A stretch of 64,000 nucleotides of DNA. Origin: Fimbriimonadales bacterium. GTDB lineage: Bacteria; Armatimonadota; Fimbriimonadia; Fimbriimonadales; ATM1. The notes below the pieces were generated by a model, which did not search any database, was not told the origin of the DNA, and saw only the letters and a list, made by a program, of their open reading frames with translations. Below are positions 1-64,000 of this stretch, one piece after another. The position numbers were made by a program, and so were the translations under genes. Every line of letters starts with the position of its first letter. The first letter of the stretch is position 1. The stretch spans positions 165,632 to 229,631 of the forward strand of contig JBGTLG010000006.1 of assembly GCA_041744215.1 (NCBI GenBank), read 5' to 3'.

Positions 1-82
1 GACCGCCTACCTCGGCCACCACGTCCGGGTGTGGCTCGTTTATGTCTTCTGGGGCATTTTCTGGCAGATTCGTCTTGGCCAT
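1..82 (-). CDS. 5' fragment of an unknown gene running off the left edge (MAKTNLPENAPEDINEPHPDVVAEVGG...)
   Basis: Open minus frame from ATG at 82 (or GTG at 103) to the window edge, downstream of the sugar transferase; too short to identify. Confidence 0.4.
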   Translation of the reverse strand, partial: MAKTNLPENAPEDINEPHPDVVAEVGG

Positions 83-156
83 CCTCAACTCCGATACGTT
101 CACTGGGCAGACTATGTCGCCTTGTGAAGGTGCAAATTATGTGCCGAAACCGCTCC

Positions 157-819
157 TCAGTATGCGCCGTCGCCCCGCAGCACTGCCGTTGGCGTCTTCA
201 TCAGTATCTTCAAGTCGAGCCAGAAAGACATGTGTTCCACATAGAAAGAGTCGAGGGCCATCCACTCATCGAAGGACGTATCGCTGCGCCCGCAGATCTG
301 CCAGAGGCAGGTGATGCCCGGTGGGATGCTCAGCCGTTTGAAGGCGGCATCGTCGTACTGCTCGACCTCTCTTGGGAGCGGAGGGCGAGGTCCCACGAGG
401 CTCATGTCTCCCCTCAGAACATTGAACAACTGGGGAAGTTCGTCGAGGCTGTACTTGCGCAAAAAACGTCCCACTCGCGTCACCCGCGGATCGTTCTTCA
501 TCTTGAAGATCGGCCCGTCTTTTTCGTTGCCATCCTTGAGAAGTTCGGCCAGTCGTTGGTCAGCGTCCCGGTACATTGACCTGAACTTGAGAAACTCGAA
601 TGTTACGCCATATCGTCCGACGCGCTTTTGCTTGTAGATGATGGGCCCTGGGCTACTGAGCTTGACGCTTAGCGCGATTGCCAGGAGGATGGGTGACAAC
701 AGGAGGATCAGCGTGAGGCTGCCGGTGAAGTCAAGGATCCGCTTCCAGAACGCGTAGTTCACCCTCACGCGCGGGATGCGCGCTGAGAACGTCGATTCGG
801 GTTGATTTGTCGCGTTCAT
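157..819 (-). CDS. Bacterial sugar transferase (WcaJ/EpsL-type priming phosphoglycosyltransferase, catalytic domain)
   Basis: Motifs KRILD, KFRSM, DPRVTRVGRFLRKYSLDELPQ, GDMSLVGPRP, PGITCLWQ. Confidence 0.95.
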   Translation of the reverse strand: MNATNQPESTFSARIPRVRVNYAFWKRILDFTGSLTLILLLSPILLAIALSVKLSSPGPIIYKQKRVGRYGVTFEFLKFRSMYRDADQRLAELLKDGNEKDGPIFKMKNDPRVTRVGRFLRKYSLDELPQLFNVLRGDMSLVGPRPPLPREVEQYDDAAFKRLSIPPGITCLWQICGRSDTSFDEWMALDSFYVEHMSFWLDLKILMKTPTAVLRGDGAY

Positions 820-858
820 AGTTGGTTAGGGAGCGCACTTTGCACTTCCTAACCCATA

Positions 859-3051
859 CTACTCTTCGTCTTCCTCTTTTGTTGACCCGTACTGTTGCGG
901 TTTTTGTCCTGAGGCAGACTGACCTGGGCCCAGCGCGGCTCTGCCGCTTGACGAGTGGTGCCGGCTAATCGAAGACTCGTAGCTCCTTCGATAGTTTTGG
1001 TACGACGGACAATCGTTCGGGCGGGTCTTGTTGAGAACCATTCCGATTACGTTCACTCCGAGCCTTTCAAGGCTCTTGTGGAATTCGTACTCGGCTTCGC
1101 TCGCGGATGTTCCCGCTTCGTGGATCAGCACGACGTTCTGTACGTTCTCTGCGAGGACTACGGGATCGCCGAAAGTGCTGCCAGCAGGGCTGTCGAAGAC
1201 GATGAAGTCCGCGCCCTTGCTGATCTGCTCGACAAACTCATCCATCGCATTGCTGCCGAGGAAGCGCACTGGGTTTACGGGCGGTTCGCCAGCGGCGATG
1301 AACAGCAATCCTTCAACGCCTGTCGGCTGCACGACGTCTTCGATTCCTGCCGTGCCTCCGAGGATTTCGGAAAGGCCAGCACGATTCTGCAGACCAAAGT
1401 GTTCGTGGAGTGACGGCTTCCGCATATCTGCGTCGATTAGCAGAACGCGTGCGCCATCGCGTGCAAGGCTGATCGCGAGATTCGCGGCGATGGTGCTCCG
1501 GCCGACTCTCGGCTCCGCAGCAGCAACAAGAATTCCTGGCCCCTGGAGTTTCTCCTTGATCGCCATGATCTGAGTACTCAGAATCTGATAACTCGCTGCG
1601 AGCGGGCTCGGTTGCTCGACGTCCGGATTCAGCCGCTGCTGGCTGCTGCGCGGCAGCGCGGCAATCACAGGGAAGCCAAGCGCATTCTCAGCGTCGCTCG
1701 CCGTGTACGCCGCCTGGTCAATCTGGCCAAGGCTCGCGACGAGGGAGACTGCCACGATTAGCGACAAGAAGAACGCAATTGAAGTTTTTAGGATGATTGC
1801 GGGGTCTACCGGCTGGACATTGGGCGGGTCTAAGAAGTAGACGCCTCGCGTTTCATTTTCCTTTTGGCGAACCTGCGCCTCGCTCACCTTCTGTGCGAGG
1901 TTGTTGACCGAGACCGCTTGAGCCGCGATCGCAGCTTGTGCGCTGCCGAGTTCCTTCTGGACGATGGGCAGTCGATCAAATCTTTGTTGAAGATTGCTCA
2001 GTTCAGCCGTCGCCTGGCGCAGTTCCGCACTTGAAGCTTGTATCGCCTTGTCGCCGAGGTAGATGTCGCTGAGGCGCTGCACTTCAAGTCCGCTTGCGTC
2101 GGACGTGGTGGTGCTCTCGAAGTACACCTGGTCCGAGTCTTCGAGGTGCTTTAGGTGAGCCTTGTCTGCCTCAAGCTGCTGCCGAATCGTGATGATTCTG
2201 GGGTGCTGAGGGCCGTAGGTTTCGAGCGCCGCGCTCAGTGTCGATTCGGTTCCTGCAATACGCCGCCGCACCTCGTCGTAAATGGGGTTGAGCGTCCGCT
2301 GTCGGCCAGCGATGGGATCCAGGATCGGACTGTCTTCGTAGCGCCGGGCTGTGTCCAGCGTTGCTCTTGAAGCCGCCATGTTTTTCTGGGCCTCAGAGAT
2401 GCGTTGCTTCGTCAAGTTCATCTGAGTTACGAGGCCCGAGGTATTGACATCGAATGCGATAGCCTCTGGGTAACGCTCCATGAACTCTTTCTGCTCTTGC
2501 AGTCGCTGGTCGTAGATGCGCTGCTGTTCCGCCAGCTGATCCTTGATGAACTGCAGTTGCTGGTCGGCCATTTCTGAGTTGAGGTTTCGGTAACGGGCTA
2601 AGAAGTGGTGACGCACGACTTCGACGACGCGCTTGGTCTTTTCTGGGTTATCGCCGACGTAGGCAACTGCGATGAATTCGGAACCCCTGAGCGGGCGGAC
2701 GTCGATGGAGCGGAAGAACTTCCGCTCGGCTTCGGGGGAGCCGCCCTCGACGACACGCTCGGAAGTCAGCTGATCATACGCTGCGCGCAGCACGGAGTAC
2801 GATGTGATCGTGTTCGCGAGGTTAGTAACACGAATTTCTTGCTCGTTCACCGCTCCGCCCATCGCTTGAGACAGGTAGATGTCGGTAAGCCCCATGTCGC
2901 GGTTCCTTCGATCCGCGAGTGTCATGAAGCCTTCGTACTTCGGCGGCGAGAAAATCGTGTACAGCATCGTTCCGACCGTGATCGGCACGACGATTAGCGC
3001 TAGCAGCCACCATCGCTGCTTTAGTGATCTCAGAAACTTTCCGCGTCCCAC
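859..3051 (-). CDS. wzc: Wzc-like polysaccharide co-polymerase / BY-kinase
   Basis: Two TM helices flanking a coiled-coil periplasmic region; C-terminal P-loop domain (EPRVGRST, LIDADMRKP, FIVFDSP); adjacent to wza. Confidence 0.9.
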   Translation of the reverse strand: MGRGKFLRSLKQRWWLLALIVVPITVGTMLYTIFSPPKYEGFMTLADRRNRDMGLTDIYLSQAMGGAVNEQEIRVTNLANTITSYSVLRAAYDQLTSERVVEGGSPEAERKFFRSIDVRPLRGSEFIAVAYVGDNPEKTKRVVEVVRHHFLARYRNLNSEMADQQLQFIKDQLAEQQRIYDQRLQEQKEFMERYPEAIAFDVNTSGLVTQMNLTKQRISEAQKNMAASRATLDTARRYEDSPILDPIAGRQRTLNPIYDEVRRRIAGTESTLSAALETYGPQHPRIITIRQQLEADKAHLKHLEDSDQVYFESTTTSDASGLEVQRLSDIYLGDKAIQASSAELRQATAELSNLQQRFDRLPIVQKELGSAQAAIAAQAVSVNNLAQKVSEAQVRQKENETRGVYFLDPPNVQPVDPAIILKTSIAFFLSLIVAVSLVASLGQIDQAAYTASDAENALGFPVIAALPRSSQQRLNPDVEQPSPLAASYQILSTQIMAIKEKLQGPGILVAAAEPRVGRSTIAANLAISLARDGARVLLIDADMRKPSLHEHFGLQNRAGLSEILGGTAGIEDVVQPTGVEGLLFIAAGEPPVNPVRFLGSNAMDEFVEQISKGADFIVFDSPAGSTFGDPVVLAENVQNVVLIHEAGTSASEAEYEFHKSLERLGVNVIGMVLNKTRPNDCPSYQNYRRSYESSISRHHSSSGRAALGPGQSASGQKPQQYGSTKEEDEE

Positions 3052-3075
3052 AATGAATCTCCAATCGTTACCAGG

Positions 3076-4005
3076 TTAAAACCGAGGGAAAAAGCTGAAG
3101 TTCCGATTCAGCAGACTTGCCACCGTGAACGCCAAGTTCGCGTAGGCGGAAGCTCGCCCCAAGTCCGGGTTCTTTGTCGTCGGTACGTAGATCAAGTCGC
3201 CAGGGAGCAACTCGACATTCTGGCTGTAGTCGTTTCGGTCTGTGAACCTCACAAAGTCCACGACGAATTGTCGGTACTCGAACGGTCGCCCTGGCACAGG
3301 CCGCTGGATCGACACTTCCGAAAGTTTGCTCCGGTCAGGAATGGGCCCATTAGCCAGGGCAATCGCATCAGACAGCATCATGCCTTTCGTCCACAGGAAT
3401 TGGCCAGGTCGCGCCACGTACCCAAGGACGTTCACGCGCTGAGGCTCGATCTCCGGAATGTTGATAATGTCGCCGTCGCGCAACTCGTAGTTCTGCGACA
3501 GGTCACCCTTCTCCAGCATCGATTCGAGATCGAGGGGAATCTGCTCAACAGTCCCTTTCCGCACCAACACGGCCTTCTTTAGGTCAGATCTCTGCGGGAT
3601 CTGACCTCCCGCTTGGGCAATCAGGGACAAAACCCGATCGCCGGGGCGGAAATCATACTGGCCTGGCTTCTGGACAATGCCAACCACACTGGCTCGGGTT
3701 GGACGAAATCGAATGATATTGACCGAGACCTTCGGGTCTTTGAAGTAGTCGGGCTTCAGTCGATTCGTGATCAGGTTCTCAACCTCGAGCGGGGTCATCC
3801 CCTCGACCTTGATGAACCCAAGGAAGGGGTAGCTGATCGATCCGTCCTGGCTGATGATCGCGTCGACGCCCATGTCCGGCTCACCGTACACGCGAATGGA
3901 AATCACGTCCTCAGGCCCTAATCGATAGGGCAAGGCCGTCGTTTGGGCGAGCGCACTTGCAAACATCCATGTGAGCAACCCTAGGAATACCCAGAATCTC
4001 GACAT
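3076..4005 (-). CDS. wza: Polysaccharide export protein (Poly_export + SLBB domains)
   Basis: YRLGPEDVISIRVYGEP, DGSISYPFLGFIKVEG and SLBB repeats; ATG at 4005 follows a CAGGAG SD and gives a signal peptide. Confidence 0.9.
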   Translation of the reverse strand: MSRFWVFLGLLTWMFASALAQTTALPYRLGPEDVISIRVYGEPDMGVDAIISQDGSISYPFLGFIKVEGMTPLEVENLITNRLKPDYFKDPKVSVNIIRFRPTRASVVGIVQKPGQYDFRPGDRVLSLIAQAGGQIPQRSDLKKAVLVRKGTVEQIPLDLESMLEKGDLSQNYELRDGDIINIPEIEPQRVNVLGYVARPGQFLWTKGMMLSDAIALANGPIPDRSKLSEVSIQRPVPGRPFEYRQFVVDFVRFTDRNDYSQNVELLPGDLIYVPTTKNPDLGRASAYANLAFTVASLLNRNFSFFPRF

Positions 4006-4117
4006 CACCACTCTCCTGTGGGGCTGGGCGATTGAACGCCCAAGAGAACACCCTAGGCCCGGTTCCTCAACAGAATCTGGCCCGGTTGCTCTCATCCAAT
4101 CTCGTATTGTAGCAAAT

Positions 4118-4792
4118 TCACGGCGATTTAGCAATGTTTCGACGGACTCCTTCAATTACGACGCTCACTTCACCTTTCAAGTTCGTGGCCTGGGCGAACA
4201 CTACGGATAGACGCCCGCGCAGTACCCCTTGGTGCATTTTCGTCATCTCGCGGCAAATCGCCACCCTGCGGTCACCAAGAACGGCGAGGGCCGATTCCAG
4301 CATTTTGGGGGTCCGCTCGGCTGATTCGAAGATCACGAGAGTGTAGGTCGAATCCCGGAATGCCTCGAACTCTGCCCTCTGGGCTCCGGTTTTTCTGGGC
4401 AAAAACCCCAAGAAGGCAAACCTCTGGGCGAAGAAGCCGCTGAGCGCCAGCGCGTTCGTGACTGCCGACGCTCCAGGTATGGCGTCGACCTCGACCCCGG
4501 ATGCGTACGCCAGATCCACGAGACGGGCGCCTGGATCGCTCACCGCGGGTGTTCCCGCATCTGAAGCGAAGACCACGACCTTTCCTGAGGCGATCTGGTC
4601 AACGATCTTCTCCAGTGCTGCGTCTGGCGCGTGCTCGTCAAGCCGAGCAAGTGGCTTTTTGAGTCCCTTCAGCGAGAGGAGGCGTCCGGTGACCCGCGTG
4701 TCCTCCGCCGCCACGAGGTCGCAACTCGACAGTGCTTCGAGCGCCCGGGGGGACAGGTCTCCCAGGTTGCCAATTGGGGTCGAAACGACGAT
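4118..4792 (-). CDS. rsmI: 16S rRNA C1402 2'-O-methyltransferase RsmI (start codon uncertain, probably non-canonical)
   Basis: IVVSTPIGNLGDLSPRA, AAEDTR, SDAGTPAVSDPG, FLGFLP, RELTK-like REMTKMH; the conserved N-terminus lies upstream of the track start at 4714. Confidence 0.9.
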   Translation of the reverse strand: MVVSTPIGNLGDLSPRALEALSSCDLVAAEDTRVTGRLLSLKGLKKPLARLDEHAPDAALEKIVDQIASGKVVVFASDAGTPAVSDPGARLVDLAYASGVEVDAIPGASAVTNALALSGFFAQRFAFLGFLPRKTGAQRAEFEAFRDSTYTLVIFESAERTPKMLESALAVLGDRRVAICREMTKMHQGVLRGRLSVVFAQATNLKGEVSVVIEGVRRNIAKSP

Positions 4793-6618
4793 TAGCCGCC
4801 CGGCGGTGCTGTCTCCGGGGTCTCTTGACCCTCCGTCGGGTTCGCCTGGCGTTCCGCTTCCTCTTGGAGTCTCTTCTCTTCCTCTTCTAATTTCTTTGCC
4901 TCTTCAGCGTTCTGCTTTGCGAGTTCAATCTCCGCCTTAACTTGGTCGATGACCGGTGAATTCGGGGTCGCAACCTCGATCGCTCGTGGCAGCAGCGCTT
5001 CGACCTTCTCCACGTTAGGGAAGGTGGACGGATTGTAAAGGGTCGCATTTGTGGCGATGTCAAGCAGCTGCTCAAGCGCCTGATCTCCCATTTTCGCTGC
5101 CAGCAGTACGTTCAAGTACTGGAATTTGAACTCGGATGACGAGATGAAGCTCGCGACGTCAGCGTATACCTGGAGCCTCTCCTCGTTGAGCTGATCTTTG
5201 TCGGGCCCCGCAGGTGTCAGCGAATCGATCTGTTCGAAGCAGACGTAGCGCAGGCTGGCGACCAGATCCGGACTGTTAGCCTCCGCTTCGCGCAGCGCCT
5301 CGAAGATCGTTCGGAACTCCATAAGCCGCTTGGTTTGATTCTCTGCCCCGGCAAACTCGGCATGTCTCGCGCCGGTCGGATTGACGATCTGATCGTACTC
5401 GTGCAGCAATCGGAACGCTTCGCTTTCCCACTCGATTTTCGCGGTCTTGCGCGTCTGCTCGATACCATCGTTGATTCGACCTGCTACGGCCGCCGTTCTT
5501 ATGTCATTGGCTCGCTTAGCCTTCTGCGCCTCAAAGTCTTCAGGAACCCCCGGCTCGATTTTTACGAGTTTGTAGACGGCCGCTCCCGTCGGAAGCTCGA
5601 CGACATCGGACACTCCCCCGGGCTCGAGGTCCAAGACCACTTTGTAGGATCCGGCTGCTTCAATGGCATATCTATCCAAAGTCTGCTCGGCCACTTCGGA
5701 GGGCTTCATGTTCGAATCCGACGGGCGCATGTCGGAGTACTCGTCGATCGCCGCCTTGAAGTCCATTCCTCCTCGGATCTTCTCGAGCGCTTCAGCTGCC
5801 CGAGCCTTTGCGTCGCCGGAGGTTCCGGCCTCGAAGTAGATCTGTTGGTAAGTGACCTTGTCGTAACTCTTCTTTAGCGCCGCATCCGAAGTGTCGACCG
5901 CTCGTTCCCACTTTCGCCGGATCTGGTCGGCCGCCATTTCGGCCTGAAGCGACTGGTACTGACCTCGCTCGTTCATAGCCTGCCGGTAAAGCGCCAAAAT
6001 CTGCTGCTTCAGTTCGGGAATTTTCTGCCCTGAGACCGTCTCGAAAAACCTCACATCCGACAGCCCTTTCATCTCATCGATTCGGCGCTGAGCAGCCAGG
6101 TACTCCTCCGACGTTTCTCCCTTCTCCTTCTTAAGCTGCTCCAATTGGATGTCTGCCATCCTCACCTGGATCTCGCGGTTTTGCGCAGTGTTCGCTACCT
6201 GTTCTTCGACCATACGATCGGCAGCTGCGGGCACCCAGTCGTTTATCTCGTCTGGGCCAAGCTCGATGCCTTCCTTTGCAGCGATGCTAAGCAGGGCCGC
6301 TGCGTTGATCGATGTGTCTACTGCCTGTGAGAACGACGAGACGATCTCGGCCGGTCCCACCTCGCCAGTCGAGTTAGGATCCTGGCGTTTCTCTTCAATG
6401 ATGCGCATCTGGGTCGCGCGCGCGTTCGAGTCGATGGTGACCTGGTAGATAGAAACGCCGTCCATCTTGAACGCGACTGGGCCAAAGTCTCCGGTGGCCA
6501 TCTGTTGACCGCCACTACCACCTACCATGACGAGGCCCAGGATGAGGGCGACACCCAGGACGCCAGCCGCGATGAGCCCGCAGGCGGCGAATTGATTTCT
6601 GATCTTAGTAATCGACAA
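4792..6618 (-). CDS. Membrane-anchored SurA/PpiC-like peptidyl-prolyl isomerase/chaperone with helical C-terminal extension
   Basis: N-terminal TM; rotamase-like AKARAAEALEKIRGGMDFKAAIDEYSD and LEPGGVSDVVELPTG; TTG start with AGGAG SD. Confidence 0.75.
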   Translation of the reverse strand: MSITKIRNQFAACGLIAAGVLGVALILGLVMVGGSGGQQMATGDFGPVAFKMDGVSIYQVTIDSNARATQMRIIEEKRQDPNSTGEVGPAEIVSSFSQAVDTSINAAALLSIAAKEGIELGPDEINDWVPAAADRMVEEQVANTAQNREIQVRMADIQLEQLKKEKGETSEEYLAAQRRIDEMKGLSDVRFFETVSGQKIPELKQQILALYRQAMNERGQYQSLQAEMAADQIRRKWERAVDTSDAALKKSYDKVTYQQIYFEAGTSGDAKARAAEALEKIRGGMDFKAAIDEYSDMRPSDSNMKPSEVAEQTLDRYAIEAAGSYKVVLDLEPGGVSDVVELPTGAAVYKLVKIEPGVPEDFEAQKAKRANDIRTAAVAGRINDGIEQTRKTAKIEWESEAFRLLHEYDQIVNPTGARHAEFAGAENQTKRLMEFRTIFEALREAEANSPDLVASLRYVCFEQIDSLTPAGPDKDQLNEERLQVYADVASFISSSEFKFQYLNVLLAAKMGDQALEQLLDIATNATLYNPSTFPNVEKVEALLPRAIEVATPNSPVIDQVKAEIELAKQNAEEAKKLEEEEKRLQEEAERQANPTEGQETPETAPPGG

Positions 6619-6692
6619 GGCGTGTAACTCCTACGAACGGAACGGGAATTCCAAAATTATGACACGGAGGGGGCGGCCCTTCCGTCTGGCTA

Positions 6693-6722
6693 TTGACAAG
6701 TAGACGTCCGTGCGTATACACT
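6693..6722 (+). promoter_or_regulatory. sigma70-type promoter of lexA with an overlapping imperfect palindrome
   Basis: TTGACA 6693-6698; TATACA/TACACT 6715-6722; GTAGACG-N6-CGTATAC 6700-6719. Confidence 0.6.
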
Positions 6723-6747
6723 TGACACAGGAGGAAGAGGAACTACC

Positions 6748-7377
6748 ATGACGAGAGGACTGACGAAACGGCAAGAAGAGGTGCTCGAGTGCATCTGCGA
6801 CTACGTTGAAGACCATGGCTATCCGCCCTCGATCCGCGAGATCGGTGAGCGATTCAAGATCCAAAGCCTAAGGGGGGTGACGGTACACCTCGACGCTCTG
6901 CAAAGAAAGGGCTTCATCGCGAGGGGGTCAAACCCGCGCTCGATTCAGATCACGCACCCTGCCTACCGGCCGGGCCCAAGCTCGAGGATGGTGCCGATCG
7001 TCGGCACAATCGCCGCTGGCTCGCCGATTACCGCCGAACAAAACGTCGAGTCGGTGGTTCCGGTTCCCGCTGAGATGGTGAGAAACATCGAAGGCGCGTT
7101 CTTGCTCAGGGTCAAAGGCGACTCTATGACCGGCGAGGGGATTATGCCCAGGGACCTCGTCTTGATCAAGCCGCAGAAGGTTGCAAGAAACTCCGATCTT
7201 GTGGCCGTGATGATCGACGACGAGGCGACAGTGAAACGTATTCAGTTCGAAAAGACGCACGTCAAGCTTCACGCCAGCAACCCGGCGTACGATCCGATCG
7301 TGGTGAAGGGCGAAGACGCCCACATCATTGGAAAAGTCGTGGGACTGCTGCGCGACTACGAAGGCTTGTCGTTCTGA
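6748..7377 (+). CDS. lexA: SOS repressor LexA
   Basis: LTKRQ..GYPPSIREI wHTH; Ala-Gly cleavage site IAAG; catalytic GDSM and TVK; GGAGG SD. Confidence 0.97.
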   Translation: MTRGLTKRQEEVLECICDYVEDHGYPPSIREIGERFKIQSLRGVTVHLDALQRKGFIARGSNPRSIQITHPAYRPGPSSRMVPIVGTIAAGSPITAEQNVESVVPVPAEMVRNIEGAFLLRVKGDSMTGEGIMPRDLVLIKPQKVARNSDLVAVMIDDEATVKRIQFEKTHVKLHASNPAYDPIVVKGEDAHIIGKVVGLLRDYEGLSF

Positions 7378-7504
7378 GGACCTGGGGGGGTGGCGTTGGC
7401 TTTGCGTTTCGCGCCCAGCGTGGTGCCTTTTCCCTGTCTGGGCCGATTTGAGAGCAGCCTGATGCAGGATCGCTATCGCCTGCCATCGAACAACAGCCCA
7501 TTCC

Positions 7505-8488
7505 ATGAAAATCGGACTCTTTCTCGCCTTGTTCGGCGATAAATCGCTCGACGAGGCTCTTGACGCAGCCGCAGCAGAAGGTCTCGAAGCCGTCGAGATC
7601 GGAACAGGCAACTACCCCGGTAACCCCCATCTGGACGTTGACAAACTTCTCGCAGACAAAAAAGCAAGGACAGAGTTGCTAAAGCAGATCGAATCGCGCG
7701 GACTTACATTAAGTGCGCTGTCTTGCCACGGAAACGCGCTCCACCCGCAATCAAAGATTGCGAAAGCGCACCACGATACGTTTGTTAAAACCGTGCAACT
7801 CGCCGATGCGCTCGACGTGCGCATCGTCAATGGATTTAGTGGATGCCCCGGAGAGGGCCCGAATTCCAGATTTCCAAACTGGGTGACCTGCGCGTGGCCA
7901 GACGAGTTTCGCGAAGTACTCGAATGGCAATGGGAAGAGCGTGTTATTCCGTATTGGACGGAGCAAGCCGCGTACCTATCGAAGCACAAAACCCGTTTTG
8001 CTATTGAGATGCACCCGGGTTTTGTTTGCTACACCAACGATACACTGCTGAAGCTTCGCAACGGCGTCGGAAGGAATGGCGAATGGATCGGTGCGAACTT
8101 CGATCCGTCTCATCTGTGGTGGCAAGGTATTGACCCAATCGCGGCTGTTCGTCAACTTGGCGAAGAGCGCGCGCTATTCCACTGTCACGCAAAGGACGCG
8201 CGCATCGACCCATACACCAGCGCCCTTAATGGCAATCTTGATGCAAAGTCTTATGCTCGCATTGCTGATCGCTCGTGGGTGTTTCGGTCTGTGGGATATG
8301 GTCACAGCGTCGAATGGTGGAAGGACTTCGTATCAACGCTTCGGACAGTCGGATACGATCACGTGCTGTCAATTGAGCATGAAGACGGACTCATGTCTCC
8401 GATGGAGGGCCTGCGAAAAGCCCTTGAAGTGCTTCGGCAAGCCGTTATCTCAGAGCCTGCTGGCGAAATGTTCTGGGCGAAAGATTGA
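7505..8488 (+). CDS. Sugar phosphate isomerase/epimerase (AP_endonuc_2 TIM barrel)
   Basis: IEMHPG, NFDPSHL, HAKD and SIEHED metal motifs. Confidence 0.9.
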   Translation: MKIGLFLALFGDKSLDEALDAAAAEGLEAVEIGTGNYPGNPHLDVDKLLADKKARTELLKQIESRGLTLSALSCHGNALHPQSKIAKAHHDTFVKTVQLADALDVRIVNGFSGCPGEGPNSRFPNWVTCAWPDEFREVLEWQWEERVIPYWTEQAAYLSKHKTRFAIEMHPGFVCYTNDTLLKLRNGVGRNGEWIGANFDPSHLWWQGIDPIAAVRQLGEERALFHCHAKDARIDPYTSALNGNLDAKSYARIADRSWVFRSVGYGHSVEWWKDFVSTLRTVGYDHVLSIEHEDGLMSPMEGLRKALEVLRQAVISEPAGEMFWAKD

Positions 8489-8586
8489 CGTCGAGTAACA
8501 ACCGCGCAGGGTCTTCGGCAGCGAGTCCCGTCGCTTGTATCTACCGCTTCGTCGCTGGGATAGAAAGTCTTGTGTGCGGTCGAGCC

Positions 8587-9360
8587 TCACGGACCAAACA
8601 CTTCTGTTAGGAACTGTTTCATTGCCTCCCATGACCTGCGATCTGCTTTAGGATCATATGCGACACCACTTGTTCGGTTCGCGCCAGCGCTTGGTTCCGT
8701 GAAGCTGTGAACCGCTCCGCCGTACGCAATGAACACGTAGTCGATGCCGCTGCTCCGCATCTCCTGATGAAAAGCTTCGACATCTTTCGGCGGAACAAGT
8801 GGATCGTCCGCGCCATGCAAAACCAGAATCTTCGCTCGGATGTCTTTAGCGTCTTGCGGAGTCGGTGTGTCGAGTCCCCCGTGGAAACTCACCACACCGC
8901 GAACATCCGCGCCGCTCCGAGCAAGTTCCAGCACGGCCGTACCGCCGAAGCAGTATCCGATCGCGGCGATCTTTGTCGGATCGACTCGCGGGTGGGACCT
9001 AATGAAGGACAGTGCGGCGTTCGCGCGCTGGCGAAACAGCTTTCTGTCGTTCTTGTACTTCGAACTCTCGTCCATATTCTGTTGAAGAGTTCTTGGTCGG
9101 ACTCCTTTGCCGTAAACGTCGGCGCAAAATGCGACATAACCCAGCGCTGCGACTTGTTCGGCGCGCTTCATTTCGTAGTCGTCAAGCCCATTCCAATCAT
9201 GGAAAATGATAACGGCTGGAGCTTTCGACTTTGAGTCGTCATAAACGATATATCCTTCCATCGGCACTTCGCCATCCATGTAGGTGACCGGGTTTTTGAC
9301 GATATCGGAGTGCCCGCTCGTGGCGGTTAGCAAGAGGATTGTTACAAAGAGGGTGCGCAT
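8587..9360 (-). CDS. Secreted dienelactone hydrolase family protein
   Basis: GYCFGG nucleophile motif, HGADDP, HSFT; signal peptide; alternative start at 9372. Confidence 0.9.
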   Translation of the reverse strand: MRTLFVTILLLTATSGHSDIVKNPVTYMDGEVPMEGYIVYDDSKSKAPAVIIFHDWNGLDDYEMKRAEQVAALGYVAFCADVYGKGVRPRTLQQNMDESSKYKNDRKLFRQRANAALSFIRSHPRVDPTKIAAIGYCFGGTAVLELARSGADVRGVVSFHGGLDTPTPQDAKDIRAKILVLHGADDPLVPPKDVEAFHQEMRSSGIDYVFIAYGGAVHSFTEPSAGANRTSGVAYDPKADRRSWEAMKQFLTEVFGP

Positions 9361-9432
9361 AGAGTTAACCATACGACGCCTCAGGCCTCAAGATTGTTTT
9401 GCTTGATCTGACATCGCGTAAAATCACCCGTC

Positions 9433-10320
9433 GTGCCCTACCCAGTCGACCTAATCGATCGCGTTGCCAAACGTCACGGACTTCGGGGCACCCCCTCGCC
9501 GATGCGAGAGGGCGGAATGGTCAACGATGCCTGGTCGATAGGCGACGATTTCGTCTTGCGGATTGTCCGAGAAGAGAGTGATAAGGAGTGTGACGATGAG
9601 CCGCAGCGCGAAGCGGCCGTTACGGAACTTGCGCTCAAAGCCGGAATCCGAACTCCAAGATTAATCGCAAGCAACACGGACTGCGATCTCGCGCCGCGTC
9701 CCTACACGATTTATCAGAAGGCCCGAGGTGTTCCACTGGGATTCATCGAGCGGGATCCCGCGGAATTCGACGATGCCTATCGCGAGGTTGGGAGAGAACT
9801 ATACAAGCTGCACCAAATCGCTGTTCCGAACGAGCTGATTCCTCTTTTGCGAAAAGCCGAGCGACCAGACCCGAATGCAAATGTAGAGAAGGCGCTCGCC
9901 GCCAGAAAGTTATCCGTAGACGATGCATCAGAAATGAGTGCCTTCATCCGCGAGTTGGAGGGTTCCTTGGTCGAAGACGCAAACCCGGTGCTGATCCATC
10001 ACGACGTTCATCCGTGGAATCTCATCGTCGATGGTGATGCGCTTTCTGCGATCGTCGACTGGGGGGATGCATCTTTTGGTGATCCGGCGCGCGATTTTGC
10101 GGGGATGCCGATGGTCGCTGTCCCCGCGATGCTACAAGGCTATGCAGAGGCAGGAGGCACGATCGACCTGCACTTCAAGCAGCGATCCGTCCACGTCCGC
10201 ATGGAGGCGATGCTCTGGGAGCTTCGAGAGTTGGAGGCGGCGACTTACGAGCGAGCTTGGTGGGCATTGCCCGTCGGCGACTGGCGAGGCATTCTTGCTA
10301 ATCTGCATCTCGTTCTTTGA
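9433..10320 (+). CDS. Aminoglycoside phosphotransferase (APH/ChoK) family kinase
   Basis: LIHHDVHPWN and IVDWGDASFGDP motifs. Confidence 0.85.
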   Translation: MPYPVDLIDRVAKRHGLRGTPSPMREGGMVNDAWSIGDDFVLRIVREESDKECDDEPQREAAVTELALKAGIRTPRLIASNTDCDLAPRPYTIYQKARGVPLGFIERDPAEFDDAYREVGRELYKLHQIAVPNELIPLLRKAERPDPNANVEKALAARKLSVDDASEMSAFIRELEGSLVEDANPVLIHHDVHPWNLIVDGDALSAIVDWGDASFGDPARDFAGMPMVAVPAMLQGYAEAGGTIDLHFKQRSVHVRMEAMLWELRELEAATYERAWWALPVGDWRGILANLHLVL

Positions 10321-11381
10321 GTCAAACTAACCGCTTTCACATGGATGCACGGTCGCAGTTTCTCGGTTGCCTTCTTGGCGGTGCGGTTGGAGATGCTCTC
10401 GGCGCACCGGTCGAGTTCATGGACTTTGTGCAAATCCGGAGGTCCCACGGAGACGGAGGCATTCGTGATTTTGCGCCCGCATACGGAAAGACTGGCGCAA
10501 TAACCGATGACACGCAAATGACTCTCTTCACTGCAGAAGGAGTCATTCGCGCACTGGTAAAGGGATCGGTAAAGGGCATTTGTGATCCCTATGAGGTGAT
10601 GCGGCGCGCCTATCTTCGTTGGCTCATAACGCAAAAGGAAGTTTCACCTGTGGAGTTTCGAGCGGACGGCTGGCTGATTACCCAGCGTGCACTCTTTCGC
10701 CGACGCGCCCCGGGAAACTCCGTGTTGTCGGCGCTGCGCGACGGCGGATACCATCCAGGCGATCCACCTCAAAATGACAGCAAAGGTTGCGGTGGCGTGA
10801 TGCGAGTCGCGCCCGTCGGTCTCTTGATGGAGAATCCGTTCGACTATGGTTGCAAGTCGGCTGCGATTACGCATGGCCACCCGATGGGCCAGATCCCAGC
10901 AGGCTGCCTCGCGGTGTTGATCCGCGCGATCATAACCGGCGCGGACCTGCCTGATGCGATAACGGAAGCCCGGGAGTCTGCAACTGCGTATCCCGAGCAG
11001 GTCGATCTGATAGACAACGCGATTTCTTTGGCCGAGTCGGACGCGATCTCTTCAAAAGCGATTCATTCGCTGGGCGGGGGTTGGACTGCGCCGGATGCGC
11101 TCGCGATCGCAATCTTTGCCTGCTTGCGCGGAGAATCGCTCGAGGAAGCGGTAGTGATCGCAGTCAATCATGACGGTGATAGTGACTCGACAGGCTCCAT
11201 GGCTGGGCAAATCATGGGAACGCTGCACGGCGTCGACGCGATCCCTACGCGGTGGAAAGAAGGTGTAGAACTGCGAGACGTCGTCGAACAAGTTGCGATC
11301 GACCTGGCGGCATTTCATGAAACGTATCCAACAGAGGAGCAGATCGCAAACGATTGGTGGATTCGGTACCCCGGGAGTTAA
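10317..11381 (+). CDS. ADP-ribosylglycohydrolase (DraG/ARH family)
   Basis: GDALGAPVE, TDDTQMT, GCGGVMR, THGHP, GDSDSTG; start TTG 10317 or ATG 10341. Confidence 0.93.
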   Translation: MSQTNRFHMDARSQFLGCLLGGAVGDALGAPVEFMDFVQIRRSHGDGGIRDFAPAYGKTGAITDDTQMTLFTAEGVIRALVKGSVKGICDPYEVMRRAYLRWLITQKEVSPVEFRADGWLITQRALFRRRAPGNSVLSALRDGGYHPGDPPQNDSKGCGGVMRVAPVGLLMENPFDYGCKSAAITHGHPMGQIPAGCLAVLIRAIITGADLPDAITEARESATAYPEQVDLIDNAISLAESDAISSKAIHSLGGGWTAPDALAIAIFACLRGESLEEAVVIAVNHDGDSDSTGSMAGQIMGTLHGVDAIPTRWKEGVELRDVVEQVAIDLAAFHETYPTEEQIANDWWIRYPGS

Positions 11382-11386
11382 TGTAG

Positions 11387-14101
11387 CTACGGTTTCGCCA
11401 TTCTCCGCAACACCATCTGTAGAATCCCGCCATTGCGGTAGTAGTCGACTTCGACGGGCGTGTCGATTCTGCAGACCGTCTCGAACTGGAAGGAACTTCC
11501 GTCCGGCCTTGTCGCTGAAACCGTAACAGGTTGTCTTGCTTGTATCGAGTCGCTTACCGGTATGTCGAACGACTCGTCGCCACGTATCCCCAGCGACTCT
11601 GCGTTTTGCCCGTCCAGGAACGTCAGTGGCAGCACTCCCATCCCAACGAGATTCGAGCGGTGAATCCGCTCGAAGGACTCCGCGATAACGGCGCGAACGC
11701 CGAGCAGCAACGTACCCTTTGCAGCCCAATCGCGCGACGACCCCATTCCGTAATCCTTTCCTGCGATCACGATGAGCGCAACGCCTGCTTCCCTGTAACA
11801 CATCGCAGCGTCGTAAATCGACTTGACTTCTCCATCGAGAAAGTCCGTTGTCCAACCGCCTTCCGTGTCCGGAGCAAGTTTGTTTCTGATGCGTATGTTT
11901 GCAAACGTCCCCCGCGTCATGACGCGGTCATTGCCTCTGCGCGACCCGTAAGAATTAAAGTGGTGGGGACGAACGCCAATCGACATTAGATAGTGGCCCG
12001 CGGGGCTGTCCTGTTTGATCGCGCCTGCTGGGCTAATGTGATCCGTCGTCACCGAGTCGCCGAGCAGCGCAAGGCACCTGGCAGAGGCGATGCTCTCGCT
12101 CGCTTTCGGCGTAGGCGTCAAGTCTTCGAAGAAGGGCGGCTCCTGAATGTACGTGCTCTCCGGAGGAAATGGATAGATCAACCCGGTTGCGGTCTCGATG
12201 TTCTTCCATTCATCCGATCCTTCAAAAACATTGGAGTATCCATCAATGAATTGGTCGCGGGTTACGCTCGAAAGGATCGTTTTCTGGATCTCGACAGCGC
12301 TCGGCCAAACGTCTCGCAAGTAGACAGGCTTGCCATCGCGCCCGACACCAAGTGGGTCGGTTGTCAAGTCTATGTCCACTGTGCCAGCGATCGCATAGGC
12401 AACGACAAGAGGAGGTGACGCAAGATAGTTCGCTTTGACATCGGGGTTTACGCGGCCCTCAAAGTTTCGATTTCCGCTCAGCACTGCTGCCGCGACCAGG
12501 TCGCCCTCTTGAATCGCTTCAGAGATCGACTCAGGCAGCGGGCCGCTGTTTCCGATGCAGGTCGTGCAACCGTAACCCACTAAGTAGAAGCCGACCGACT
12601 CCAAATCCTCCATCAATCCAGCTTTTAGCAGATAGTCGGTGACTACTTTGCTGCCAGGGGCCAACGAAGTCTTCACCCACGGTTTTCGGGTCAGCCCTTT
12701 TTCACGCGCGTTTCGCGCCAGCAATCCTGCACCAATCATAACCTCAGGATTGCTCGTGTTCGTGCAACTCGTTATCGCCGCTATGACAACGTCTCCATGA
12801 TCGAGCTTAAATCGCATTCCGTCATACTCGACCGCAACGCCCTCTGCGGCAGCATCGACTTCTTCGGGAACCGCAACCGCTGCGCCTCCCTCGCCTTCCC
12901 ATCGACTGTTCGAGTTTCCAGGCACCGCCTTTCCGTAATCCTTTTGCAACCTGCTTCGCCATTCGTGCTTCATCCCGCCAAGGCCCACACGATCTTGAGG
13001 GCGCTTCGGACCGGCCAAGGACGGCTCTACGCTGCTCATGTCGAGGTGCAATGTCTGCGTGTATCGAATGTCGAGAGAATCGTCGCGCCACAGACCTTGC
13101 GCTTTGTAAAACTCTTCGACTTGCTTAATCAGTGATTCGTCGCGGCCAGTCAATCTTAAGTATTCGATGGTGCGCGAATCAACAGGGAAGAATCCACATG
13201 TCGCGCCGTACTCCGGAGCCATGTTCGCAATAGTCGCGCGGTTTGCAACCGGCATCGAGTCCAAGCCATCGCCGAAGAACTCCACAAACTTCCCGACAAC
13301 GCCATGTTCTCGCAACATTTGCGTTACAGTTAGCACCAAGTCAGTCGCGGTCGCGCCATCTGGCAGCTTGCCGGTCAACTTGAACCCGACGACTTCAGGA
13401 AGCAGCATGTAGATTGGTTGACCCAACATACACGCCTCCGCTTCAATCCCACCGACCCCCCAACCCAACACTCCGAGACCATTGATCATCGTCGTGTGGC
13501 TGTCAGTTCCTACAAGAGAATCAGGGAACAGCGTGCCCCCAGATTCCCACACCACTTTCGCCAAGTACTCAAGATTGACCTGGTGAACAATTCCTGTGGC
13601 CGGGGGAACGACGCGAAAATTGTCGAAAGCGCTCTGTCCCCACTTGAGAAATTCGTATCGCTCCTTGTTGCGCTCGAACTCAAATTCTGAATTGATTCGC
13701 AGCGCATCCGCCGAAAGAAACGCATCGACCTGAACCGAGTGATCGATTACCAGGTCACACGGTATGAGGGGATTTACTTTTCTTGGATCGCCACCAAGCA
13801 TTACCATTGCGTTTCGCATCGCAGCCAAATCCACGACGGCAGGAACGCCGGTGAAATCCTGTAAAACTACTCGGGCTGGCATAAAGGGGATCTCGACTTC
13901 GCCAACTCGCTTCGGATCATATCCTTCGATAGCACGTATATGGTCTTCGGTGACCACTCGCCCATCCAAGTTGCGCAAACACGCTTCCAGAAGAACACGG
14001 ATTGAATAGGGAAGAGTCTTGACTGCGTCGCCTAAGGAGTTGAGGTTGTAGTAAGTATTGTCGCCGAGGGTGGATTTCGCGTTAAGAGGCTCTTTGGACA
14101 T
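11387..14101 (-). CDS. acnA: Aconitate hydratase AcnA
   Basis: [56 protein letters not shown]. Confidence 0.97.
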
Positions 14102-14133
14102 CGCGTCCTACCTTATACCCGTCTTTGCGCAAA

Positions 14134-15126
14134 TCAGCTGGCAAGCTTGACCGCCACGATCGCCGTGCCACACAACGCCATCGCAAGCAGGTACAGCACC
14201 CATACCGCTTGTCGCTGCGATAGTCCCCGACCGAGGAGCGTGTGATGAACGTGCCTCTTGTCGGCCTGAGTGATCGGAACGCGGCCGAGCATTCGGCGAA
14301 TCACCACAATGAATGCATCCAACACTTGCACCCCGAATATAGTGAGCGGAACAAGAAATGCGACAGCCGCAGCTGTTTTCATAACGCCATTGATGCTGAC
14401 CGCAGCGAGGTAAAAACCTAAGAACTGCGCACCACCCGTGCCCATAAATATCTTGGCCGGGTGATAGTTGTAGCGCAAGAATCCCAAGCAGGCGCCGACT
14501 GCCGCCGCCGATAGCACGCCGATCAAAGGTTGCGTGCCGACGGCTAAGATCAACATCGTCGCTGAGCCGATCGCGGCTATCCCGGCTGCCAAACCGTCGA
14601 TGCCATCGATAGTATCCATCGTCTTTGCGATGACAAACACGAACCCAGCGGTGAAAAGAACTGAGTTGAGTTCGGAGAACTGAATCCAGGTGCCGGGCTC
14701 GCCGTGTGAGAACGGCCGCGACATTCCTTCAACTCGTACGTCGCCGAGCGTAGGATGCGCCAGCGCAATCCCACACCCAACAAGGAATACCGCTTGAACA
14801 ACAGCAGGAACATTGAAACGATCGTCAAGCATCCCAAACAGCACGACCGCCAGGCCGATTCCCATGATCCAAACTGACTTGAGCGTGTACGGCCCAATCA
14901 TCGGCGTGCCGGCCACCACATTGGATCGAGGATAAATGATCAGCCAAGCAACAATGACCGCGAGATAGATCGCAAGGCCGCCCCACCGCGGAGTTGGCGT
15001 TGTGTGGATTCTCCGTGCCTCTCCTGGCATGTCTACCGCGCCTAGCTTGTTAGCTATTCTCATCACCAGCGGAGTCGTCGCCAGCGCGACGATCAGGGCG
15101 ATGAGGGCGGCAGCGGCGTACGTCAT
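14134..15126 (-). CDS. WecA/TagO-like polyprenyl-phosphate GlcNAc-1-P transferase (MraY/GT4 family)
   Basis: PRWGG, LDD, DGIDGLA, NYHPAKIFMG, DKRHVHH; multiple TMs. Confidence 0.9.
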   Translation of the reverse strand: MTYAAAALIALIVALATTPLVMRIANKLGAVDMPGEARRIHTTPTPRWGGLAIYLAVIVAWLIIYPRSNVVAGTPMIGPYTLKSVWIMGIGLAVVLFGMLDDRFNVPAVVQAVFLVGCGIALAHPTLGDVRVEGMSRPFSHGEPGTWIQFSELNSVLFTAGFVFVIAKTMDTIDGIDGLAAGIAAIGSATMLILAVGTQPLIGVLSAAAVGACLGFLRYNYHPAKIFMGTGGAQFLGFYLAAVSINGVMKTAAAVAFLVPLTIFGVQVLDAFIVVIRRMLGRVPITQADKRHVHHTLLGRGLSQRQAVWVLYLLAMALCGTAIVAVKLAS

Positions 15127-15575
15127 TTCATCAATTCAACGAGTTCGCACCGGCCATCAGTAATGCGAACGAGTTCGGTGCCGGAGTGCGCAAACAGCTG
15201 CAGCGCGAGGTCGTCGGGATAGTCACCCTCAAAGACGACGCGCCGAATCCCTGCATTGATCAGCATTTTGGCGCAGACGTTGCAGGGCTGGCACATGACG
15301 TAAATCGACGCTCCCTCGCAGGAGACGCCATTCGCGGCAGCCTGAGCGATCGCGTTCTGCTCGGCGTGCGCCGCAAGTTGGCACTTTTGGGTGATGTCGC
15401 AGCCCCACTCCTCACAGTGCGGAACCCCCCGGGGAGCGCCGTTGTATCCCGTGGCCAGAATCCGCTTGTCCTTCTCGATCACTGCGCCGACGCTCCTGCG
15501 GCGACACGTGGCTCGGCTCGAAACCGTATGCGCGATCTTCATGAAGTAATGGTCCCAAGAAGGGCGTTCCGACAT
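15123..15575 (-). CDS. dCMP deaminase (ComEB-like)
   Basis: RPSWDHYF, ATGYNG, HAEQNA, PCNVC; start trimmed to MSERP. Confidence 0.9.
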   Translation of the reverse strand: MSERPSWDHYFMKIAHTVSSRATCRRRSVGAVIEKDKRILATGYNGAPRGVPHCEEWGCDITQKCQLAAHAEQNAIAQAAANGVSCEGASIYVMCQPCNVCAKMLINAGIRRVVFEGDYPDDLALQLFAHSGTELVRITDGRCELVELMK

Positions 15576-15607
15576 GGCGGCCATTATGGGCCCAACTCGC
15601 GGCACCC

Positions 15608-16465
15608 CTATTCGAGCCGAAACTCGGCAACGACGGCCCGGTGATCGGAAGGCCACGGGTCGATGGCGATGTGCGTGATAGGCCCGCTCTCCCCGACAAC
15701 CCAAGCTCCAATCGCCGTCAGGCCCCGGTAGAGCACGAAGTCGATTCGATCCATGACGTCGTCATCATCGAGCTTGCCGACGGGGTGTCCCGGCGACCAG
15801 GTGAATCCGAGAACTTGCAATGGGTCGGGGTGGATTGCCCGAAAGGCGTCCCGAAGCCCGGCATCCTCAGCGAGAGCGGTGACAGGCCAGCGAACCGTGA
15901 GCCCGAAGTTCCTGGCGGACGTCGCCACCGTCCAATCGAGGTGTGAAGGAGTGTTGAAGTCTCCGGTGAAAATGACCGGTCTCCCAGTCGCACGTGACGA
16001 GAGGGAATCGAGCATCGCTTTCATTTGGGAGACGCGGCCAGATCGCTCCTCGACCTCGGTGGCTGCTTTCTCATCGGCAGCCTTCTTGTCGCGAATCTCG
16101 TACGGCCCGTAAGGATACGGGTTCAGATGCGTGTTGAGAAACACGAGCTCGCGACCATTTGGAAGCCGCACGACTGCGCCGCCCCAGCGAGAGCCTTCAA
16201 CATCCCAGTCCTCGACAATCTCAAATCTGGTTACAAGCGACGCTTTCTTGCTCCACTTCCAGCGCAGCCCTTCCGCGATTTTTTCAAGATTCTCGTCCGG
16301 CTCTTGGATTCCTACAATGTCTGCGCCCGATGCCTTGATAACATCGACAACTTGCGCCAGTGGCTGAGCTTGAGTTCCTCCTCGCCAAATGTTAAATGTC
16401 AGCGCGCGGAACGTTACTGGAGTTGTTTCCATACCGAGAATCGCAAGCGCAATTGCCGTGAGCAT
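15608..16465 (-). CDS. Secreted endonuclease/exonuclease/phosphatase family protein
   Basis: TFNI, GIQE, NTHL, GDFN, RIDF, SDH; signal-like N-terminus. Confidence 0.88.
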   Translation of the reverse strand: MLTAIALAILGMETTPVTFRALTFNIWRGGTQAQPLAQVVDVIKASGADIVGIQEPDENLEKIAEGLRWKWSKKASLVTRFEIVEDWDVEGSRWGGAVVRLPNGRELVFLNTHLNPYPYGPYEIRDKKAADEKAATEVEERSGRVSQMKAMLDSLSSRATGRPVIFTGDFNTPSHLDWTVATSARNFGLTVRWPVTALAEDAGLRDAFRAIHPDPLQVLGFTWSPGHPVGKLDDDDVMDRIDFVLYRGLTAIGAWVVGESGPITHIAIDPWPSDHRAVVAEFRLE

Positions 16466-16556
16466 CGCCAAATTTTACCAACCTGAACAAAAACGATAGC
16501 TCGAATCGTTCACAATCGCCCGACGCTATGCGCATGGACGAGGATCGAACAAGCAA

Positions 16557-17699
16557 ATGAGAGTGCTGTATGGCGCACACCTCCATCTCCCTTTTTCGGC
16601 AGACATTCTCCGCTGCCTTGCAGATGAACATACCGTCCACCTTTTCACGACAGAACGCCAGCTGAGCTACTTAGACCTGAAGGACTGGCGATCGATCATT
16701 CCGCAATCGGTAACCGCGTTTATTGAACGGGACCTTCCGGACAACACACAGCTTTCCTCCGGATTCTATGTGCGCGCAATTCGCAGCTTAAGACGGGCGA
16801 TCAGAGAATTCAAGCCAAACGTCTTGCACCTTCAGGAATCGTTCGATGCGCGCCGCGTGCTTTCATGGCAGCTTTGCCTAAGAAACATAAACTGCCCACT
16901 CGTGCTTACAGTCCACGATCCCACTCCGCACCAAGGGGAGATGATTCAGTCCTGGTCAAAGAGGCACAGACTGCAAAGCGCGCTAAGGAGTCGTGCAACG
17001 CGCATCGTTACGACTGCAGAAGCCAACAAGCACAGGCTCTTGTCGCTGCATCAGGGTTTGCAACCGGAGAAGATCGGGGTGGTGCAGCACCACGTGCTCG
17101 AATACTATCGACGATTCGTGCCAGCAGACGCTGTTCAGCGAGACGCAAATCTGCTGTTCTTCGGAAGAATGATCGACTACAAGGGAATTGATGTTCTCGC
17201 GGATGCTTGGCCCATCGTTCGCAAGAGAAACGCGGCAGCAACCTTGACGATCGCCGGATCCGGCCCCTCGCTCGACGCGCACGCCAGTCGATTCGCGAAC
17301 GACGAAAGGGTGAAAATCCTCAATGAGCGCGTTTCCAATGAAGTTGCCGCCCGCTTGCTCAAGGAGTCGACCGCGGTGCTGCTGCCTTACAAAGGCGCGA
17401 CCCAGAGCGGCGTGATCGCAGCCGCAATAGCGTTCGGTCGTGCGTGCGTCGCGTCAGGCGTTGGAGGAATCAGCGAGACCTTCAAGGACGGTGCAACCGC
17501 GCTGCTGATCCCACCAAACGATCCCGAAGCGCTCGCCGAAGCCGCATTGAAGATTTTAGAAGACTTTGCGCTCCGCAGGTCCATTGAAGCAGCGGTCGAG
17601 GAATTGGGATTTGGAGCCCTCAGCCCTGCCACTTTGTCGAGGCAGCTTGTTGACGAATACAAAGTTGCCATGGGCTCATCCCGGCCTCGACCTGAGTAG
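16557..17699 (+). CDS. GT4-family glycosyltransferase
   Basis: LFFGRMIDYKG, LPYKGATQSGV, VASGVGGISE. Confidence 0.9.
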   Translation: MRVLYGAHLHLPFSADILRCLADEHTVHLFTTERQLSYLDLKDWRSIIPQSVTAFIERDLPDNTQLSSGFYVRAIRSLRRAIREFKPNVLHLQESFDARRVLSWQLCLRNINCPLVLTVHDPTPHQGEMIQSWSKRHRLQSALRSRATRIVTTAEANKHRLLSLHQGLQPEKIGVVQHHVLEYYRRFVPADAVQRDANLLFFGRMIDYKGIDVLADAWPIVRKRNAAATLTIAGSGPSLDAHASRFANDERVKILNERVSNEVAARLLKESTAVLLPYKGATQSGVIAAAIAFGRACVASGVGGISETFKDGATALLIPPNDPEALAEAALKILEDFALRRSIEAAVEELGFGALSPATLSRQLVDEYKVAMGSSRPRPE

Positions 17700-17744
17700 T
17701 GCGGAGGCGCGGCAGGTACCCGTAGCGCGTAAAATGGCGACTCG

Positions 17745-17828
17745 GCCCAGGTGGTGGAACGGTAGACACAGGGGACTTAAAATCCCCCGGGGCAACCCAT
17801 GCGGGTTCGATTCCCGCCCTGGGCACCA
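17745..17828 (+). tRNA. tRNA-Leu (anticodon TAA)
   Basis: GCCCAGG/CCTGGGC acceptor stem, GGGGA-CTTAAAA-TCCCC anticodon arm, long variable arm, GTTCGA T-loop, encoded CCA. Confidence 0.97.
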
Positions 17829-17847
17829 CTCTGTAAGACGGACAAAC

Positions 17848-18486
17848 ATGACGCACCGAGAGAATATCTGCCACGTCCTAATGCGACTCTATGATCGTGG
17901 ATTGATAGGACCGGCAGAAGGCAACGTGAGCGTCAAAACAGAATCAGGTGCGATCCTCGCCACGCCAAGGGCGATCGATAAGGCGCGACTCTGCCCAGAA
18001 GACATTGTGGAACTCGCTGCAGACGGCACAAAACCCGCGAACATTGCGAATCGCCACTCTGCGTCATCAGAGATTGGTCTTCACTTGCGGCTCTACGCTG
18101 AACGGGCGCAGTGCGCTGCTGTTGTTCACGCGCACCCGATCGTCGCAACAGCGTTCGCAACGTCGGGTAAGACCATTCCCGATGACGTGTTGCCGGAATC
18201 TCGTTACTATCTCGGTCCGGTCGCTTTTGTTCCCTTCGCAATCCCAGGTACGCCTGGGGTTGGCGACGCGATTGCTCCCTTCGCCAAAGACCATAAGGCG
18301 TTTCTACTCGAAAATCACGGAGCGGTCACGATCGGGGCTACGCTGGATGATGCTTACTTGCGTATGGAAACGCTGGAGCGCGTCGCAAGAATCCTCTTCA
18401 TAGCAGAAGCGTGCGGTGGAGCGAACAAACTTTCAAGCGAGGCAATGATTTGGCTGAGGTCAGTCAGCGGTGGCGAAGAACTCTAA
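17848..18486 (+). CDS. Class II aldolase/adducin family protein
   Basis: EGNVS, SSEIGLH, VVHAHP, LLENHG; true start is the ATG at 17848, after the tRNA. Confidence 0.9.
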   Translation: MTHRENICHVLMRLYDRGLIGPAEGNVSVKTESGAILATPRAIDKARLCPEDIVELAADGTKPANIANRHSASSEIGLHLRLYAERAQCAAVVHAHPIVATAFATSGKTIPDDVLPESRYYLGPVAFVPFAIPGTPGVGDAIAPFAKDHKAFLLENHGAVTIGATLDDAYLRMETLERVARILFIAEACGGANKLSSEAMIWLRSVSGGEEL

Positions 18487-18725
18487 GTCCTCATCGTCAC
18501 GTCGACGACGACATCGCGGATGCCTTGCCTCTGACGCAATATCTTTGACATCGTATCCAACTCTTCGCGCATATCGAAGTGGTGCCCGCGCATAGGTCGG
18601 ACGCTCCCGCGCAGGTAGACGACTCCGTGGACGATTGTGATCGTCATCAGAGAAGTATCGATGGGGCGGCGTGCGAATTCCTTGCGGACAATCCGTGTAG
18701 CCTCGACGTCTTCCGGGCGTGGCAT
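18483..18725 (-). CDS. Small BON-domain-like protein
   Basis: ITIVHGVVYLRGSV...GIRDVVVDV pattern; TATAAT 6 nt upstream of ATG. Confidence 0.7.
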   Translation of the reverse strand: MPRPEDVEATRIVRKEFARRPIDTSLMTITIVHGVVYLRGSVRPMRGHHFDMREELDTMSKILRQRQGIRDVVVDVTMRT

Positions 18726-18732
18726 GACTTCA

Positions 18733-19716
18733 TTATACGGAATCGCTCCGCGCAATGGAGGCTTCCGACTTCGTCAGTGCGCCCAGAACGTCGGTTGCCG
18801 TGATGTCGCCGAGCCCTTTCTCGCCTCGATAGACAACGTGCTCGACCTGTCCGTAAGGGCCGGAGCGCTCAGGTTTCGTCGGCCCCATCATGCAGCCGAC
18901 GGGTTTGCCGAGGGCAACGGCAATATGAGTCGATCCCGTGTCGCCGCCCACGTGAGCGTCGGACAAGCTCAGAACGGCGATGAGTTCTTCGAGCGACGTT
19001 TGACCCGCCAAGCTTGGAGGCGGCGCCGAACAGGTTCCGCGAAACTCGGCATAGGCTCCGACATCACCTGGCCCGCCGATCACGAACGGTGCCCATCCGT
19101 CTTCGCGGGCGAGGTATACAAACTCAGCGAAACGCGCAAGCGGCCACTTTTTCTCAGGTTTCCCTGCGCCGAGATTCATCGCCAGCGGTCTGCCTTCGAG
19201 ACGAAGTTCGGACAGTTTCGATTCCGCAGCTTCCAACGCACTCGTCGATGGAGTCAGCCCGAAATCGACTGGCTTCGCAGGGCAGCCGAGCTTCTCGGCA
19301 ACCGCCAGATACTGTTCCACAACGTGCAATCCGGGTGTCGGTCTGACCGCTGCACTAAAAAGCCACGAGAGTTCTCGCTGCCAGTGATAGCCAAGTTTGC
19401 GTTTCGCTCCACTCATTCCCACGATGCGACCGCTCTTGAAAAGGCCCTGCATATCCAGCGCGACGTCGTACTTCTTCTGCCGCAATCGGTCTTTGATCGA
19501 TCTCAATTCTGCGCGTTGCGGCCTTCTCGATATCTCGATGAGCGAGTCGATCGCTCGGTGGTCACGCAGCAATCCTGCCATTTCCTTTTGAACGACCCAA
19601 TCAAGTTGCCAATCAGGATTCGCACGCTTGATTGCGACAGCAGTTGGCATCGTGTGAACAATATCGCCAATCGCTGACAAACGAACGAGAAGAACTTTCC
19701 GCGGGCCTACCTCCAG
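18733..19716 (-). CDS. GT9 family LPS heptosyltransferase (probable CTG start)
   Basis: KVLLVRLSAIGDIVH, DMQGLFKS, KKWP, GGDTGSTHIA; located in the lpxK operon. Confidence 0.88.
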   Translation of the reverse strand: MEVGPRKVLLVRLSAIGDIVHTMPTAVAIKRANPDWQLDWVVQKEMAGLLRDHRAIDSLIEISRRPQRAELRSIKDRLRQKKYDVALDMQGLFKSGRIVGMSGAKRKLGYHWQRELSWLFSAAVRPTPGLHVVEQYLAVAEKLGCPAKPVDFGLTPSTSALEAAESKLSELRLEGRPLAMNLGAGKPEKKWPLARFAEFVYLAREDGWAPFVIGGPGDVGAYAEFRGTCSAPPPSLAGQTSLEELIAVLSLSDAHVGGDTGSTHIAVALGKPVGCMMGPTKPERSGPYGQVEHVVYRGEKGLGDITATDVLGALTKSEASIARSDSV

Positions 19717-20450
19717 TGCTCTCGCACCTCATCGCTAAGATACATCCAGTCCTTGAACGCCCAATTGGGATAGCGGCGCGTGACGCTCTTCAGGAACGCC
19801 CTCGGACTGAGGAGATCGGGCATGCGCGGTCTGCCGTGAAACTTCAGGATCATTCCCCCTTTCAACATCTCGGCGGCTTCTTGCGGCTTCCTGCGATGCA
19901 GCTTGAGCAGTGACTTGTAAGACAGGATGAAATCACTCGGGAAAAACTGCAGCTGGGATGTCAGACCCTTGCGCTTGATCACAGCGTCGATAAAGTTCTG
20001 ATCTCCAGGAAACTTCTCGTCAGCAAACTCATTTTCGCGATACGCTTGCCAAATGGTCTGCGACGTCTCGCTGCGCGTGATCCGCATCACGCATGAATTC
20101 AGAACATCGTAGTGCCAATCACGAACGGCGATCAGGTCTGCCGGCTCCTTTGCAGCGAAGTCAATGAGCCGCCGAAGATTCGACCTGATGACAAGAGACA
20201 CGTCAAAGTACAGGAATTCGCTTGATGGCATTTCGTCGATGTCAAAAAGCTTCACCTTGTTGAACCAACCAGAGTATCCCCATGAAGAACAGTCTGACTG
20301 CTTGATTGCTGAAGGCAAGTCACGATTCCGATCTGTAAAGCATGTCAGCTGAAATGGCTCATCGACCTGCCTTGAAAGCATGTTGAACAGCCTTTCTACG
20401 TAAAGGTCCGGAAACTGATCACCGACGTTCAAGCAAACGACTTCAAGCAT
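19707..20450 (-). CDS. Putative GT-A glycosyltransferase (uncharacterised family)
   Basis: VVCL..G..F...YVERL..ML, CFTD, WFNK, NSCVM, GDQ, FHGRP; located in the LPS operon. Confidence 0.7.
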   Translation of the reverse strand: MLEVVCLNVGDQFPDLYVERLFNMLSRQVDEPFQLTCFTDRNRDLPSAIKQSDCSSWGYSGWFNKVKLFDIDEMPSSEFLYFDVSLVIRSNLRRLIDFAAKEPADLIAVRDWHYDVLNSCVMRITRSETSQTIWQAYRENEFADEKFPGDQNFIDAVIKRKGLTSQLQFFPSDFILSYKSLLKLHRRKPQEAAEMLKGGMILKFHGRPRMPDLLSPRAFLKSVTRRYPNWAFKDWMYLSDEVREHWR

Positions 20451-20453
20451 ATA

Positions 20454-21377
20454 TCACGCGTCCAGCAACCCCTGATTTCGCGCGGCCTTCCATCTGTCGT
20501 GCATCCATAGCCACTGCTCGGGATGCTTCCGAACGGCATTCTCAATCATCTCATTGATTGCCGCTGTAATGCGTCGAACATCCTCGTCCTTATCCCCAGT
20601 TGCCTCTGGAATCTCTAGTTTGACGATCTCTCCATGATAACGTCCGTCCGGCTTTTCAGAGCAGAAAGTTCCGATGATGGGCGCGCCGGTTCGCAGGTGA
20701 AACACAGCGGGCCCGGTCACGGTGCCTGCAAGCTTTCCAAAGAATGGAACAAACACTTCGTTTGAGTTTTGATCTGGCAGTATTCCGACACACTCGTTGT
20801 TCTTTAGCCTTGTAATGATCTCTCTTGCGGCGCTTCCGCGCGAGAAAACCTCTACTCCCTGCGCGTTCCGTTTGCGATTGATGAGTGCATTGGCCTCAGC
20901 GTCGTTCGCGTCTCGAGCAACGACGCTTACCTTGTATCCCTTCAATGCCAGATAGTGGACACCGCGCTCCCAGTTTCCAAAGTGGGCGGAAACCATGAGG
21001 ACGCCCTTGCCAAGAGCGAGCGCTTCGTCGAGATGCTCGATTCCGTGCGGGTCAATACTAGACAGCACTTCCTCATCCGAAGTACGAACACCGCGCAGAA
21101 AGCGCATCGCGGTCTTTCCAAAGTGCTCGAAGACTCGCTTTGCAGTCCGCGTGACTTGCTCGTCGGACCAATCCGGGTAGCACATCCGCAAGTTCGACTC
21201 GGTGCGCTCGCGGTGCTTTCGGCTGATTAGGCGACCTAATCGACCGAGCCACATCCCCCAGCGATCAGTCCAGCGCTGTGGAAACTTCTCTGCAAGCCAC
21301 GTACCGAACGCGACGACGCATCCGCCCGCGCGATAGGTTGCACGTCGCTTTAGGCTCCTACCAGTTTTCTGAGCCAT
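20454..21377 (-). CDS. lpxL: Lipid A late acyltransferase (LpxL/HtrB family)
   Basis: SAHFGNWE, LPDQ, VPFFG, PEQWLWMHDRWK. Confidence 0.88.
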   Translation of the reverse strand: MAQKTGRSLKRRATYRAGGCVVAFGTWLAEKFPQRWTDRWGMWLGRLGRLISRKHRERTESNLRMCYPDWSDEQVTRTAKRVFEHFGKTAMRFLRGVRTSDEEVLSSIDPHGIEHLDEALALGKGVLMVSAHFGNWERGVHYLALKGYKVSVVARDANDAEANALINRKRNAQGVEVFSRGSAAREIITRLKNNECVGILPDQNSNEVFVPFFGKLAGTVTGPAVFHLRTGAPIIGTFCSEKPDGRYHGEIVKLEIPEATGDKDEDVRRITAAINEMIENAVRKHPEQWLWMHDRWKAARNQGLLDA

Positions 21378-22339
21378 TCGGCGAGCTTCTCCTCTTCGGT
21401 GAATTCAATGTCCATTTGGAGCGCATAGATTTCGGGATTTGCGGGGGCGCGGCCACGCAGTTTAACAGCATCCTTCTCTGTGACGATCCAAGGAGCGCCG
21501 GGTGGCAGATCTCGATCGAGCGGATCGTGGTCTGCCAGCGCAACCTCGTCGACCAAACGAGCGCCGAGTTTCCGCAAAGTCTCGAAGAACGCTCGCGGGC
21601 GGCCAATTGCGCAGAGCGCACGCAATTCTCGTCCTGCCAGCCACTCTACGGGTAGCTGTTCACCGGTTAGAGACACGAGACCCGTGAATACCCGGCGCAA
21701 GCGGAACGCCGCCATGTCATAAGGCGGATCTCCGTCGTCGCCGATCAGCACGGCGGTTGCACGTTTCGCGCCGAGCGTCGGCTCGCGCATCGGCCCGGCT
21801 GGAAGGCACCGCCGATTTGGACCGTCGGGGTCCCATAGCAGAAGGTCGGCGACTCTGCCGAGCGGCAGGTGCTGGAACCCGTCATCCAGGACAAGCGCGC
21901 CGAGCCCTTCTTTCTCCGCGATCTGTGCGGCAAGCACACGCCTCCTGCCCACGATCAGCGGAAGGTCCGGGAGCTTCGAGCGGATCAGCGAGGGCTCGTC
22001 TCCCCACTCGCGGGGCGAGAGCGGGCCCGCGGGCGCAAGCTGCGCGGCTTGGGCAGCAGGGCTGCCGTAGCCACTGGCGCTGACTCCGACCCTAACGCCT
22101 TCGCGTTCGAAGAGGCGCGCGATCGCGATCGCACAAGGGGTTTTGCCGAGCCCGCCGACCTCCAGGTTTCCGACCCCAATGACAGGGATCGATGGGGAGA
22201 ATCGCTTCTTCAGGCCGAGAGCGTAAACGCTCGAATATGTGAGCCAGCCGAGCGCATAGAGGTAGGAAACGGGCAGCAGCGCTGCGGAGAGCGCGCGGTC
22301 CGTCGGAGTCCGCAATTCCCACACGCGCTGCAATACCAC
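21350..22339 (-). CDS. lpxK: Tetraacyldisaccharide 4'-kinase
   Basis: VGNLEVGGLGKTP, GDEP, LDDGFQH, LPAGPMRE, TEKDAVK. Confidence 0.95.
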   Translation of the reverse strand: MVLQRVWELRTPTDRALSAALLPVSYLYALGWLTYSSVYALGLKKRFSPSIPVIGVGNLEVGGLGKTPCAIAIARLFEREGVRVGVSASGYGSPAAQAAQLAPAGPLSPREWGDEPSLIRSKLPDLPLIVGRRRVLAAQIAEKEGLGALVLDDGFQHLPLGRVADLLLWDPDGPNRRCLPAGPMREPTLGAKRATAVLIGDDGDPPYDMAAFRLRRVFTGLVSLTGEQLPVEWLAGRELRALCAIGRPRAFFETLRKLGARLVDEVALADHDPLDRDLPPGAPWIVTEKDAVKLRGRAPANPEIYALQMDIEFTEEEKLAEWLRKLVGA

Positions 22340-22377
22340 GCCCGATTATGACGTCGGGTACAGTTGCGCCCGTTCTC

Positions 22378-22452
22378 GAGCCGGTAGCTCAGCGGTAGAG
22401 CAACGGCCTTTTAAGCCGTGGGTCGAGGGTTCGATCCCCTCCCGGCTCACCA
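22378..22452 (+). tRNA. tRNA-Lys (anticodon TTT)
   Basis: GAGCCGG/CCGGCTC acceptor stem, ACGGC-CTTTTAA-GCCGT, GTTCGA, encoded CCA. Confidence 0.97.
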
Positions 22453-23463
22453 TTCTCTCGGAAGTCTTCCTTCTGCGAACAAGACCGGGAAACCGCCGGT
22501 GTGCCAAAAAAGCGTGCGGCCTGGCAGTTCGCCGGCACGTGCCAAGCCCAGCAGGCCCGCGAAAGCTTTTCCGGTGTAAACCGGATCGAGGAAGATTCCT
22601 TCGGTGTCGATCAGCGTTTGCATCGCGTCTTGTGTTTCTTTCGACGGGACTTGGTATCCGCCGCCGCAGTAGTCGGTCGTCAGCCAAAAGTCCTCGGGCT
22701 TAAGGTCTAGCGATTCGCCGAGGAGATCGTCGAGGCCCTTGGCGAGGGCGGCGAAGTCGTCGACCATCTCTGGTTCATCGTCGGTGCAGATGCCGAGCAT
22801 TCGCGTTTTCAATCTTTTCAATCGACCGCCATAGGTCAATCCGGTTTGCGTTCCGCCGGAACCGCTGCCGAAAACGATTTGGTCGAACTCGGGTTGCTGT
22901 TCGCCGATTTCATCGAGGGCGGCGATGAAACCTTGCGCGCCGACGGGCGTGCTTCCGCCGCCAGGGATCGAGAAGACGCTGCGGCCTTTTGCTCTCAGAT
23001 CGTCGGCGATCTTTTGGGCTTCGACTTCGACCTGATCGAAGGTCATGTCGGGCAGGAGGTGAACCTTCGCTTGCGTCCATTTGTTGAGCACGGCGTTTCC
23101 TGTCCACTGGTTTGCATCGGGCCAGTTTTGCGGGCGGGTTTTGCGCGCTTCGTCGGGATACGGCCACATCGCGGCGGCGGCGTGGAACTCGATTCCGTGG
23201 ATTCGGGCGGCGGCGGCGCACTGGCGGATCCAGTTGCTTTGCCACGCGCCTCGCGTGACGATTGTGTTTGCGCCTTGGCGGAGGGCTTCGGCGATTAGGA
23301 ACTCGAGTTTGCGGCCTTTGTTTCCTCCGCCGGCGAATCCGGTCAGGTCGTCTCGTTTGATCCAGATGTCGGCGCGGAGCTGGTCGGAGAGGCGGTCGAG
23401 GCGGTGGAGCGGAGTTGGCGAACAGATGAGGGGGGTGCGTTCGGTCACGGGGAGAGTATGCAC
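22447..23463 (-). CDS. dcyD: D-cysteine desulfhydrase family PLP enzyme
   Basis: KRDDLTG..GGNKGRKLE; LDPVYTGK and HTGG (Thr/Thr type, not the Glu/Leu of ACC deaminase). Confidence 0.85.
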   Translation of the reverse strand: MHTLPVTERTPLICSPTPLHRLDRLSDQLRADIWIKRDDLTGFAGGGNKGRKLEFLIAEALRQGANTIVTRGAWQSNWIRQCAAAARIHGIEFHAAAAMWPYPDEARKTRPQNWPDANQWTGNAVLNKWTQAKVHLLPDMTFDQVEVEAQKIADDLRAKGRSVFSIPGGGSTPVGAQGFIAALDEIGEQQPEFDQIVFGSGSGGTQTGLTYGGRLKRLKTRMLGICTDDEPEMVDDFAALAKGLDDLLGESLDLKPEDFWLTTDYCGGGYQVPSKETQDAMQTLIDTEGIFLDPVYTGKAFAGLLGLARAGELPGRTLFWHTGGFPVLFAEGRLPREW

Positions 23464-23493
23464 GGCTACCCGCTCCGCGATTTCATCTGGTTT

Positions 23494-23568
23494 GGTTGAC
23501 GGTGGTGTGTTGACGGCTCATCGCCCTCACCAGACTCATCGGACTCACCACTGTTTATTATTGTTAAC
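23494..23568. repeat. Cluster of short repeats (2x GTTGACGG, 4 tandem CTCAYCR 9-mers) followed by an AT-rich tract
   Basis: CTCATCGCC CTCACCAGA CTCATCGGA CTCACCACT at 23517-23552, then GTTTATTATTGTTAAC. Confidence 0.75.
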
Positions 23569-23885
23569 ACGTTTCGTTGAACTCAGTCGCTGGAGGGAAT
23601 CTGCGGAGGGTTTGTCGGCGCGTTAGACGTTTTGATGCAAGAGCTCTGCGGGTTAAGTCTTGGGAGGGCGATAAGTCAACCTGTTGCGGCGCAACCAATC
23701 ACGCCGGCCGATCGTCGGTGCTACTTCGTGCCGTTCACGGACAGATTCTTTGGGAGCAGTGCGCTTTTGAAGTTTGCTGAAAATCTGTTCGTGGCACCCG
23801 TCGCTTACGTTACGAATTGGAAGGACTCAGGGGCAAGTCCGCGATCGTGGGCAACCGTACATCGGAGCTAATCCCACGAGACTTG

Positions 23886-25245
23886 AAGGCTGTCGCAATG
23901 GGTTTGTTTCTGAGCTGTGGCTGCGGCTCTTGCTTTGAGGGTTGAAATTCGGAGGGATTGGCGGTGTCTCAAGTCGTCGCGTGCGAAGTGTCTTCGCCTT
24001 AGATCAGCGCGTTTAGGTTGTATCCGAGAGCGATGATTCCGAGTTCGATGGCTGCGCCGGACATTCCGCGCAACACAAATCGGCGGAATCCTTGGTTTCC
24101 TTTTAGCTGCCCGAATATCCGCTCTATCGTCGGGCCGCGAAGACGAACAAGTCGTCTTCCTTCTTCTGTTTCACAGTTTTCGTTTCCAGCGAATCGCGAC
24201 TCAAGCGAAACTCCGAATGGTACGAGGAAGTCCCTAGATTTTCCCTTGATTCCGCAAGCTGTTTTCATCGCACACTTCGCGCATTTCTTCACGCGAAACA
24301 ATTGCGCCGGAGAGCGGCGCGAGTCCGGCTTGCTCATCTTCGTTGCAACGTGACCGGCGGGACAAACGACCTGCCCGTTTCCATTCAGTCGAAACGGCGG
24401 ACGCTTGCGATCCGATCTGGGAATGAACGGCTTGACACCCGACTCATAGACGGCTTGAGTGTTTCGCGGAGTGTCGTAACCCCTGTCGGCAACAGCTTGT
24501 TCAGGCAATTGGCCGGATTGCCTTTCGACGGCGGCCAAGACATCCGGCATCTGGTTCATGTCGTTCTCCGAGTTCGTCGCCACATAGCCCACGATCATCC
24601 CCGACTTCATATCGGCTGCCACTTGAAGGTTGTAACCGATCACCCAACGGTTTCCCGTTAGCATTGTTTTGGCCTCTTCTTCCCAAAGATCTATCTCTTC
24701 CGCTTCCCGAAGCGCTCGTTGCCACTGCGACCTGACAGCAGCCACCTTCGTTCCGTCCACCACCATCGTTTTGTGCTCCAAGATTCCTCGCCTTTTCGCT
24801 TCTTCGCACACGAGCAGGAATAAATCCTCGAGTTCGCCCTGAGTCTTGCGCCTAAAACGCGCCAAGGTCGCGTGATCCGGCTCCAACCCGTCTGAAAGAT
24901 ACTCGTAACGTCGGTCGAATCTGCAAGCCTCCTCCAAACGCCGCGAACTCCGCACGCCCTGCATGTAACCGAAAAGCAACACGAGAAACAAACTGCAGGG
25001 ATCGTAACTGTATCCACCCTGTTTGCTGCCCATCTCGCGCAACCGCGCACCGAGCAAATCCTCAACAACATGCCTCAGTCGCACGAGAGTGGGTGAGCGC
25101 TCTTGCATCGTGCGTTCTAACAGAAGCGGCTGAACGGCAGTTGATCCGGGACCGCTCAAAAAAGCAGCGACAGATCTTCGATTGTGACGTGCCATGAAAT
25201 AGAGACGAAATCACACCCAAACAAGCATCCCCGCGCGACAGCCTT
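23886..25245 (-). mobile_element. IS1182-family insertion sequence, 1360 bp, apparently intact
   Basis: TIRs AAGGCTGTCGC (23886-23896) and GCGACAGCCTT (25235-25245); 4-bp target duplication CTTG at 23882-23885 and 25246-25249. Confidence 0.9.
23999..25108 (-). CDS. IS1182-family DDE transposase
   Basis: YDP..L..VLLFGY..GVRSSRRLE, PDHATLARFR, VDGTK, GYNLQ, ADRGY, IERIFGQLK; start near MQERSP. Confidence 0.92.
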   Translation of the reverse strand: MQERSPTLVRLRHVVEDLLGARLREMGSKQGGYSYDPCSLFLVLLFGYMQGVRSSRRLEEACRFDRRYEYLSDGLEPDHATLARFRRKTQGELEDLFLLVCEEAKRRGILEHKTMVVDGTKVAAVRSQWQRALREAEEIDLWEEEAKTMLTGNRWVIGYNLQVAADMKSGMIVGYVATNSENDMNQMPDVLAAVERQSGQLPEQAVADRGYDTPRNTQAVYESGVKPFIPRSDRKRPPFRLNGNGQVVCPAGHVATKMSKPDSRRSPAQLFRVKKCAKCAMKTACGIKGKSRDFLVPFGVSLESRFAGNENCETEEGRRLVRLRGPTIERIFGQLKGNQGFRRFVLRGMSGAAIELGIIALGYNLNALI

Positions 25246-25514
25246 CTTGCCCCAGCCACCCCGGCAGAGCAGTTCTCCCCAGCAGCCAGCGTCACATCGA
25301 TTTAGCAACCTTAGGTGAACCAAACTACGTCTGCATGGAGCTGTCGGTTGTAAATGGGCTCACGCGTCGTCACGCGATTTGACGGTCACCCATGGCACCC
25401 AGTTTTGTACCTGATAGAATTGACTGTTCACCCCGATTGTTCTGACAGGTGCTCGTGGTATCCGCCCACTGGCCACATGAAACTCTGTCTGGCTGCCTGG
25501 CCCATACTGCTTTC

Positions 25515-26849
25515 GTGCCTGTCAGGTTATCTCAGTGGATTGACGCCGTGTACACATCGTTCTGGTTCGTGCCCGGCATCATGCTCCTTGGCTCAATGGG
25601 TGCGGCCTGGGCGACGCTGACGATGGATCGCTCGTTTGGCGAGGCTGCTGCAGAGAGCGTTCCCATCCTGTTTACCGGCTCTCCGGCCGGCGCGCGACTG
25701 ATCCTCTCGACGATTGCGGGCTCGATGATTACTGTCGCCGGCGTCGTGTTCTCAATCACGATAGTGGCCCTCGCACTTGCGAGCTCCCAATATGGCCCGA
25801 GGCTCTTGCGGGGGTACATGCAGGATCGGGCGAACCACTATGTGCTGGGGACATTTGTTAGCGCCTTCCTCTATTCGCTGCTTGTGTTGCGCTCGATACG
25901 CAGCGTGGAAGACGCGAATTTCGTGCCGCACATTTCTACCACGACCGCCGTCGGATTTGCGTTCGCTGGCATCAGCGTGCTCATCTTCTTCATCCACCAC
26001 ACAGCGCTCTCGATTCAGGCGAACGAAGTCATCACCAGGGTCTGGCGCCGGATTGAGTCTCGGCTGCCCAAGGCATTTCCACAGGACCTGCCGGACGACG
26101 CGTACCGTATGGATGGGTTCGAAGTCTCGCACGGCACGCAGAAGGAAATGCGAGCGGTGCCCGCTCCTCGGGACGGCTATCTTCAGGCGGTGGACGTTGA
26201 TGATCTGGCTGAGTTGGCCAGGCGGAAGAATGCGCTTGTCCAGCTCGAGTACAAACCGGGCGAATTCGTGACCAAAGAACTTCCGCTCGCCATGGTTTAT
26301 CCTGCGTCGGTTTTGGACGACGAAGACGTGCTGAATGACATCCTGGAGGAGTTCGCCATCGGCATCAACCGCACCGATGTGCAGGATGCTGAGTTCCTCA
26401 TTAACCAGCTCGTCGAGGTGGCCCTGCGTGCGCTCTCGTCCGGCATCAACGATCCTTTTACGGCGACGACCTGCATCGACTACCTGGGCTCGGCGATGTG
26501 CAGGCTCTGCGGGATGCGGCTTCCTGGGCCGTTCCGGACCGACGAGAAGGGTCGTTTGCTGCTCGTGCTCCGCTACCATACGTTCGCGGGCCTGATGAAC
26601 GGCGCTTTCGATCAGGTGCGCCAGGCGGCTCTTGGCAAACCCGACATTCTGATTCGGCTGCTTGAGGTGCTGGAGCGCATAGCCAAATGCGCGCGCAATT
26701 CGCAGTGCGAGACGGTCCTGCACCATGCGGAGATCGTGATGGAGACGGCTCGCAGAACAGTGGGAATCGAATCGGACCTCGCAGAAATCGAGACTCGATT
26801 TGAAGCGGTGGTCGAGGCGCTCAAGGGAGGGAACATTGGGAACGCATAA
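25515..26849 (+). CDS. DUF2254-type membrane protein
   Basis: SFWFVP, LSTIAGSMITVAGVVFSITIVAL..ASSQYGPRL, ALRALSSGINDPFTA; CATACT-6-GTG start. Confidence 0.85.
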   Translation: MPVRLSQWIDAVYTSFWFVPGIMLLGSMGAAWATLTMDRSFGEAAAESVPILFTGSPAGARLILSTIAGSMITVAGVVFSITIVALALASSQYGPRLLRGYMQDRANHYVLGTFVSAFLYSLLVLRSIRSVEDANFVPHISTTTAVGFAFAGISVLIFFIHHTALSIQANEVITRVWRRIESRLPKAFPQDLPDDAYRMDGFEVSHGTQKEMRAVPAPRDGYLQAVDVDDLAELARRKNALVQLEYKPGEFVTKELPLAMVYPASVLDDEDVLNDILEEFAIGINRTDVQDAEFLINQLVEVALRALSSGINDPFTATTCIDYLGSAMCRLCGMRLPGPFRTDEKGRLLLVLRYHTFAGLMNGAFDQVRQAALGKPDILIRLLEVLERIAKCARNSQCETVLHHAEIVMETARRTVGIESDLAEIETRFEAVVEALKGGNIGNA

Positions 26850-27009
26850 ACGCCGGATGTCAGGGGGGGGGGGTGATGTTTCGGTCGTACCACGGGTGAA
26901 TTCTGATTGTGCTGATTTGGGGATGTCGAATGCTAACGAATTCATCCATGGCACCCACGACGGAAACCTCAGCCCGGCCACGCCCGCCGTTGTTGCTGCT
27001 GCCATCTTT

Positions 27010-27747
27010 TTAACCGGTGCGGTGCGAATGATTCCTTTGGCCACCTGCCGCGGGCTTGGCTTTTGGAAGCTGATCGCGCAGGAGAGTCCACATTTCTTGC
27101 TCCGCATCGCTTGTGGATGCGATTACTTCATCCAACAGCTTGATCGCGCCATCGCGCAACTCCGCTCTGCGCTCGGTTGCGTCGTACAGCAGACCCACAG
27201 TGACCGACCTGATTGAGGCATCCTCGCTCTGCAGCAGCTTGCGCGCAAGGCCCAGTGGGTCTGCCGAGGCGTCGCCTGCCTTCAGATCGCTGATTGCAAC
27301 ATCCGCTTGCGTGTTTGCATTGGCGTGAGCGATTAGTTTGTCGTCATCTTGTGTCAGTTGGAACAGGCCGGAAACGTTCCCGAAGGCCACGATCCAGAAC
27401 GGCTTCCACTCGCGGGTTGCGGTCTCGATCATTTCCCGCATCCGTTCTTGGGCATATCGTCGTTCCGCGTCGCCAAGTTTGGACGCCGGCGCCAAGACAG
27501 CCAAGCCGCGGGCCTGAACACCAACGTCGGGATTTGTGAGCAGTTCGCTCACAAACTGCTTCGCGCTCTCGTCCATGTGTCCGGCTTGGAGGATACGTTC
27601 AATCTCAGAATTCACTTTTTGCCTGAGATCTTCGTTATCTGCTGCTATAGGAGCTTGGACATCTGCGGCTTTTTCGGGCGTGCCCGTTGCGCATGCTGCA
27701 CAAAGCACGAGCGCAGCGAGAATTGCGATAGAGATTTTTCTGTTCAT
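27010..27747 (-). CDS. Hypothetical lipoprotein, helical/HEAT-like
   Basis: MNRKISIAILAALVLCAAC lipoprotein-like signal; helical repeats. Confidence 0.65.
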   Translation of the reverse strand: MNRKISIAILAALVLCAACATGTPEKAADVQAPIAADNEDLRQKVNSEIERILQAGHMDESAKQFVSELLTNPDVGVQARGLAVLAPASKLGDAERRYAQERMREMIETATREWKPFWIVAFGNVSGLFQLTQDDDKLIAHANANTQADVAISDLKAGDASADPLGLARKLLQSEDASIRSVTVGLLYDATERRAELRDGAIKLLDEVIASTSDAEQEMWTLLRDQLPKAKPAAGGQRNHSHRTG

Positions 27748-27811
27748 ACAGTCGCCCATATTGTTTGGACAGCGACCGGATCCGGCGGTGTCTCAGCAGT
27801 CTTTGGTTTAA

Positions 27812-27874
27812 GGTATGCGAACATCAGACTTTTCAATGTACCTCTACCCGTTCATGGCGAGTGGAGGGATAGAA
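27812..27874. repeat. 63-bp direct repeat, copy 1 (internal hairpin)
   Basis: 60/63 identical to 29311-29373; CCTCTACCCG-ttcatgg-CGAGTGGAGG stem-loop. Confidence 0.95.
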
Positions 27875-27875
27875 A

Positions 27876-28508
27876 CTAGGCCACCCGCCGACGGCGGCGG
27901 AGCAGATAGACCAGGCAGAAAGAAAACCCGAACACTGAAGCGGGTTCTGGAACAACCTCATAGTAAACTGTTCCATTCCATACTCGAGGCGAGACAACGT
28001 TGCCGGTGAATAAGTCGTCAGTGTACGAACCTAAGGACAGTGAAATGTCCTCATTGGAGTAGATCTGATTTGTTCCGTCGCCGACCGTGAAAAAGTGTTT
28101 GGCAGGCGGTGTCTCCGAGGTGCGCAGAGTCAATGCGAATCCGAAGATTGTATTCGCTTTTAAGTGAAAGGGCGTGTTCACAACAACTCGGCTGGGCGAA
28201 TCTGGACCGGCAAGAATTCCGCTTCCCCTTGTGCGAAATGTCCACATAGATACAGTGTGCTCGTTGCCAACATGGGACCCTTCCATCGTGTACGCAAGAA
28301 ATCCGAACTGCTGCCAATTCGATTGGGCGTTAACATCGAATCCCGTAACGGCGATAGGATTATTCCCAACAGTCACATCGAAGTATATGGCGCCTGTGTT
28401 ACTCCCGATCTCCTCTCCAGCGTACAGCGTGGTTATCGAGGCAGCTTCTGGAAACTGCGCAAGTATTGTCAGTACGGACAGTGTCAATAGCGGTCTAAGC
28501 GATTTCAT
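27876..28508 (-). CDS. PEP-CTERM exosortase substrate protein
   Basis: Signal peptide; C-terminal VPEPAS + TM + RRRRR. Confidence 0.9.
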   Translation of the reverse strand: MKSLRPLLTLSVLTILAQFPEAASITTLYAGEEIGSNTGAIYFDVTVGNNPIAVTGFDVNAQSNWQQFGFLAYTMEGSHVGNEHTVSMWTFRTRGSGILAGPDSPSRVVVNTPFHLKANTIFGFALTLRTSETPPAKHFFTVGDGTNQIYSNEDISLSLGSYTDDLFTGNVVSPRVWNGTVYYEVVPEPASVFGFSFCLVYLLRRRRRVA

Positions 28509-28658
28509 TTTGAGCTAACTCCTCGAATCGGCGAAGATTGCGTTTCAAGAATAACACCTGGAGGGGAGCAGGTGTTTCGAAGAGCGATGGGGTGGGTTTG
28601 GCGGATCGACGGTGTTGCAGTTCGGTCATGACAGATCGCAATCGTCCCTTCGTTAGTA

Positions 28659-28871
28659 TCACAGCCAATCAAGCCAACTCTTAGTGCAAAGATAGAGCCC
28701 GCAATTCTCGCAAAGAAATGACGCTCGCCACTTGATAAGAATCAGCACACCTACCGGAGGGAGCATAACAGCGACCCAAGGGTCTGCCAGTTGGCTCGAA
28801 CAGAATCGATCAAAGAGACCGGGACGACGGAGTTTCGATGAGCCGCATCTCGGGCAAGCATGCACTTTCAC
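28659..28871 (-). CDS. Small Zn-ribbon/membrane hypothetical protein
   Basis: CPRC...hydrophobic segment...CENC; GTGA overlap with the upstream ORF. Confidence 0.55.
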   Translation of the reverse strand: MKVHACPRCGSSKLRRPGLFDRFCSSQLADPWVAVMLPPVGVLILIKWRASFLCENCGLYLCTKSWLDWL

Positions 28872-29335
28872 TTGCGCTGATGCCTCGGAGCTTCAAGCGC
28901 ATCTACGGATCGCAACGACATCCGCCGTCTTACCAGCAAGAGAACGACTCCCGCGACAAGGGAAGCAATGCCTTCGGTGTAGTACTGAGTTGACCCAGCT
29001 CGTACGCAAAAGTCCATGAGCTTTCTTAGTGTGCTTCGCTTTTCCGCGAACTTGGACTGATCTGCGTCGGGATTCTGGCGAAAGAACTCTTGCTCTGACT
29101 GTATCGCGCCATCTCTAATGCTGGTTATTTCTTTTGATCTGATTGGAGCGGCTATCAACAGCGCAATGCCAACTAAGAGCATCAGTGTGCCTGATACGCT
29201 GATAAACGGAACTGCGGAATATCTACTTTCTCGAGATTCCACGTTTCTGAAAGATCGCCTGTGTTTTCCCTTCAGGCATTCATTGTCAAGTGATTTACCG
29301 GCCACCGGTCGGTATGCGAGCATCGGACTTTTCAA
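28868..29335 (-). CDS. Hypothetical two-TM membrane protein (start uncertain)
   Basis: Two hydrophobic segments; coupled to the downstream ORF; begins inside repeat copy 2. Confidence 0.55.
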   Translation of the reverse strand: MKSPMLAYRPVAGKSLDNECLKGKHRRSFRNVESRESRYSAVPFISVSGTLMLLVGIALLIAAPIRSKEITSIRDGAIQSEQEFFRQNPDADQSKFAEKRSTLRKLMDFCVRAGSTQYYTEGIASLVAGVVLLLVRRRMSLRSVDALEAPRHQRK

Positions 29336-29373
29336 TGTACCTCTACCCGTTCATGGCGAGTGGAGGGACAGAA
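29311..29373. repeat. 63-bp direct repeat, copy 2
   Basis: 60/63 identical to 27812-27874. Confidence 0.95.
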
Positions 29374-29496
29374 CTGCACACACCGGCAGCATGGATATGA
29401 AGATTCGCGTTTGGGCTGTGCCGAACTAAGCTCGGGGAACGGCTGGGGTCTGTTCGCCGGGCCAGGTATCGCGGATTGGCGTAGAATCGGGGGCGT

Positions 29497-30639
29497 ATGG
29501 GTTTGACGATCCGCGAGTTTCGTGAGGCTGACACTTCGGCTCTTTCTCGGCTTTGGTCTTTGGCTTTTCGGAGCGGCAAGCCTCGTGAGTCGGACGAGCC
29601 GATTGTCGAGGGGAATTCGGTTTACGTTGCGGAGGTTGACGGGGAGGTTTGCGGCGGTTTCACTATCGAGCACATGGACGCGACTCGCGGTGATGCGGTT
29701 TTGCGTTGTGGCGGTGTTGCTGGTGTTGCGGTTTTGCCTGAGTCGCGTTTTTCTGGGATTGGCCGCGAGATGATGCGGTTTGGTTTGGAACGGATGCGTT
29801 CGGATGGTTATGCGCTTTCTTCTTTGTATCCTTTTAAGGAGGGTTATTACCGTCGGCTTGGGTATGAGGTTGCGGGCCAGCGGTTTCGGATCAGTGTTGA
29901 TGCTGATCGTCTTCCTGCTGTTTCTTCTGAGTTGGCGATTCGCGCGGGGGGGGCTGGAGATTGGGAGGCTTTCGCTGAGGTTTATGGTGTTTTCGCTCGG
30001 CGCTATTCGGGTATGTGGACGCGGTCGGAAATGTATTGGCGGGATTTTTTGAAGGAGCGTTCGCCTGCGGGCGTTGCTTACTTGCTTGGCGATCCTGCTG
30101 AGGGTTATGTTGCTGTTCCTCAGCTTGGGGACTTTTGGGGTGAGACATCTGCGCGCGAGGTTGTTTGGACGACGCCGGGGGGGTATCGGGCTGCGCTTTG
30201 CGTTTTGAAGAATTTGGGTGTGAATCGGAAGCGGATGACTTGGTTCGAGCCTTCGGACAGCCCTTATCTGGCGCAGTTTTTCGACTATGGCGCTGCGGTT
30301 TCGCTGGATCGTCAGATCATGTTTCGTGTTGTGGATGTTGCGGCGGCGCTTGGGGGTTTGCGCGCGGAGGCGGAGGGGGAGTTTTCGGTGGAGGTTTTGG
30401 ATGATGGGCTTGCAGAGAACCGGGGTCCTTGGCTGGTTCGGTTTGGCGGGGATGGGGTTTTTGTTGAGCGTACGGATTCGGCTGATTTTCGGATTGGGAT
30501 TGGGGCGTTTTCTCAGGCGGTGCTGGGTCAGCCGTCGCTTGATCGTCTTGCGGCGCATGGGCTGGTATCGGGTGGGAATGTGGAGGCTGCGTGCCGGCTT
30601 CTGACGCCGATGCCTGCGTGCTGCTACAACTTTTTCTGA
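29497..30639 (+). CDS. Eis-like GNAT acetyltransferase with C-terminal SCP2-like domain
   Basis: GVAGVAVLPESRFSGIG, SSLYPF..GYYRRLGY, MFRVVDVAAAL. Confidence 0.9.
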   Translation: MGLTIREFREADTSALSRLWSLAFRSGKPRESDEPIVEGNSVYVAEVDGEVCGGFTIEHMDATRGDAVLRCGGVAGVAVLPESRFSGIGREMMRFGLERMRSDGYALSSLYPFKEGYYRRLGYEVAGQRFRISVDADRLPAVSSELAIRAGGAGDWEAFAEVYGVFARRYSGMWTRSEMYWRDFLKERSPAGVAYLLGDPAEGYVAVPQLGDFWGETSAREVVWTTPGGYRAALCVLKNLGVNRKRMTWFEPSDSPYLAQFFDYGAAVSLDRQIMFRVVDVAAALGGLRAEAEGEFSVEVLDDGLAENRGPWLVRFGGDGVFVERTDSADFRIGIGAFSQAVLGQPSLDRLAAHGLVSGGNVEAACRLLTPMPACCYNFF

Positions 30640-30721
30640 TGGTGGATTTTGGGCGGTGTTGTTGCGGCGGGGTGGTGTTTTGGCGGGGTCTGCCGAAGGG
30701 AAGAGGGTGCAATCAGTGACG

Positions 30722-31588
30722 ATGTCGGTTCAGAATCTAGGGATGGCAGGTGGGCTTCGGGCGGTTTTGTTCAGTTTGGGGCTTTTGTGCGCCGGTTCGC
30801 TGGCGTATGTAGTGACGCGTGCGGTAATCGGCTCTCCGGGCTCAGTTTCGGTGGCTGCTGGTGCGGGGGAGGTTTCGGCTTCGCTGCCGGTTGGGGCTCC
30901 TGCTCGGCCTGCCGCGGCTGCTTCGCAGCAGCCTGCGCCTGCCTCGCAGCAGCCTGCGCCTGCTGCTCCGACTGGTTTTATTGTTTGTCTGGATCCTGGG
31001 CATCCGAGCGAGGTTAACGACGGGATGCACAAAGTGAACGGTTTGAGCGAGACGGAAGTTAACTGGGATGTGTCTTTGCGGATCAAGAAGATTCTCGAGC
31101 ACAACGGTGTGAAAGTTGTGATGACGAAATCGAAGATGGAGGAGAAGGTTACGAACAAGCAGCGCGCTGCGATTGCGAATGGCGCGAAGGCGCATTTGAT
31201 GCTTCGGATTCATGCGGATGCAGGCGGCGGCACAGGATTCACGATTTTTTATCCGCGCAAGCAAGGAACGAAGGACGGCGTGAAGGGCCCTTCGCAAGCT
31301 GTGATGCAAACGTCTGCTGTTGCCGCGAAGCATATGCACGCTGCGATGGCCGACCGTTTGAAGGGACAGTTGAAGGATAACGGTTTGCGCGGCGACGAGC
31401 AATCGTATGTTGGACAGCAGCAAGGCGCTTTTACCGGATCGATCTTTAGTCAGGTGCCGGTGATGCTGATCGAGATGTGTTTTCTCGACAACAAGAAAGA
31501 TGCAGATTGGATTCGCATTGAAGCGAACAAGAACCTAATGGCGCACGCGATCGCGAGCGGCGCGATTAACTATTTGAGGAGCAGATGA
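30722..31588 (+). CDS. N-acetylmuramoyl-L-alanine amidase (Amidase_3), membrane-anchored
   Basis: LDPGH, E..VN, RIHAD, LIEMCFLDN; N-terminal TM and Pro/Ala linker; start uncertain. Confidence 0.9.
   Translation: MSVQNLGMAGGLRAVLFSLGLLCAGSLAYVVTRAVIGSPGSVSVAAGAGEVSASLPVGAPARPAAAASQQPAPASQQPAPAAPTGFIVCLDPGHPSEVNDGMHKVNGLSETEVNWDVSLRIKKILEHNGVKVVMTKSKMEEKVTNKQRAAIANGAKAHLMLRIHADAGGGTGFTIFYPRKQGTKDGVKGPSQAVMQTSAVAAKHMHAAMADRLKGQLKDNGLRGDEQSYVGQQQGAFTGSIFSQVPVMLIEMCFLDNKKDADWIRIEANKNLMAHAIASGAINYLRSR
30923..30963 (+). repeat. In-frame 21-nt tandem duplication encoding the SQQPAPA linker
   Basis: TCGCAGCAGCCTGCGCCTGC occurs twice. Confidence 0.85.
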
Positions 31589-32175
31589 GCGATCACCCGA
31601 GACCTTACGACCCTGAGGACCCGCCGCGATACGGCGAGTGGGTTTGGGTTGGTGGTCTCGGAGCGAGTGCTACACCGGCGGCTCGAAAGGGTGTGCCGAA
31701 GATTTGGATTGCCATTTTGGTTACGCTGGCGCTCGTTGCGTGGGCTGTGATGGCGTTTCGCGGTTGCGAGCGAACGGCACCAAGCGGTGCGGAGCTTGTG
31801 TTTGGGGCGAAGTCGCTTGGTGATGATGGGGTTCTGCGAGGGCGGCTGGTAATCGATGTTCCGGACGGGAAGTTTATCGATGCTGGTTTGGATGGCGACG
31901 AATTGGGTGCGAATCTGGTTTTGAGCGCGAAGATCGGGGCGAATGTCATGGAAGTGGTGCCGGCGCAGAAGAAGTACATACAACCTGAAGTGACGCGCGA
32001 GGTCGATGGTCGCGTGCTGTTAGGTGGCAAAGTAAACGTTTCCGTTGCGTTGCGTGGGGCAAAGGAGTTTTTGCCGAACGATGTAACTGTGAGTTTCAAG
32101 ACTACATTGGTTGATCGCGATGGCGACGCGCAGGATGAGCTATCGGGTACAGATACGGTGAGGTTTGAAGACTAA
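31585..32175 (+). CDS. Hypothetical single-pass membrane protein
   Basis: ATGA overlap with the amidase; one TM followed by a beta-rich domain. Confidence 0.7.
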   Translation: MSDHPRPYDPEDPPRYGEWVWVGGLGASATPAARKGVPKIWIAILVTLALVAWAVMAFRGCERTAPSGAELVFGAKSLGDDGVLRGRLVIDVPDGKFIDAGLDGDELGANLVLSAKIGANVMEVVPAQKKYIQPEVTREVDGRVLLGGKVNVSVALRGAKEFLPNDVTVSFKTTLVDRDGDAQDELSGTDTVRFED

Positions 32176-32176
32176 G

Positions 32177-32914
32177 ATGTCTACAAGGGCGGCGTTGCTC
32201 AATTCCGACATGTTTGCTGCGCACACCGAACCGGGATTGCGCGAGACGAACGAGGATGCGACGTCGATTCTGATTGCGGGAGATGGAACCGCTGCGCTGA
32301 TCGTCGTCGCTGACGGCATGGGTGGACAGGCTCATGGGGAGACTGCGAGCAAAATCGCGACGACGGTTTTCGAGACGTTTTTTGCGGAAGTGGGTTTTGG
32401 TACGCCCGCGGAATCGCTTGACGAAGCGATGGAGATAGCTCAAAGCGCGATCGTCGAAGCTGCGAAGAAGGATCCTAAGAAGGCAGGTATGGGAACGACT
32501 GTTGTCGCGGCCATAATCACGGCGAATACTGTGTACGTCGCGCACGTTGGGGACAGCCGAGCTTTGCAGTTTCGGGGCGATGTCGTTCGGCGCTTGACTC
32601 GCGATCACTTGTTCGTCATCGATACGCTTGGGATACCTGAGAACAAAGCAAAGTCACATCGCATGGGGAATGTTCTGAGCCAGGTTGTGGGAAGCGAGGA
32701 TGGAATTCGCCCAACGATCAGCGAGTTTGATTTGCAGCCCAATGATTCGATCTTGCTCGTGAGTGATGGAGTGAGTGAGAAAGTTGGGGAAGATCGCATG
32801 TATCGCATTTTGTCGACGCTGCCTCCTCGGAGCGCTGCGCGCGAGCTGGTTGATGCCGCTCTTCGAAGTGGCAGCCGGGACAACTGCACGGTGGTCGTTG
32901 CACGGATCCCTTAG
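32177..32914 (+). CDS. PP2C-family Ser/Thr protein phosphatase
   Basis: NED, VADGMGG, HVGDSR, LTRDH, SDGV, DNCT. Confidence 0.93.
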   Translation: MSTRAALLNSDMFAAHTEPGLRETNEDATSILIAGDGTAALIVVADGMGGQAHGETASKIATTVFETFFAEVGFGTPAESLDEAMEIAQSAIVEAAKKDPKKAGMGTTVVAAIITANTVYVAHVGDSRALQFRGDVVRRLTRDHLFVIDTLGIPENKAKSHRMGNVLSQVVGSEDGIRPTISEFDLQPNDSILLVSDGVSEKVGEDRMYRILSTLPPRSAARELVDAALRSGSRDNCTVVVARIP

Positions 32915-32941
32915 CTTGGCTGCTTGACGTAAACTACGCGA

Positions 32942-33337
32942 GTGTTTCCGTTGCTGAACATTGTGTTCTTTGTGTTCCATACGGCGTTGATTCTATTCAA
33001 CGTTTTCGGATGGATTCCCAAACGCACGCGCAAGTGGAACCTGCTCGCGCTCTTCATTACTCTTGCGAGTTGGGTGGGTATGGGCTTTTGCTATGGTATG
33101 GGTTACTGCGTTTGCACGGATTGGCACTGGGAAGTGCGCAAAAACATGGGGATTGTCGAGGACGCGGACACTTTCATTGTGTTATTGGTGCGAACCGTTT
33201 CCGGTTGGGATCCGCCCATCGATCTTGTCAACACCGTCGCGATGTGGGTTTTCATCGCTGCCTTCCTAATGAGCGTCGCATTGAATGGCAGGGATTGGGT
33301 GGTCTCTCGGCGATCTGCATCACGAAGCACTATCTAA
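32942..33337 (+). CDS. DUF2784-like membrane protein
   Basis: FHTALILFNVFGW, YCVCTDWHW; several TMs. Confidence 0.7.
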   Translation: MFPLLNIVFFVFHTALILFNVFGWIPKRTRKWNLLALFITLASWVGMGFCYGMGYCVCTDWHWEVRKNMGIVEDADTFIVLLVRTVSGWDPPIDLVNTVAMWVFIAAFLMSVALNGRDWVVSRRSASRSTI

Positions 33338-33763
33338 GAAGACAGCTCTAATCGAATCGCGCAATTCGCCGTAACATTCTTCTGAAAATGATGGCGCGGC
33401 GTCCCAGTCGTAACTCCAGATTGGCTTCGTTCTTAAGTGATCTGGTTCGTCTAAGTATCTTGGGATGACGTGTGCATGCAGCGCTGGATCGAGATTACCT
33501 AAAATCTCGTAGTTGATCCTTGCCGCTCCGGTAACGGCCAGCAGCGCGTCACCGAGTGCGGCCATGTCGTGAAGAAATTGTTTGCGTTGATCGCCTTGTA
33601 ACGCGTTGAGGTGTGGCGGAATCGGGTCGGGCAGCAGGAGGCAGTATCCGCGCAGGACTTGCTTGTCGGCGAGAATCGCAAATCCCGAGGGCATTTGAGC
33701 GATCAATTGAGGATAATCGCCGGACTTGCATTGCTCCACCCGGCGATGAATGGCGGTTGGCAT
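33320..33763 (-). CDS. HIT family protein
   Basis: RINYEILGN..PALHAHVIPR. Confidence 0.85.
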   Translation of the reverse strand: MPTAIHRRVEQCKSGDYPQLIAQMPSGFAILADKQVLRGYCLLLPDPIPPHLNALQGDQRKQFLHDMAALGDALLAVTGAARINYEILGNLDPALHAHVIPRYLDEPDHLRTKPIWSYDWDAAPSFSEECYGELRDSIRAVFLDSAS

Positions 33764-33821
33764 ACGCCTAGGTTACCGGGTGGCGCAACTTGGCGTGCTA
33801 CTCAGCCGGTAAGCTTCAAGA

Positions 33822-34730
33822 ATGCGTTCAGAGCCATCGCGAAAGAAAATCCGCGCTGCATCCGTTTCGGTGCTCTCGAACACAGTCATCACCGCGGCAA
33901 AGATAGTGGCGGCGTTCCTGTCGGGTTCCGTATCGGTGCTGTCGGAGGCACTTCACAGTGTGGGCGATATCTTGGCGAGTGTTTTCGCATTGATCAGCGT
34001 TCGCATCTCCGATAAGCCCGCGGACGATAGCCACCCGTTTGGCCACGGGAAGATAGAGCCTTTTGCCGGTTTTACAGAGGCGCTTCTGCTTCTTGTCGCT
34101 GCAGTCTGGGTTGGATACGAGGCAATCGTACGTCTGTCGAACCCTGAGCCGATCGCGGTGGACATCGCCTTATGGGTGATTGTCGGGGCAGCTTTACTCA
34201 ACGTGTTTGTTGGTCGCTACCTGTCACAAACAGCAGAAGAAACGGACAGCGACGCGCTACGCGCAGATGCCGCGCATATCAAAGCGGATGTCTTGACGAG
34301 TGCGGGCGTGGTTGTTGCGCTTCTGCTCGTCAAGCTCACTGGCGAACTGTATTGGGATCCGCTCATTGCGCTGCTTCTGTCGGCCTGGATTCTCTTTACT
34401 GCTTGCAGAATCGCATACAGCGCTGTCAATCAGTTGATGGATATCGCATTGCCTCAGGAAGAGATTGAGAAGATCGAGACGATTCTCAATGGTGATCGTC
34501 GCGTGAAAGGATTTCACCAATTGCGCACGCGAAAGATCGGCTCGCATCGCCATATTGACGCGCACATATTGCTTGACGACGAGCTTAGCTTGGTGGCCGC
34601 GCACGACATTACGGAGGAGATCGAGGACCAAGTGAGGGCTGCGCTCGACAATGTCTCCATTTCTCTCCACATGGAGCCGCACCTCGAAGAGCTGCGCCAT
34701 CGCCGGGAAGAACACCCGGACAGGAAGTAG
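33822..34730 (+). CDS. Cation diffusion facilitator (FieF-like)
   Basis: SEALHS..D, HPFGHGKIE, HIKAD, C-terminal dimerisation domain ending HMEP. Confidence 0.93.
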   Translation: MRSEPSRKKIRAASVSVLSNTVITAAKIVAAFLSGSVSVLSEALHSVGDILASVFALISVRISDKPADDSHPFGHGKIEPFAGFTEALLLLVAAVWVGYEAIVRLSNPEPIAVDIALWVIVGAALLNVFVGRYLSQTAEETDSDALRADAAHIKADVLTSAGVVVALLLVKLTGELYWDPLIALLLSAWILFTACRIAYSAVNQLMDIALPQEEIEKIETILNGDRRVKGFHQLRTRKIGSHRHIDAHILLDDELSLVAAHDITEEIEDQVRAALDNVSISLHMEPHLEELRHRREEHPDRK

Positions 34731-34739
34731 ACTACGCCT

Positions 34740-37571
34740 ATGCCGAATCCGGCGCCGGTGGCCATCGTGCTGGGGCTGCCTGGCTACGATTCGATCCGAC
34801 AGATTACAGGGCGCTTTGCAGAGTCGCGAGGGTCAATCCTCACGTCGACGAACAATGCCGCGCTCGTTCACGCGCGCAGTCTTGTGCTTGAGCATGCTGA
34901 CGGCCGATTCAAGTTCGAGGACAGTGAAATCGAGATCAAGGGCTTGGGCGAACTCGCCCGCGTCTTTTGCGAGTTTTGCGATGTTCAGGTTGCCCCGGTC
35001 GCTTCTTCGGAAGTGCAAGCAGCAGTAGCGTCTGTCGCATCCGCATCTCTGCCGCCAGTCAGTCCGTTCTATGATTCGCGAGAACTTGCAGGCTTTCACG
35101 ATGCACTCACAAGCACATTGCAGGAATTACGTCGCTACAGGATTTCGTCGCGAGCGCTGGAGAAGGTTGGGCCGAAGACTGAAGCAGTCGCGTCGCTTGT
35201 CGACGCATTCGAAAGTGCTCTCAGTGATCATCGATTAACGACGCTTTCGCATCGCCTCGAGGACATTGTGTCGTCGGCCCCTGCTGGTCCCAACGGTTTG
35301 CGGCACGTGTTCTGGATTGGTGAAACGGAGTGGCCGCCGCTGATGTTCGATTTTGTTCGATGGATCGCCGCGGCCGGCATCCGAGTGACCGTCTTAGCCG
35401 AACGGCATCCGACTGACGACACATTCTATGCTGGGTCGAAAGAGCTGGTGGCGCAACTGCCTCAAGCGACTGTGGAGGTGCTGGCTCAAGAGGCAACTCC
35501 TCATGCTGGCGTCTTTGGAGCCCGTCGGCTTGAACCTTCCAACGTGCAGATCGTGCACATGCCAGATGCTGTAGTGGAGTGCGAACGGGCGGTATCTCAT
35601 GCGATGGAGCTGGACTGTACGATCTACTCCCGCAGCGTTCAGGAATATGCACCGTACCTGTATGCTGCGGCAACCCGAGCTGGACTGAGAATGAACATTG
35701 AGATCCAGCAACCCTTGTTGGACAACGCATTCGCACGACACTTCCTTGATGCCGTAACCGCAGTTTCCGCGGGCTCGATCGAGTCTACAGCCAGACTTGC
35801 ACTGAGCAGTTACTCAGGCATTCCCCATAAACGTCGAGAGGATGTTTACTCAACGGTTCGCATGTCACTTCGCTCCGGCGACCCATGGGGGGATTTGGAA
35901 TCGGGAATCGACGGAGTTCCGTTGTGGTTCGCGCAGCTCGCGGAGTGGCGTCGAAACGCTCTCGACTCCGACAAAACACTTACTGACTGGGTTTTGCAAT
36001 TGAAGCAGCTAACGTCAAGGATGCCGTGGCTGGATGCAAGCGTCGCTGTGGAATCCGAGACTAAGGAGCGAGACCTTGCTGCGCAGGATTCGATGATCCG
36101 AAGTTTGGAAGTGAGCAAGATTAGCGCTGACCCTCGGCGCAGGATGTCCCTCTCCGAGTTTGCAAGACACTTGGATGAAGTGTGGCGTCGCGCCCACTGC
36201 TGGTCCCGGGAGCGCGGGGACGTGCAGGTTGTTCGATCACCATGGGAGATAGGTGACGCAAACGTGCTCACCGCCGTCGGCTTGGTCGAGGGTCGGTTCC
36301 CAAAGCGACGGGCGGAAGATCCCTTGCTGCTTGACGTTGATCGAAGACAGCTCTCGCTGCCGGACAGCTACCGAAAAGCTGAAGAGGAGAGTCGGGAGTT
36401 TCACCGCTTGGCGTGCTCAGCCGAAAGATTGATTCTCACTTATCCGGAGACTTTTGACGAAGGTGAGCAAGTTGAGTCGTCCTTCCTCGACGATATTGGC
36501 GGAGTTCGGTCGGCAGTTACACTTGAACGAAGGTTTCCGACGCCAGCCGATGCGCGGTGCGCCGCCGATTTGCTCGCTGCGGAGTCGTGGTATGGCACCG
36601 ACCCCGATGTCTCAGTCGCCGTAGTTGAGCGCGAGCAGATCTCTGTAGCAGTTGAGAACTCACGAATCGACCGAATCGAATCGGATGACGTCGCTTCTCG
36701 GTTGCACGTGCTCCCCCGTCCGCTCGTTGCAAGACACCTTCGTGCGCTCACTCGCTGTGCATTTCAGTACCTCTGTGGCGCGAAGCTTGGTTTGCGACAG
36801 AATCGGAACACCGCGGCTTGGGGTCAGCTTGCAGAAGTAGTGAGAAGAACTAATCTTGGAGATTGTCCGAATGTCGAAATCCTAAAGCAGAAGTTAAGGG
36901 AGTCGTTACTAGCTCAGATCGAGGAAATGCGTGGGCGGATTGAGGAGGATGAGTTGGTAGTGCTAAGTGTGGCCGGACCACGCGCTCTCGATGAGTTTGC
37001 GGAGCGCGAGTTTGCTGCGCGGGAGGTATGGGGGACGATTCCTACACGGCAGAATGTCTCGCTGCAAGACGCGGGGTTTCGCACTACAATTCCGACGCCT
37101 GCTGGCGAGGTGGTGTTCGATGAGACTATCGATGTTCTGTATCGCCGAGGCGACGACTCGATGCCGCTTCGATTCGCATATGTTTCGCCTTCTACCGAAG
37201 AGGAAGTCTTTTTCGAGGATGTTTCGCTCCTGTTCGCAATGAACCCGTCAGCTGACAAGGAAAGATTGGCGGCCATCGATAGCCTTGAAACGGGAACTCG
37301 AAGGGCGATCGCGAGGCTAAAACAATCGCGCGAGGCCGACCTTCGCTCAGCAGCGCACAGGGGTTTACGCTCAACTACTTCGATTGAATCTGCAAAGTCG
37401 GCGCTCGATTGGATTGCCGCTCACCTGAAGCAGCAGATTCATATCGCTACGAAAGGTGACTTTCGGCCAACTCCCGGTGAGCACTGCGAGCGATGTCGCT
37501 TCGCCCCGCTGTGTCGAAGCGCGCGCAATGCGCGCCTAGTCGCAAACGAGCAAACCGAGGCCATCGAATGA
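34740..37571 (+). CDS. addB: AddB-like protein (inactive helicase scaffold + degenerate PD-(D/E)XK domain, 4-Cys Fe-S ligands)
   Basis: GLVEGRFP, ERLILTYP, RCAFQY...CERCRFAPLC; ATGA-coupled to an UvrD helicase. Confidence 0.75.
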   Translation: MPNPAPVAIVLGLPGYDSIRQITGRFAESRGSILTSTNNAALVHARSLVLEHADGRFKFEDSEIEIKGLGELARVFCEFCDVQVAPVASSEVQAAVASVASASLPPVSPFYDSRELAGFHDALTSTLQELRRYRISSRALEKVGPKTEAVASLVDAFESALSDHRLTTLSHRLEDIVSSAPAGPNGLRHVFWIGETEWPPLMFDFVRWIAAAGIRVTVLAERHPTDDTFYAGSKELVAQLPQATVEVLAQEATPHAGVFGARRLEPSNVQIVHMPDAVVECERAVSHAMELDCTIYSRSVQEYAPYLYAAATRAGLRMNIEIQQPLLDNAFARHFLDAVTAVSAGSIESTARLALSSYSGIPHKRREDVYSTVRMSLRSGDPWGDLESGIDGVPLWFAQLAEWRRNALDSDKTLTDWVLQLKQLTSRMPWLDASVAVESETKERDLAAQDSMIRSLEVSKISADPRRRMSLSEFARHLDEVWRRAHCWSRERGDVQVVRSPWEIGDANVLTAVGLVEGRFPKRRAEDPLLLDVDRRQLSLPDSYRKAEEESREFHRLACSAERLILTYPETFDEGEQVESSFLDDIGGVRSAVTLERRFPTPADARCAADLLAAESWYGTDPDVSVAVVEREQISVAVENSRIDRIESDDVASRLHVLPRPLVARHLRALTRCAFQYLCGAKLGLRQNRNTAAWGQLAEVVRRTNLGDCPNVEILKQKLRESLLAQIEEMRGRIEEDELVVLSVAGPRALDEFAEREFAAREVWGTIPTRQNVSLQDAGFRTTIPTPAGEVVFDETIDVLYRRGDDSMPLRFAYVSPSTEEEVFFEDVSLLFAMNPSADKERLAAIDSLETGTRRAIARLKQSREADLRSAAHRGLRSTTSIESAKSALDWIAAHLKQQIHIATKGDFRPTPGEHCERCRFAPLCRSARNARLVANEQTEAIE

Positions 37572-39931
37572 AACTCACTGAAGAGCAGCAGCGCGCGATT
37601 GAATCGCCTGACGAAAGTTTGGCAGTGGTCGCTGGAGCGGGCGCAGGGAAAACACGTGTCTTGGTGGAGCGGTATCTCGGACACGTTTTGGATGAGGGCA
37701 TCAGCCCAGAGCAGATTCTTGCTATCACTTACACAAGGAAGGCTGCGGCTGAGATGAAGGCGCGAATCGTTCGCAGGCTGCGTGAGCTCGGACGCAACGA
37801 AGATGCGCGGCTCGCGCAGGTCGGTCCCATCTCAACGATTCACAGTTTGTGTGAACGATTGCTGCGCGAGTATCCATTCGATGCGGGCATCGATCCTAAG
37901 TTCGAAGTACTCCCTGAAGGTGAGTCGAGCGAGATCGTGAGGCAGGCAGTGCGAAGGGCGCTTGTCCGGTCGGAAACACTCGGTGAATCGACTAGGACCC
38001 TGATCCACAGGATTGGCGGCGAGCGACAGAGAGGTGTTTTTGGAGGGTCATCAGCGCGTCTGCTCGATTGGGTCGGCCGCACGATAGATAAGTCTCGCGT
38101 CATGGGATTGCGACCCGATGACATCGCTCCATTTGCTGACAACCCAGTAGCGGTGCTGGCGTGGTGGGACGACTTTCTCGACAGCCAGATTGAGACAGAT
38201 TTAGGTGAGCGACCACCAAGAGACTGGAAGCTGAACACGAAGCAGCTGAAGGCAGTGTATCGCGCAGCAGGACGATCCGCTCCGAAATGGTTCAATTCGG
38301 ATGCCGATCCTCCGACAGAGAACGACGCTGCGATACTGTCCGCCGGACTGAGCGAGCTTTCAACGATAGCGTGGCGGGAACTTTTGGCCGAGTTTGACCG
38401 ACTGCGCGCGCTCGATTTCAATGAACTTGAGTATCGAGCGTGTGCGTTACTACAGGCGAGGCCCGAAGCATTGAAGGGCAAGTATCTTCGGCTTATGTGC
38501 GACGAAGCCCAGGATCTCAATCCGATGCAACATCGCATTCTCGACGCGATGCCGGTCGAGCGCAGGTTGTTCGTGGGTGACCCCCAGCAGTCGATCTTCA
38601 GATTTAGAGGAGCTGTGCGAAGCTTGTTTGTCGAGAAGGTGGAGTCACTTCCGACTGTTCGACTTACTACGAACTGGCGATCGACCACGAAGATCCTGCG
38701 TGCGGTCGACACTGTGTTTGCCCCGTTATGGCCGACAGACTATGTGGCAATGAGGTCTCCTGATGACGTGCTGACCACCGATGGTGACCCATTCGAATCA
38801 GTCGAGGGGACCGGCGTTCCCATAGAGATCTGGCGAACGCAGCGGAACAAGTGGGATGATGGAACGGCCCGCGGACTGTCGAGTTTGATCGAGGAAGGAA
38901 TTGATCCAGGCAGCATAACGGTGTTGATTCGCGAACACTGGCAGGTTGATTCACTGGCGGTTGCGATGAGGAGCCGAGGAGTTCCTTTTTCGATCGCGCC
39001 AAACGTTGGCAGAAACTACTTTTTACGTGCAGAGATTTACGACCTGGCGTCTGCACTCCGCGCGGCCTGTGATCCTTACGATACTTTGCCTCTCTTGTCC
39101 TTGCTTAGATCTCCGTTGGTTGGCATTACGCTTAACTCCGTTGCCAAGCTTGGCTTGGACGCTCAAGAGAATGGGGATTCTGTATGGCAGATTCTGCTCA
39201 CGGGGCCACAGACCGGTTCACCCAGTGATGATGAGTTGTTAAAAGTGTTTTTAGAGTGGTTCGAGCCTTTGACAAAATCGGCAGATCGATTGCCCGCGTG
39301 GCAGGTGCTTTCCGAAGTCTTCGGGGCCACAAAGATTGATGCTCGCTTAGCACGAATGCCGGACGGTCCGCAGTTGATTGCGAATACACGCAGGCTGCTG
39401 AGCGTAGCTGCAGATCGAGGTGAGATGGGAGCGCGTGAGTTCGCGGATTGGATCGAGTCTCAGCAGCAGTTGAGAGTTCGTTGGGGCGATGCTGCGAGCC
39501 AATCGGACTCAGCAACGGCGGTCAGAATCACGACTGTACATCAGGCAAAGGGTTTAGAGTGGGATGTCGTAGTGGTCTGCGGCAGGGCGGGCAGGAAGAA
39601 AGCTCTGGAGCCGCCCGCGACGCATGAAACCCTTGTCACCCCTGTCGTTCCCGTGGGCGATATGAAACCGATGGTATATCGCTTACTTGAATATCGAGAG
39701 AGCGAAGCAGCACTCGCCGAAGAACAGCGACTGCTTTATGTCGCGATGACTCGGGCACAATCGCGACTTGTCGTTGTTGTTCCAGATTCGGTTGCAGGCG
39801 ATGCGTGGGCGCCGAAGGTGCGTGATCGTCTTGCTCCCAATTGGCAGGGTTCCGAAAGCGTTAAGGTTCGGGATTTGACGCAGGATTCGGCTCCTGCTCA
39901 CGAGGTTGCGACACGAGGGTCCAAGCAATAA
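37568..39931 (+). CDS. addA: AddA-like UvrD-family helicase without a C-terminal nuclease domain
   Basis: AGAGAGKT, ITYTRKAA.EM, DEAQD, VGDPQQSIFRFRGA, NWRS, TVHQAKGLE, LYVAMTRA. Confidence 0.8.
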   Translation: MKLTEEQQRAIESPDESLAVVAGAGAGKTRVLVERYLGHVLDEGISPEQILAITYTRKAAAEMKARIVRRLRELGRNEDARLAQVGPISTIHSLCERLLREYPFDAGIDPKFEVLPEGESSEIVRQAVRRALVRSETLGESTRTLIHRIGGERQRGVFGGSSARLLDWVGRTIDKSRVMGLRPDDIAPFADNPVAVLAWWDDFLDSQIETDLGERPPRDWKLNTKQLKAVYRAAGRSAPKWFNSDADPPTENDAAILSAGLSELSTIAWRELLAEFDRLRALDFNELEYRACALLQARPEALKGKYLRLMCDEAQDLNPMQHRILDAMPVERRLFVGDPQQSIFRFRGAVRSLFVEKVESLPTVRLTTNWRSTTKILRAVDTVFAPLWPTDYVAMRSPDDVLTTDGDPFESVEGTGVPIEIWRTQRNKWDDGTARGLSSLIEEGIDPGSITVLIREHWQVDSLAVAMRSRGVPFSIAPNVGRNYFLRAEIYDLASALRAACDPYDTLPLLSLLRSPLVGITLNSVAKLGLDAQENGDSVWQILLTGPQTGSPSDDELLKVFLEWFEPLTKSADRLPAWQVLSEVFGATKIDARLARMPDGPQLIANTRRLLSVAADRGEMGAREFADWIESQQQLRVRWGDAASQSDSATAVRITTVHQAKGLEWDVVVVCGRAGRKKALEPPATHETLVTPVVPVGDMKPMVYRLLEYRESEAALAEEQRLLYVAMTRAQSRLVVVVPDSVAGDAWAPKVRDRLAPNWQGSESVKVRDLTQDSAPAHEVATRGSKQ

Positions 39932-41066
39932 TGCCCGCGACTAGCGCAAGTGCGCCGGCGATGATGTAAGGCAGTCGTATCGAGACAGCAAAGGCGGATT
40001 GTCCGATCATGGGCCCGAGGATTCGCGCCCAAGAGCCGAGTGCCGACGTGATTCCGAATACGCCTCCCTGCATTGCTGCGGGCGCGGACCGACTAATCAG
40101 GGATTGTGTTGTGGGTGTCGTCATTGCTGCTCCGAAGCAGAGCAGAAAGCTCCCTGCATACAGCCACGGGACACTCGGAACGAAAGGAATGATCGCAAGT
40201 CCGGGTGCGACCAGGAGCAGTCCGAGGCGTGCGAGATTTGCTTCTCCGAATCGTTTCGTCAACGGCCCCACCAACAGGCCTTGATAAACTGCGATTTGGA
40301 TGCCAATGAAGCCGAGGAAGACTCCTGCCTCTCGCTGCTCAAATCCGAACTTGTAGTTGCTGAAAATGACGAAGGTCGATTCGAGATTTGCGAATCCGAG
40401 ATTGTAAGCGAAGAACATCACTAACAAGACCGCGAGCCCCGGGATAGCGAGTGCGGAGAACAACACGCGCAGGCTGAAGCTTCTCCTTTCGGCGTCGACG
40501 GGTTGTTCCGCCCGACGCTCGAACAGAAAAAGCTGGATCCAGATCATGTTGAGAAGCGCAATTGACGCGCTGACGAGTCCCAGGGTTACCGGTCCACCGT
40601 AGTAAACAAGCAGGCCACCAAGCGGCGGTCCAAAAACGAAGCCAAGTCCGAAGGCTGCGCCGATAAGGCCCATGCTCTTGGCGCGGAGTTTTGGCTCGGT
40701 GTGGTCGGCCACGTACGCGTATGCAGACGCCATGTTCGACGATCCGATCCCGCCCAGAATTCTTGCAAGGAACATAAGGGGCAGCGTCGCTGCGAATGCG
40801 TAGGCTACAAAGCCGAGGAGGTTCAGGAATGCGCCTCCGAGGAGGATCGGCTTCCGGCCAATGAAGTCGCTGATCCTGCCGGCGAATGGTGAGACGACGA
40901 ACTGAGCCAAGGAAAAGCTTGCTATCACCGCGCCAGCGAGCCAGCCTTTCGCACCGAGTTGGTCGGCGCGGATCTGGATGTCTGGAATCACGATCCCGAA
41001 GCTGAGCATGTCAATCAGAACCGTAAAGAAGATCGCGGTCATGGGGCTCGGCTTGCGATGGAACAT
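39861..41066 (-). CDS. MFS transporter, TetA/DHA1-like
   Basis: Motif A GRISDFIGRK, ARILGG, motif C GFVFGPPLGG; about 12 TMs; 3' end overlaps addA. Confidence 0.92.
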   Translation of the reverse strand: MFHRKPSPMTAIFFTVLIDMLSFGIVIPDIQIRADQLGAKGWLAGAVIASFSLAQFVVSPFAGRISDFIGRKPILLGGAFLNLLGFVAYAFAATLPLMFLARILGGIGSSNMASAYAYVADHTEPKLRAKSMGLIGAAFGLGFVFGPPLGGLLVYYGGPVTLGLVSASIALLNMIWIQLFLFERRAEQPVDAERRSFSLRVLFSALAIPGLAVLLVMFFAYNLGFANLESTFVIFSNYKFGFEQREAGVFLGFIGIQIAVYQGLLVGPLTKRFGEANLARLGLLLVAPGLAIIPFVPSVPWLYAGSFLLCFGAAMTTPTTQSLISRSAPAAMQGGVFGITSALGSWARILGPMIGQSAFAVSIRLPYIIAGALALVAGIIAWTLVSQPREQEPNPASNPEP

Positions 41067-41102
41067 TCCGCGCGATTGTGGCTTACGGGTAGGCTTTCGC
41101 GT

Positions 41103-41723
41103 GTGATCCGACCGACAATCTTCGCGACCCTTGCGCTTTTTCTTGTCGGCGCCGCGACCGCCGATCGAATCATATCGATGCCCACCGCCTACACGATTCA
41201 GCGAGGTGAAGCGAAGGTGGAACTTATGGGATTCGGAGAGGGTTTGCGTTACGGCTGGCTGAGGGTTGACGCTCAAGTCCTTCCGTTCGTCGAGGTCCAG
41301 GCGTACGGATTGCGAATGCCGGGCGACAGGGAGCGATTCTCATTGAATGCGCAGTACTCAATTCTCCAGCCGTTCCCAGATCTGATACCTGGAGTGAGCG
41401 TCGGGGCGCTTGACATAACAAACGATGGCGACATCGGGCGATCTGCATACGTTGCGCTGACATTTGTTTCGAACGTGTATTCCGATTGGGCGGAGATGGA
41501 GCGCATATCACTTACGCTTGGCGCGGGTTTTGGCGGCATCGGAGAAGGGGTTTTCGTCGGATTGCATTTGCCAATGTTTCGACGCGTTGCCTTTATTGGA
41601 GAGTACGACACAAGGCGAATCACCGCTGGGTTCGATTTTGAAGCGATACGCGATGTGGGTGTGCGACTCGTGTTTCGTGATGGTCAGCCGGCGATAGGAT
41701 TGCAGTTTCGCAACCTATTCTAG
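41103..41723 (+). CDS. Small outer-membrane beta-barrel (YjbH-like)
   Basis: Signal peptide, IISMPTA, alternating beta strands, terminal Phe. Confidence 0.65.
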   Translation: MIRPTIFATLALFLVGAATADRIISMPTAYTIQRGEAKVELMGFGEGLRYGWLRVDAQVLPFVEVQAYGLRMPGDRERFSLNAQYSILQPFPDLIPGVSVGALDITNDGDIGRSAYVALTFVSNVYSDWAEMERISLTLGAGFGGIGEGVFVGLHLPMFRRVAFIGEYDTRRITAGFDFEAIRDVGVRLVFRDGQPAIGLQFRNLF

Positions 41724-42370
41724 TCTCGGGCAGGTTGGCCTGCTTCCTCGAGCAGCGCGCCAATCTTCTCCATCAAAACTAGCGGAAACTGTCGCTTTGC
41801 TTCTTCGCGCCCAACTTCGTTGCTTAATTCAGCGAACGTGAAGGGCTCTCCAAAGTTGACAGTGACGCGACACATCTTTGGGAGCTTTGCGCCCTTCGGC
41901 AGGCGCTTGAGCGTTCCTGCAATCCCAATCGGGACGATTTTTGCGCCGCTTCTCGATGCAAGCAGCGTAACTCCTTTGTTTGAGGGGAGGAGCCTGACGC
42001 CGTCACCTCTGCGTCCTTCAGGGAACACGAGAACGACGCTGCCTTTTTCGAGCGCATCGATCGCGATCCGGATCGCAGTAGTGTCGGCCTCTCCTCGGCG
42101 TACTGGAAAAGAGCCGAGCTTCCGGATGAGCCATCCAAAGATTGGAACGTCGAACAGTCCCGCCTGGGCCATGAACCGCAAGGGCCGATGTGAGGCGCAC
42201 GCGATCGCGGGCGGATCTGCAAACGAAACGTGATTCGGCGCGAGGATGACCGGGCCTTCCTTGGGCACTCGGTCGTGGTTTAGAACGCGAAAACCTCCGA
42301 GCATCCGAAAGAAGAGGACCCGCACGGCGAAGCGCACGAATCTGTAGAGCAGGGTCGGAGATTCTGCCAA
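41720..42370 (-). CDS. plsC: 1-acyl-sn-glycerol-3-phosphate acyltransferase (PlsC family)
   Basis: NHVSFADP, FPVRR, FPEG. Confidence 0.9.
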   Translation of the reverse strand: MAESPTLLYRFVRFAVRVLFFRMLGGFRVLNHDRVPKEGPVILAPNHVSFADPPAIACASHRPLRFMAQAGLFDVPIFGWLIRKLGSFPVRRGEADTTAIRIAIDALEKGSVVLVFPEGRRGDGVRLLPSNKGVTLLASRSGAKIVPIGIAGTLKRLPKGAKLPKMCRVTVNFGEPFTFAELSNEVGREEAKRQFPLVLMEKIGALLEEAGQPARD

Positions 42371-42420
42371 AGTGGGCGGAAGTGTACCGGGCCGAGGTGC
42401 TTCGTGCAAAACTTCCCGAA

Positions 42421-43191
42421 ATGAAGATTGCGACGTTCAATGCGAACTCGATTCGCGTCCGCCTATCCACGGTTCTTGACTGGCTCGCGCGGCATGAGCC
42501 GGATGTGTTGGCTATTCAGGAGACCAAGGTCGAGGATGCCAAGTTTCCAATTGCCGACTTCGAAGAGGCAGGATGGAACGTTGCGATCCACGGAATGAAG
42601 ATGAGGCAGGGCGTCGCGCTCGTTTCGCGTTCTCCGATTCTGAGCGTCCATTGCGGTTTTGAGGACGGTGCGTGGCCGGAGGATTGTCGCCTAATCACCG
42701 GAGTTATCGATGGCGTCACGATCATCAACACCTACGTCCCAAATGGAACTCAAGTAGGCTCGGACAAGTGGGATTACAAACTCAGATGGTTGCCCAAGTT
42801 TGGACAGTATGTTAAGGATCGGTATCATCCAACTGACAACGTGCTTTGGGTTGGCGACATAAACATTGCTCCAACAGAAGATGACCTTTTCGAAGCCAAG
42901 CGGCACGCGAACGGAGTTGGGTTTCATCCGGATGAACGTGCGCTTCTAGCCGAGTTGACTTCGTGGGGATGGCAAGACACTTTTCGAAAGCACACCCAAG
43001 GTCCAGGGCATTACACGTTCTGGGAGTTTGTGATTCCCAAGGCATTCGAACGCAACCTCGGTTGGCGAATCGATCACATCTACGCGACTCAGTCGATGTA
43101 CGAACGGTGCACGTCGTCGGTAATCGATCGAGAGCCAAGAGGATATGAACGACCTAGCGATCATACGTTTGTTGTGTCTGAGTTCGATTAG
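42421..43191 (+). CDS. xth: Exodeoxyribonuclease III
   Basis: MKIATFNANSIR, QETK, YVPNG, GDINIA, GWRIDH, SDH. Confidence 0.95.
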   Translation: MKIATFNANSIRVRLSTVLDWLARHEPDVLAIQETKVEDAKFPIADFEEAGWNVAIHGMKMRQGVALVSRSPILSVHCGFEDGAWPEDCRLITGVIDGVTIINTYVPNGTQVGSDKWDYKLRWLPKFGQYVKDRYHPTDNVLWVGDINIAPTEDDLFEAKRHANGVGFHPDERALLAELTSWGWQDTFRKHTQGPGHYTFWEFVIPKAFERNLGWRIDHIYATQSMYERCTSSVIDREPRGYERPSDHTFVVSEFD

Positions 43192-43220
43192 CATTCGGCC
43201 CGACGGGCGATCCTGATCTC

Positions 43221-43925
43221 TTAGAAATCGAATGCAAATGCAATGCCAAAGACGAGGTTGCTGCGCTGGCCAGTGTTCGGGCCCATTCCGCTTTGGAGTC
43301 TGCTGGTGTACAAAATGCTCGGGGTTAAGACGCCGCGGGCGAGGCTGATTGGAGCAGAGAACTCGAGGCCCCAATCGGAGAAACCTGACTGAGCAGTCTC
43401 GTACCAATAGCGGTTGTGGTTTCGCGAACCCCATCCCATCCAGCCATCGATGCGGAGCGGAACAGCCGAATCGCATACCAAAAACTCGTGCAGCGTCGAT
43501 GACAGACTTGCTCTTGCGTAGAGTCCGCTTGACGCCGTGTCGAAAGCGATCTCTACATTCGGAGCGACATTCCCATCCAAGCCAATGGAGGCCGTCGCTT
43601 CCCAATAGCCGGCTTCTCTTGGGTTAGGGAATTCATATCGAGAAAATGATAATGTGCTCGAAGCAGGGCCGATCGTGCTTGTGTACGAGAGAATCGCATC
43701 CAACTCATTGAGTCGGCCATTGGAGTCTACTGACGCCCAGAGCTCGAAGCTAAGCGATTCGCGCTCAAAGCCAATAGTTGGCTGCACCACGAGGCTGTCG
43801 GTGACGGCCAATCCACGCCAAACGTACTTAGTGCGGACGGCGATGTCAGCGTAAAACAGCGCGCCATCAGACGCGCCCGCTGTTGCGGCTATTGCGCAGG
43901 CAGCGCAAAGATTTGGAAGCTTCAT
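43221..43925 (-). CDS. Putative outer-membrane porin (TorF/Gcw_chp-like)
   Basis: Signal peptide, TKYVWRG..VT...VVQP, terminal FDF. Confidence 0.7.
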   Translation of the reverse strand: MKLPNLCAACAIAATAGASDGALFYADIAVRTKYVWRGLAVTDSLVVQPTIGFERESLSFELWASVDSNGRLNELDAILSYTSTIGPASSTLSFSRYEFPNPREAGYWEATASIGLDGNVAPNVEIAFDTASSGLYARASLSSTLHEFLVCDSAVPLRIDGWMGWGSRNHNRYWYETAQSGFSDWGLEFSAPISLARGVLTPSILYTSRLQSGMGPNTGQRSNLVFGIAFAFDF

Positions 43926-43960
43926 ATAGACAAAGACTGAATAACGTTGATGACGAGGAT

Positions 43961-44506
43961 TTAGAAGCCGCCAGAGTGCTGATAGCTCGAATAGGATTGG
44001 ACGGACGATCTAAACTGATCGGCGACTCCAATGCTGGAGAAAGGTTCCGGTCGAAACGTCGCCTCTCCAAAGCCTGCGCTTGGCTCGAGGCGATCCGTCC
44101 ACGCGGAGTAGCCAGAAGGTTCGTACCTGGAGTACGCGACTGACGCGTATGCGCTGTTCGCCTGTAACTGCCATCGCGCGACAGGGGCGTTGTTCCCACC
44201 GAGTGCATCCATCGTGGCCCCATAGTTTGCAAAGAACTTCCCGGCTACGAACGTTGGAAGATTGTCGGAGAGCCGCACGAGTCGCCATCGGAAACTCTCG
44301 TGCGTGCCGCTCACTTGTCTGAGAGTCGACGGAGGAAGGATCAACAAGTCGGCGAAAGCTGACACTGGAGCCAACTTGGCGTCACTGGATCGCTGAACCC
44401 TCTGTGAAGGCGCTACTTCGGTCGGCTCGGTCGCGAAAACCGCCTGTGCTGGGACTATGGCTCCCAGCGCCACAGCGAACAGGGCGAGTCGGACTAGATT
44501 CGTCAT
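43961..44506 (-). CDS. Secreted hypothetical protein
   Basis: MTNLVRLALFAVALGAIVPAQA signal; GAGGA upstream. Confidence 0.6.
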   Translation of the reverse strand: MTNLVRLALFAVALGAIVPAQAVFATEPTEVAPSQRVQRSSDAKLAPVSAFADLLILPPSTLRQVSGTHESFRWRLVRLSDNLPTFVAGKFFANYGATMDALGGNNAPVARWQLQANSAYASVAYSRYEPSGYSAWTDRLEPSAGFGEATFRPEPFSSIGVADQFRSSVQSYSSYQHSGGF

Positions 44507-44528
44507 TCCTCTGTTATTATCGGCTCCC

Positions 44529-45464
44529 ATGCCACTCCTACTGACGCGCGATGACGTCGAAGCGATCCTTTCGATGGATTTGGCCATCCTCGCGATGCGG
44601 CAAGCCTTCGGAGCGCTGGCGCGCGGAGAGGTTAGCCTGCCTCCGAGGACGATACTTCCCCTCGATGGCGGAGCTACCCATCTGTCTATGCCGTGCTCCT
44701 TGGAGACCGGCGAACTCGCGATCAAGGTGGTCACTTTGTTCCCCGAAGCAGACCCTGCTATTCGCGGGCTCGTGCTGCTGCACTCGAGCAAGACCGGCGA
44801 ACTCCTCGCGATCATGGATGGGGAGTCGGTGACAGCGCTCCGAACAGGCGCAGCCAGCGGCCTCGCGACAGATTTGCTTGCCAGAGACGGTGCGCATGTT
44901 TTGACGGTGTTTGGTGCGGGGACTCAGGCGAGGACGCAGATTGAAGCGGTTCGGTGTGTTCGCCCCATCGAACGCATCTTGATTGTTAATCGCACGCACT
45001 CCCGAGCGGTGCAGTTGGCATCGGAGGTTGGGGGTGAAGTTCTGGGTGCGGATGAGGCGGTCGCGGCTGCGGACATTGTTTGCACGGCGACAGACTCGCC
45101 TACGCCGTTGTTTGACTCGACTCGAGTGACGCCCGGAACTCACATCAATGCTATTGGCAGCTACCGGCCAGATCGGCGTGAGCTGGATGACAAGCTGATT
45201 TGTGAAGGGCGTGTGTATGTGGATCACGTCCCTGCAGCGAAGCTGGCGGGAGAGTTTGTGATGGCGGCTGGTTGGAAATGGGAGAATCTTGTTGGAACGC
45301 TCGGAGGAGTAATCGAAGGGATTGATACGGGGAGGACATCGGAGGACGAGATTACAGTTTTCAAAAGCGTGGGAGTCGCGGTCCAAGATGCAGTTTGCGC
45401 TCAATTGATCTATGAGCGCGCTGTCGACCAGGGGATTGGAGTCACCTTCGATTTTGAAGCATAG
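44529..45464 (+). CDS. Ornithine cyclodeaminase/mu-crystallin family (probable pyrroline-2-carboxylate reductase)
   Basis: TALRTGAASGLAT, GAGTQA, HINAIGS, FKSVGVAVQD. Confidence 0.88.
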   Translation: MPLLLTRDDVEAILSMDLAILAMRQAFGALARGEVSLPPRTILPLDGGATHLSMPCSLETGELAIKVVTLFPEADPAIRGLVLLHSSKTGELLAIMDGESVTALRTGAASGLATDLLARDGAHVLTVFGAGTQARTQIEAVRCVRPIERILIVNRTHSRAVQLASEVGGEVLGADEAVAAADIVCTATDSPTPLFDSTRVTPGTHINAIGSYRPDRRELDDKLICEGRVYVDHVPAAKLAGEFVMAAGWKWENLVGTLGGVIEGIDTGRTSEDEITVFKSVGVAVQDAVCAQLIYERAVDQGIGVTFDFEA

Positions 45465-45548
45465 TCAGGAGCTTCCACTCAAGTAAGCGGGATCAAGTCG
45501 CAAGATGAAAGTTGATTCTTTTCGATGATTACAGGTCGCTTCAGAGCC

Positions 45549-46532
45549 CTACTTGAGTAGAAAGCCGCTGCCGATCAGATCATCGTCGGAGATAATGAAC
45601 TCTGATCTTGCAACGATGAACGCGCTTCCACACACCTCAGGCACGATTCCTCGCAATTCCTCCGCGAACTCCTCGCGAATCGCTTTCACACTGAACGTTG
45701 AGCCGATGATGCTCTCGACCGTGATTTCCTCATGCATGGATAGTTCGCCGCGCACGTAGTGAAGCGCAGCGCGTGCGGAGATCCCAGTTCCTGTAGGAGA
45801 GCGGTCAACCTCCCCGTCCGCAAAAACACAGACATTGCGGCTGTGGTGCAATGGATCGTGAGGTGGCCCTACAAAGATGACGCCGTAGAGGAATCCCAAG
45901 TCATCACCGTCCGGATGCCGAATATCCTGTTGATCCGCGATAGCAGACTTGATTGCGGTCGCGACTTCGATGATCCGGCTTGTCTCCTGTGGAACGAGAT
46001 TCAGTCGGAGCCTGTCTGCGTCGACAATTGCGTAAAAGGCGCCCCCGAACGCGATGTCATAGAGCACCGTTCCAACGTGGGGGACGTAAACCTCAAGGCC
46101 CGTTGCGTAAGGGTACGAAGCGACGTTCTCGAAGGAGACGCGCGATACTCTGGATCCATCGACGCTAACTTTCGCCATCACGCGGCCGATAGGGGTATCG
46201 AACCGAATCTCGTTTCCTTTGAACATCCCTTCTTCGACCAGGATCGTTGAGAGCGCGATGACTCCGTGGCCACACATGGTGCTGTAACCCTCGTTATGCA
46301 AGAACAGGACGCCATAGTCGCCGTCCCGAGTAACCGGCTCAGTCAGGATCGCGCCATACATATCGACGTGACCGCGTGGCTCCCATAGCAAAGCTCGACG
46401 CACCGGGTCAATGTGCTCCCTTGCCCACCGCCTCTTCGACGCCATCGTTTCACCAGGGATCGACGGCAGCCCGTCGAGAATGAGCCGGAGCGGTTCGCCC
46501 GCGGCGTGCGCGTCAATGCATCGATAAACCAC
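45549..46532 (-). CDS. Proline racemase family, Cys/Thr type (trans-3-hydroxy-L-proline dehydratase)
   Basis: DAHAAGEP, EPRGH, MCGHG and DRSPTGTG. Confidence 0.85.
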   Translation of the reverse strand: MVYRCIDAHAAGEPLRLILDGLPSIPGETMASKRRWAREHIDPVRRALLWEPRGHVDMYGAILTEPVTRDGDYGVLFLHNEGYSTMCGHGVIALSTILVEEGMFKGNEIRFDTPIGRVMAKVSVDGSRVSRVSFENVASYPYATGLEVYVPHVGTVLYDIAFGGAFYAIVDADRLRLNLVPQETSRIIEVATAIKSAIADQQDIRHPDGDDLGFLYGVIFVGPPHDPLHHSRNVCVFADGEVDRSPTGTGISARAALHYVRGELSMHEEITVESIIGSTFSVKAIREEFAEELRGIVPEVCGSAFIVARSEFIISDDDLIGSGFLLK

Positions 46533-46554
46533 GCCCGGAGTTTAATCCCACCGG

Positions 46555-46583
46555 TTGCCAATTGTTTTGCCCGCAGGTATAAT
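46555..46583 (+). promoter_or_regulatory. sigma70 promoter of the ABC operon
   Basis: TTGCCA-17 nt-TATAAT, about 195 nt upstream of the start. Confidence 0.75.
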
Positions 46584-46777
46584 GCGCGCACTTCGACGCT
46601 GGTGACCGGCCCACCCTTAGCAGGCGTCAAGCTCGTCTTCTGCCACTTTTCGTGGCCCTGTAAACCCGATCTCGCGCTAACGCGCCCTGTTGCGTACTTG
46701 CGCCTCGGACAAAGACGTCTAGCAGGCTCCCGACTCATGTTTGCGCGTCCTACTGCCATTTTGGGAGAGGTGTCCCC

Positions 46778-48979
46778 TTGAAACTCTTGAGTGAGGCCGA
46801 AGAGCCTCTTTTACTCGCGCCGAAGATCCTATCCGGCGAAGAAAATCTGATACTCATCAGCTTAGAGACTGATTTTGCGGCTGATGGGAAGTTTGGCCGC
46901 CGCACCCTTGAGGTTAGCGGCGAATCCGTTCGCGTATCAGAGCGAGACGGGACGATTTCTCTCGACGTCAGGATCGAGGACATCAAGTCGGCGCGGAATG
47001 AGCCGCTTGTAGGCGGTGGCCGCCTCGAACTGACCACTAAGGCTGGCGAAATCGTCCCCGTGATCACGTACTCGCTGACGTTAGCAGCCAAGTTTTCAGA
47101 GGCAGCCCGAGGCATCGAGCAGCTGGCCAAGGGTGAAGAACTGCTCATAAACTTGAAGAAGGAGCGGCTTCGTTGCGCGAAGTGCGATCGGCTCCTTCCG
47201 GAGAAGGATGGCGTTTGCCCTGCGTGTGTGAACCGCGGAAAAACTTTGCTGAGAGTCGCTCAGTACTTGAAGCCCTACAAGCGCCAGGCAGTTATTCTCG
47301 CCCTTCTCTCGCTGGTTGCAACCGCACTCAACCTCGCACCGCCTCTGATTCAGGGTGAACTCGTGGATGCCGTGTTCACGACGAAGCAGAATTTGTCGCT
47401 GCTCTTCTGGCTTGTCGGTGCGTGGGTGTTGGTACTTGCTTTTGCAGCATTTGTGCAGATCCTGACTGGGCGGCTAATCGCAAGGCTCGCAGGGAGCATT
47501 GCATCAGACCTTCGCGCGTCTGTTTACCGCGCAATCGAGTTCCTACAGCTCTACTTTTTCGACAAGAAGCAGGTAGGTGCGATTGCAAGTCGCGTGACGA
47601 GCGACACGGACCGCGTCTGGGGATTCCTGGTCGAAGGCGTCCCGTACTTCCTGATCAATGGATTGCTTTTGCTTGGTATCGTCATCTTTCTGTTCACGAC
47701 GAACGCGGTACTTGCTGCGTGTATTTTGGCTCCGATACCGATTGTAGTTGGCATCAGTGTTGTTTTCTGGCGCCCGATGTCACAGATGTTTCACAAGGTC
47801 GGTCAGAAGTGGGCGCGGTTCCACACTCAACTCAATGAGTCGCTGTCGGGAATTCGCGTTATCAAGGCCTTCGCGAAGGAAGACTTGGAGTTCGCCAAGT
47901 TTCAGCAGCGCAACTCCGAGTTGCGTGAAAGCGGAATCGCTGCCGACGCAAAGTGGTACACGATATTCGGTTACCTCACGTTCTTTACCGGCCTCGGAGT
48001 CCTTATCAACTGGGCGGTCGGAGGATACATGGTGTATTCCGAAGTTTTGACGTTGGGCGAGTTCTGGAAAGTGAACGCTTTGCTGGGCCTCGTCTATGGG
48101 CCGCTGCAGTGGTTCGCGATGGTCAACAATTGGTTTAGCCGTGCAATGGCAGGCGCGGATCGAATCTTCGAGGTGATGGATACGGAGCGCGAGGCTTACG
48201 GCCACACTCTGCTTAAGCACCCGATCACCGGTGAAGTCGAATTCTCTAACGTGCGATTCGGCTATGACAAGTCGAACCCAGTACTGAAGGGATTGAGCTT
48301 TGTCGCTAAGCCTGGCGAGATGATCGGGCTTGTTGGCAAATCTGGCGCAGGTAAGTCGACAACTATCAACTTGATTTGCCGCTTTTACGAGCCGGACGCC
48401 GGCTCAGTCAAGATTGACGGAAAGGACTACCGAGAGATTGCACTGCAAGACTTGCGTGAGCAAATCGGAATTGTGCTGCAGGAGCCGTTTCTTTTCAATG
48501 GGACGATTGCGGAAAACATCGCGTACGGCAAGCAATCGGCGACTATGGACGAGATCATGAGTGCGGCGAAGTCGGCCAACGCCCACAACTTCATTCTGTC
48601 CAAGCCAGATGGCTATGATTCGCTTGTCGGAGAAAAAGGCGCGAAACTGTCTGGTGGCGAGAGACAACGCGTTTCGATCGCCCGTGCAATTCTTCACGAC
48701 CCGCGTATCTTGATCTTGGACGAGGCAACTTCATCTGTTGATGTTGAAACGGAAAAGCAGATTCAAGAAGCGATCTCCAGACTAGTGGAAGGTCGAACGA
48801 CCTTTGCCATCGCTCACCGGCTCTCCACGCTTCGAAATGCGGATCGCCTTATTGTCCTTGACAAAGGCGAGATTGTCGAGATCGGAACGCATGCAGAACT
48901 GATGGAGAAAAAGGGTGTCTTTTTCAACCTTGTTCAGACGCAAAGCGCGATCAATGAGATCATAGGGGTCAATCTATGA
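46778..48979 (+). CDS. ABC exporter (fused TMD-NBD) with an extra N-terminal domain and Zn-ribbon
   Basis: GKSGAGKST, LSGGERQR, ILDEATS, IAHRLST; CAKC..CPAC before the TMD. Confidence 0.93.
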   Translation: MKLLSEAEEPLLLAPKILSGEENLILISLETDFAADGKFGRRTLEVSGESVRVSERDGTISLDVRIEDIKSARNEPLVGGGRLELTTKAGEIVPVITYSLTLAAKFSEAARGIEQLAKGEELLINLKKERLRCAKCDRLLPEKDGVCPACVNRGKTLLRVAQYLKPYKRQAVILALLSLVATALNLAPPLIQGELVDAVFTTKQNLSLLFWLVGAWVLVLAFAAFVQILTGRLIARLAGSIASDLRASVYRAIEFLQLYFFDKKQVGAIASRVTSDTDRVWGFLVEGVPYFLINGLLLLGIVIFLFTTNAVLAACILAPIPIVVGISVVFWRPMSQMFHKVGQKWARFHTQLNESLSGIRVIKAFAKEDLEFAKFQQRNSELRESGIAADAKWYTIFGYLTFFTGLGVLINWAVGGYMVYSEVLTLGEFWKVNALLGLVYGPLQWFAMVNNWFSRAMAGADRIFEVMDTEREAYGHTLLKHPITGEVEFSNVRFGYDKSNPVLKGLSFVAKPGEMIGLVGKSGAGKSTTINLICRFYEPDAGSVKIDGKDYREIALQDLREQIGIVLQEPFLFNGTIAENIAYGKQSATMDEIMSAAKSANAHNFILSKPDGYDSLVGEKGAKLSGGERQRVSIARAILHDPRILILDEATSSVDVETEKQIQEAISRLVEGRTTFAIAHRLSTLRNADRLIVLDKGEIVEIGTHAELMEKKGVFFNLVQTQSAINEIIGVNL

Positions 48980-49932
48980 CGACCACGAAGGACTTAACGA
49001 TACGCCCGGCTGATCCCGCTGCCGACTCGGTACGGATTGCGCAACTTATGTCAGCGTATGAGGGCGAACCCGTAACGCCGGAAAACATCATCGATACCTT
49101 TTCTCGGTTCAAGGACCATGGTCACTTCGGACGATTTGTTGCCATTGACGCCAACGGGCTCGTCATTGCGTATGCGAAGTCTACGAGGATGCACTCAGAT
49201 AAGGCTGGACGATTTGTACTAACCGTCATCGTCGATGAGGATCATCGAAACCGAGGATTGGGCCGTCACCTCGCGGACCTTTGTGAAGGGTACGCACTGG
49301 ATCGAGGTGGCATGGAGCTGATCGCGGAGGTTCGTGAAGACAATGCGCCGTCGATTGCATTTGCCGAAAAGCGTGGCTACGTTAGAACCCATCACTTCTT
49401 CGAGTCAGTTCTTGATGTAAGTAGATTTGCTTTCGATCGAGCCGGGGACACAGGTGATATCGGCAACATTGAGGTTACATCTGTCGGCGCGGACGGAAGC
49501 GATGCGAGCGCTTTTCGCCGGCTGTTTGAGATCTGTAAGATCGCGGATGAAGATGCGCCCGGCGGATTCGAAATGACGATGTCATTCGAAGAGTTCTGTG
49601 ATGTCTACATCAAAGCGAAGTGGTTTGATGCGTTTGGGCATATAGTCGCAAAGGTCGATGATAGGTACGTAGCACTTTCAGCAGTGGGCGAGATGACGCC
49701 AGGTCGATTTTATACGCTAAACACCGGTGTGCGGGGCGACTATCGCGGGCGCGGTTTGGCAACGCTACTCAAGACGAAGGCGATAGAGTACGCGAAGGCT
49801 CGTGGCGCCACAAAGATTCGCACGCACAATCATAGCGAGAATGCACCCATGCTGGCGATCAACAAGAAACTCGGCTTCGAGCCGGAGATTGGCTGGTACT
49901 ACATGACCAAGTGTATCGAGAGGGAAGGGTAA
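48976..49932 (+). CDS. Tandem GNAT acetyltransferase
   Basis: Two acetyl-CoA motifs (HRNRGLG, YRGRGLA) and N.PML.IN.KLGF. Confidence 0.9.
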   Translation: MTTTKDLTIRPADPAADSVRIAQLMSAYEGEPVTPENIIDTFSRFKDHGHFGRFVAIDANGLVIAYAKSTRMHSDKAGRFVLTVIVDEDHRNRGLGRHLADLCEGYALDRGGMELIAEVREDNAPSIAFAEKRGYVRTHHFFESVLDVSRFAFDRAGDTGDIGNIEVTSVGADGSDASAFRRLFEICKIADEDAPGGFEMTMSFEEFCDVYIKAKWFDAFGHIVAKVDDRYVALSAVGEMTPGRFYTLNTGVRGDYRGRGLATLLKTKAIEYAKARGATKIRTHNHSENAPMLAINKKLGFEPEIGWYYMTKCIEREG

Positions 49933-49934
49933 TC

Positions 49935-50405
49935 ATGCAACCGAGCGACCTTAATGTCTTTTATCACCCAACAGATCGACTGCGCCTGACGGTCGCAGAT
50001 CGTAGCTATCTCACAGTGAAGCCAGCATGGGCGTCACCTTTGTCGTACCCTGGGCGATACCTCGCCCTCTTGGACGGCAAAGGTGACGAGATCGTACTGA
50101 TTGATGATCCTGAAGAGTTGAGTCCAGCGAGTCGGCAGTCGATCGAGCGCGAACTTCATCGGCGCTATCTGACCGCTAACGTGAGACGTATCGAAAGCGC
50201 AAAAGTGGAGTTCGGCGCGACTTACTGGCACGTGGATACAGATCGCGGTGAGAGAGACTTCGTTACGCAGAGCCTTCAAGAGAATGCCCAGTGGCTCGGC
50301 GATAGGCATCTCTTGCTGATCGACGTAGATGGGAATCGATTCGACATTCCAGACGTCTCCGCGCTGGACGAGCGCAGCAGGGCAATCATCGACCGCATTC
50401 TGTAA
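49935..50405 (+). CDS. DUF1854-like protein
   Basis: PLSYPGRYLAL, WHVDTDRG, LIDVDGNRF, LDERS; downstream of the ABC exporter. Confidence 0.8.
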   Translation: MQPSDLNVFYHPTDRLRLTVADRSYLTVKPAWASPLSYPGRYLALLDGKGDEIVLIDDPEELSPASRQSIERELHRRYLTANVRRIESAKVEFGATYWHVDTDRGERDFVTQSLQENAQWLGDRHLLLIDVDGNRFDIPDVSALDERSRAIIDRIL

Positions 50406-50444
50406 CCTGAGTCGAACAGTCAGATACTTGCGTCCTCATCTCCG

Positions 50445-51677
50445 ATGAGTCGCTTTCCCGTTCGTGGCGTTTGGTGTGGATCTGCGGAGGCTGGTCGGAC
50501 TCAAGCGGAAGTCTCCGCGTTCATTGAGCGGATGCATAGCGCCGGCTTCAATGCTGTTTTCATGCACCTTAAGGGCGGTGACGGGCTACTGTACTGGCCG
50601 AGCCACAAGTTTCCGCAGGCGGTCGCGCCGGGATACGAGTCTTTCGATCTCCCAGCAATCGCTTTGGAGGAGTGCCGAAAGCGGGGCATGCAGTTCCATG
50701 CCTGGCTGATTGACTTCTTTGAAGGAGAGCACGGTGCGGCGATTCAGCATCATCCTGAGTGGGCGATGACGAACGCGAGCGGATATCTTACGAACACCGA
50801 AATCTTGCGCGGATCGCGCTTCACCGGGCTTTGGATGTGTCCCGCCAGGCGGCCGGGTTACACAGACCAGTGGCTCGTGCCATTGCTGAAAGAGTTTGGT
50901 CAACGATACGAAGTCGACACTATTCACCATGACTACATCCGTTACCCCGGAGATGTCGCGCCCGATCAGTACTGCTTCTGCGATTACTGCTTAGAGCAAC
51001 TTCCGGAGTGGGCGGGCTACTACAGCGAAGCGTATCCGGATGAAGCGTTCTATCACGAGCTATATGATCGCGGATACCTCGAGTCGCATTGGGAGCAGAG
51101 CCCAAGGGTGTTACCAGCGAACTGGAGCAGAATTGGCCGCGAAACTCAAAGTCGAATCTTGCTCGAGGGCTCCTTCTTTCAAGGCGGCAGGCAAGATTTA
51201 GACTACTTCTTTTACCTCTACAGAACCCATTGGATTACGGAGTTTGCTCGAATGGCTCGCGCTGAGGTGAACCCAAATGTTGGAATCAGCGCGGCTTTGT
51301 TCAAGAATCCAATCCACAGTGGACGATTCATCGGTCAGGACTGGCGCGAGTTCGCGCCTTACGTCGATGTTGCGATTCCGATGGACTATCGAGACCACTT
51401 TCCAGGATCATTCGAGACGTATCTTGCGTTGCTCGATGAGACCATCAGAAGCCAGAAATCATGGGCGCGCGACTTTAAGTCACTTTTGATCGGCGTAGCG
51501 ATCAACTTTCTGTTCCGTGAGGAGGATGAGAAGGGGAACCCGGCGGATGCTGGAAAACTGCATGCGGTTGCGGATGTCGTTGCAGATTCGGCAGCCGATG
51601 GCATCGTATTCTTTTGTGAAGGACATCTGAGCCAGTATGGACTTTGGGCCGCCATGCCCGAAATCTTTCAGAAGTGA
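50445..51677 (+). CDS. GHL10 (DUF187-like) glycoside hydrolase, no signal peptide
   Basis: RGVW, GFNAVF, FHAW, HPEW, DYIRYP, GQDW, PMDY. Confidence 0.8.
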   Translation: MSRFPVRGVWCGSAEAGRTQAEVSAFIERMHSAGFNAVFMHLKGGDGLLYWPSHKFPQAVAPGYESFDLPAIALEECRKRGMQFHAWLIDFFEGEHGAAIQHHPEWAMTNASGYLTNTEILRGSRFTGLWMCPARRPGYTDQWLVPLLKEFGQRYEVDTIHHDYIRYPGDVAPDQYCFCDYCLEQLPEWAGYYSEAYPDEAFYHELYDRGYLESHWEQSPRVLPANWSRIGRETQSRILLEGSFFQGGRQDLDYFFYLYRTHWITEFARMARAEVNPNVGISAALFKNPIHSGRFIGQDWREFAPYVDVAIPMDYRDHFPGSFETYLALLDETIRSQKSWARDFKSLLIGVAINFLFREEDEKGNPADAGKLHAVADVVADSAADGIVFFCEGHLSQYGLWAAMPEIFQK

Positions 51678-53450
51678 TTAGAAAGGCCAAACGCGCAGAA
51701 TCATTGGAAATCCGACCGCGAACACGACAATCTGCAAGGGCAATCCAACTCGCCAATAATCTCCAAATCGGTATCCGCCTGGCCCCATGACGAGGGTGTT
51801 TGACTGGTGCCCGATCGGTGTCAGGAACGCGCATGAGGCACCTAGCGCGATTGCGATGAGGAAGGGATCTGCGGACACTCCTAAGCTGGCGGCGACGCTG
51901 ATTCCGATTGGAGCCAATAGCACGGCGGCCGCAGCATTGTTGATCACGTCACTTAGCGTCATAGCCGCAACCATTATCACCGCGAGTGCAACGGCCGGCC
52001 CAGAATTGCCAGCAATGCCTGTGACTAGATTTGCGATTGTCTGTGCGCCGCCCGTCGATTCGAGCGCCGCTCCAACGGGCATCATGCAACCGAGAAGAAC
52101 AATTACTGGCCAATCGATGCTCTCATACGCTTGCTGCAGCTTGAGAAGCCCGAACACCAACATAGCAATCGCCGCTGCGGCGAAAGACAACTGAACAGGC
52201 AGAACACCGAAAGTCGCGAGAATCACTGCTGCTATAAAGATCCCAATACCCAGGGCGAGCCTAGGGGCTCCGCCGAACCTTAGCTTTCGGGTCGCGAGCG
52301 GCAACAGCGCCAACGTGTTAAAAACTTCAGTCAAGGAGTTCTCGCTTCCCTGCAGCAACAGCACATCGCCAGGTCGAAATCCGGTGCTGTCCAACCGGCG
52401 TCGCATTGATTCGCCCTGTCTTGCGAGAGCGAGCAAGTTTACGCCGTATACGGATCGGAGCTGTATGCTCTTTACAGTCTTTCCAATGATTGGAGATCGT
52501 GGGGTAACGACGGCTTCTTCCACTTGAATCGTGTCTGATGACAACTCCTCCTCAGAGGGAGATTTGCCCTCGGCGAGGTGGAAGCCTGTTCGCTCCACAA
52601 ACTCCTGTATGTCGTCTGCGGAGGCCTCGACAATAAGTGTGTCGCCGGGCAGCACACGTTCGGTTGCGCGCGGAGCAGCCAAGCGAGAGCCATTTCTGAT
52701 CAAGCCGACAATCTGGACTAGTCCTCCATTCTCGGGCACGATATCGGCGAGCGTTCCCGGCAACTTTTCGACGTCCTCTGGGACAGAAACTTCTGTTAGG
52801 TACTCTCCGATGTTATAGAGGCCTTCTCTCGATGAGAGTTGCTTGCGAATCGGGATCAGTCTCGGGCCGATGAAGATCAGATACAGTACACCTGCGAGCG
52901 CGACGACGCCACCGACCGGCAGGTAGTCAAACATACCGAACGGTGCTGTGCCGTTGGTCGCACGAAAGGTCGATATGATAAGGTTTGGCGGGGTACCCAA
53001 AACGGTCATTAAGCCGCCGAGCAATGAGCCGAACGCCAACGGCATTAGGAATCGCCCAACGGGAAGTTCGTGATCACGAGCATACTTGATCGCTACCGGC
53101 ATCATTAGTGCGAGTGCCCCAACGTTGTTCATGAATGCGGAAGCGATTACTACGACGACGAGCATTGCTGCGAGCGCAAGGCCGGGGCTGTCTGAAATCC
53201 GCGAAAGCGGAGCGACCATCAATCGGGTGACCCCGCATATCCCCAGTCCCTGACTCACGATGAGGATAGCGGCGACCGAAATGACCGCTGGGTGACTGAA
53301 ACCCGCGAACGCATCCGTCGGCGAGACTATTCCGGTTAGCGCGACCGCCATCAGCGCTAATGCAGCCACGAGATCGTAACGAAACCGGCCCCAGAAGAAC
53401 AGAACGAGGCACGCTCCGAGCACGACAAAGACGAAGGTTTGTTGCCACAT
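51678..53450 (-). CDS. SLC13/DASS permease with two TrkA-C domains
   Basis: SAFMNN, GTPPN, PGDVLLLQG, FLTPIGHQSN..V..PGGYRFGDY. Confidence 0.92.
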   Translation of the reverse strand: MWQQTFVFVVLGACLVLFFWGRFRYDLVAALALMAVALTGIVSPTDAFAGFSHPAVISVAAILIVSQGLGICGVTRLMVAPLSRISDSPGLALAAMLVVVVIASAFMNNVGALALMMPVAIKYARDHELPVGRFLMPLAFGSLLGGLMTVLGTPPNLIISTFRATNGTAPFGMFDYLPVGGVVALAGVLYLIFIGPRLIPIRKQLSSREGLYNIGEYLTEVSVPEDVEKLPGTLADIVPENGGLVQIVGLIRNGSRLAAPRATERVLPGDTLIVEASADDIQEFVERTGFHLAEGKSPSEEELSSDTIQVEEAVVTPRSPIIGKTVKSIQLRSVYGVNLLALARQGESMRRRLDSTGFRPGDVLLLQGSENSLTEVFNTLALLPLATRKLRFGGAPRLALGIGIFIAAVILATFGVLPVQLSFAAAAIAMLVFGLLKLQQAYESIDWPVIVLLGCMMPVGAALESTGGAQTIANLVTGIAGNSGPAVALAVIMVAAMTLSDVINNAAAAVLLAPIGISVAASLGVSADPFLIAIALGASCAFLTPIGHQSNTLVMGPGGYRFGDYWRVGLPLQIVVFAVGFPMILRVWPF

Positions 53451-53500
53451 GGATTGACTTTTATCTTGCTTGATCTACCTACGACGCTTGTGGTCGAACT

Positions 53501-55078
53501 TTACTCAAAGTCTGTCCTCGCAGCAATGTCCACCGAGTAAAGACTTGCCAGTTCAGTCGCGGTGAGTTCACCAATCTTCTCAAGCCTCTGGATTAGACTA
53601 TCTGCCTCTACCGCGTCTTCTACCGCGATCTCACCGAGCATCCTCCATTTTTGTCCGAGAATGGTGTCGAGGTCAGCGGTGGTATTGCGTGCGTGCCCAG
53701 CAGGATACATGACAAGGCCTGAGTCATATCTGCGCCTTGCAGTGTCCTCGATCACGACAGAGGTGGGGATGCCTTCCGGGTACCTAGCATCGTACTCAGG
53801 TCCTCCGTGGCGAAAGTCAATTCTCTCCATCAGGGAACGTGTAAGCGGATGAAAGATTGCCGAGTCATCGACTCGATAATCGTACGGCGACAGCATCAGT
53901 TCCTTCCAAATCTCGTCGCTGCCGCCCATTGGAAGGCCGCGCTCGATCGCCTTTCTCAGTAACGTCGAGACGATGTAGGCCATCGAGTGATCTGCGCTTT
54001 GCCTGGTCTTGGGATCCTTTTTCATTGGGTTTCCTATGATTCCGAAGGCAGGTTCGTACGCAAGAATTGTGATTCGCCCGATGTTCTCACCACCGCTCTC
54101 GATCAGAGACGGATTCGCGCCGATCAGATCGATTACTGCCTGCAGGGCGCCCGCGGACTGATGTTCATACAAACCCAATTTGAAGTGCATCCCCATGACT
54201 GCGAAGTCATCGCCGCTGTGAGATAACACGAGATCGAATGGCGAGTCACCTTGTTCGCCCCAGCGATCCTTCCCATCCGTTGTCGGTTCGAAGAATCGAA
54301 AGACTGCCTCAGGGTTGCGGAAGATGTCCTGTGGCCCTCGGAATCCTGCCATTGAGCGCTTGACGCACAGAATCGCTGCCTCCGTGCTGATAGCTGCGCT
54401 TGCCCCCTTGCTGTCGCTCAGTTGCTTTCCAGCTCGGATTGCCCTCCAAGGGATGTAATGGGCGACGAACATCCCGATCGCGCTTTCGATCTGCTCTGCT
54501 GTCGCGCCCATCAGCGCGCCATACGTCGCTGCTGAGCCGATCGCTCCGTGCACAACATGGTCGATCTTGTGAGTCTTTAAGCTAAACACCTCTGCAAGCC
54601 GTCCGCGAATCTCATCGAGTAGCAGCATCGCGCGAAGCGCCGTCGCACCGTCTAACCCTCTTTGCTGGCAAGCTGCTATGACGACCGGATAGAAGTCGTT
54701 GTGACCAAACTCGCCCGCTGTGTGATCCAACTCAGGTCGAAAACCGAAGTTCGTTCCGTTGCTGTCCCATTCGCGCACTGCTGCGCTGTTGGCCGCGACT
54801 GCCTTTTCGGGCATCACCCGCGTTGCGTCGCCGAACACCGTTGCTCCAGACTCAAGCGGGTAGGCGAGCGCTTCATTCCTCAGCACCGTCGGCGCGTTGG
54901 TCCTAAGAGCAAGCGCGCTTAATCCACAAAGAACGGAGTCCGTGTGAAACCGACGAACTCGCTCTAAAGCGGCCGGGCTCGGCAGGGATGCCAAGGAGCC
55001 ATCGAGATAGCTAATTGAGAAGCGCCCAAGGCCCAGAGCTTGGTTCGAGTCGCGGGGAAGTGTGATTGATGTTGGCAT
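53501..55078 (-). CDS. prpD: MmgE/PrpD family (2-methylcitrate dehydratase-like)
   Basis: VREWDSNGT, GH.D, IDHV, IRAGKQLSDSKG, SADHS, PAGH. Confidence 0.85.
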   Translation of the reverse strand: MPTSITLPRDSNQALGLGRFSISYLDGSLASLPSPAALERVRRFHTDSVLCGLSALALRTNAPTVLRNEALAYPLESGATVFGDATRVMPEKAVAANSAAVREWDSNGTNFGFRPELDHTAGEFGHNDFYPVVIAACQQRGLDGATALRAMLLLDEIRGRLAEVFSLKTHKIDHVVHGAIGSAATYGALMGATAEQIESAIGMFVAHYIPWRAIRAGKQLSDSKGASAAISTEAAILCVKRSMAGFRGPQDIFRNPEAVFRFFEPTTDGKDRWGEQGDSPFDLVLSHSGDDFAVMGMHFKLGLYEHQSAGALQAVIDLIGANPSLIESGGENIGRITILAYEPAFGIIGNPMKKDPKTRQSADHSMAYIVSTLLRKAIERGLPMGGSDEIWKELMLSPYDYRVDDSAIFHPLTRSLMERIDFRHGGPEYDARYPEGIPTSVVIEDTARRRYDSGLVMYPAGHARNTTADLDTILGQKWRMLGEIAVEDAVEADSLIQRLEKIGELTATELASLYSVDIAARTDFE

Positions 55079-55128
55079 CGGGCGCAGTTTATCCCCTCGG
55101 TCAACGCGACATGTGCTATCTTTCGCCG

Positions 55129-56202
55129 GTGCCCGCTGTGTCGTACGTTCCCAAACTCGTTTTTCCAGAAGCTAATCCATTCCGGCGGCTTCTGGTGCGC
55201 GTCTTTTGGATCTTAGCCATCCTGGCGCTAGCTTGCTTTTTGCTTTGGACGCAGCGGCACGGCCTAGCTGACAATCGAGGCACCGATCTCTCGCTCTTGG
55301 ATGTGTTGTATTTCACAATCGTCACGGTTACGACTGTCGGCTATGGAGATATCGTTCCCGTCACCGATGAGGCAAGGGCGATGATAACGTTTGGAATCAA
55401 TCCATTGCGAGTAGCGGTATGGTTGATTCTTCTTAGTACTGCGTATGAACTCGTCATACGCAGATCAGTCGAGAGTTTTGCGCTTCAGAGGATAAAACGC
55501 GTCATGAAACAACACACAATCATCTGCGGTTTTGGAGTGAAAGGGCGAGCCGCCGCAAAGGAGTTGATCGAGCGAGGTGTCAGCCCGGCGAAGATTATTG
55601 TCATCGATTCTGATGCGTCCGCGCTCGAGTCCGCGTCATTGCTCGGTGTAGTCGGACTGCGCGGAGACGCTAGCAGCGAAAGCACGCTCAGGGCAGCTGC
55701 CATCGAATCCGCTGCCCACATCGTTGTCGTTCCGAACACGGATCAGGCATGCGTGTTGATCTGTCTCACCGCGCGCGACCTTGCGCCAAATGCGCACATT
55801 GTTGCGGCAGCCAGAGAGGACGAAAATGTCAGGCTGATCTATCGAAGCGGGGCCGACACGGTGCTCGCGCCAGCGGCCTCCGGTGGTCGGTTGCTGGCTG
55901 CGGTGACTCAGTCGCCTTCCGCAGCGATGATCTTGTCCGAACTCTTTGAGCATGGGAAAGGGGCGGATATCTACGATTACGTGGTCACGCCCGGTGATGT
56001 CGGCAAACTGCCGGGCGAAGTCACGGCGCTTTCGGAGAAGTTGGTACTTGCTATCGTTACACGAGGCCGGAGGCTGTCATCAATTGAAGCCAGGGCGCAT
56101 AAGCTTCGTCGAGAGGATGTTGTGATTGTTTATGAGCCTGCGTCAAGGGAGCGCTTCTCCGAGGCAAAACCTGAGGTGCCGGGCCCGAATCCTGCTCAGT
56201 AG
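55129..56202 (+). CDS. Potassium channel with RCK (TrkA-N) domain
   Basis: TTVGYGD selectivity filter; ICGFGVKG Rossmann motif. Confidence 0.92.
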   Translation: MPAVSYVPKLVFPEANPFRRLLVRVFWILAILALACFLLWTQRHGLADNRGTDLSLLDVLYFTIVTVTTVGYGDIVPVTDEARAMITFGINPLRVAVWLILLSTAYELVIRRSVESFALQRIKRVMKQHTIICGFGVKGRAAAKELIERGVSPAKIIVIDSDASALESASLLGVVGLRGDASSESTLRAAAIESAAHIVVVPNTDQACVLICLTARDLAPNAHIVAAAREDENVRLIYRSGADTVLAPAASGGRLLAAVTQSPSAAMILSELFEHGKGADIYDYVVTPGDVGKLPGEVTALSEKLVLAIVTRGRRLSSIEARAHKLRREDVVIVYEPASRERFSEAKPEVPGPNPAQ

Positions 56203-56251
56203 GCCGAAATGGAACGGATGGCGTCAGGATCACGTTACAGTAATTGAGCTC

Positions 56252-56635
56252 ATGCGATTTCGGAAAATAGCCGTTCTCACAGCGATGCTGGTCGGTCTGC
56301 TTCAGGCAGGACCCATCGTCGCATGTGCTTTGACTTGCAAAGACGGCAAGTGCCCGATGGCGGTCAAGCAGTCTGGCTGCTGTGAGTCGGAGACCACGCA
56401 GCAACATGACGAGGCTGACTGCAGCTGTGCGATCTCCGCGCCGGAAATCGCGCCCCCAAACAGCGTTGCGATCCCGCAACCAACGTTAGAGATTGCCGGC
56501 ATGCCTCCGAGCGAAACCCGCGACCTTAAACAGATCCCAGCCACATTTACACCTGGCATCTTTGGGGGAGACCCAGGTCCACCTGGACTTCGCCCGCACT
56601 TCAGCCAACACGAACGCGCGCCTCCGGTCTCGTGA
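56252..56635 (+). CDS. Secreted Cys-rich uORF with C-terminal RAPP motif (CruR/CutF/DUF2946-like arrest peptide)
   Basis: Signal peptide, CALTC..GKCPM..GCC..CSC, Pro-rich linker, ends HERAPPVS*. Confidence 0.8.
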   Translation: MRFRKIAVLTAMLVGLLQAGPIVACALTCKDGKCPMAVKQSGCCESETTQQHDEADCSCAISAPEIAPPNSVAIPQPTLEIAGMPPSETRDLKQIPATFTPGIFGGDPGPPGLRPHFSQHERAPPVS

Positions 56636-56692
56636 AGTTTCAATCGCGCCGGTAGGCGCGGATCGCAGTTCTTCACACCACGATACCGGAGG
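56621..56692 (+). promoter_or_regulatory. Anti-Shine-Dalgarno stem formed by the RAPP/stop codons and the downstream SD
   Basis: CCTCCGGT-C-TCGTG (56621-56634) is complementary to CACGA-T-ACCGGAGG (56679-56692); inner hairpin CGCGCC-ggta-GGCGCG. Confidence 0.8.
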
Positions 56693-56700
56693 TATTTCTA

Positions 56701-58839
56701 GTGTTCAGCACAATTCTTTTTGCACTCGTTGCGCAGTCCGCGCAGCTAAGTTGCCCCATCATGGGCGGTTCTATCGCCGCTGACTCAACCGTTGTCGAAT
56801 ACGCCGGAGCACAGTTCAAATTCTGTTGTCCCGGATGTGACGCGGTATTCAAGAAGGACCCTGCCAAAGCAATCGCTGAGGCCGTCAAGAAGAAGGAGAC
56901 CGTTGGAGTCTTCCTGTTTGATCCCGTCTCTCGCAATCGCTTAGATATCGCAAAAGCCAAGGCGACGTTGGATCACAATGGAATTCGATTCCCATTCGAA
57001 TCGACCGCAAACCGCGACAAGTTTCGCGCTGCGTCTGCGAGGTATGCGTCCGTTCCCGGAAAGGAAGCGCTCTTTTGCCCTGTGATGCAATCGAAAGTCG
57101 CGAGCATTTCGAAGGCCGCAGGCTACGTTGACCACGGTGGAGTTCGCTACTACACTTGCTGTGCAGGATGCAACGCGCCGCTTGCGAAGGAGCCGTCGAA
57201 GTATGCGCCGAACGCAGCTCGACACGTCAAGACCGTTGGCGCCCATCAGGGCGTCAGCGGCAAAGCGGAGGAACCTGTCACTGAAGTTACTGAGATTACG
57301 TCGGTCACTGCAGGCAAGTACAAGATCGAGCTCCTCGTTCCCGAAGACGGAGTCTTCGCCGGTGAGGAGATCGACATTGAGTTCGTCATCGTCGACACTA
57401 CAAAGGAAGACCCTGACCTCGGGTTTCTTGGTGTCGCCAACCTGCGCTCGTCTGCAGTCGTTACGATGCCCAGCATGCCTGGTATGCCGGAAGCCAAGCC
57501 GAACATTCACCGCGAAGGGATTCCTGGATACTACGGTATCGAACTTTTCTTTCCGCACGGTGGTGACTACCGCATCGACTTGACGCTAACTCCTCCTGGC
57601 GAGCAGTCATTCGACATTCACTTCTTGATCGACGTCAAGGATGCGGAAGCGCGAACTGGCGAGCCGCGACCGAAACCGTTTACGCTCTCTGTGATCGATG
57701 GGGCGAAGCCGCAAGCAGGGACGCCTTTCGATTTGCGACTGAAAGTTCATGAAACTAAGACGTCAGGTGTCGTAACGAAATTCGAGATCGTGCATGAAGA
57801 GCGCTTTCACCTTTTGATCGCCTCCGAAGACTTCGGATGGTTCCTTCATGAGCATCCGACCATGAACGAAGATGGTGTCTGGACGCAAAACCTCACGTTT
57901 CCTGCTGGCGGCAAGTACTTCATTTACGGGGATGTTGCGCCGGTCGGAAAAGGGTCGCAAATCCTGATTGCAGAGGTCAACGTCGCGGGTACTCCATTTC
58001 CTGCAGCCGCGCCGTGGGCGCCGACACTCGGACCCAGTAGGGATGGCCAAACTGTAGGCACGCTTGGATTCGTTGACGGCGAACCACCTATTGGGAGAAT
58101 GACAACACTTTCGGTGAAACTAATCGACTCAGGAACGGGACAGCCCATTACCGACTTGCAACAGTGGCTCGGTGCCTGGGGGCACCTGATGATCTTCTCA
58201 CAAGATGGCATGACCGTAGTTCATAGCCATCCTGCGGAAAATGAAGAGACTGATCGCCTGCTAAACGAAGGGATCATTCACTTCACAGGCAGGTTTCCCA
58301 AAGCTGGCCTCTACCGAGCGTTTACGCAATTCAAACGCGGCGGAGAGATCAAGACGCTGTCATTCACGCTGGACGTCGGCCAAACACTCGTTTCGAATAC
58401 TTTTACAAGCACGGGTTTGGGAATGCTCCACGAGGTGCCTTGTCAATACTGCAAACTGATGGTTGTTCAGAACACAGACACGCAAGACAATGAAGTCGTC
58501 CTCCAGTTCGGCAACAAGAGGATCGAGTACCGATGCGTCTACTGCGCGATCGCGGACTCGACCCGTTACAAAGTCGATATCACGATTTATGCCCCAAGCG
58601 AGAAAGTAGGAGAGCCGGTCATTATCTTGCGCAGGGATGGCAAGTGGTCTACGCGGTCCGAAGAAGCAGTCTTCATCAACATGTTTAAGGAGCATCCCCA
58701 GTGCGCAGAGCTCTCCCGTGCTTTCCACACGAAGGAAGCATTTGACGCCTACGTTGCGAAACATGAGATTGAGGACCCGAAGGCGCTTAAGCTTGATCAA
58801 CTCGTCGAAGCGATTCTCAAGCCGAAGGACGGCAAGTGA
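56701..58839 (+). CDS. Secreted multidomain metal-binding protein (2x YHS, YtkA-like, His-motif Ig-like domains, NosL/MerB-like C-terminus)
   Basis: CPIMG...FCCPGC, CPVM...TCCAGC, MPSMPGM, HEERFHL..HEHP, GHLM..HSHP, CQYC...RCVYC. Confidence 0.8.
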   Translation: MFSTILFALVAQSAQLSCPIMGGSIAADSTVVEYAGAQFKFCCPGCDAVFKKDPAKAIAEAVKKKETVGVFLFDPVSRNRLDIAKAKATLDHNGIRFPFESTANRDKFRAASARYASVPGKEALFCPVMQSKVASISKAAGYVDHGGVRYYTCCAGCNAPLAKEPSKYAPNAARHVKTVGAHQGVSGKAEEPVTEVTEITSVTAGKYKIELLVPEDGVFAGEEIDIEFVIVDTTKEDPDLGFLGVANLRSSAVVTMPSMPGMPEAKPNIHREGIPGYYGIELFFPHGGDYRIDLTLTPPGEQSFDIHFLIDVKDAEARTGEPRPKPFTLSVIDGAKPQAGTPFDLRLKVHETKTSGVVTKFEIVHEERFHLLIASEDFGWFLHEHPTMNEDGVWTQNLTFPAGGKYFIYGDVAPVGKGSQILIAEVNVAGTPFPAAAPWAPTLGPSRDGQTVGTLGFVDGEPPIGRMTTLSVKLIDSGTGQPITDLQQWLGAWGHLMIFSQDGMTVVHSHPAENEETDRLLNEGIIHFTGRFPKAGLYRAFTQFKRGGEIKTLSFTLDVGQTLVSNTFTSTGLGMLHEVPCQYCKLMVVQNTDTQDNEVVLQFGNKRIEYRCVYCAIADSTRYKVDITIYAPSEKVGEPVIILRRDGKWSTRSEEAVFINMFKEHPQCAELSRAFHTKEAFDAYVAKHEIEDPKALKLDQLVEAILKPKDGK

Positions 58840-60299
58840 TACTCGCGGCGATTCTCGTTGCGACGCAATTCCCGGCGTGGATGAACAGTCCGCGCCCTAT
58901 GGAGGTGTTCCGGTTGCGCGCTTCGCACAACGACGCTGTCTACAACTTGCCGAGGCTTGCAAGGGATCTCAATGCCGTTGATGTTGGACATGCGACGGCC
59001 TATGAAGCGCTGGTGACGGGCCGCGAGGCTGTTCTTGAAACAGAAGTGTGGGGAAAGATCGCCCATACGCTAAAAAATCCTCCAAGTTTTAAGCCAGACG
59101 AGAAGTCGATCTCGCCCACGTTTACCAAGTTGTTCGGGGAACTTCACCTCGTGTTCGATTGGGCACACGTCTTGCACGCGCAGACGATTGACGTACTGTT
59201 ATCGGGCTTGACCCACTCGCAAATGGAAGCCGAAATCGAGAGACTATGGACTTTCTATCGAACGCGCGCGCCGTACGCCATTAGCGGACTGCCCATGAAC
59301 ATGGAGTTTCTCGACAGCCAACGCTACAGCGGGCACTTCAGAATCAAGTATCCAAAGGTAAACGCGCTCTTTTGGGGATATCACTGGCTCCAGGGCGCGA
59401 TGTATGACATGCTGTACCGCGTTCCGCGCGAGATGTGGGAGCCCTCCTATGACGTCGTAAGATCTCAGTACTTCGAGCGCGAGTTGTGGGACACAAATCG
59501 CGACTTCATGCCGATGTTCGCTGAGCAGAGTCCGCGGTTCGCGGCGAGATTCCCTGAACTTGCGAACGTGTTCGACAATCTGCACATGCTCCACGACATG
59601 GTGAACGACATTCTTGCGGACGAGTCGCTGAATGCAAAGGAAAAACATAGCGAGATCCGCATGGCGATCTTGATGACTTTGCACTCGTCTCACGCCAACT
59701 GCGATCCAGGAGAAGGCGAAGTGATGACTTTGCATGATCATCGCCACATGAACGGAATGCCTGGAATGGGGATGATGGTTGGCGGTACGCCTGAGCTTAT
59801 GTATATGCCGCGCATGGGATGGATGAGCATGGAGGAATGTCACCACTGCAGCATGTTTATGCCGGATCATAACATGAGATGGCGGCGATCGACGGTCAGC
59901 GTAGACGGTTGGACGATGGAAGTGCGGTGTCCCCTGTGTGCACGCGATATGGCCGCGCAGTATCTTGGTCGGGCAATTCTTCGCCTCCCCACCGAAGACC
60001 CAAATCAATTGTTGGTGCTAGTAGGAGATGAAATGGGCAATTACGCATCGTCATTGAAGGATGTGGTTTTTCTCGAAATGGAGGGGGAGCATCCTGAATG
60101 CAACCGCTGGTCGTATGCTTTTACATCGATAAGCGCATTTCGAAGGTACATCGCAGAGAACCCTCAGTACCAAGAAGCCAAACCCTACAGCCTCGAAGAA
60201 TGGTCTGCGTTGGCCGGAAGAAAGCCGGGCACGTATGAGCGCAAGCAAGGGCCGGTCGACAATCCATACAAGAACTGGCACAAAGGTGGCGGGAATTGA
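58836..60299 (+). CDS. Secreted His/Met-rich metalloprotein with NosL/MerB-like C-terminal domain
   Basis: Repeated VFD..HxLH helices, HDHRHMNGMPGMGMM linker, CHHC...RCPLC; GTGA coupling. Confidence 0.75.
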   Translation: MILAAILVATQFPAWMNSPRPMEVFRLRASHNDAVYNLPRLARDLNAVDVGHATAYEALVTGREAVLETEVWGKIAHTLKNPPSFKPDEKSISPTFTKLFGELHLVFDWAHVLHAQTIDVLLSGLTHSQMEAEIERLWTFYRTRAPYAISGLPMNMEFLDSQRYSGHFRIKYPKVNALFWGYHWLQGAMYDMLYRVPREMWEPSYDVVRSQYFERELWDTNRDFMPMFAEQSPRFAARFPELANVFDNLHMLHDMVNDILADESLNAKEKHSEIRMAILMTLHSSHANCDPGEGEVMTLHDHRHMNGMPGMGMMVGGTPELMYMPRMGWMSMEECHHCSMFMPDHNMRWRRSTVSVDGWTMEVRCPLCARDMAAQYLGRAILRLPTEDPNQLLVLVGDEMGNYASSLKDVVFLEMEGEHPECNRWSYAFTSISAFRRYIAENPQYQEAKPYSLEEWSALAGRKPGTYERKQGPVDNPYKNWHKGGGN

Positions 60300-61069
60300 G
60301 ACGCCTGCTTACAGCGATCGCTTTTCTTCCTGTCGCTGCTTTGTCTATCGATCATACAAAACTTGACTTTGGTCGGCCGCTTCAAATCGAAGATGCTCAC
60401 CCACTCGCTCTTGGAGAAATGAAACTCGAGCTCGGCGCAAGCGTGGCGATGTCGGATCACAATCGCTCTTTGTACAGCTTCGAAGTCGAATTCGCATACG
60501 GGATTGCACTCAATACACATATCGAAGTCGGTGTCGAACCGACGGCTGGTGTTCGGGCAGGCAATACGGATCGCGCCGTGGATCTCGGTCCAACCAGCGT
60601 TGGTGTCTTCTTCGGACTGACACGGGAATCGCCGACGACGCCAGCGAGCGCCGTAGCGGTTCGGGCCCATCTCCCAACCGGTCGTATAGGTAGTGCGACT
60701 GATGTTTCAGTAACGGGAATCTTTGGCGGCCAGGCAGGTGGGTTCGGTCGATGGCACACGAATCTAGGAGGAAGCGTTGCGGTAAACAGGCGATCGGGCG
60801 ACCGGTTGGTAACGTTCGCAGGGGGGCTTGGCTATAGTCAGCCGATTGGCCTCCCTTACGACTTTTCCCAAACGTTTGTGTCGGCTATCTCTATAAGACA
60901 ATCCCGTGAGGCGGAAGGCGGCTTGACTGGGACTCTGGGGGTCGGGCTTCGCCGACAAATCGGGATTCGCGATGTGTTAGACGTCGGAGTCGAAACCGAC
61001 GTCTTCGTCACTGGGGCCTCACAGCGCACACCGATTCGACTCATCATCGGTCTGTCTAGATCGTTCTAG
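60296..61069 (+). CDS. Outer-membrane beta-barrel transporter-like protein
   Basis: Signal peptide, RPLQIEDA.P, alternating beta strands, terminal Phe; TTGA coupling. Confidence 0.75.
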   Translation: MRRLLTAIAFLPVAALSIDHTKLDFGRPLQIEDAHPLALGEMKLELGASVAMSDHNRSLYSFEVEFAYGIALNTHIEVGVEPTAGVRAGNTDRAVDLGPTSVGVFFGLTRESPTTPASAVAVRAHLPTGRIGSATDVSVTGIFGGQAGGFGRWHTNLGGSVAVNRRSGDRLVTFAGGLGYSQPIGLPYDFSQTFVSAISIRQSREAEGGLTGTLGVGLRRQIGIRDVLDVGVETDVFVTGASQRTPIRLIIGLSRSF

Positions 61070-61099
61070 CGTTGCCACGGTATCCTATCGAAAACGACA

Positions 61100-61456
61100 T
61101 TGGAACAGGAAGGTCCGAATCACCATAGCGCTGATACTTTTTGCCCCGTCGCCGATTTGCTCCACACACTCTCGGCGAAGTGGATACTTCCAGTCCTGTA
61201 TCAACTGCACTGCGCGGAAGGTCCGATGCGTTTTTGTCAGATTCGAGACGCGCGAGGAAGACTCACTCAAACAGAGTTGACGAAGACACTGCGGGCGTTT
61301 GAGCGACTGGGTATCGTTGAGCGTTCCACGTTTCCAGAGGTGCCGCCTCGTGTTGAATACAAATGCACTCATCTCGGTGAGTCGCTCAAAGAGCCACTCT
61401 GCGGCCTTGCTGACTGGCGGAGGCAGCATCGAGATGATCTGCGGCGGACAGTTTGA
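61100..61456 (+). CDS. HxlR-family winged-helix regulator
   Basis: CPV...L..KW.L.VL, LTKTLR.FE..GIVER, EVPPRVEY. Confidence 0.9.
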   Translation: MEQEGPNHHSADTFCPVADLLHTLSAKWILPVLYQLHCAEGPMRFCQIRDARGRLTQTELTKTLRAFERLGIVERSTFPEVPPRVEYKCTHLGESLKEPLCGLADWRRQHRDDLRRTV

Positions 61457-61484
61457 CTGGTTGCAGGTCAAGTGATTTCGAACC

Positions 61485-62021
61485 ATGACGCAAGCAAAGT
61501 ACATCGCTGAGTATCCCGCGCGCATCGAACGCCTCATTGGGCGACTGACCTCCGCGTGCGAGCGGCTGTCCGATGAGCAATTCAACTCTAAGGGTGAAGG
61601 TTTCGAGTGGAGCCCTGCGCAGATCATCGACCACATGATGATCACGAATCGCGGCTATCTTCCGGTACTCGAAGCCGCGATTCAAAACGGGAAGCGAGGA
61701 GAAGGCGAGCTCAACCATAGCTGGTTTGGAAAGACGCTGGTCAGACTTTCTGGCCCAACCAGCAAGGCGAATGCGCCGAAGTGGTTGACTCCTGGCAACG
61801 GACCATTCACGAGAGGCATCTTGCAAGAATGCGTCGATCAGCATCGCCGGATTGCAGAGATCTCGCGAACATGCGAGGGTATCGACATATCGAGGACTTC
61901 GTTTCGAAATCCGTACGTTCGGCTGTTTAAGATGAACTTGGCCGACGCATTCGAAGCGATTGCTCAACACGCTGAGAGACACATAGGACAGATTGAAGAA
62001 TTCGTGGCTAGCGCTTCCTGA
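61485..62021 (+). CDS. DinB/YfiT family protein
   Basis: WSPAQIIDHM and QHAERHIGQI His triad. Confidence 0.88.
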   Translation: MTQAKYIAEYPARIERLIGRLTSACERLSDEQFNSKGEGFEWSPAQIIDHMMITNRGYLPVLEAAIQNGKRGEGELNHSWFGKTLVRLSGPTSKANAPKWLTPGNGPFTRGILQECVDQHRRIAEISRTCEGIDISRTSFRNPYVRLFKMNLADAFEAIAQHAERHIGQIEEFVASAS

Positions 62022-62784
62022 GCCAGATCCGAGCAGTATGCGAATCCTCGCGCCAATCTTCCGAATAGTGAACGACGTCCAAGTCGCCAGCGAGGCGCAC
62101 GAACTCACCGGGAATCAGGACATATCCATCGGAGCGGGGTTTACCGTACTTCTCGCGGTGAAGCGTCGTGAAAGTCTCCATCACCAAGCTGCCTCCCGGG
62201 TTGAGCGCATCTATCAGCTTTGGGATTAGTGGTCGATGCAAGTAACGGAAGGCGGTGATAAGATCCGATGGAGGTGGCTGATACGATGGCCGTTCGATGT
62301 CAGTAAGTTGCCAGAGAATCTCACTGGCTACCTCCGGCGCATATCGCGTGGCGAGTTGCTGGCCTCGCATGAGAGCCTCCTCCTGCCAATCGAGGGCATT
62401 CACGGTCCATCCGAGGGCGGCCATGGCGACTGCTTCTCGGCCCGCTCCGCAGGCAATGTCTGTAGCACTCCGTGGTTTGAGTTGTGCGAGAACAGTGCAA
62501 AGGAACTCGTTGGGGCTCCACATTCTTAGGGCCAGGGGCTCGTCTGCATACTTCCAATCCTCCCCTCGTTCCGCCCGTCGACCACCGCCTCGAAGATACT
62601 GGAGCGCTTGCTCGACATCGTCGCCCTCGCCTACCACGTAAATGGTTCGAGACTTCTCAGGTAGCTCGTGCAAGCGGTCGGGTAGCTCAGCGAGAGGGAT
62701 GTTGACAGCGCCAAAAATTGGCCGGCCACCGCGGGTGGGATCGAGGAACTGTGTGCTTTCGGGCAGTCCTCGGATTGTGGTCAT
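62008..62784 (-). CDS. Rhodanese-like + class I SAM methyltransferase fusion
   Basis: GAVNIPLAEL rhodanese signature; DIACGAGRE, FRYLHRP, LNPGG; TACACT-5-ATG start at 62784. Confidence 0.8.
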   Translation of the reverse strand: MTTIRGLPESTQFLDPTRGGRPIFGAVNIPLAELPDRLHELPEKSRTIYVVGEGDDVEQALQYLRGGGRRAERGEDWKYADEPLALRMWSPNEFLCTVLAQLKPRSATDIACGAGREAVAMAALGWTVNALDWQEEALMRGQQLATRYAPEVASEILWQLTDIERPSYQPPPSDLITAFRYLHRPLIPKLIDALNPGGSLVMETFTTLHREKYGKPRSDGYVLIPGEFVRLAGDLDVVHYSEDWREDSHTARIWLRKR

Positions 62785-62920
62785 AGCCGAGTGTAGACGA
62801 GGGGGCTCACAACAATCTGCAAACCCGCTCGGCTCAACGAGCGTCAGAATGAACAGCCCGGAAATCCTGCGCGACGCGCAGATATACTGAAACATCCCAT
62901 CGAGGAGGGCAATTGCCGAA

Positions 62921-64000
62921 ATGCGAATAAGCCACTTTTTTGCCGCTGCTTGCGCCGTGATGGCCGCGAGCTCAACGTACCCGATCTCAGGGCCGGTGCC
63001 TCTGGCTTGGAGATTCTGGGCCAGGACCTCAGCGGCGCCGACAGCGAGTCCCGCGCTGACCAATGACTCGCTCATAGTGCCCATCGGCAGACGTGTCTAC
63101 TCTCTTGACGCTGTGTCCGGGTCAGTCAATTGGATGTTTCCTCCTGGCGACGAACCTGACGGAGATTTCACTGCGTCACCCGGGATTGACGGCGATGTCG
63201 CGATCCTGCCCAATGGGAACCGTTTTGTATATGCTGTGAAAGCCAGCGATGGAAGCCGCCTTTGGTCCCACGTCGATACGTCGACCGTGAGAAGGGTGCT
63301 AACGCAATCTGGAGTCGCATACCTCTTCATGACGGACGACCGTATCGTTGCGCTCAACACCCAAACTGGCGCGAAAGTTTGGTCCGCCGACTATATGATC
63401 CGGGATGGGTTCACGGGGATCCCCGTCATCGCGGACGGCAATCTCGTCTTCTTCTCGGGGAGGGGGACGATTGTTGGCGTAAGCACCACGACCCAAAAGG
63501 AAGTGTGGTCGAGGGGTCCGGTGGCCGCGAGCCTCGATGGCAGCCCTGCCGTCTATGGAGGCTACGTTTATCTGGTAACTGGTCAGCAGGTTGTCAGGTT
63601 GAACCCGAGGAGCGGGCAGCCTGTTGGCAGACCGCTGATCGCCCCCGAGCGCCTCGAAGCGGGGGTCGCGGTTACGTCCAAGGGTGGAGCAGTACTAACC
63701 GCTGACAATAAAATGTTTCTCTTCGAATCTGACCTTCGCCAGTGGCGGGGTCAGGCCATCCAACTCAAGGGATACCTTCGCGGCGCACCTCAGGTAATAG
63801 GAGACAACATAGTCACTCGCGCGACGAACGGTGGTTTGTATCTAGTCGATCCTGCCCGAACCGAAAACCCGATCATCTGGGAATACACGACGCTACCCAT
63901 CCCAGGCACTACTCGTGCTGCCGGAGGAGCTGGCGGCGGGGCAGCCGGAGGCGGTGGGCTTGCCGGCGGCGGCGGCGGTGACTCCGTGGGAGGTGCGGCG
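62921..64000 (+). CDS. Secreted PQQ-like (BamB-type) beta-propeller protein, truncated by the window end
   Basis: GAGGAGG SD; MRISHFFAAAC...; repeated VYSLDAVSGSVNW / VYAVKASDGSRLW Trp-docking motifs; absent from the ORF track, presumably because it has no stop in the window. Confidence 0.85.
   Translation, partial: MRISHFFAAACAVMAASSTYPISGPVPLAWRFWARTSAAPTASPALTNDSLIVPIGRRVYSLDAVSGSVNWMFPPGDEPDGDFTASPGIDGDVAILPNGNRFVYAVKASDGSRLWSHVDTSTVRRVLTQSGVAYLFMTDDRIVALNTQTGAKVWSADYMIRDGFTGIPVIADGNLVFFSGRGTIVGVSTTTQKEVWSRGPVAASLDGSPAVYGGYVYLVTGQQVVRLNPRSGQPVGRPLIAPERLEAGVAVTSKGGAVLTADNKMFLFESDLRQWRGQAIQLKGYLRGAPQVIGDNIVTRATNGGLYLVDPARTENPIIWEYTTLPIPGTTRAAGGAGGGAAGGGGLAGGGGGDSVGGAA

Follow-up and report, generated by a model that had tools for sequence, protein, structure and literature searches.

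Does a small ORF that ends in the motif RAPP act as a translational switch for the genes behind it? The question is raised by a locus in a 64,000-nt stretch of a Fimbriimonadales genome (hereafter the window), in which the last codons of such an ORF are complementary to the Shine-Dalgarno (SD) site of the next gene. A preliminary description of this DNA had proposed that a ribosome stalled at RAPP opens the resulting stem and turns on a metal operon. On balance, we lean slightly toward the reading that the ORF encodes an exported metal-sensing arrest peptide, the stall of which would open the SD stem and so allow translation of an operon that probably handles copper. What the sequence shows directly is the ORF with its motifs and the complementarity, together with the conservation and covariation of these; the switch itself is a prediction made from them.

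The leader peptide and its relatives

The ORF (56252..56635, forward strand) encodes 127 aa ending in ERAPPVS and the stop codon. As originally noted, it contains seven Cys residues; these are at positions 25, 29, 34, 43, 44, 57 and 59, and the N-terminus is hydrophobic. Translation and homologue comparison suggest that it is a leader ORF (uORF) for an exported arrest peptide. A longer, 169-codon version starting at TTG was rejected because the homologues begin at the MRF position. The signal peptide (56252..56323, forward strand) is predicted from hydropathy, with a basic start followed by hydrophobic residues 6-16 (mean hydropathy 2.6). A hydrophobic stretch occurs within the first 45 aa in 129 of 143 family proteins and within the last 80 aa in 24 of them. 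The IVAC at residues 22-25 is lipobox-like and not conserved, a lipobox-like sequence being found in 10 of the 143 proteins.

The Cys residues form a cluster (C25-x3-C29, C34, C43-C44 and C57-x-C59; 56324..56428, forward strand), which is predicted to be a metal or disulfide sensor. Among 150 relatives, CC is present in 147, CxC in 148 and CxxC in only 17; the window leader has no CxxC, and its CxC lies 62 residues before R122. The RAPP codons (56615..56626, forward strand) are the predicted stall site, with Pro124 (56621-56623) in the P site and Pro125 (56624-56626) in the A site, a geometry taken from PMC10951233 and PMC12992588. RAPP is invariant in the leader alignment and falls within the last 16 aa in 145 of the 150 relatives. 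Ten residues ahead of it stands a G-P-P motif (56576..56584, forward strand). Such a second PP is present at 103 of 110 loci, with a spacer of 9-10 residues in 100, and it is kept in 138 of the 150 relatives' proteins, but in only 10 of 37 leaders from other classes. In all 19 leaders found by synteny alone, the distance from the last Cys to the second Pro is 61-72 residues, and the first CC lies 16-54 residues before the last Cys.

The relatives belong to Fimbriimonadales and other Armatimonadota, and the leader profile matches 100 of the 228 genomes of the class. A leader heads all 20 named homologous loci (one with RSPP), and of 21 near-full homologues of the next gene, which encodes a 712-aa protein, 19 have a RAPP leader immediately upstream; the remaining two are rearranged loci, where the leader heads the operon. 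Twelve frames of at least 60 codons end in RAPP or RGPP in this genome, and the window leader is the only credible arrest leader among them; the others appear to be chance occurrences or ordinary genes.

No SD sequence precedes the leader ATG. A candidate -10 promoter box, TACAGT (56236..56241, forward strand), lies 10 nt before it. The generic promoter scan did not return this box, and neither the promoter nor the terminator scan gave anything above chance at the leader and the spacer. In the family, TAnnnT occurs 3-12 nt before the start in 52 of 107 leaders; the count is 3 of 81 for the starts of the downstream genes and 7 of 107 when the search window is shifted, and across the genome the background is 232 of 1430. 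The family starts are apparently leaderless.

The stem over the Shine-Dalgarno site

The Pro-Pro-Val-Ser-stop codons, CCTCCGGTCTCGTG (56621..56634, forward strand), pair with CACGATACCGGAGG (56679..56692, forward strand) at 13 of 14 positions by Watson-Crick rules, a count that we confirmed. The 3′ arm contains GGAGG (56688-56692), 8 nt ahead of the GTG of the 712-aa ORF. When the region 56580-56720 is folded, the stem appears in both the minimum-energy and the centroid structures (-43 kcal/mol, z -2.28, with 1 of 200 shuffles equally good). It differs from the stem first drawn in its last three pairs, which are replaced by a predicted inner stem of GUGAAG with CUUCAC. A further predicted pairing, of GAACGC (56612..56617, forward strand) with the start codon region 56701-56706, occurs only in the minimum-energy fold and is absent from the centroid. 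Only 8 of the 1152 synonymous codings of P-P-V-S-stop pair equally well with 56670-56700. The spacer between the two genes is structured and 65 nt long (family median, 71), and folding predicts a GC-rich inner hairpin in it (56645..56660, forward strand). Similar hairpins were seen by eye, without counting, in many homologue folds.

The stem could be a by-product, since CCN-CCN is inherently complementary to GGAGG, or it could serve constitutive damping or coupling; the small protein would then bind metal in the periplasm, or the supply of cysteine would be sensed at its Cys codons. In line with the former, arm positions 4-5 are forced, that is, paired by construction in our test, while positions 1-2 are paired in only 11 and 32 of 81 junctions. 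The 81 junctions are unique ones; 23 of 112 junctions had no GGA site by the rule used and do not enter this test, and some start choices were wrong. However, covariation is found outside the forced CC. Positions 6, 7, 9 and 10 form Watson-Crick pairs in 56, 50, 44 and 42 junctions, against 29.3, 32.0, 25.3 and 24.7 after permutation, while positions 11-15 pair at chance. In the true register 237 of 405 cells are paired, compared with 76-120 in six slid registers. A partner swap that takes relatedness into account (40 disjoint nearest-neighbour pairs) left the own partner better in 19 pairs, worse in 3 and tied in 18 (p 0.0009); two-sided changes were compensatory in 21 cases and crosswise in 3. 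Control positions gave 11:8. For a tree-based independent-pairs test, only 2-3 supported pairs were available. The codon bias also speaks against a by-product: the first RAPP Pro codon is CCT, which pairs with the A of the SD, in 71 of 110 leaders, and this preference is specific to the RAPP proline (CCT at 16 of 103 upstream PP sites and 228 of 1247 other prolines). Moreover, the leader diverges to 20-43% identity, yet RAPP is kept, as are the PP spacer and the distance from Cys to Pro.

Masking a ribosome stalled at RAPP reduces the predicted cost of opening the ribosome-binding site in the window from 15.1 to 9.1 kcal/mol, although a weak G-U-rich hairpin that covers the start codon and the end of the SD is predicted to form again after the stall. 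The cost falls by at least 2 kcal/mol at 54 of 81 loci of the class and 24 of 30 loci of other classes, whereas a control ribosome 13 codons earlier has this effect at only 7 and 4 loci, respectively. Geometry led us to reject the cysteine-supply version: leaderless Cys-rich uORFs reportedly sense cysteine in mycobacteria (10.1101/834739), but here more than 60 codons separate the Cys codons from the stem, which stays shut even when the ribosome is only 13 codons short of the stall. The by-product and its variants are therefore very improbable. In contrast, that a ribosome stalled at RAPP would open a stem over the SD site, as the preliminary description had it, is strongly favored by the covariation and the masking computation.

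Of the checks first proposed, stem covariation was found within the class, and RAPP is conserved among the relatives. When 30 junctions of other classes, held out until then, were examined, a fixed register anchored at the prolines failed (29 of 150 cells paired; 34.5 after permutation). The sole test that holds there is register-free (-14.0 versus -9.8 kcal/mol, p 0.0002). In these classes an arm that pairs with the SD is retained, but it has often shifted to the last codons and the stop.

The genes behind the leader and the probable signal

The first downstream gene (56701..58839, forward strand) encodes a 712-aa predicted exported protein with YHS/TRASH-like repeats, a YtkA-like domain, a His-rich core and a C-terminal CxxC domain. 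Pfam matches support YHS (E 5.5e-12) and YtkA (E 1.5e-9), and a protein atlas places the core in unnamed clusters and with YtkA (19% of members). Residues 573-700 are weakly similar (E 2e-7) to the product of the next gene (58836..60299, forward strand), a 487-aa protein with a His-rich helical domain and a C-terminal domain that adopts a MerB/NosL-like fold in its AlphaFold model (pLDDT 93; single-sequence folding gave 36). The model aligns with MerB2 (Z 9.2, rmsd 5.0, 139 residues) and NosL (Z 7.6, rmsd 3.9, 118 residues); in Foldseek, no match reached E 0.001 and MerB ranked first. The helical N-terminal domain gave no clear structural match. The third gene (60296..61069, forward strand) encodes a 257-aa protein, a probable outer-membrane beta-barrel as judged from its sequence pattern and C-terminal Phe; this protein is conserved in 11 of 20 large loci. 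Neither it nor the 487-aa protein has a family in Pfam or NCBIfam.

Among 112 classified downstream ORFs, 81 encode YHS/YtkA/CxxC-domain proteins; other headed genes encode OEP (5), CusB-like proteins with heavy-metal domains (4), cupredoxins (2) and small secreted Cys-rich proteins (10). P1B ATPases of the Cu type, with CPC, YN and MxxSS, are found in 4 of the 20 large loci, and an RND pump is also nearby. The downstream genes thus look copper-related, in keeping with the metal operon first proposed, and it is likely that a metal is the signal for the leader. Probably, the leader responds to copper outside the cell.

We suggest the following course of events. The promoter just ahead of the ATG would give a near-leaderless mRNA, and the signal peptide would direct the growing polypeptide to Sec. 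By the time Pro124 occupies the P site, the Cys cluster, about 66 residues away, would just have reached the periplasm. If no metal is present there, the pull of export and of disulfide-driven folding would carry the chain past RAPP, termination would follow and the stem would close. If the Cys cluster has bound copper or a similar thiophilic metal, the arrest would last longer and hold the stem open: a ribosome stalled on the Pro-Pro-Val-Ser-stop codons would leave the SD free for translation of the 712-aa gene and of the genes that follow and overlap.

The direction of the response is less certain than the stem. The preliminary description considered arrest relieved by metal binding, in which case the genes would be off in metal. 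In such a CruR-like arrangement the same stem would be opened by an arrest that is the default, the chain would be freed once the Cys cluster binds metal or folds, and the genes, on when copper is scarce, would serve its capture and delivery. Copper releases CruR, which carries the same motif, and RAPP is described as a strong, EF-P-resistant arrest in PMC12992588, where the arrest is also said to vary with its context and with the species of the ribosome. Delivery of copper is the role of YtkA- and NosL-type domains (YtkA/CtaK serves CuA assembly, and the 487-aa model has a NosL-like fold), so this polarity would fit them. On the other hand, the family heads genes for OEP, for CusB-like components of efflux systems and for small secreted proteins rich in Cys, Cu-type ATPases and the RND pump are nearby, and none of the 112 rows has a TonB-dependent receptor, which is typical for CruR homologues. 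Since many of the headed genes are of efflux or sequestration types, prolongation of the arrest by metal is slightly favored: that metal turns the operon on rather than off is somewhat the better supported direction, and relief by metal is possible at a clearly lower probability.

Alternatively, the leader may monitor the state of the envelope (Sec capacity, or periplasmic disulfide or redox state) in the manner of SecM or VemP, disulfide folding pulling on the arrest. A signal peptide with RAPP is the anatomy of Sec-monitoring peptides, disulfide-driven pulling has been proposed for CutF itself, and the Cys pattern, with CxxC in only 17 of 150, differs from the CXXC of CruR. Yet the 112 downstream ORFs include no sec or yidC gene and mostly encode metal-binding or efflux proteins, and we consider an envelope monitor unlikely.

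Taken further, the reading in which metal prolongs the arrest, the opposite of CruR's response on an identical motif, may extend across the phylum: Armatimonadota would use near-leaderless trans-envelope copper sensors with a ruler of about 66 residues and a two-part PP-x10-RAPP, the anti-SD lying in the stall codons in Fimbriimonadia and slid to the last codons and stop elsewhere. We offer this generalization only tentatively. If true, unstudied proteins, among them NosL/MerB-fold proteins and secreted peptides resembling metallothioneins, would together make up a metal regulon controlled after transcription. Several unannotated Armatimonadota protein families are tagged here as probable copper-handling.

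Comparison with known arrest peptides

The leader has no family in Pfam or NCBIfam; the protein atlas offers unnamed look-alike clusters (score 0.96, Bacteroidota/Verrucomicrobiota), with DUF6769 as a lead. Signal peptides and RAPP are shared with ApdA/ApdP/ApcA and SecM/MifM/VemP (PMC7897499, PMC10951233, PMC10987492), and an SD-sequestering stem opened by a stall, as proposed here, with SecM and uDF_RQH. Those monitors, in contrast, precede sec or yidC genes and have no Cys cluster, and for ApcA/ApdA/ApdP an SD-sequestering hairpin is not predicted. Here the next gene, YHS/YtkA-like in the window, is secA, secDF or yidC in 0 of 112 rows.

The initial comparison with CruR (Bp2923, a DUF2946 protein of Bordetella pertussis; Roy et al. 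2022, PMC9426467), for which PMC12992588 shows the arrest, holds for RAPP, found in both at the C-terminus only a few residues from the stop, and the two share a Cys motif at a fixed distance, an export signal (predicted here) and a copper-related operon. It does not extend to the family or the spacing. The DUF2946 profile (PF11162) has no match in the window leader or 18 aligned homologues, nor among the matches listed for 149 further relatives, and a PF11162 search of the genome gave nothing at the leader locus and nothing above the cut-off. In CruR the CXXC lies 45 residues (plus or minus 2) before RAPP, not 62 as the CxC does here. CruR is also turned off by copper and relies on Rho-dependent termination in a spacer of 162 nt. 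The spacer here has a covarying anti-SD stem; that it is structured and only 65 nt long argues against Rho-dependent termination in our case.

CutF of Rhodobacter capsulatus, followed by a stem-loop and cutO (Ozturk et al. 2023, PMC9973294; bioRxiv 10.1101/2025.02.05.636593), is closer in output. Each is a small Cys-containing leader, exported in CutF and predicted to be so here, that carries a proline stall motif near its C-terminus and precedes a copper-related gene. In CutF a stem shields the SD until the stalled ribosome opens it, and in the present case the computation predicts the same. Against the CutF-like rules of Ozturk et al., the window leader has 127 aa (fewer than 150; many relatives exceed this), PP at 124-125 (within the last 15), a next gene 65 nt away on the same strand (within 1000) and C25-x3-C29 (CxxxC), and for the Sec signal peptide it shows a hydropathy pattern only. 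As in CutF and SecM, the computed stem sequesters the next SD and overlaps the footprint of the stalled ribosome. The stall motif is RAPP rather than PPP, the last Cys is about 62 rather than 45 residues before it, and, unlike CutF, the window leader has a CC/CxC cluster, an extra upstream PP, different target genes and no DUF2946 match. The anti-SD is located in the stall codons, whereas the stem of CutF is described in the papers as lying between cutF and cutO.

Members of the leader family are already listed among small secretory RAPP uORFs by Fujiwara et al. 2025 (PMC12992588, Figure 4B source data). These include MBC8064697.1 before a YHS protein on JACMJO010000251.1, the contig of one of our homologous loci (L044), and MBS1723008.1 and MBS1723442.1 before an RND adaptor and a YHS protein. 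They are table rows, and the main text mentions no Armatimonad, YHS, stem-loop or Shine-Dalgarno. Our search of the openly accessible literature found no paper on an Armatimonadota arrest peptide, and covariation support for the SD stem of a RAPP peptide is not reported in those parts of the literature that we examined. The anti-SD stem on a RAPP leader, as initially put forward, does not amount to a new kind of mechanism: that a stalling, exported metal-sensing leader opens an SD stem is already known from CutF. The leader would join CruR's RAPP arrest with CutF's SD-stem output, two halves known from different systems. More than 100 natural variants with a different, tightly held spacer would allow direct ruler and polarity tests of how an extramembrane ligand acts on arrest.

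The leader and its pairing with the Shine-Dalgarno sequence

The RAPP-ending leader ORF (56252-56635) encodes 127 aa with seven cysteines and a C-terminal RAPPVS*, as in the preliminary description; of the signal peptide claimed there, hydropathy supports a hydrophobic stretch at residues 6-16. The Pro-Pro-Val-Ser-stop codons (56621-56634, the anti-SD arm) do pair at 13 of 14 positions with 56679-56692, and this segment contains the GGAGG Shine-Dalgarno (SD) sequence 8 nt 5′ of the GTG of the 712-aa ORF (gene 2, 56701-58839). Both minimum-energy and centroid structures contain the stem (z -2.28; 1 of 200 shuffles equally good). CCN-CCN codons are inherently anti-SD. Therefore, the pairing was compared with what the peptide alone forces: 8 of 1152 synonymous codings of the arm pair equally well.

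With the footprint of a stalled ribosome masked in the window, the computed probability that the first three SD bases are unpaired rose from 0 to about 0.9, with a weak G-U hairpin predicted across the last two SD bases and the start codon. The opening cost of the ribosome-binding site fell from 15.1 to 9.1 kcal/mol. The mask lowered this cost by at least 2 kcal/mol in 54/81 loci of the class (Fimbriimonadia) and 24/30 loci from other Armatimonadota classes, against only 7/81 and 4/30 for a control ribosome 13 codons earlier.

Conservation of the leader and covariation of the stem

Named contigs with relatives of the 712-aa protein belong mostly to Fimbriimonadales and other Armatimonadota. 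A RAPP-ending ORF lies immediately 5′ of 19 of the 21 best 712-aa homologues and of 1 of 9 single-domain matches; the remaining two homologues are in rearranged loci, the leader heading their operon. All 20 named loci carry a leader, one ending RSPP. RAPP conservation, on which the earlier proposal depended, is borne out by an 18-sequence alignment (20-43% identity to the window leader), in which the start, three cysteines and RAPP are the sole invariant parts. Within the class, 100 of the 228 genomes match the leader profile, which also retrieves 355 representative proteins at E 0.001. A wider profile gave matches in 67 of 401 genomes drawn from across the phylum, and RAPP or RGPP is found in 37/37 other-class loci. 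Some leaders have tandem motifs, RGPP-x10-RAPP (L016, L018, L046), some with a third GPP between. One genome, G113, has 6-7 copies, each 5′ of different genes. Others are apparently broken or frameshifted (L099, G208:C1:1680110-1680591; L135; L158), the profile match being split or RAPP far from the stop.

From 118 profile rows, 112 junctions were kept (two low scores and four rows without RAPP/RGPP were removed). A leader-blind rule placed a GGA site ahead of a plausible start in 89 and dropped 23; 81 were unique. L008 and L059 come from an unpublished genome (G011); L008 is among the 19 synteny leaders and the 110-row counts and was excluded from the 81-junction tests as a duplicate. With the second proline's CC anchored on the SD's GG, the covariation that had been proposed as a check was found: arm positions 6, 7, 9 and 10 are Watson-Crick paired in 56, 50, 44 and 42 of 81 junctions (permutation expectation 29.3, 32.0, 25.3 and 24.7), with varied pair types (position 6: T-A 36, A-T 10, G-C 9, C-G 1), and positions 11-15 pair at chance. 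The true register gives 237/405 paired cells versus 76-120 in slid registers. As a kinship control, 40 disjoint nearest-neighbour pairs were compared: 19 favored the junction's own partner over the neighbour's, 3 did the reverse and 18 were ties (p 0.0009 by sign test; control positions 11:8), and two-sided changes were compensatory in 21 cases and crosswise in 3. Within-cluster permutation was significant at 4 of 5 cut-offs; a stricter tree-based test had only 2-3 supported pairs to draw on. CCT is the first Pro codon of RAPP in 71/110 loci, compared with 16/103 at an upstream PP, 228/1247 at other leader prolines and 455/1957 genome first-of-PP codons. A stem arising as a by-product fits less well, and we consider it very improbable.

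Beyond the class, covariation in the fixed register did not hold (29/150 cells versus 34.5 permuted, 30 usable junctions), and the CCT bias is weaker (14/37). A register-free duplex test gave -14.8 versus -10.1 for the 81 class junctions and -14.0 versus -9.8 for the 30 others (each p 0.0002 without kinship correction). In many other-class loci the anti-SD comes from the leader's final codons together with its stop codon, as with TCC-TGA against TCAGGA. The failure of the fixed register, together with the persisting duplex, indicates that SD occlusion by the leader 3′ end is, as read from sequence, phylum-wide, and that placing the anti-SD in the Pro-Pro codons is chiefly characteristic of Fimbriimonadia. 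We regard the leader/stem system as real and computationally well supported.

The distance from the last cysteine to the second proline of RAPP is 66 residues in the window leader, 61-72 in 19/19 leaders located by synteny alone and in 33/37 other-class loci (one without a value); that from the first CC to the last cysteine varies from 16 to 54 in the synteny leaders. Because about 30 residues would occupy the tunnel and 17 the membrane (figures from PMC9973294), the entire Cys cluster would already have reached the periplasm when the ribosome arrests. Envelope monitoring by the leader fits less well and seems unlikely. A second PP, 9-10 residues 5′ of RAPP in 100/110 loci (10/37 in other classes) and embedded in a PGIxGxDSGPP consensus, may be a tunnel contact. 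Leader starts look leaderless or short-leadered: TAnnnT occurs 3-12 nt 5′ of 52/107 (SD-like sequences in 12), compared with 3/81 downstream starts, 7/107 shifted windows and 232/1430 genome ORFs.

Genes behind the leader

Gene 2, the first of three overlapping genes, has YHS/TRASH and YtkA-like domains. It is a fusion in the window genome (58390-58400 region, residue ~563); in most relatives the CxxC domain that makes up its last ~150 aa is encoded by a gene of its own, with stops inside the matches. Gene 3 (487 aa, 58836-60299) has a C-terminal domain with a MerB/NosL-like fold (model pLDDT 93; MerB: Z 9.2, rmsd 5.0, 139 aligned; NosL: Z 7.6, rmsd 3.9, 118 aligned), although a common modelled fold is no demonstration of function. 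Its residues 1-285 (58836-59690) are modelled with confidence as a helical domain rich in invariant His/Asp, for example FDNLHMLHD; this domain has no clear structural match, and its 535 relatives are, among the matches listed, all hypothetical by name. This is possibly a new metal-binding domain. Gene 4 (257 aa, 60296-61069) is a probable beta-barrel. An HxlR-family regulator and a DinB-family gene follow on the same strand (61100-62021).

The next ORF resembles window operon proteins in 81 of 112 rows. Of the remaining 31, 23 were scanned with Pfam, giving OEP in 5, CusB-like proteins with heavy-metal domains in 4, cupredoxin in 2 and SLOG in 1; small secreted Cys-rich ORFs (8 scanned of 10) and an 8-member group (3 scanned) had no Pfam family. 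The small secreted proteins directly 3′ of leaders (70-165 aa; L144:2115-2378 and L148:2063-2455, minus strand; L156, L158, L161, L102, L109, L093, L133, L137) are extremely Cys- and Lys-rich, and we label them metallothionein-like by composition. A membrane-anchored helical family of 150-180 aa with a GPGT motif and KPEP (L103, L106, L108, L112, L118, L125, L157), likewise encoded 3′ of leaders, also matched no Pfam family. Among other-class next ORFs (15 of 30 scanned), OEP was found in 3 and YtkA in 4, one a CusB-cupredoxin fusion. P1B ATPases with CPC, YN and MxxSS occur in 4/20 large loci; by motif rules we take these to be of the copper type. Elsewhere in the window's genome (G000:C41:199000-203900; L199:6058-9842), a YHS-only gene 2 paralogue lies beside a cupredoxin-HMA P1B ATPase of this copper type; the ATPase and a CopZ-like small protein are divergent from an ArsR-like regulator and the paralogue, the small-protein labels being a reading of sequence, not a profile scan.

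Possible mechanism and comparison with known systems

We somewhat favor a model in which the nascent leader, while being exported, would arrest at RAPP and thereby open the SD stem, and copper binding to the emerging Cys cluster would prolong the arrest. The opposite metal effect on arrest, acting through the same stall-opened stem, is appreciably less probable. It is a real rival since YtkA/CtaK serves CuA assembly (PMC13344008) and copper releases CruR.

No published study of the Armatimonadota leader family was found in literature searches. Small secretory RAPP uORFs are shown in PMC12992588 to be widespread 5′ of metal genes, and members of the family are already rows in its source data. 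The window leader and the relatives searched fall outside DUF2946, the CruR/CutF profile. CruR shares the RAPP stall motif, but the CXXC-RAPP spacing in its family is 45 residues (PMC9426467), versus 62 in the window leader. No SD hairpin was predicted for ApcA/ApdA/ApdP (PMC7897499); one has been shown for another uORF (PMC10987492). The favored copper-prolonged arrest would resemble CutF, in which a copper-prolonged stall opens the SD stem (PMC9973294; bioRxiv 10.1101/2025.02.05.636593).
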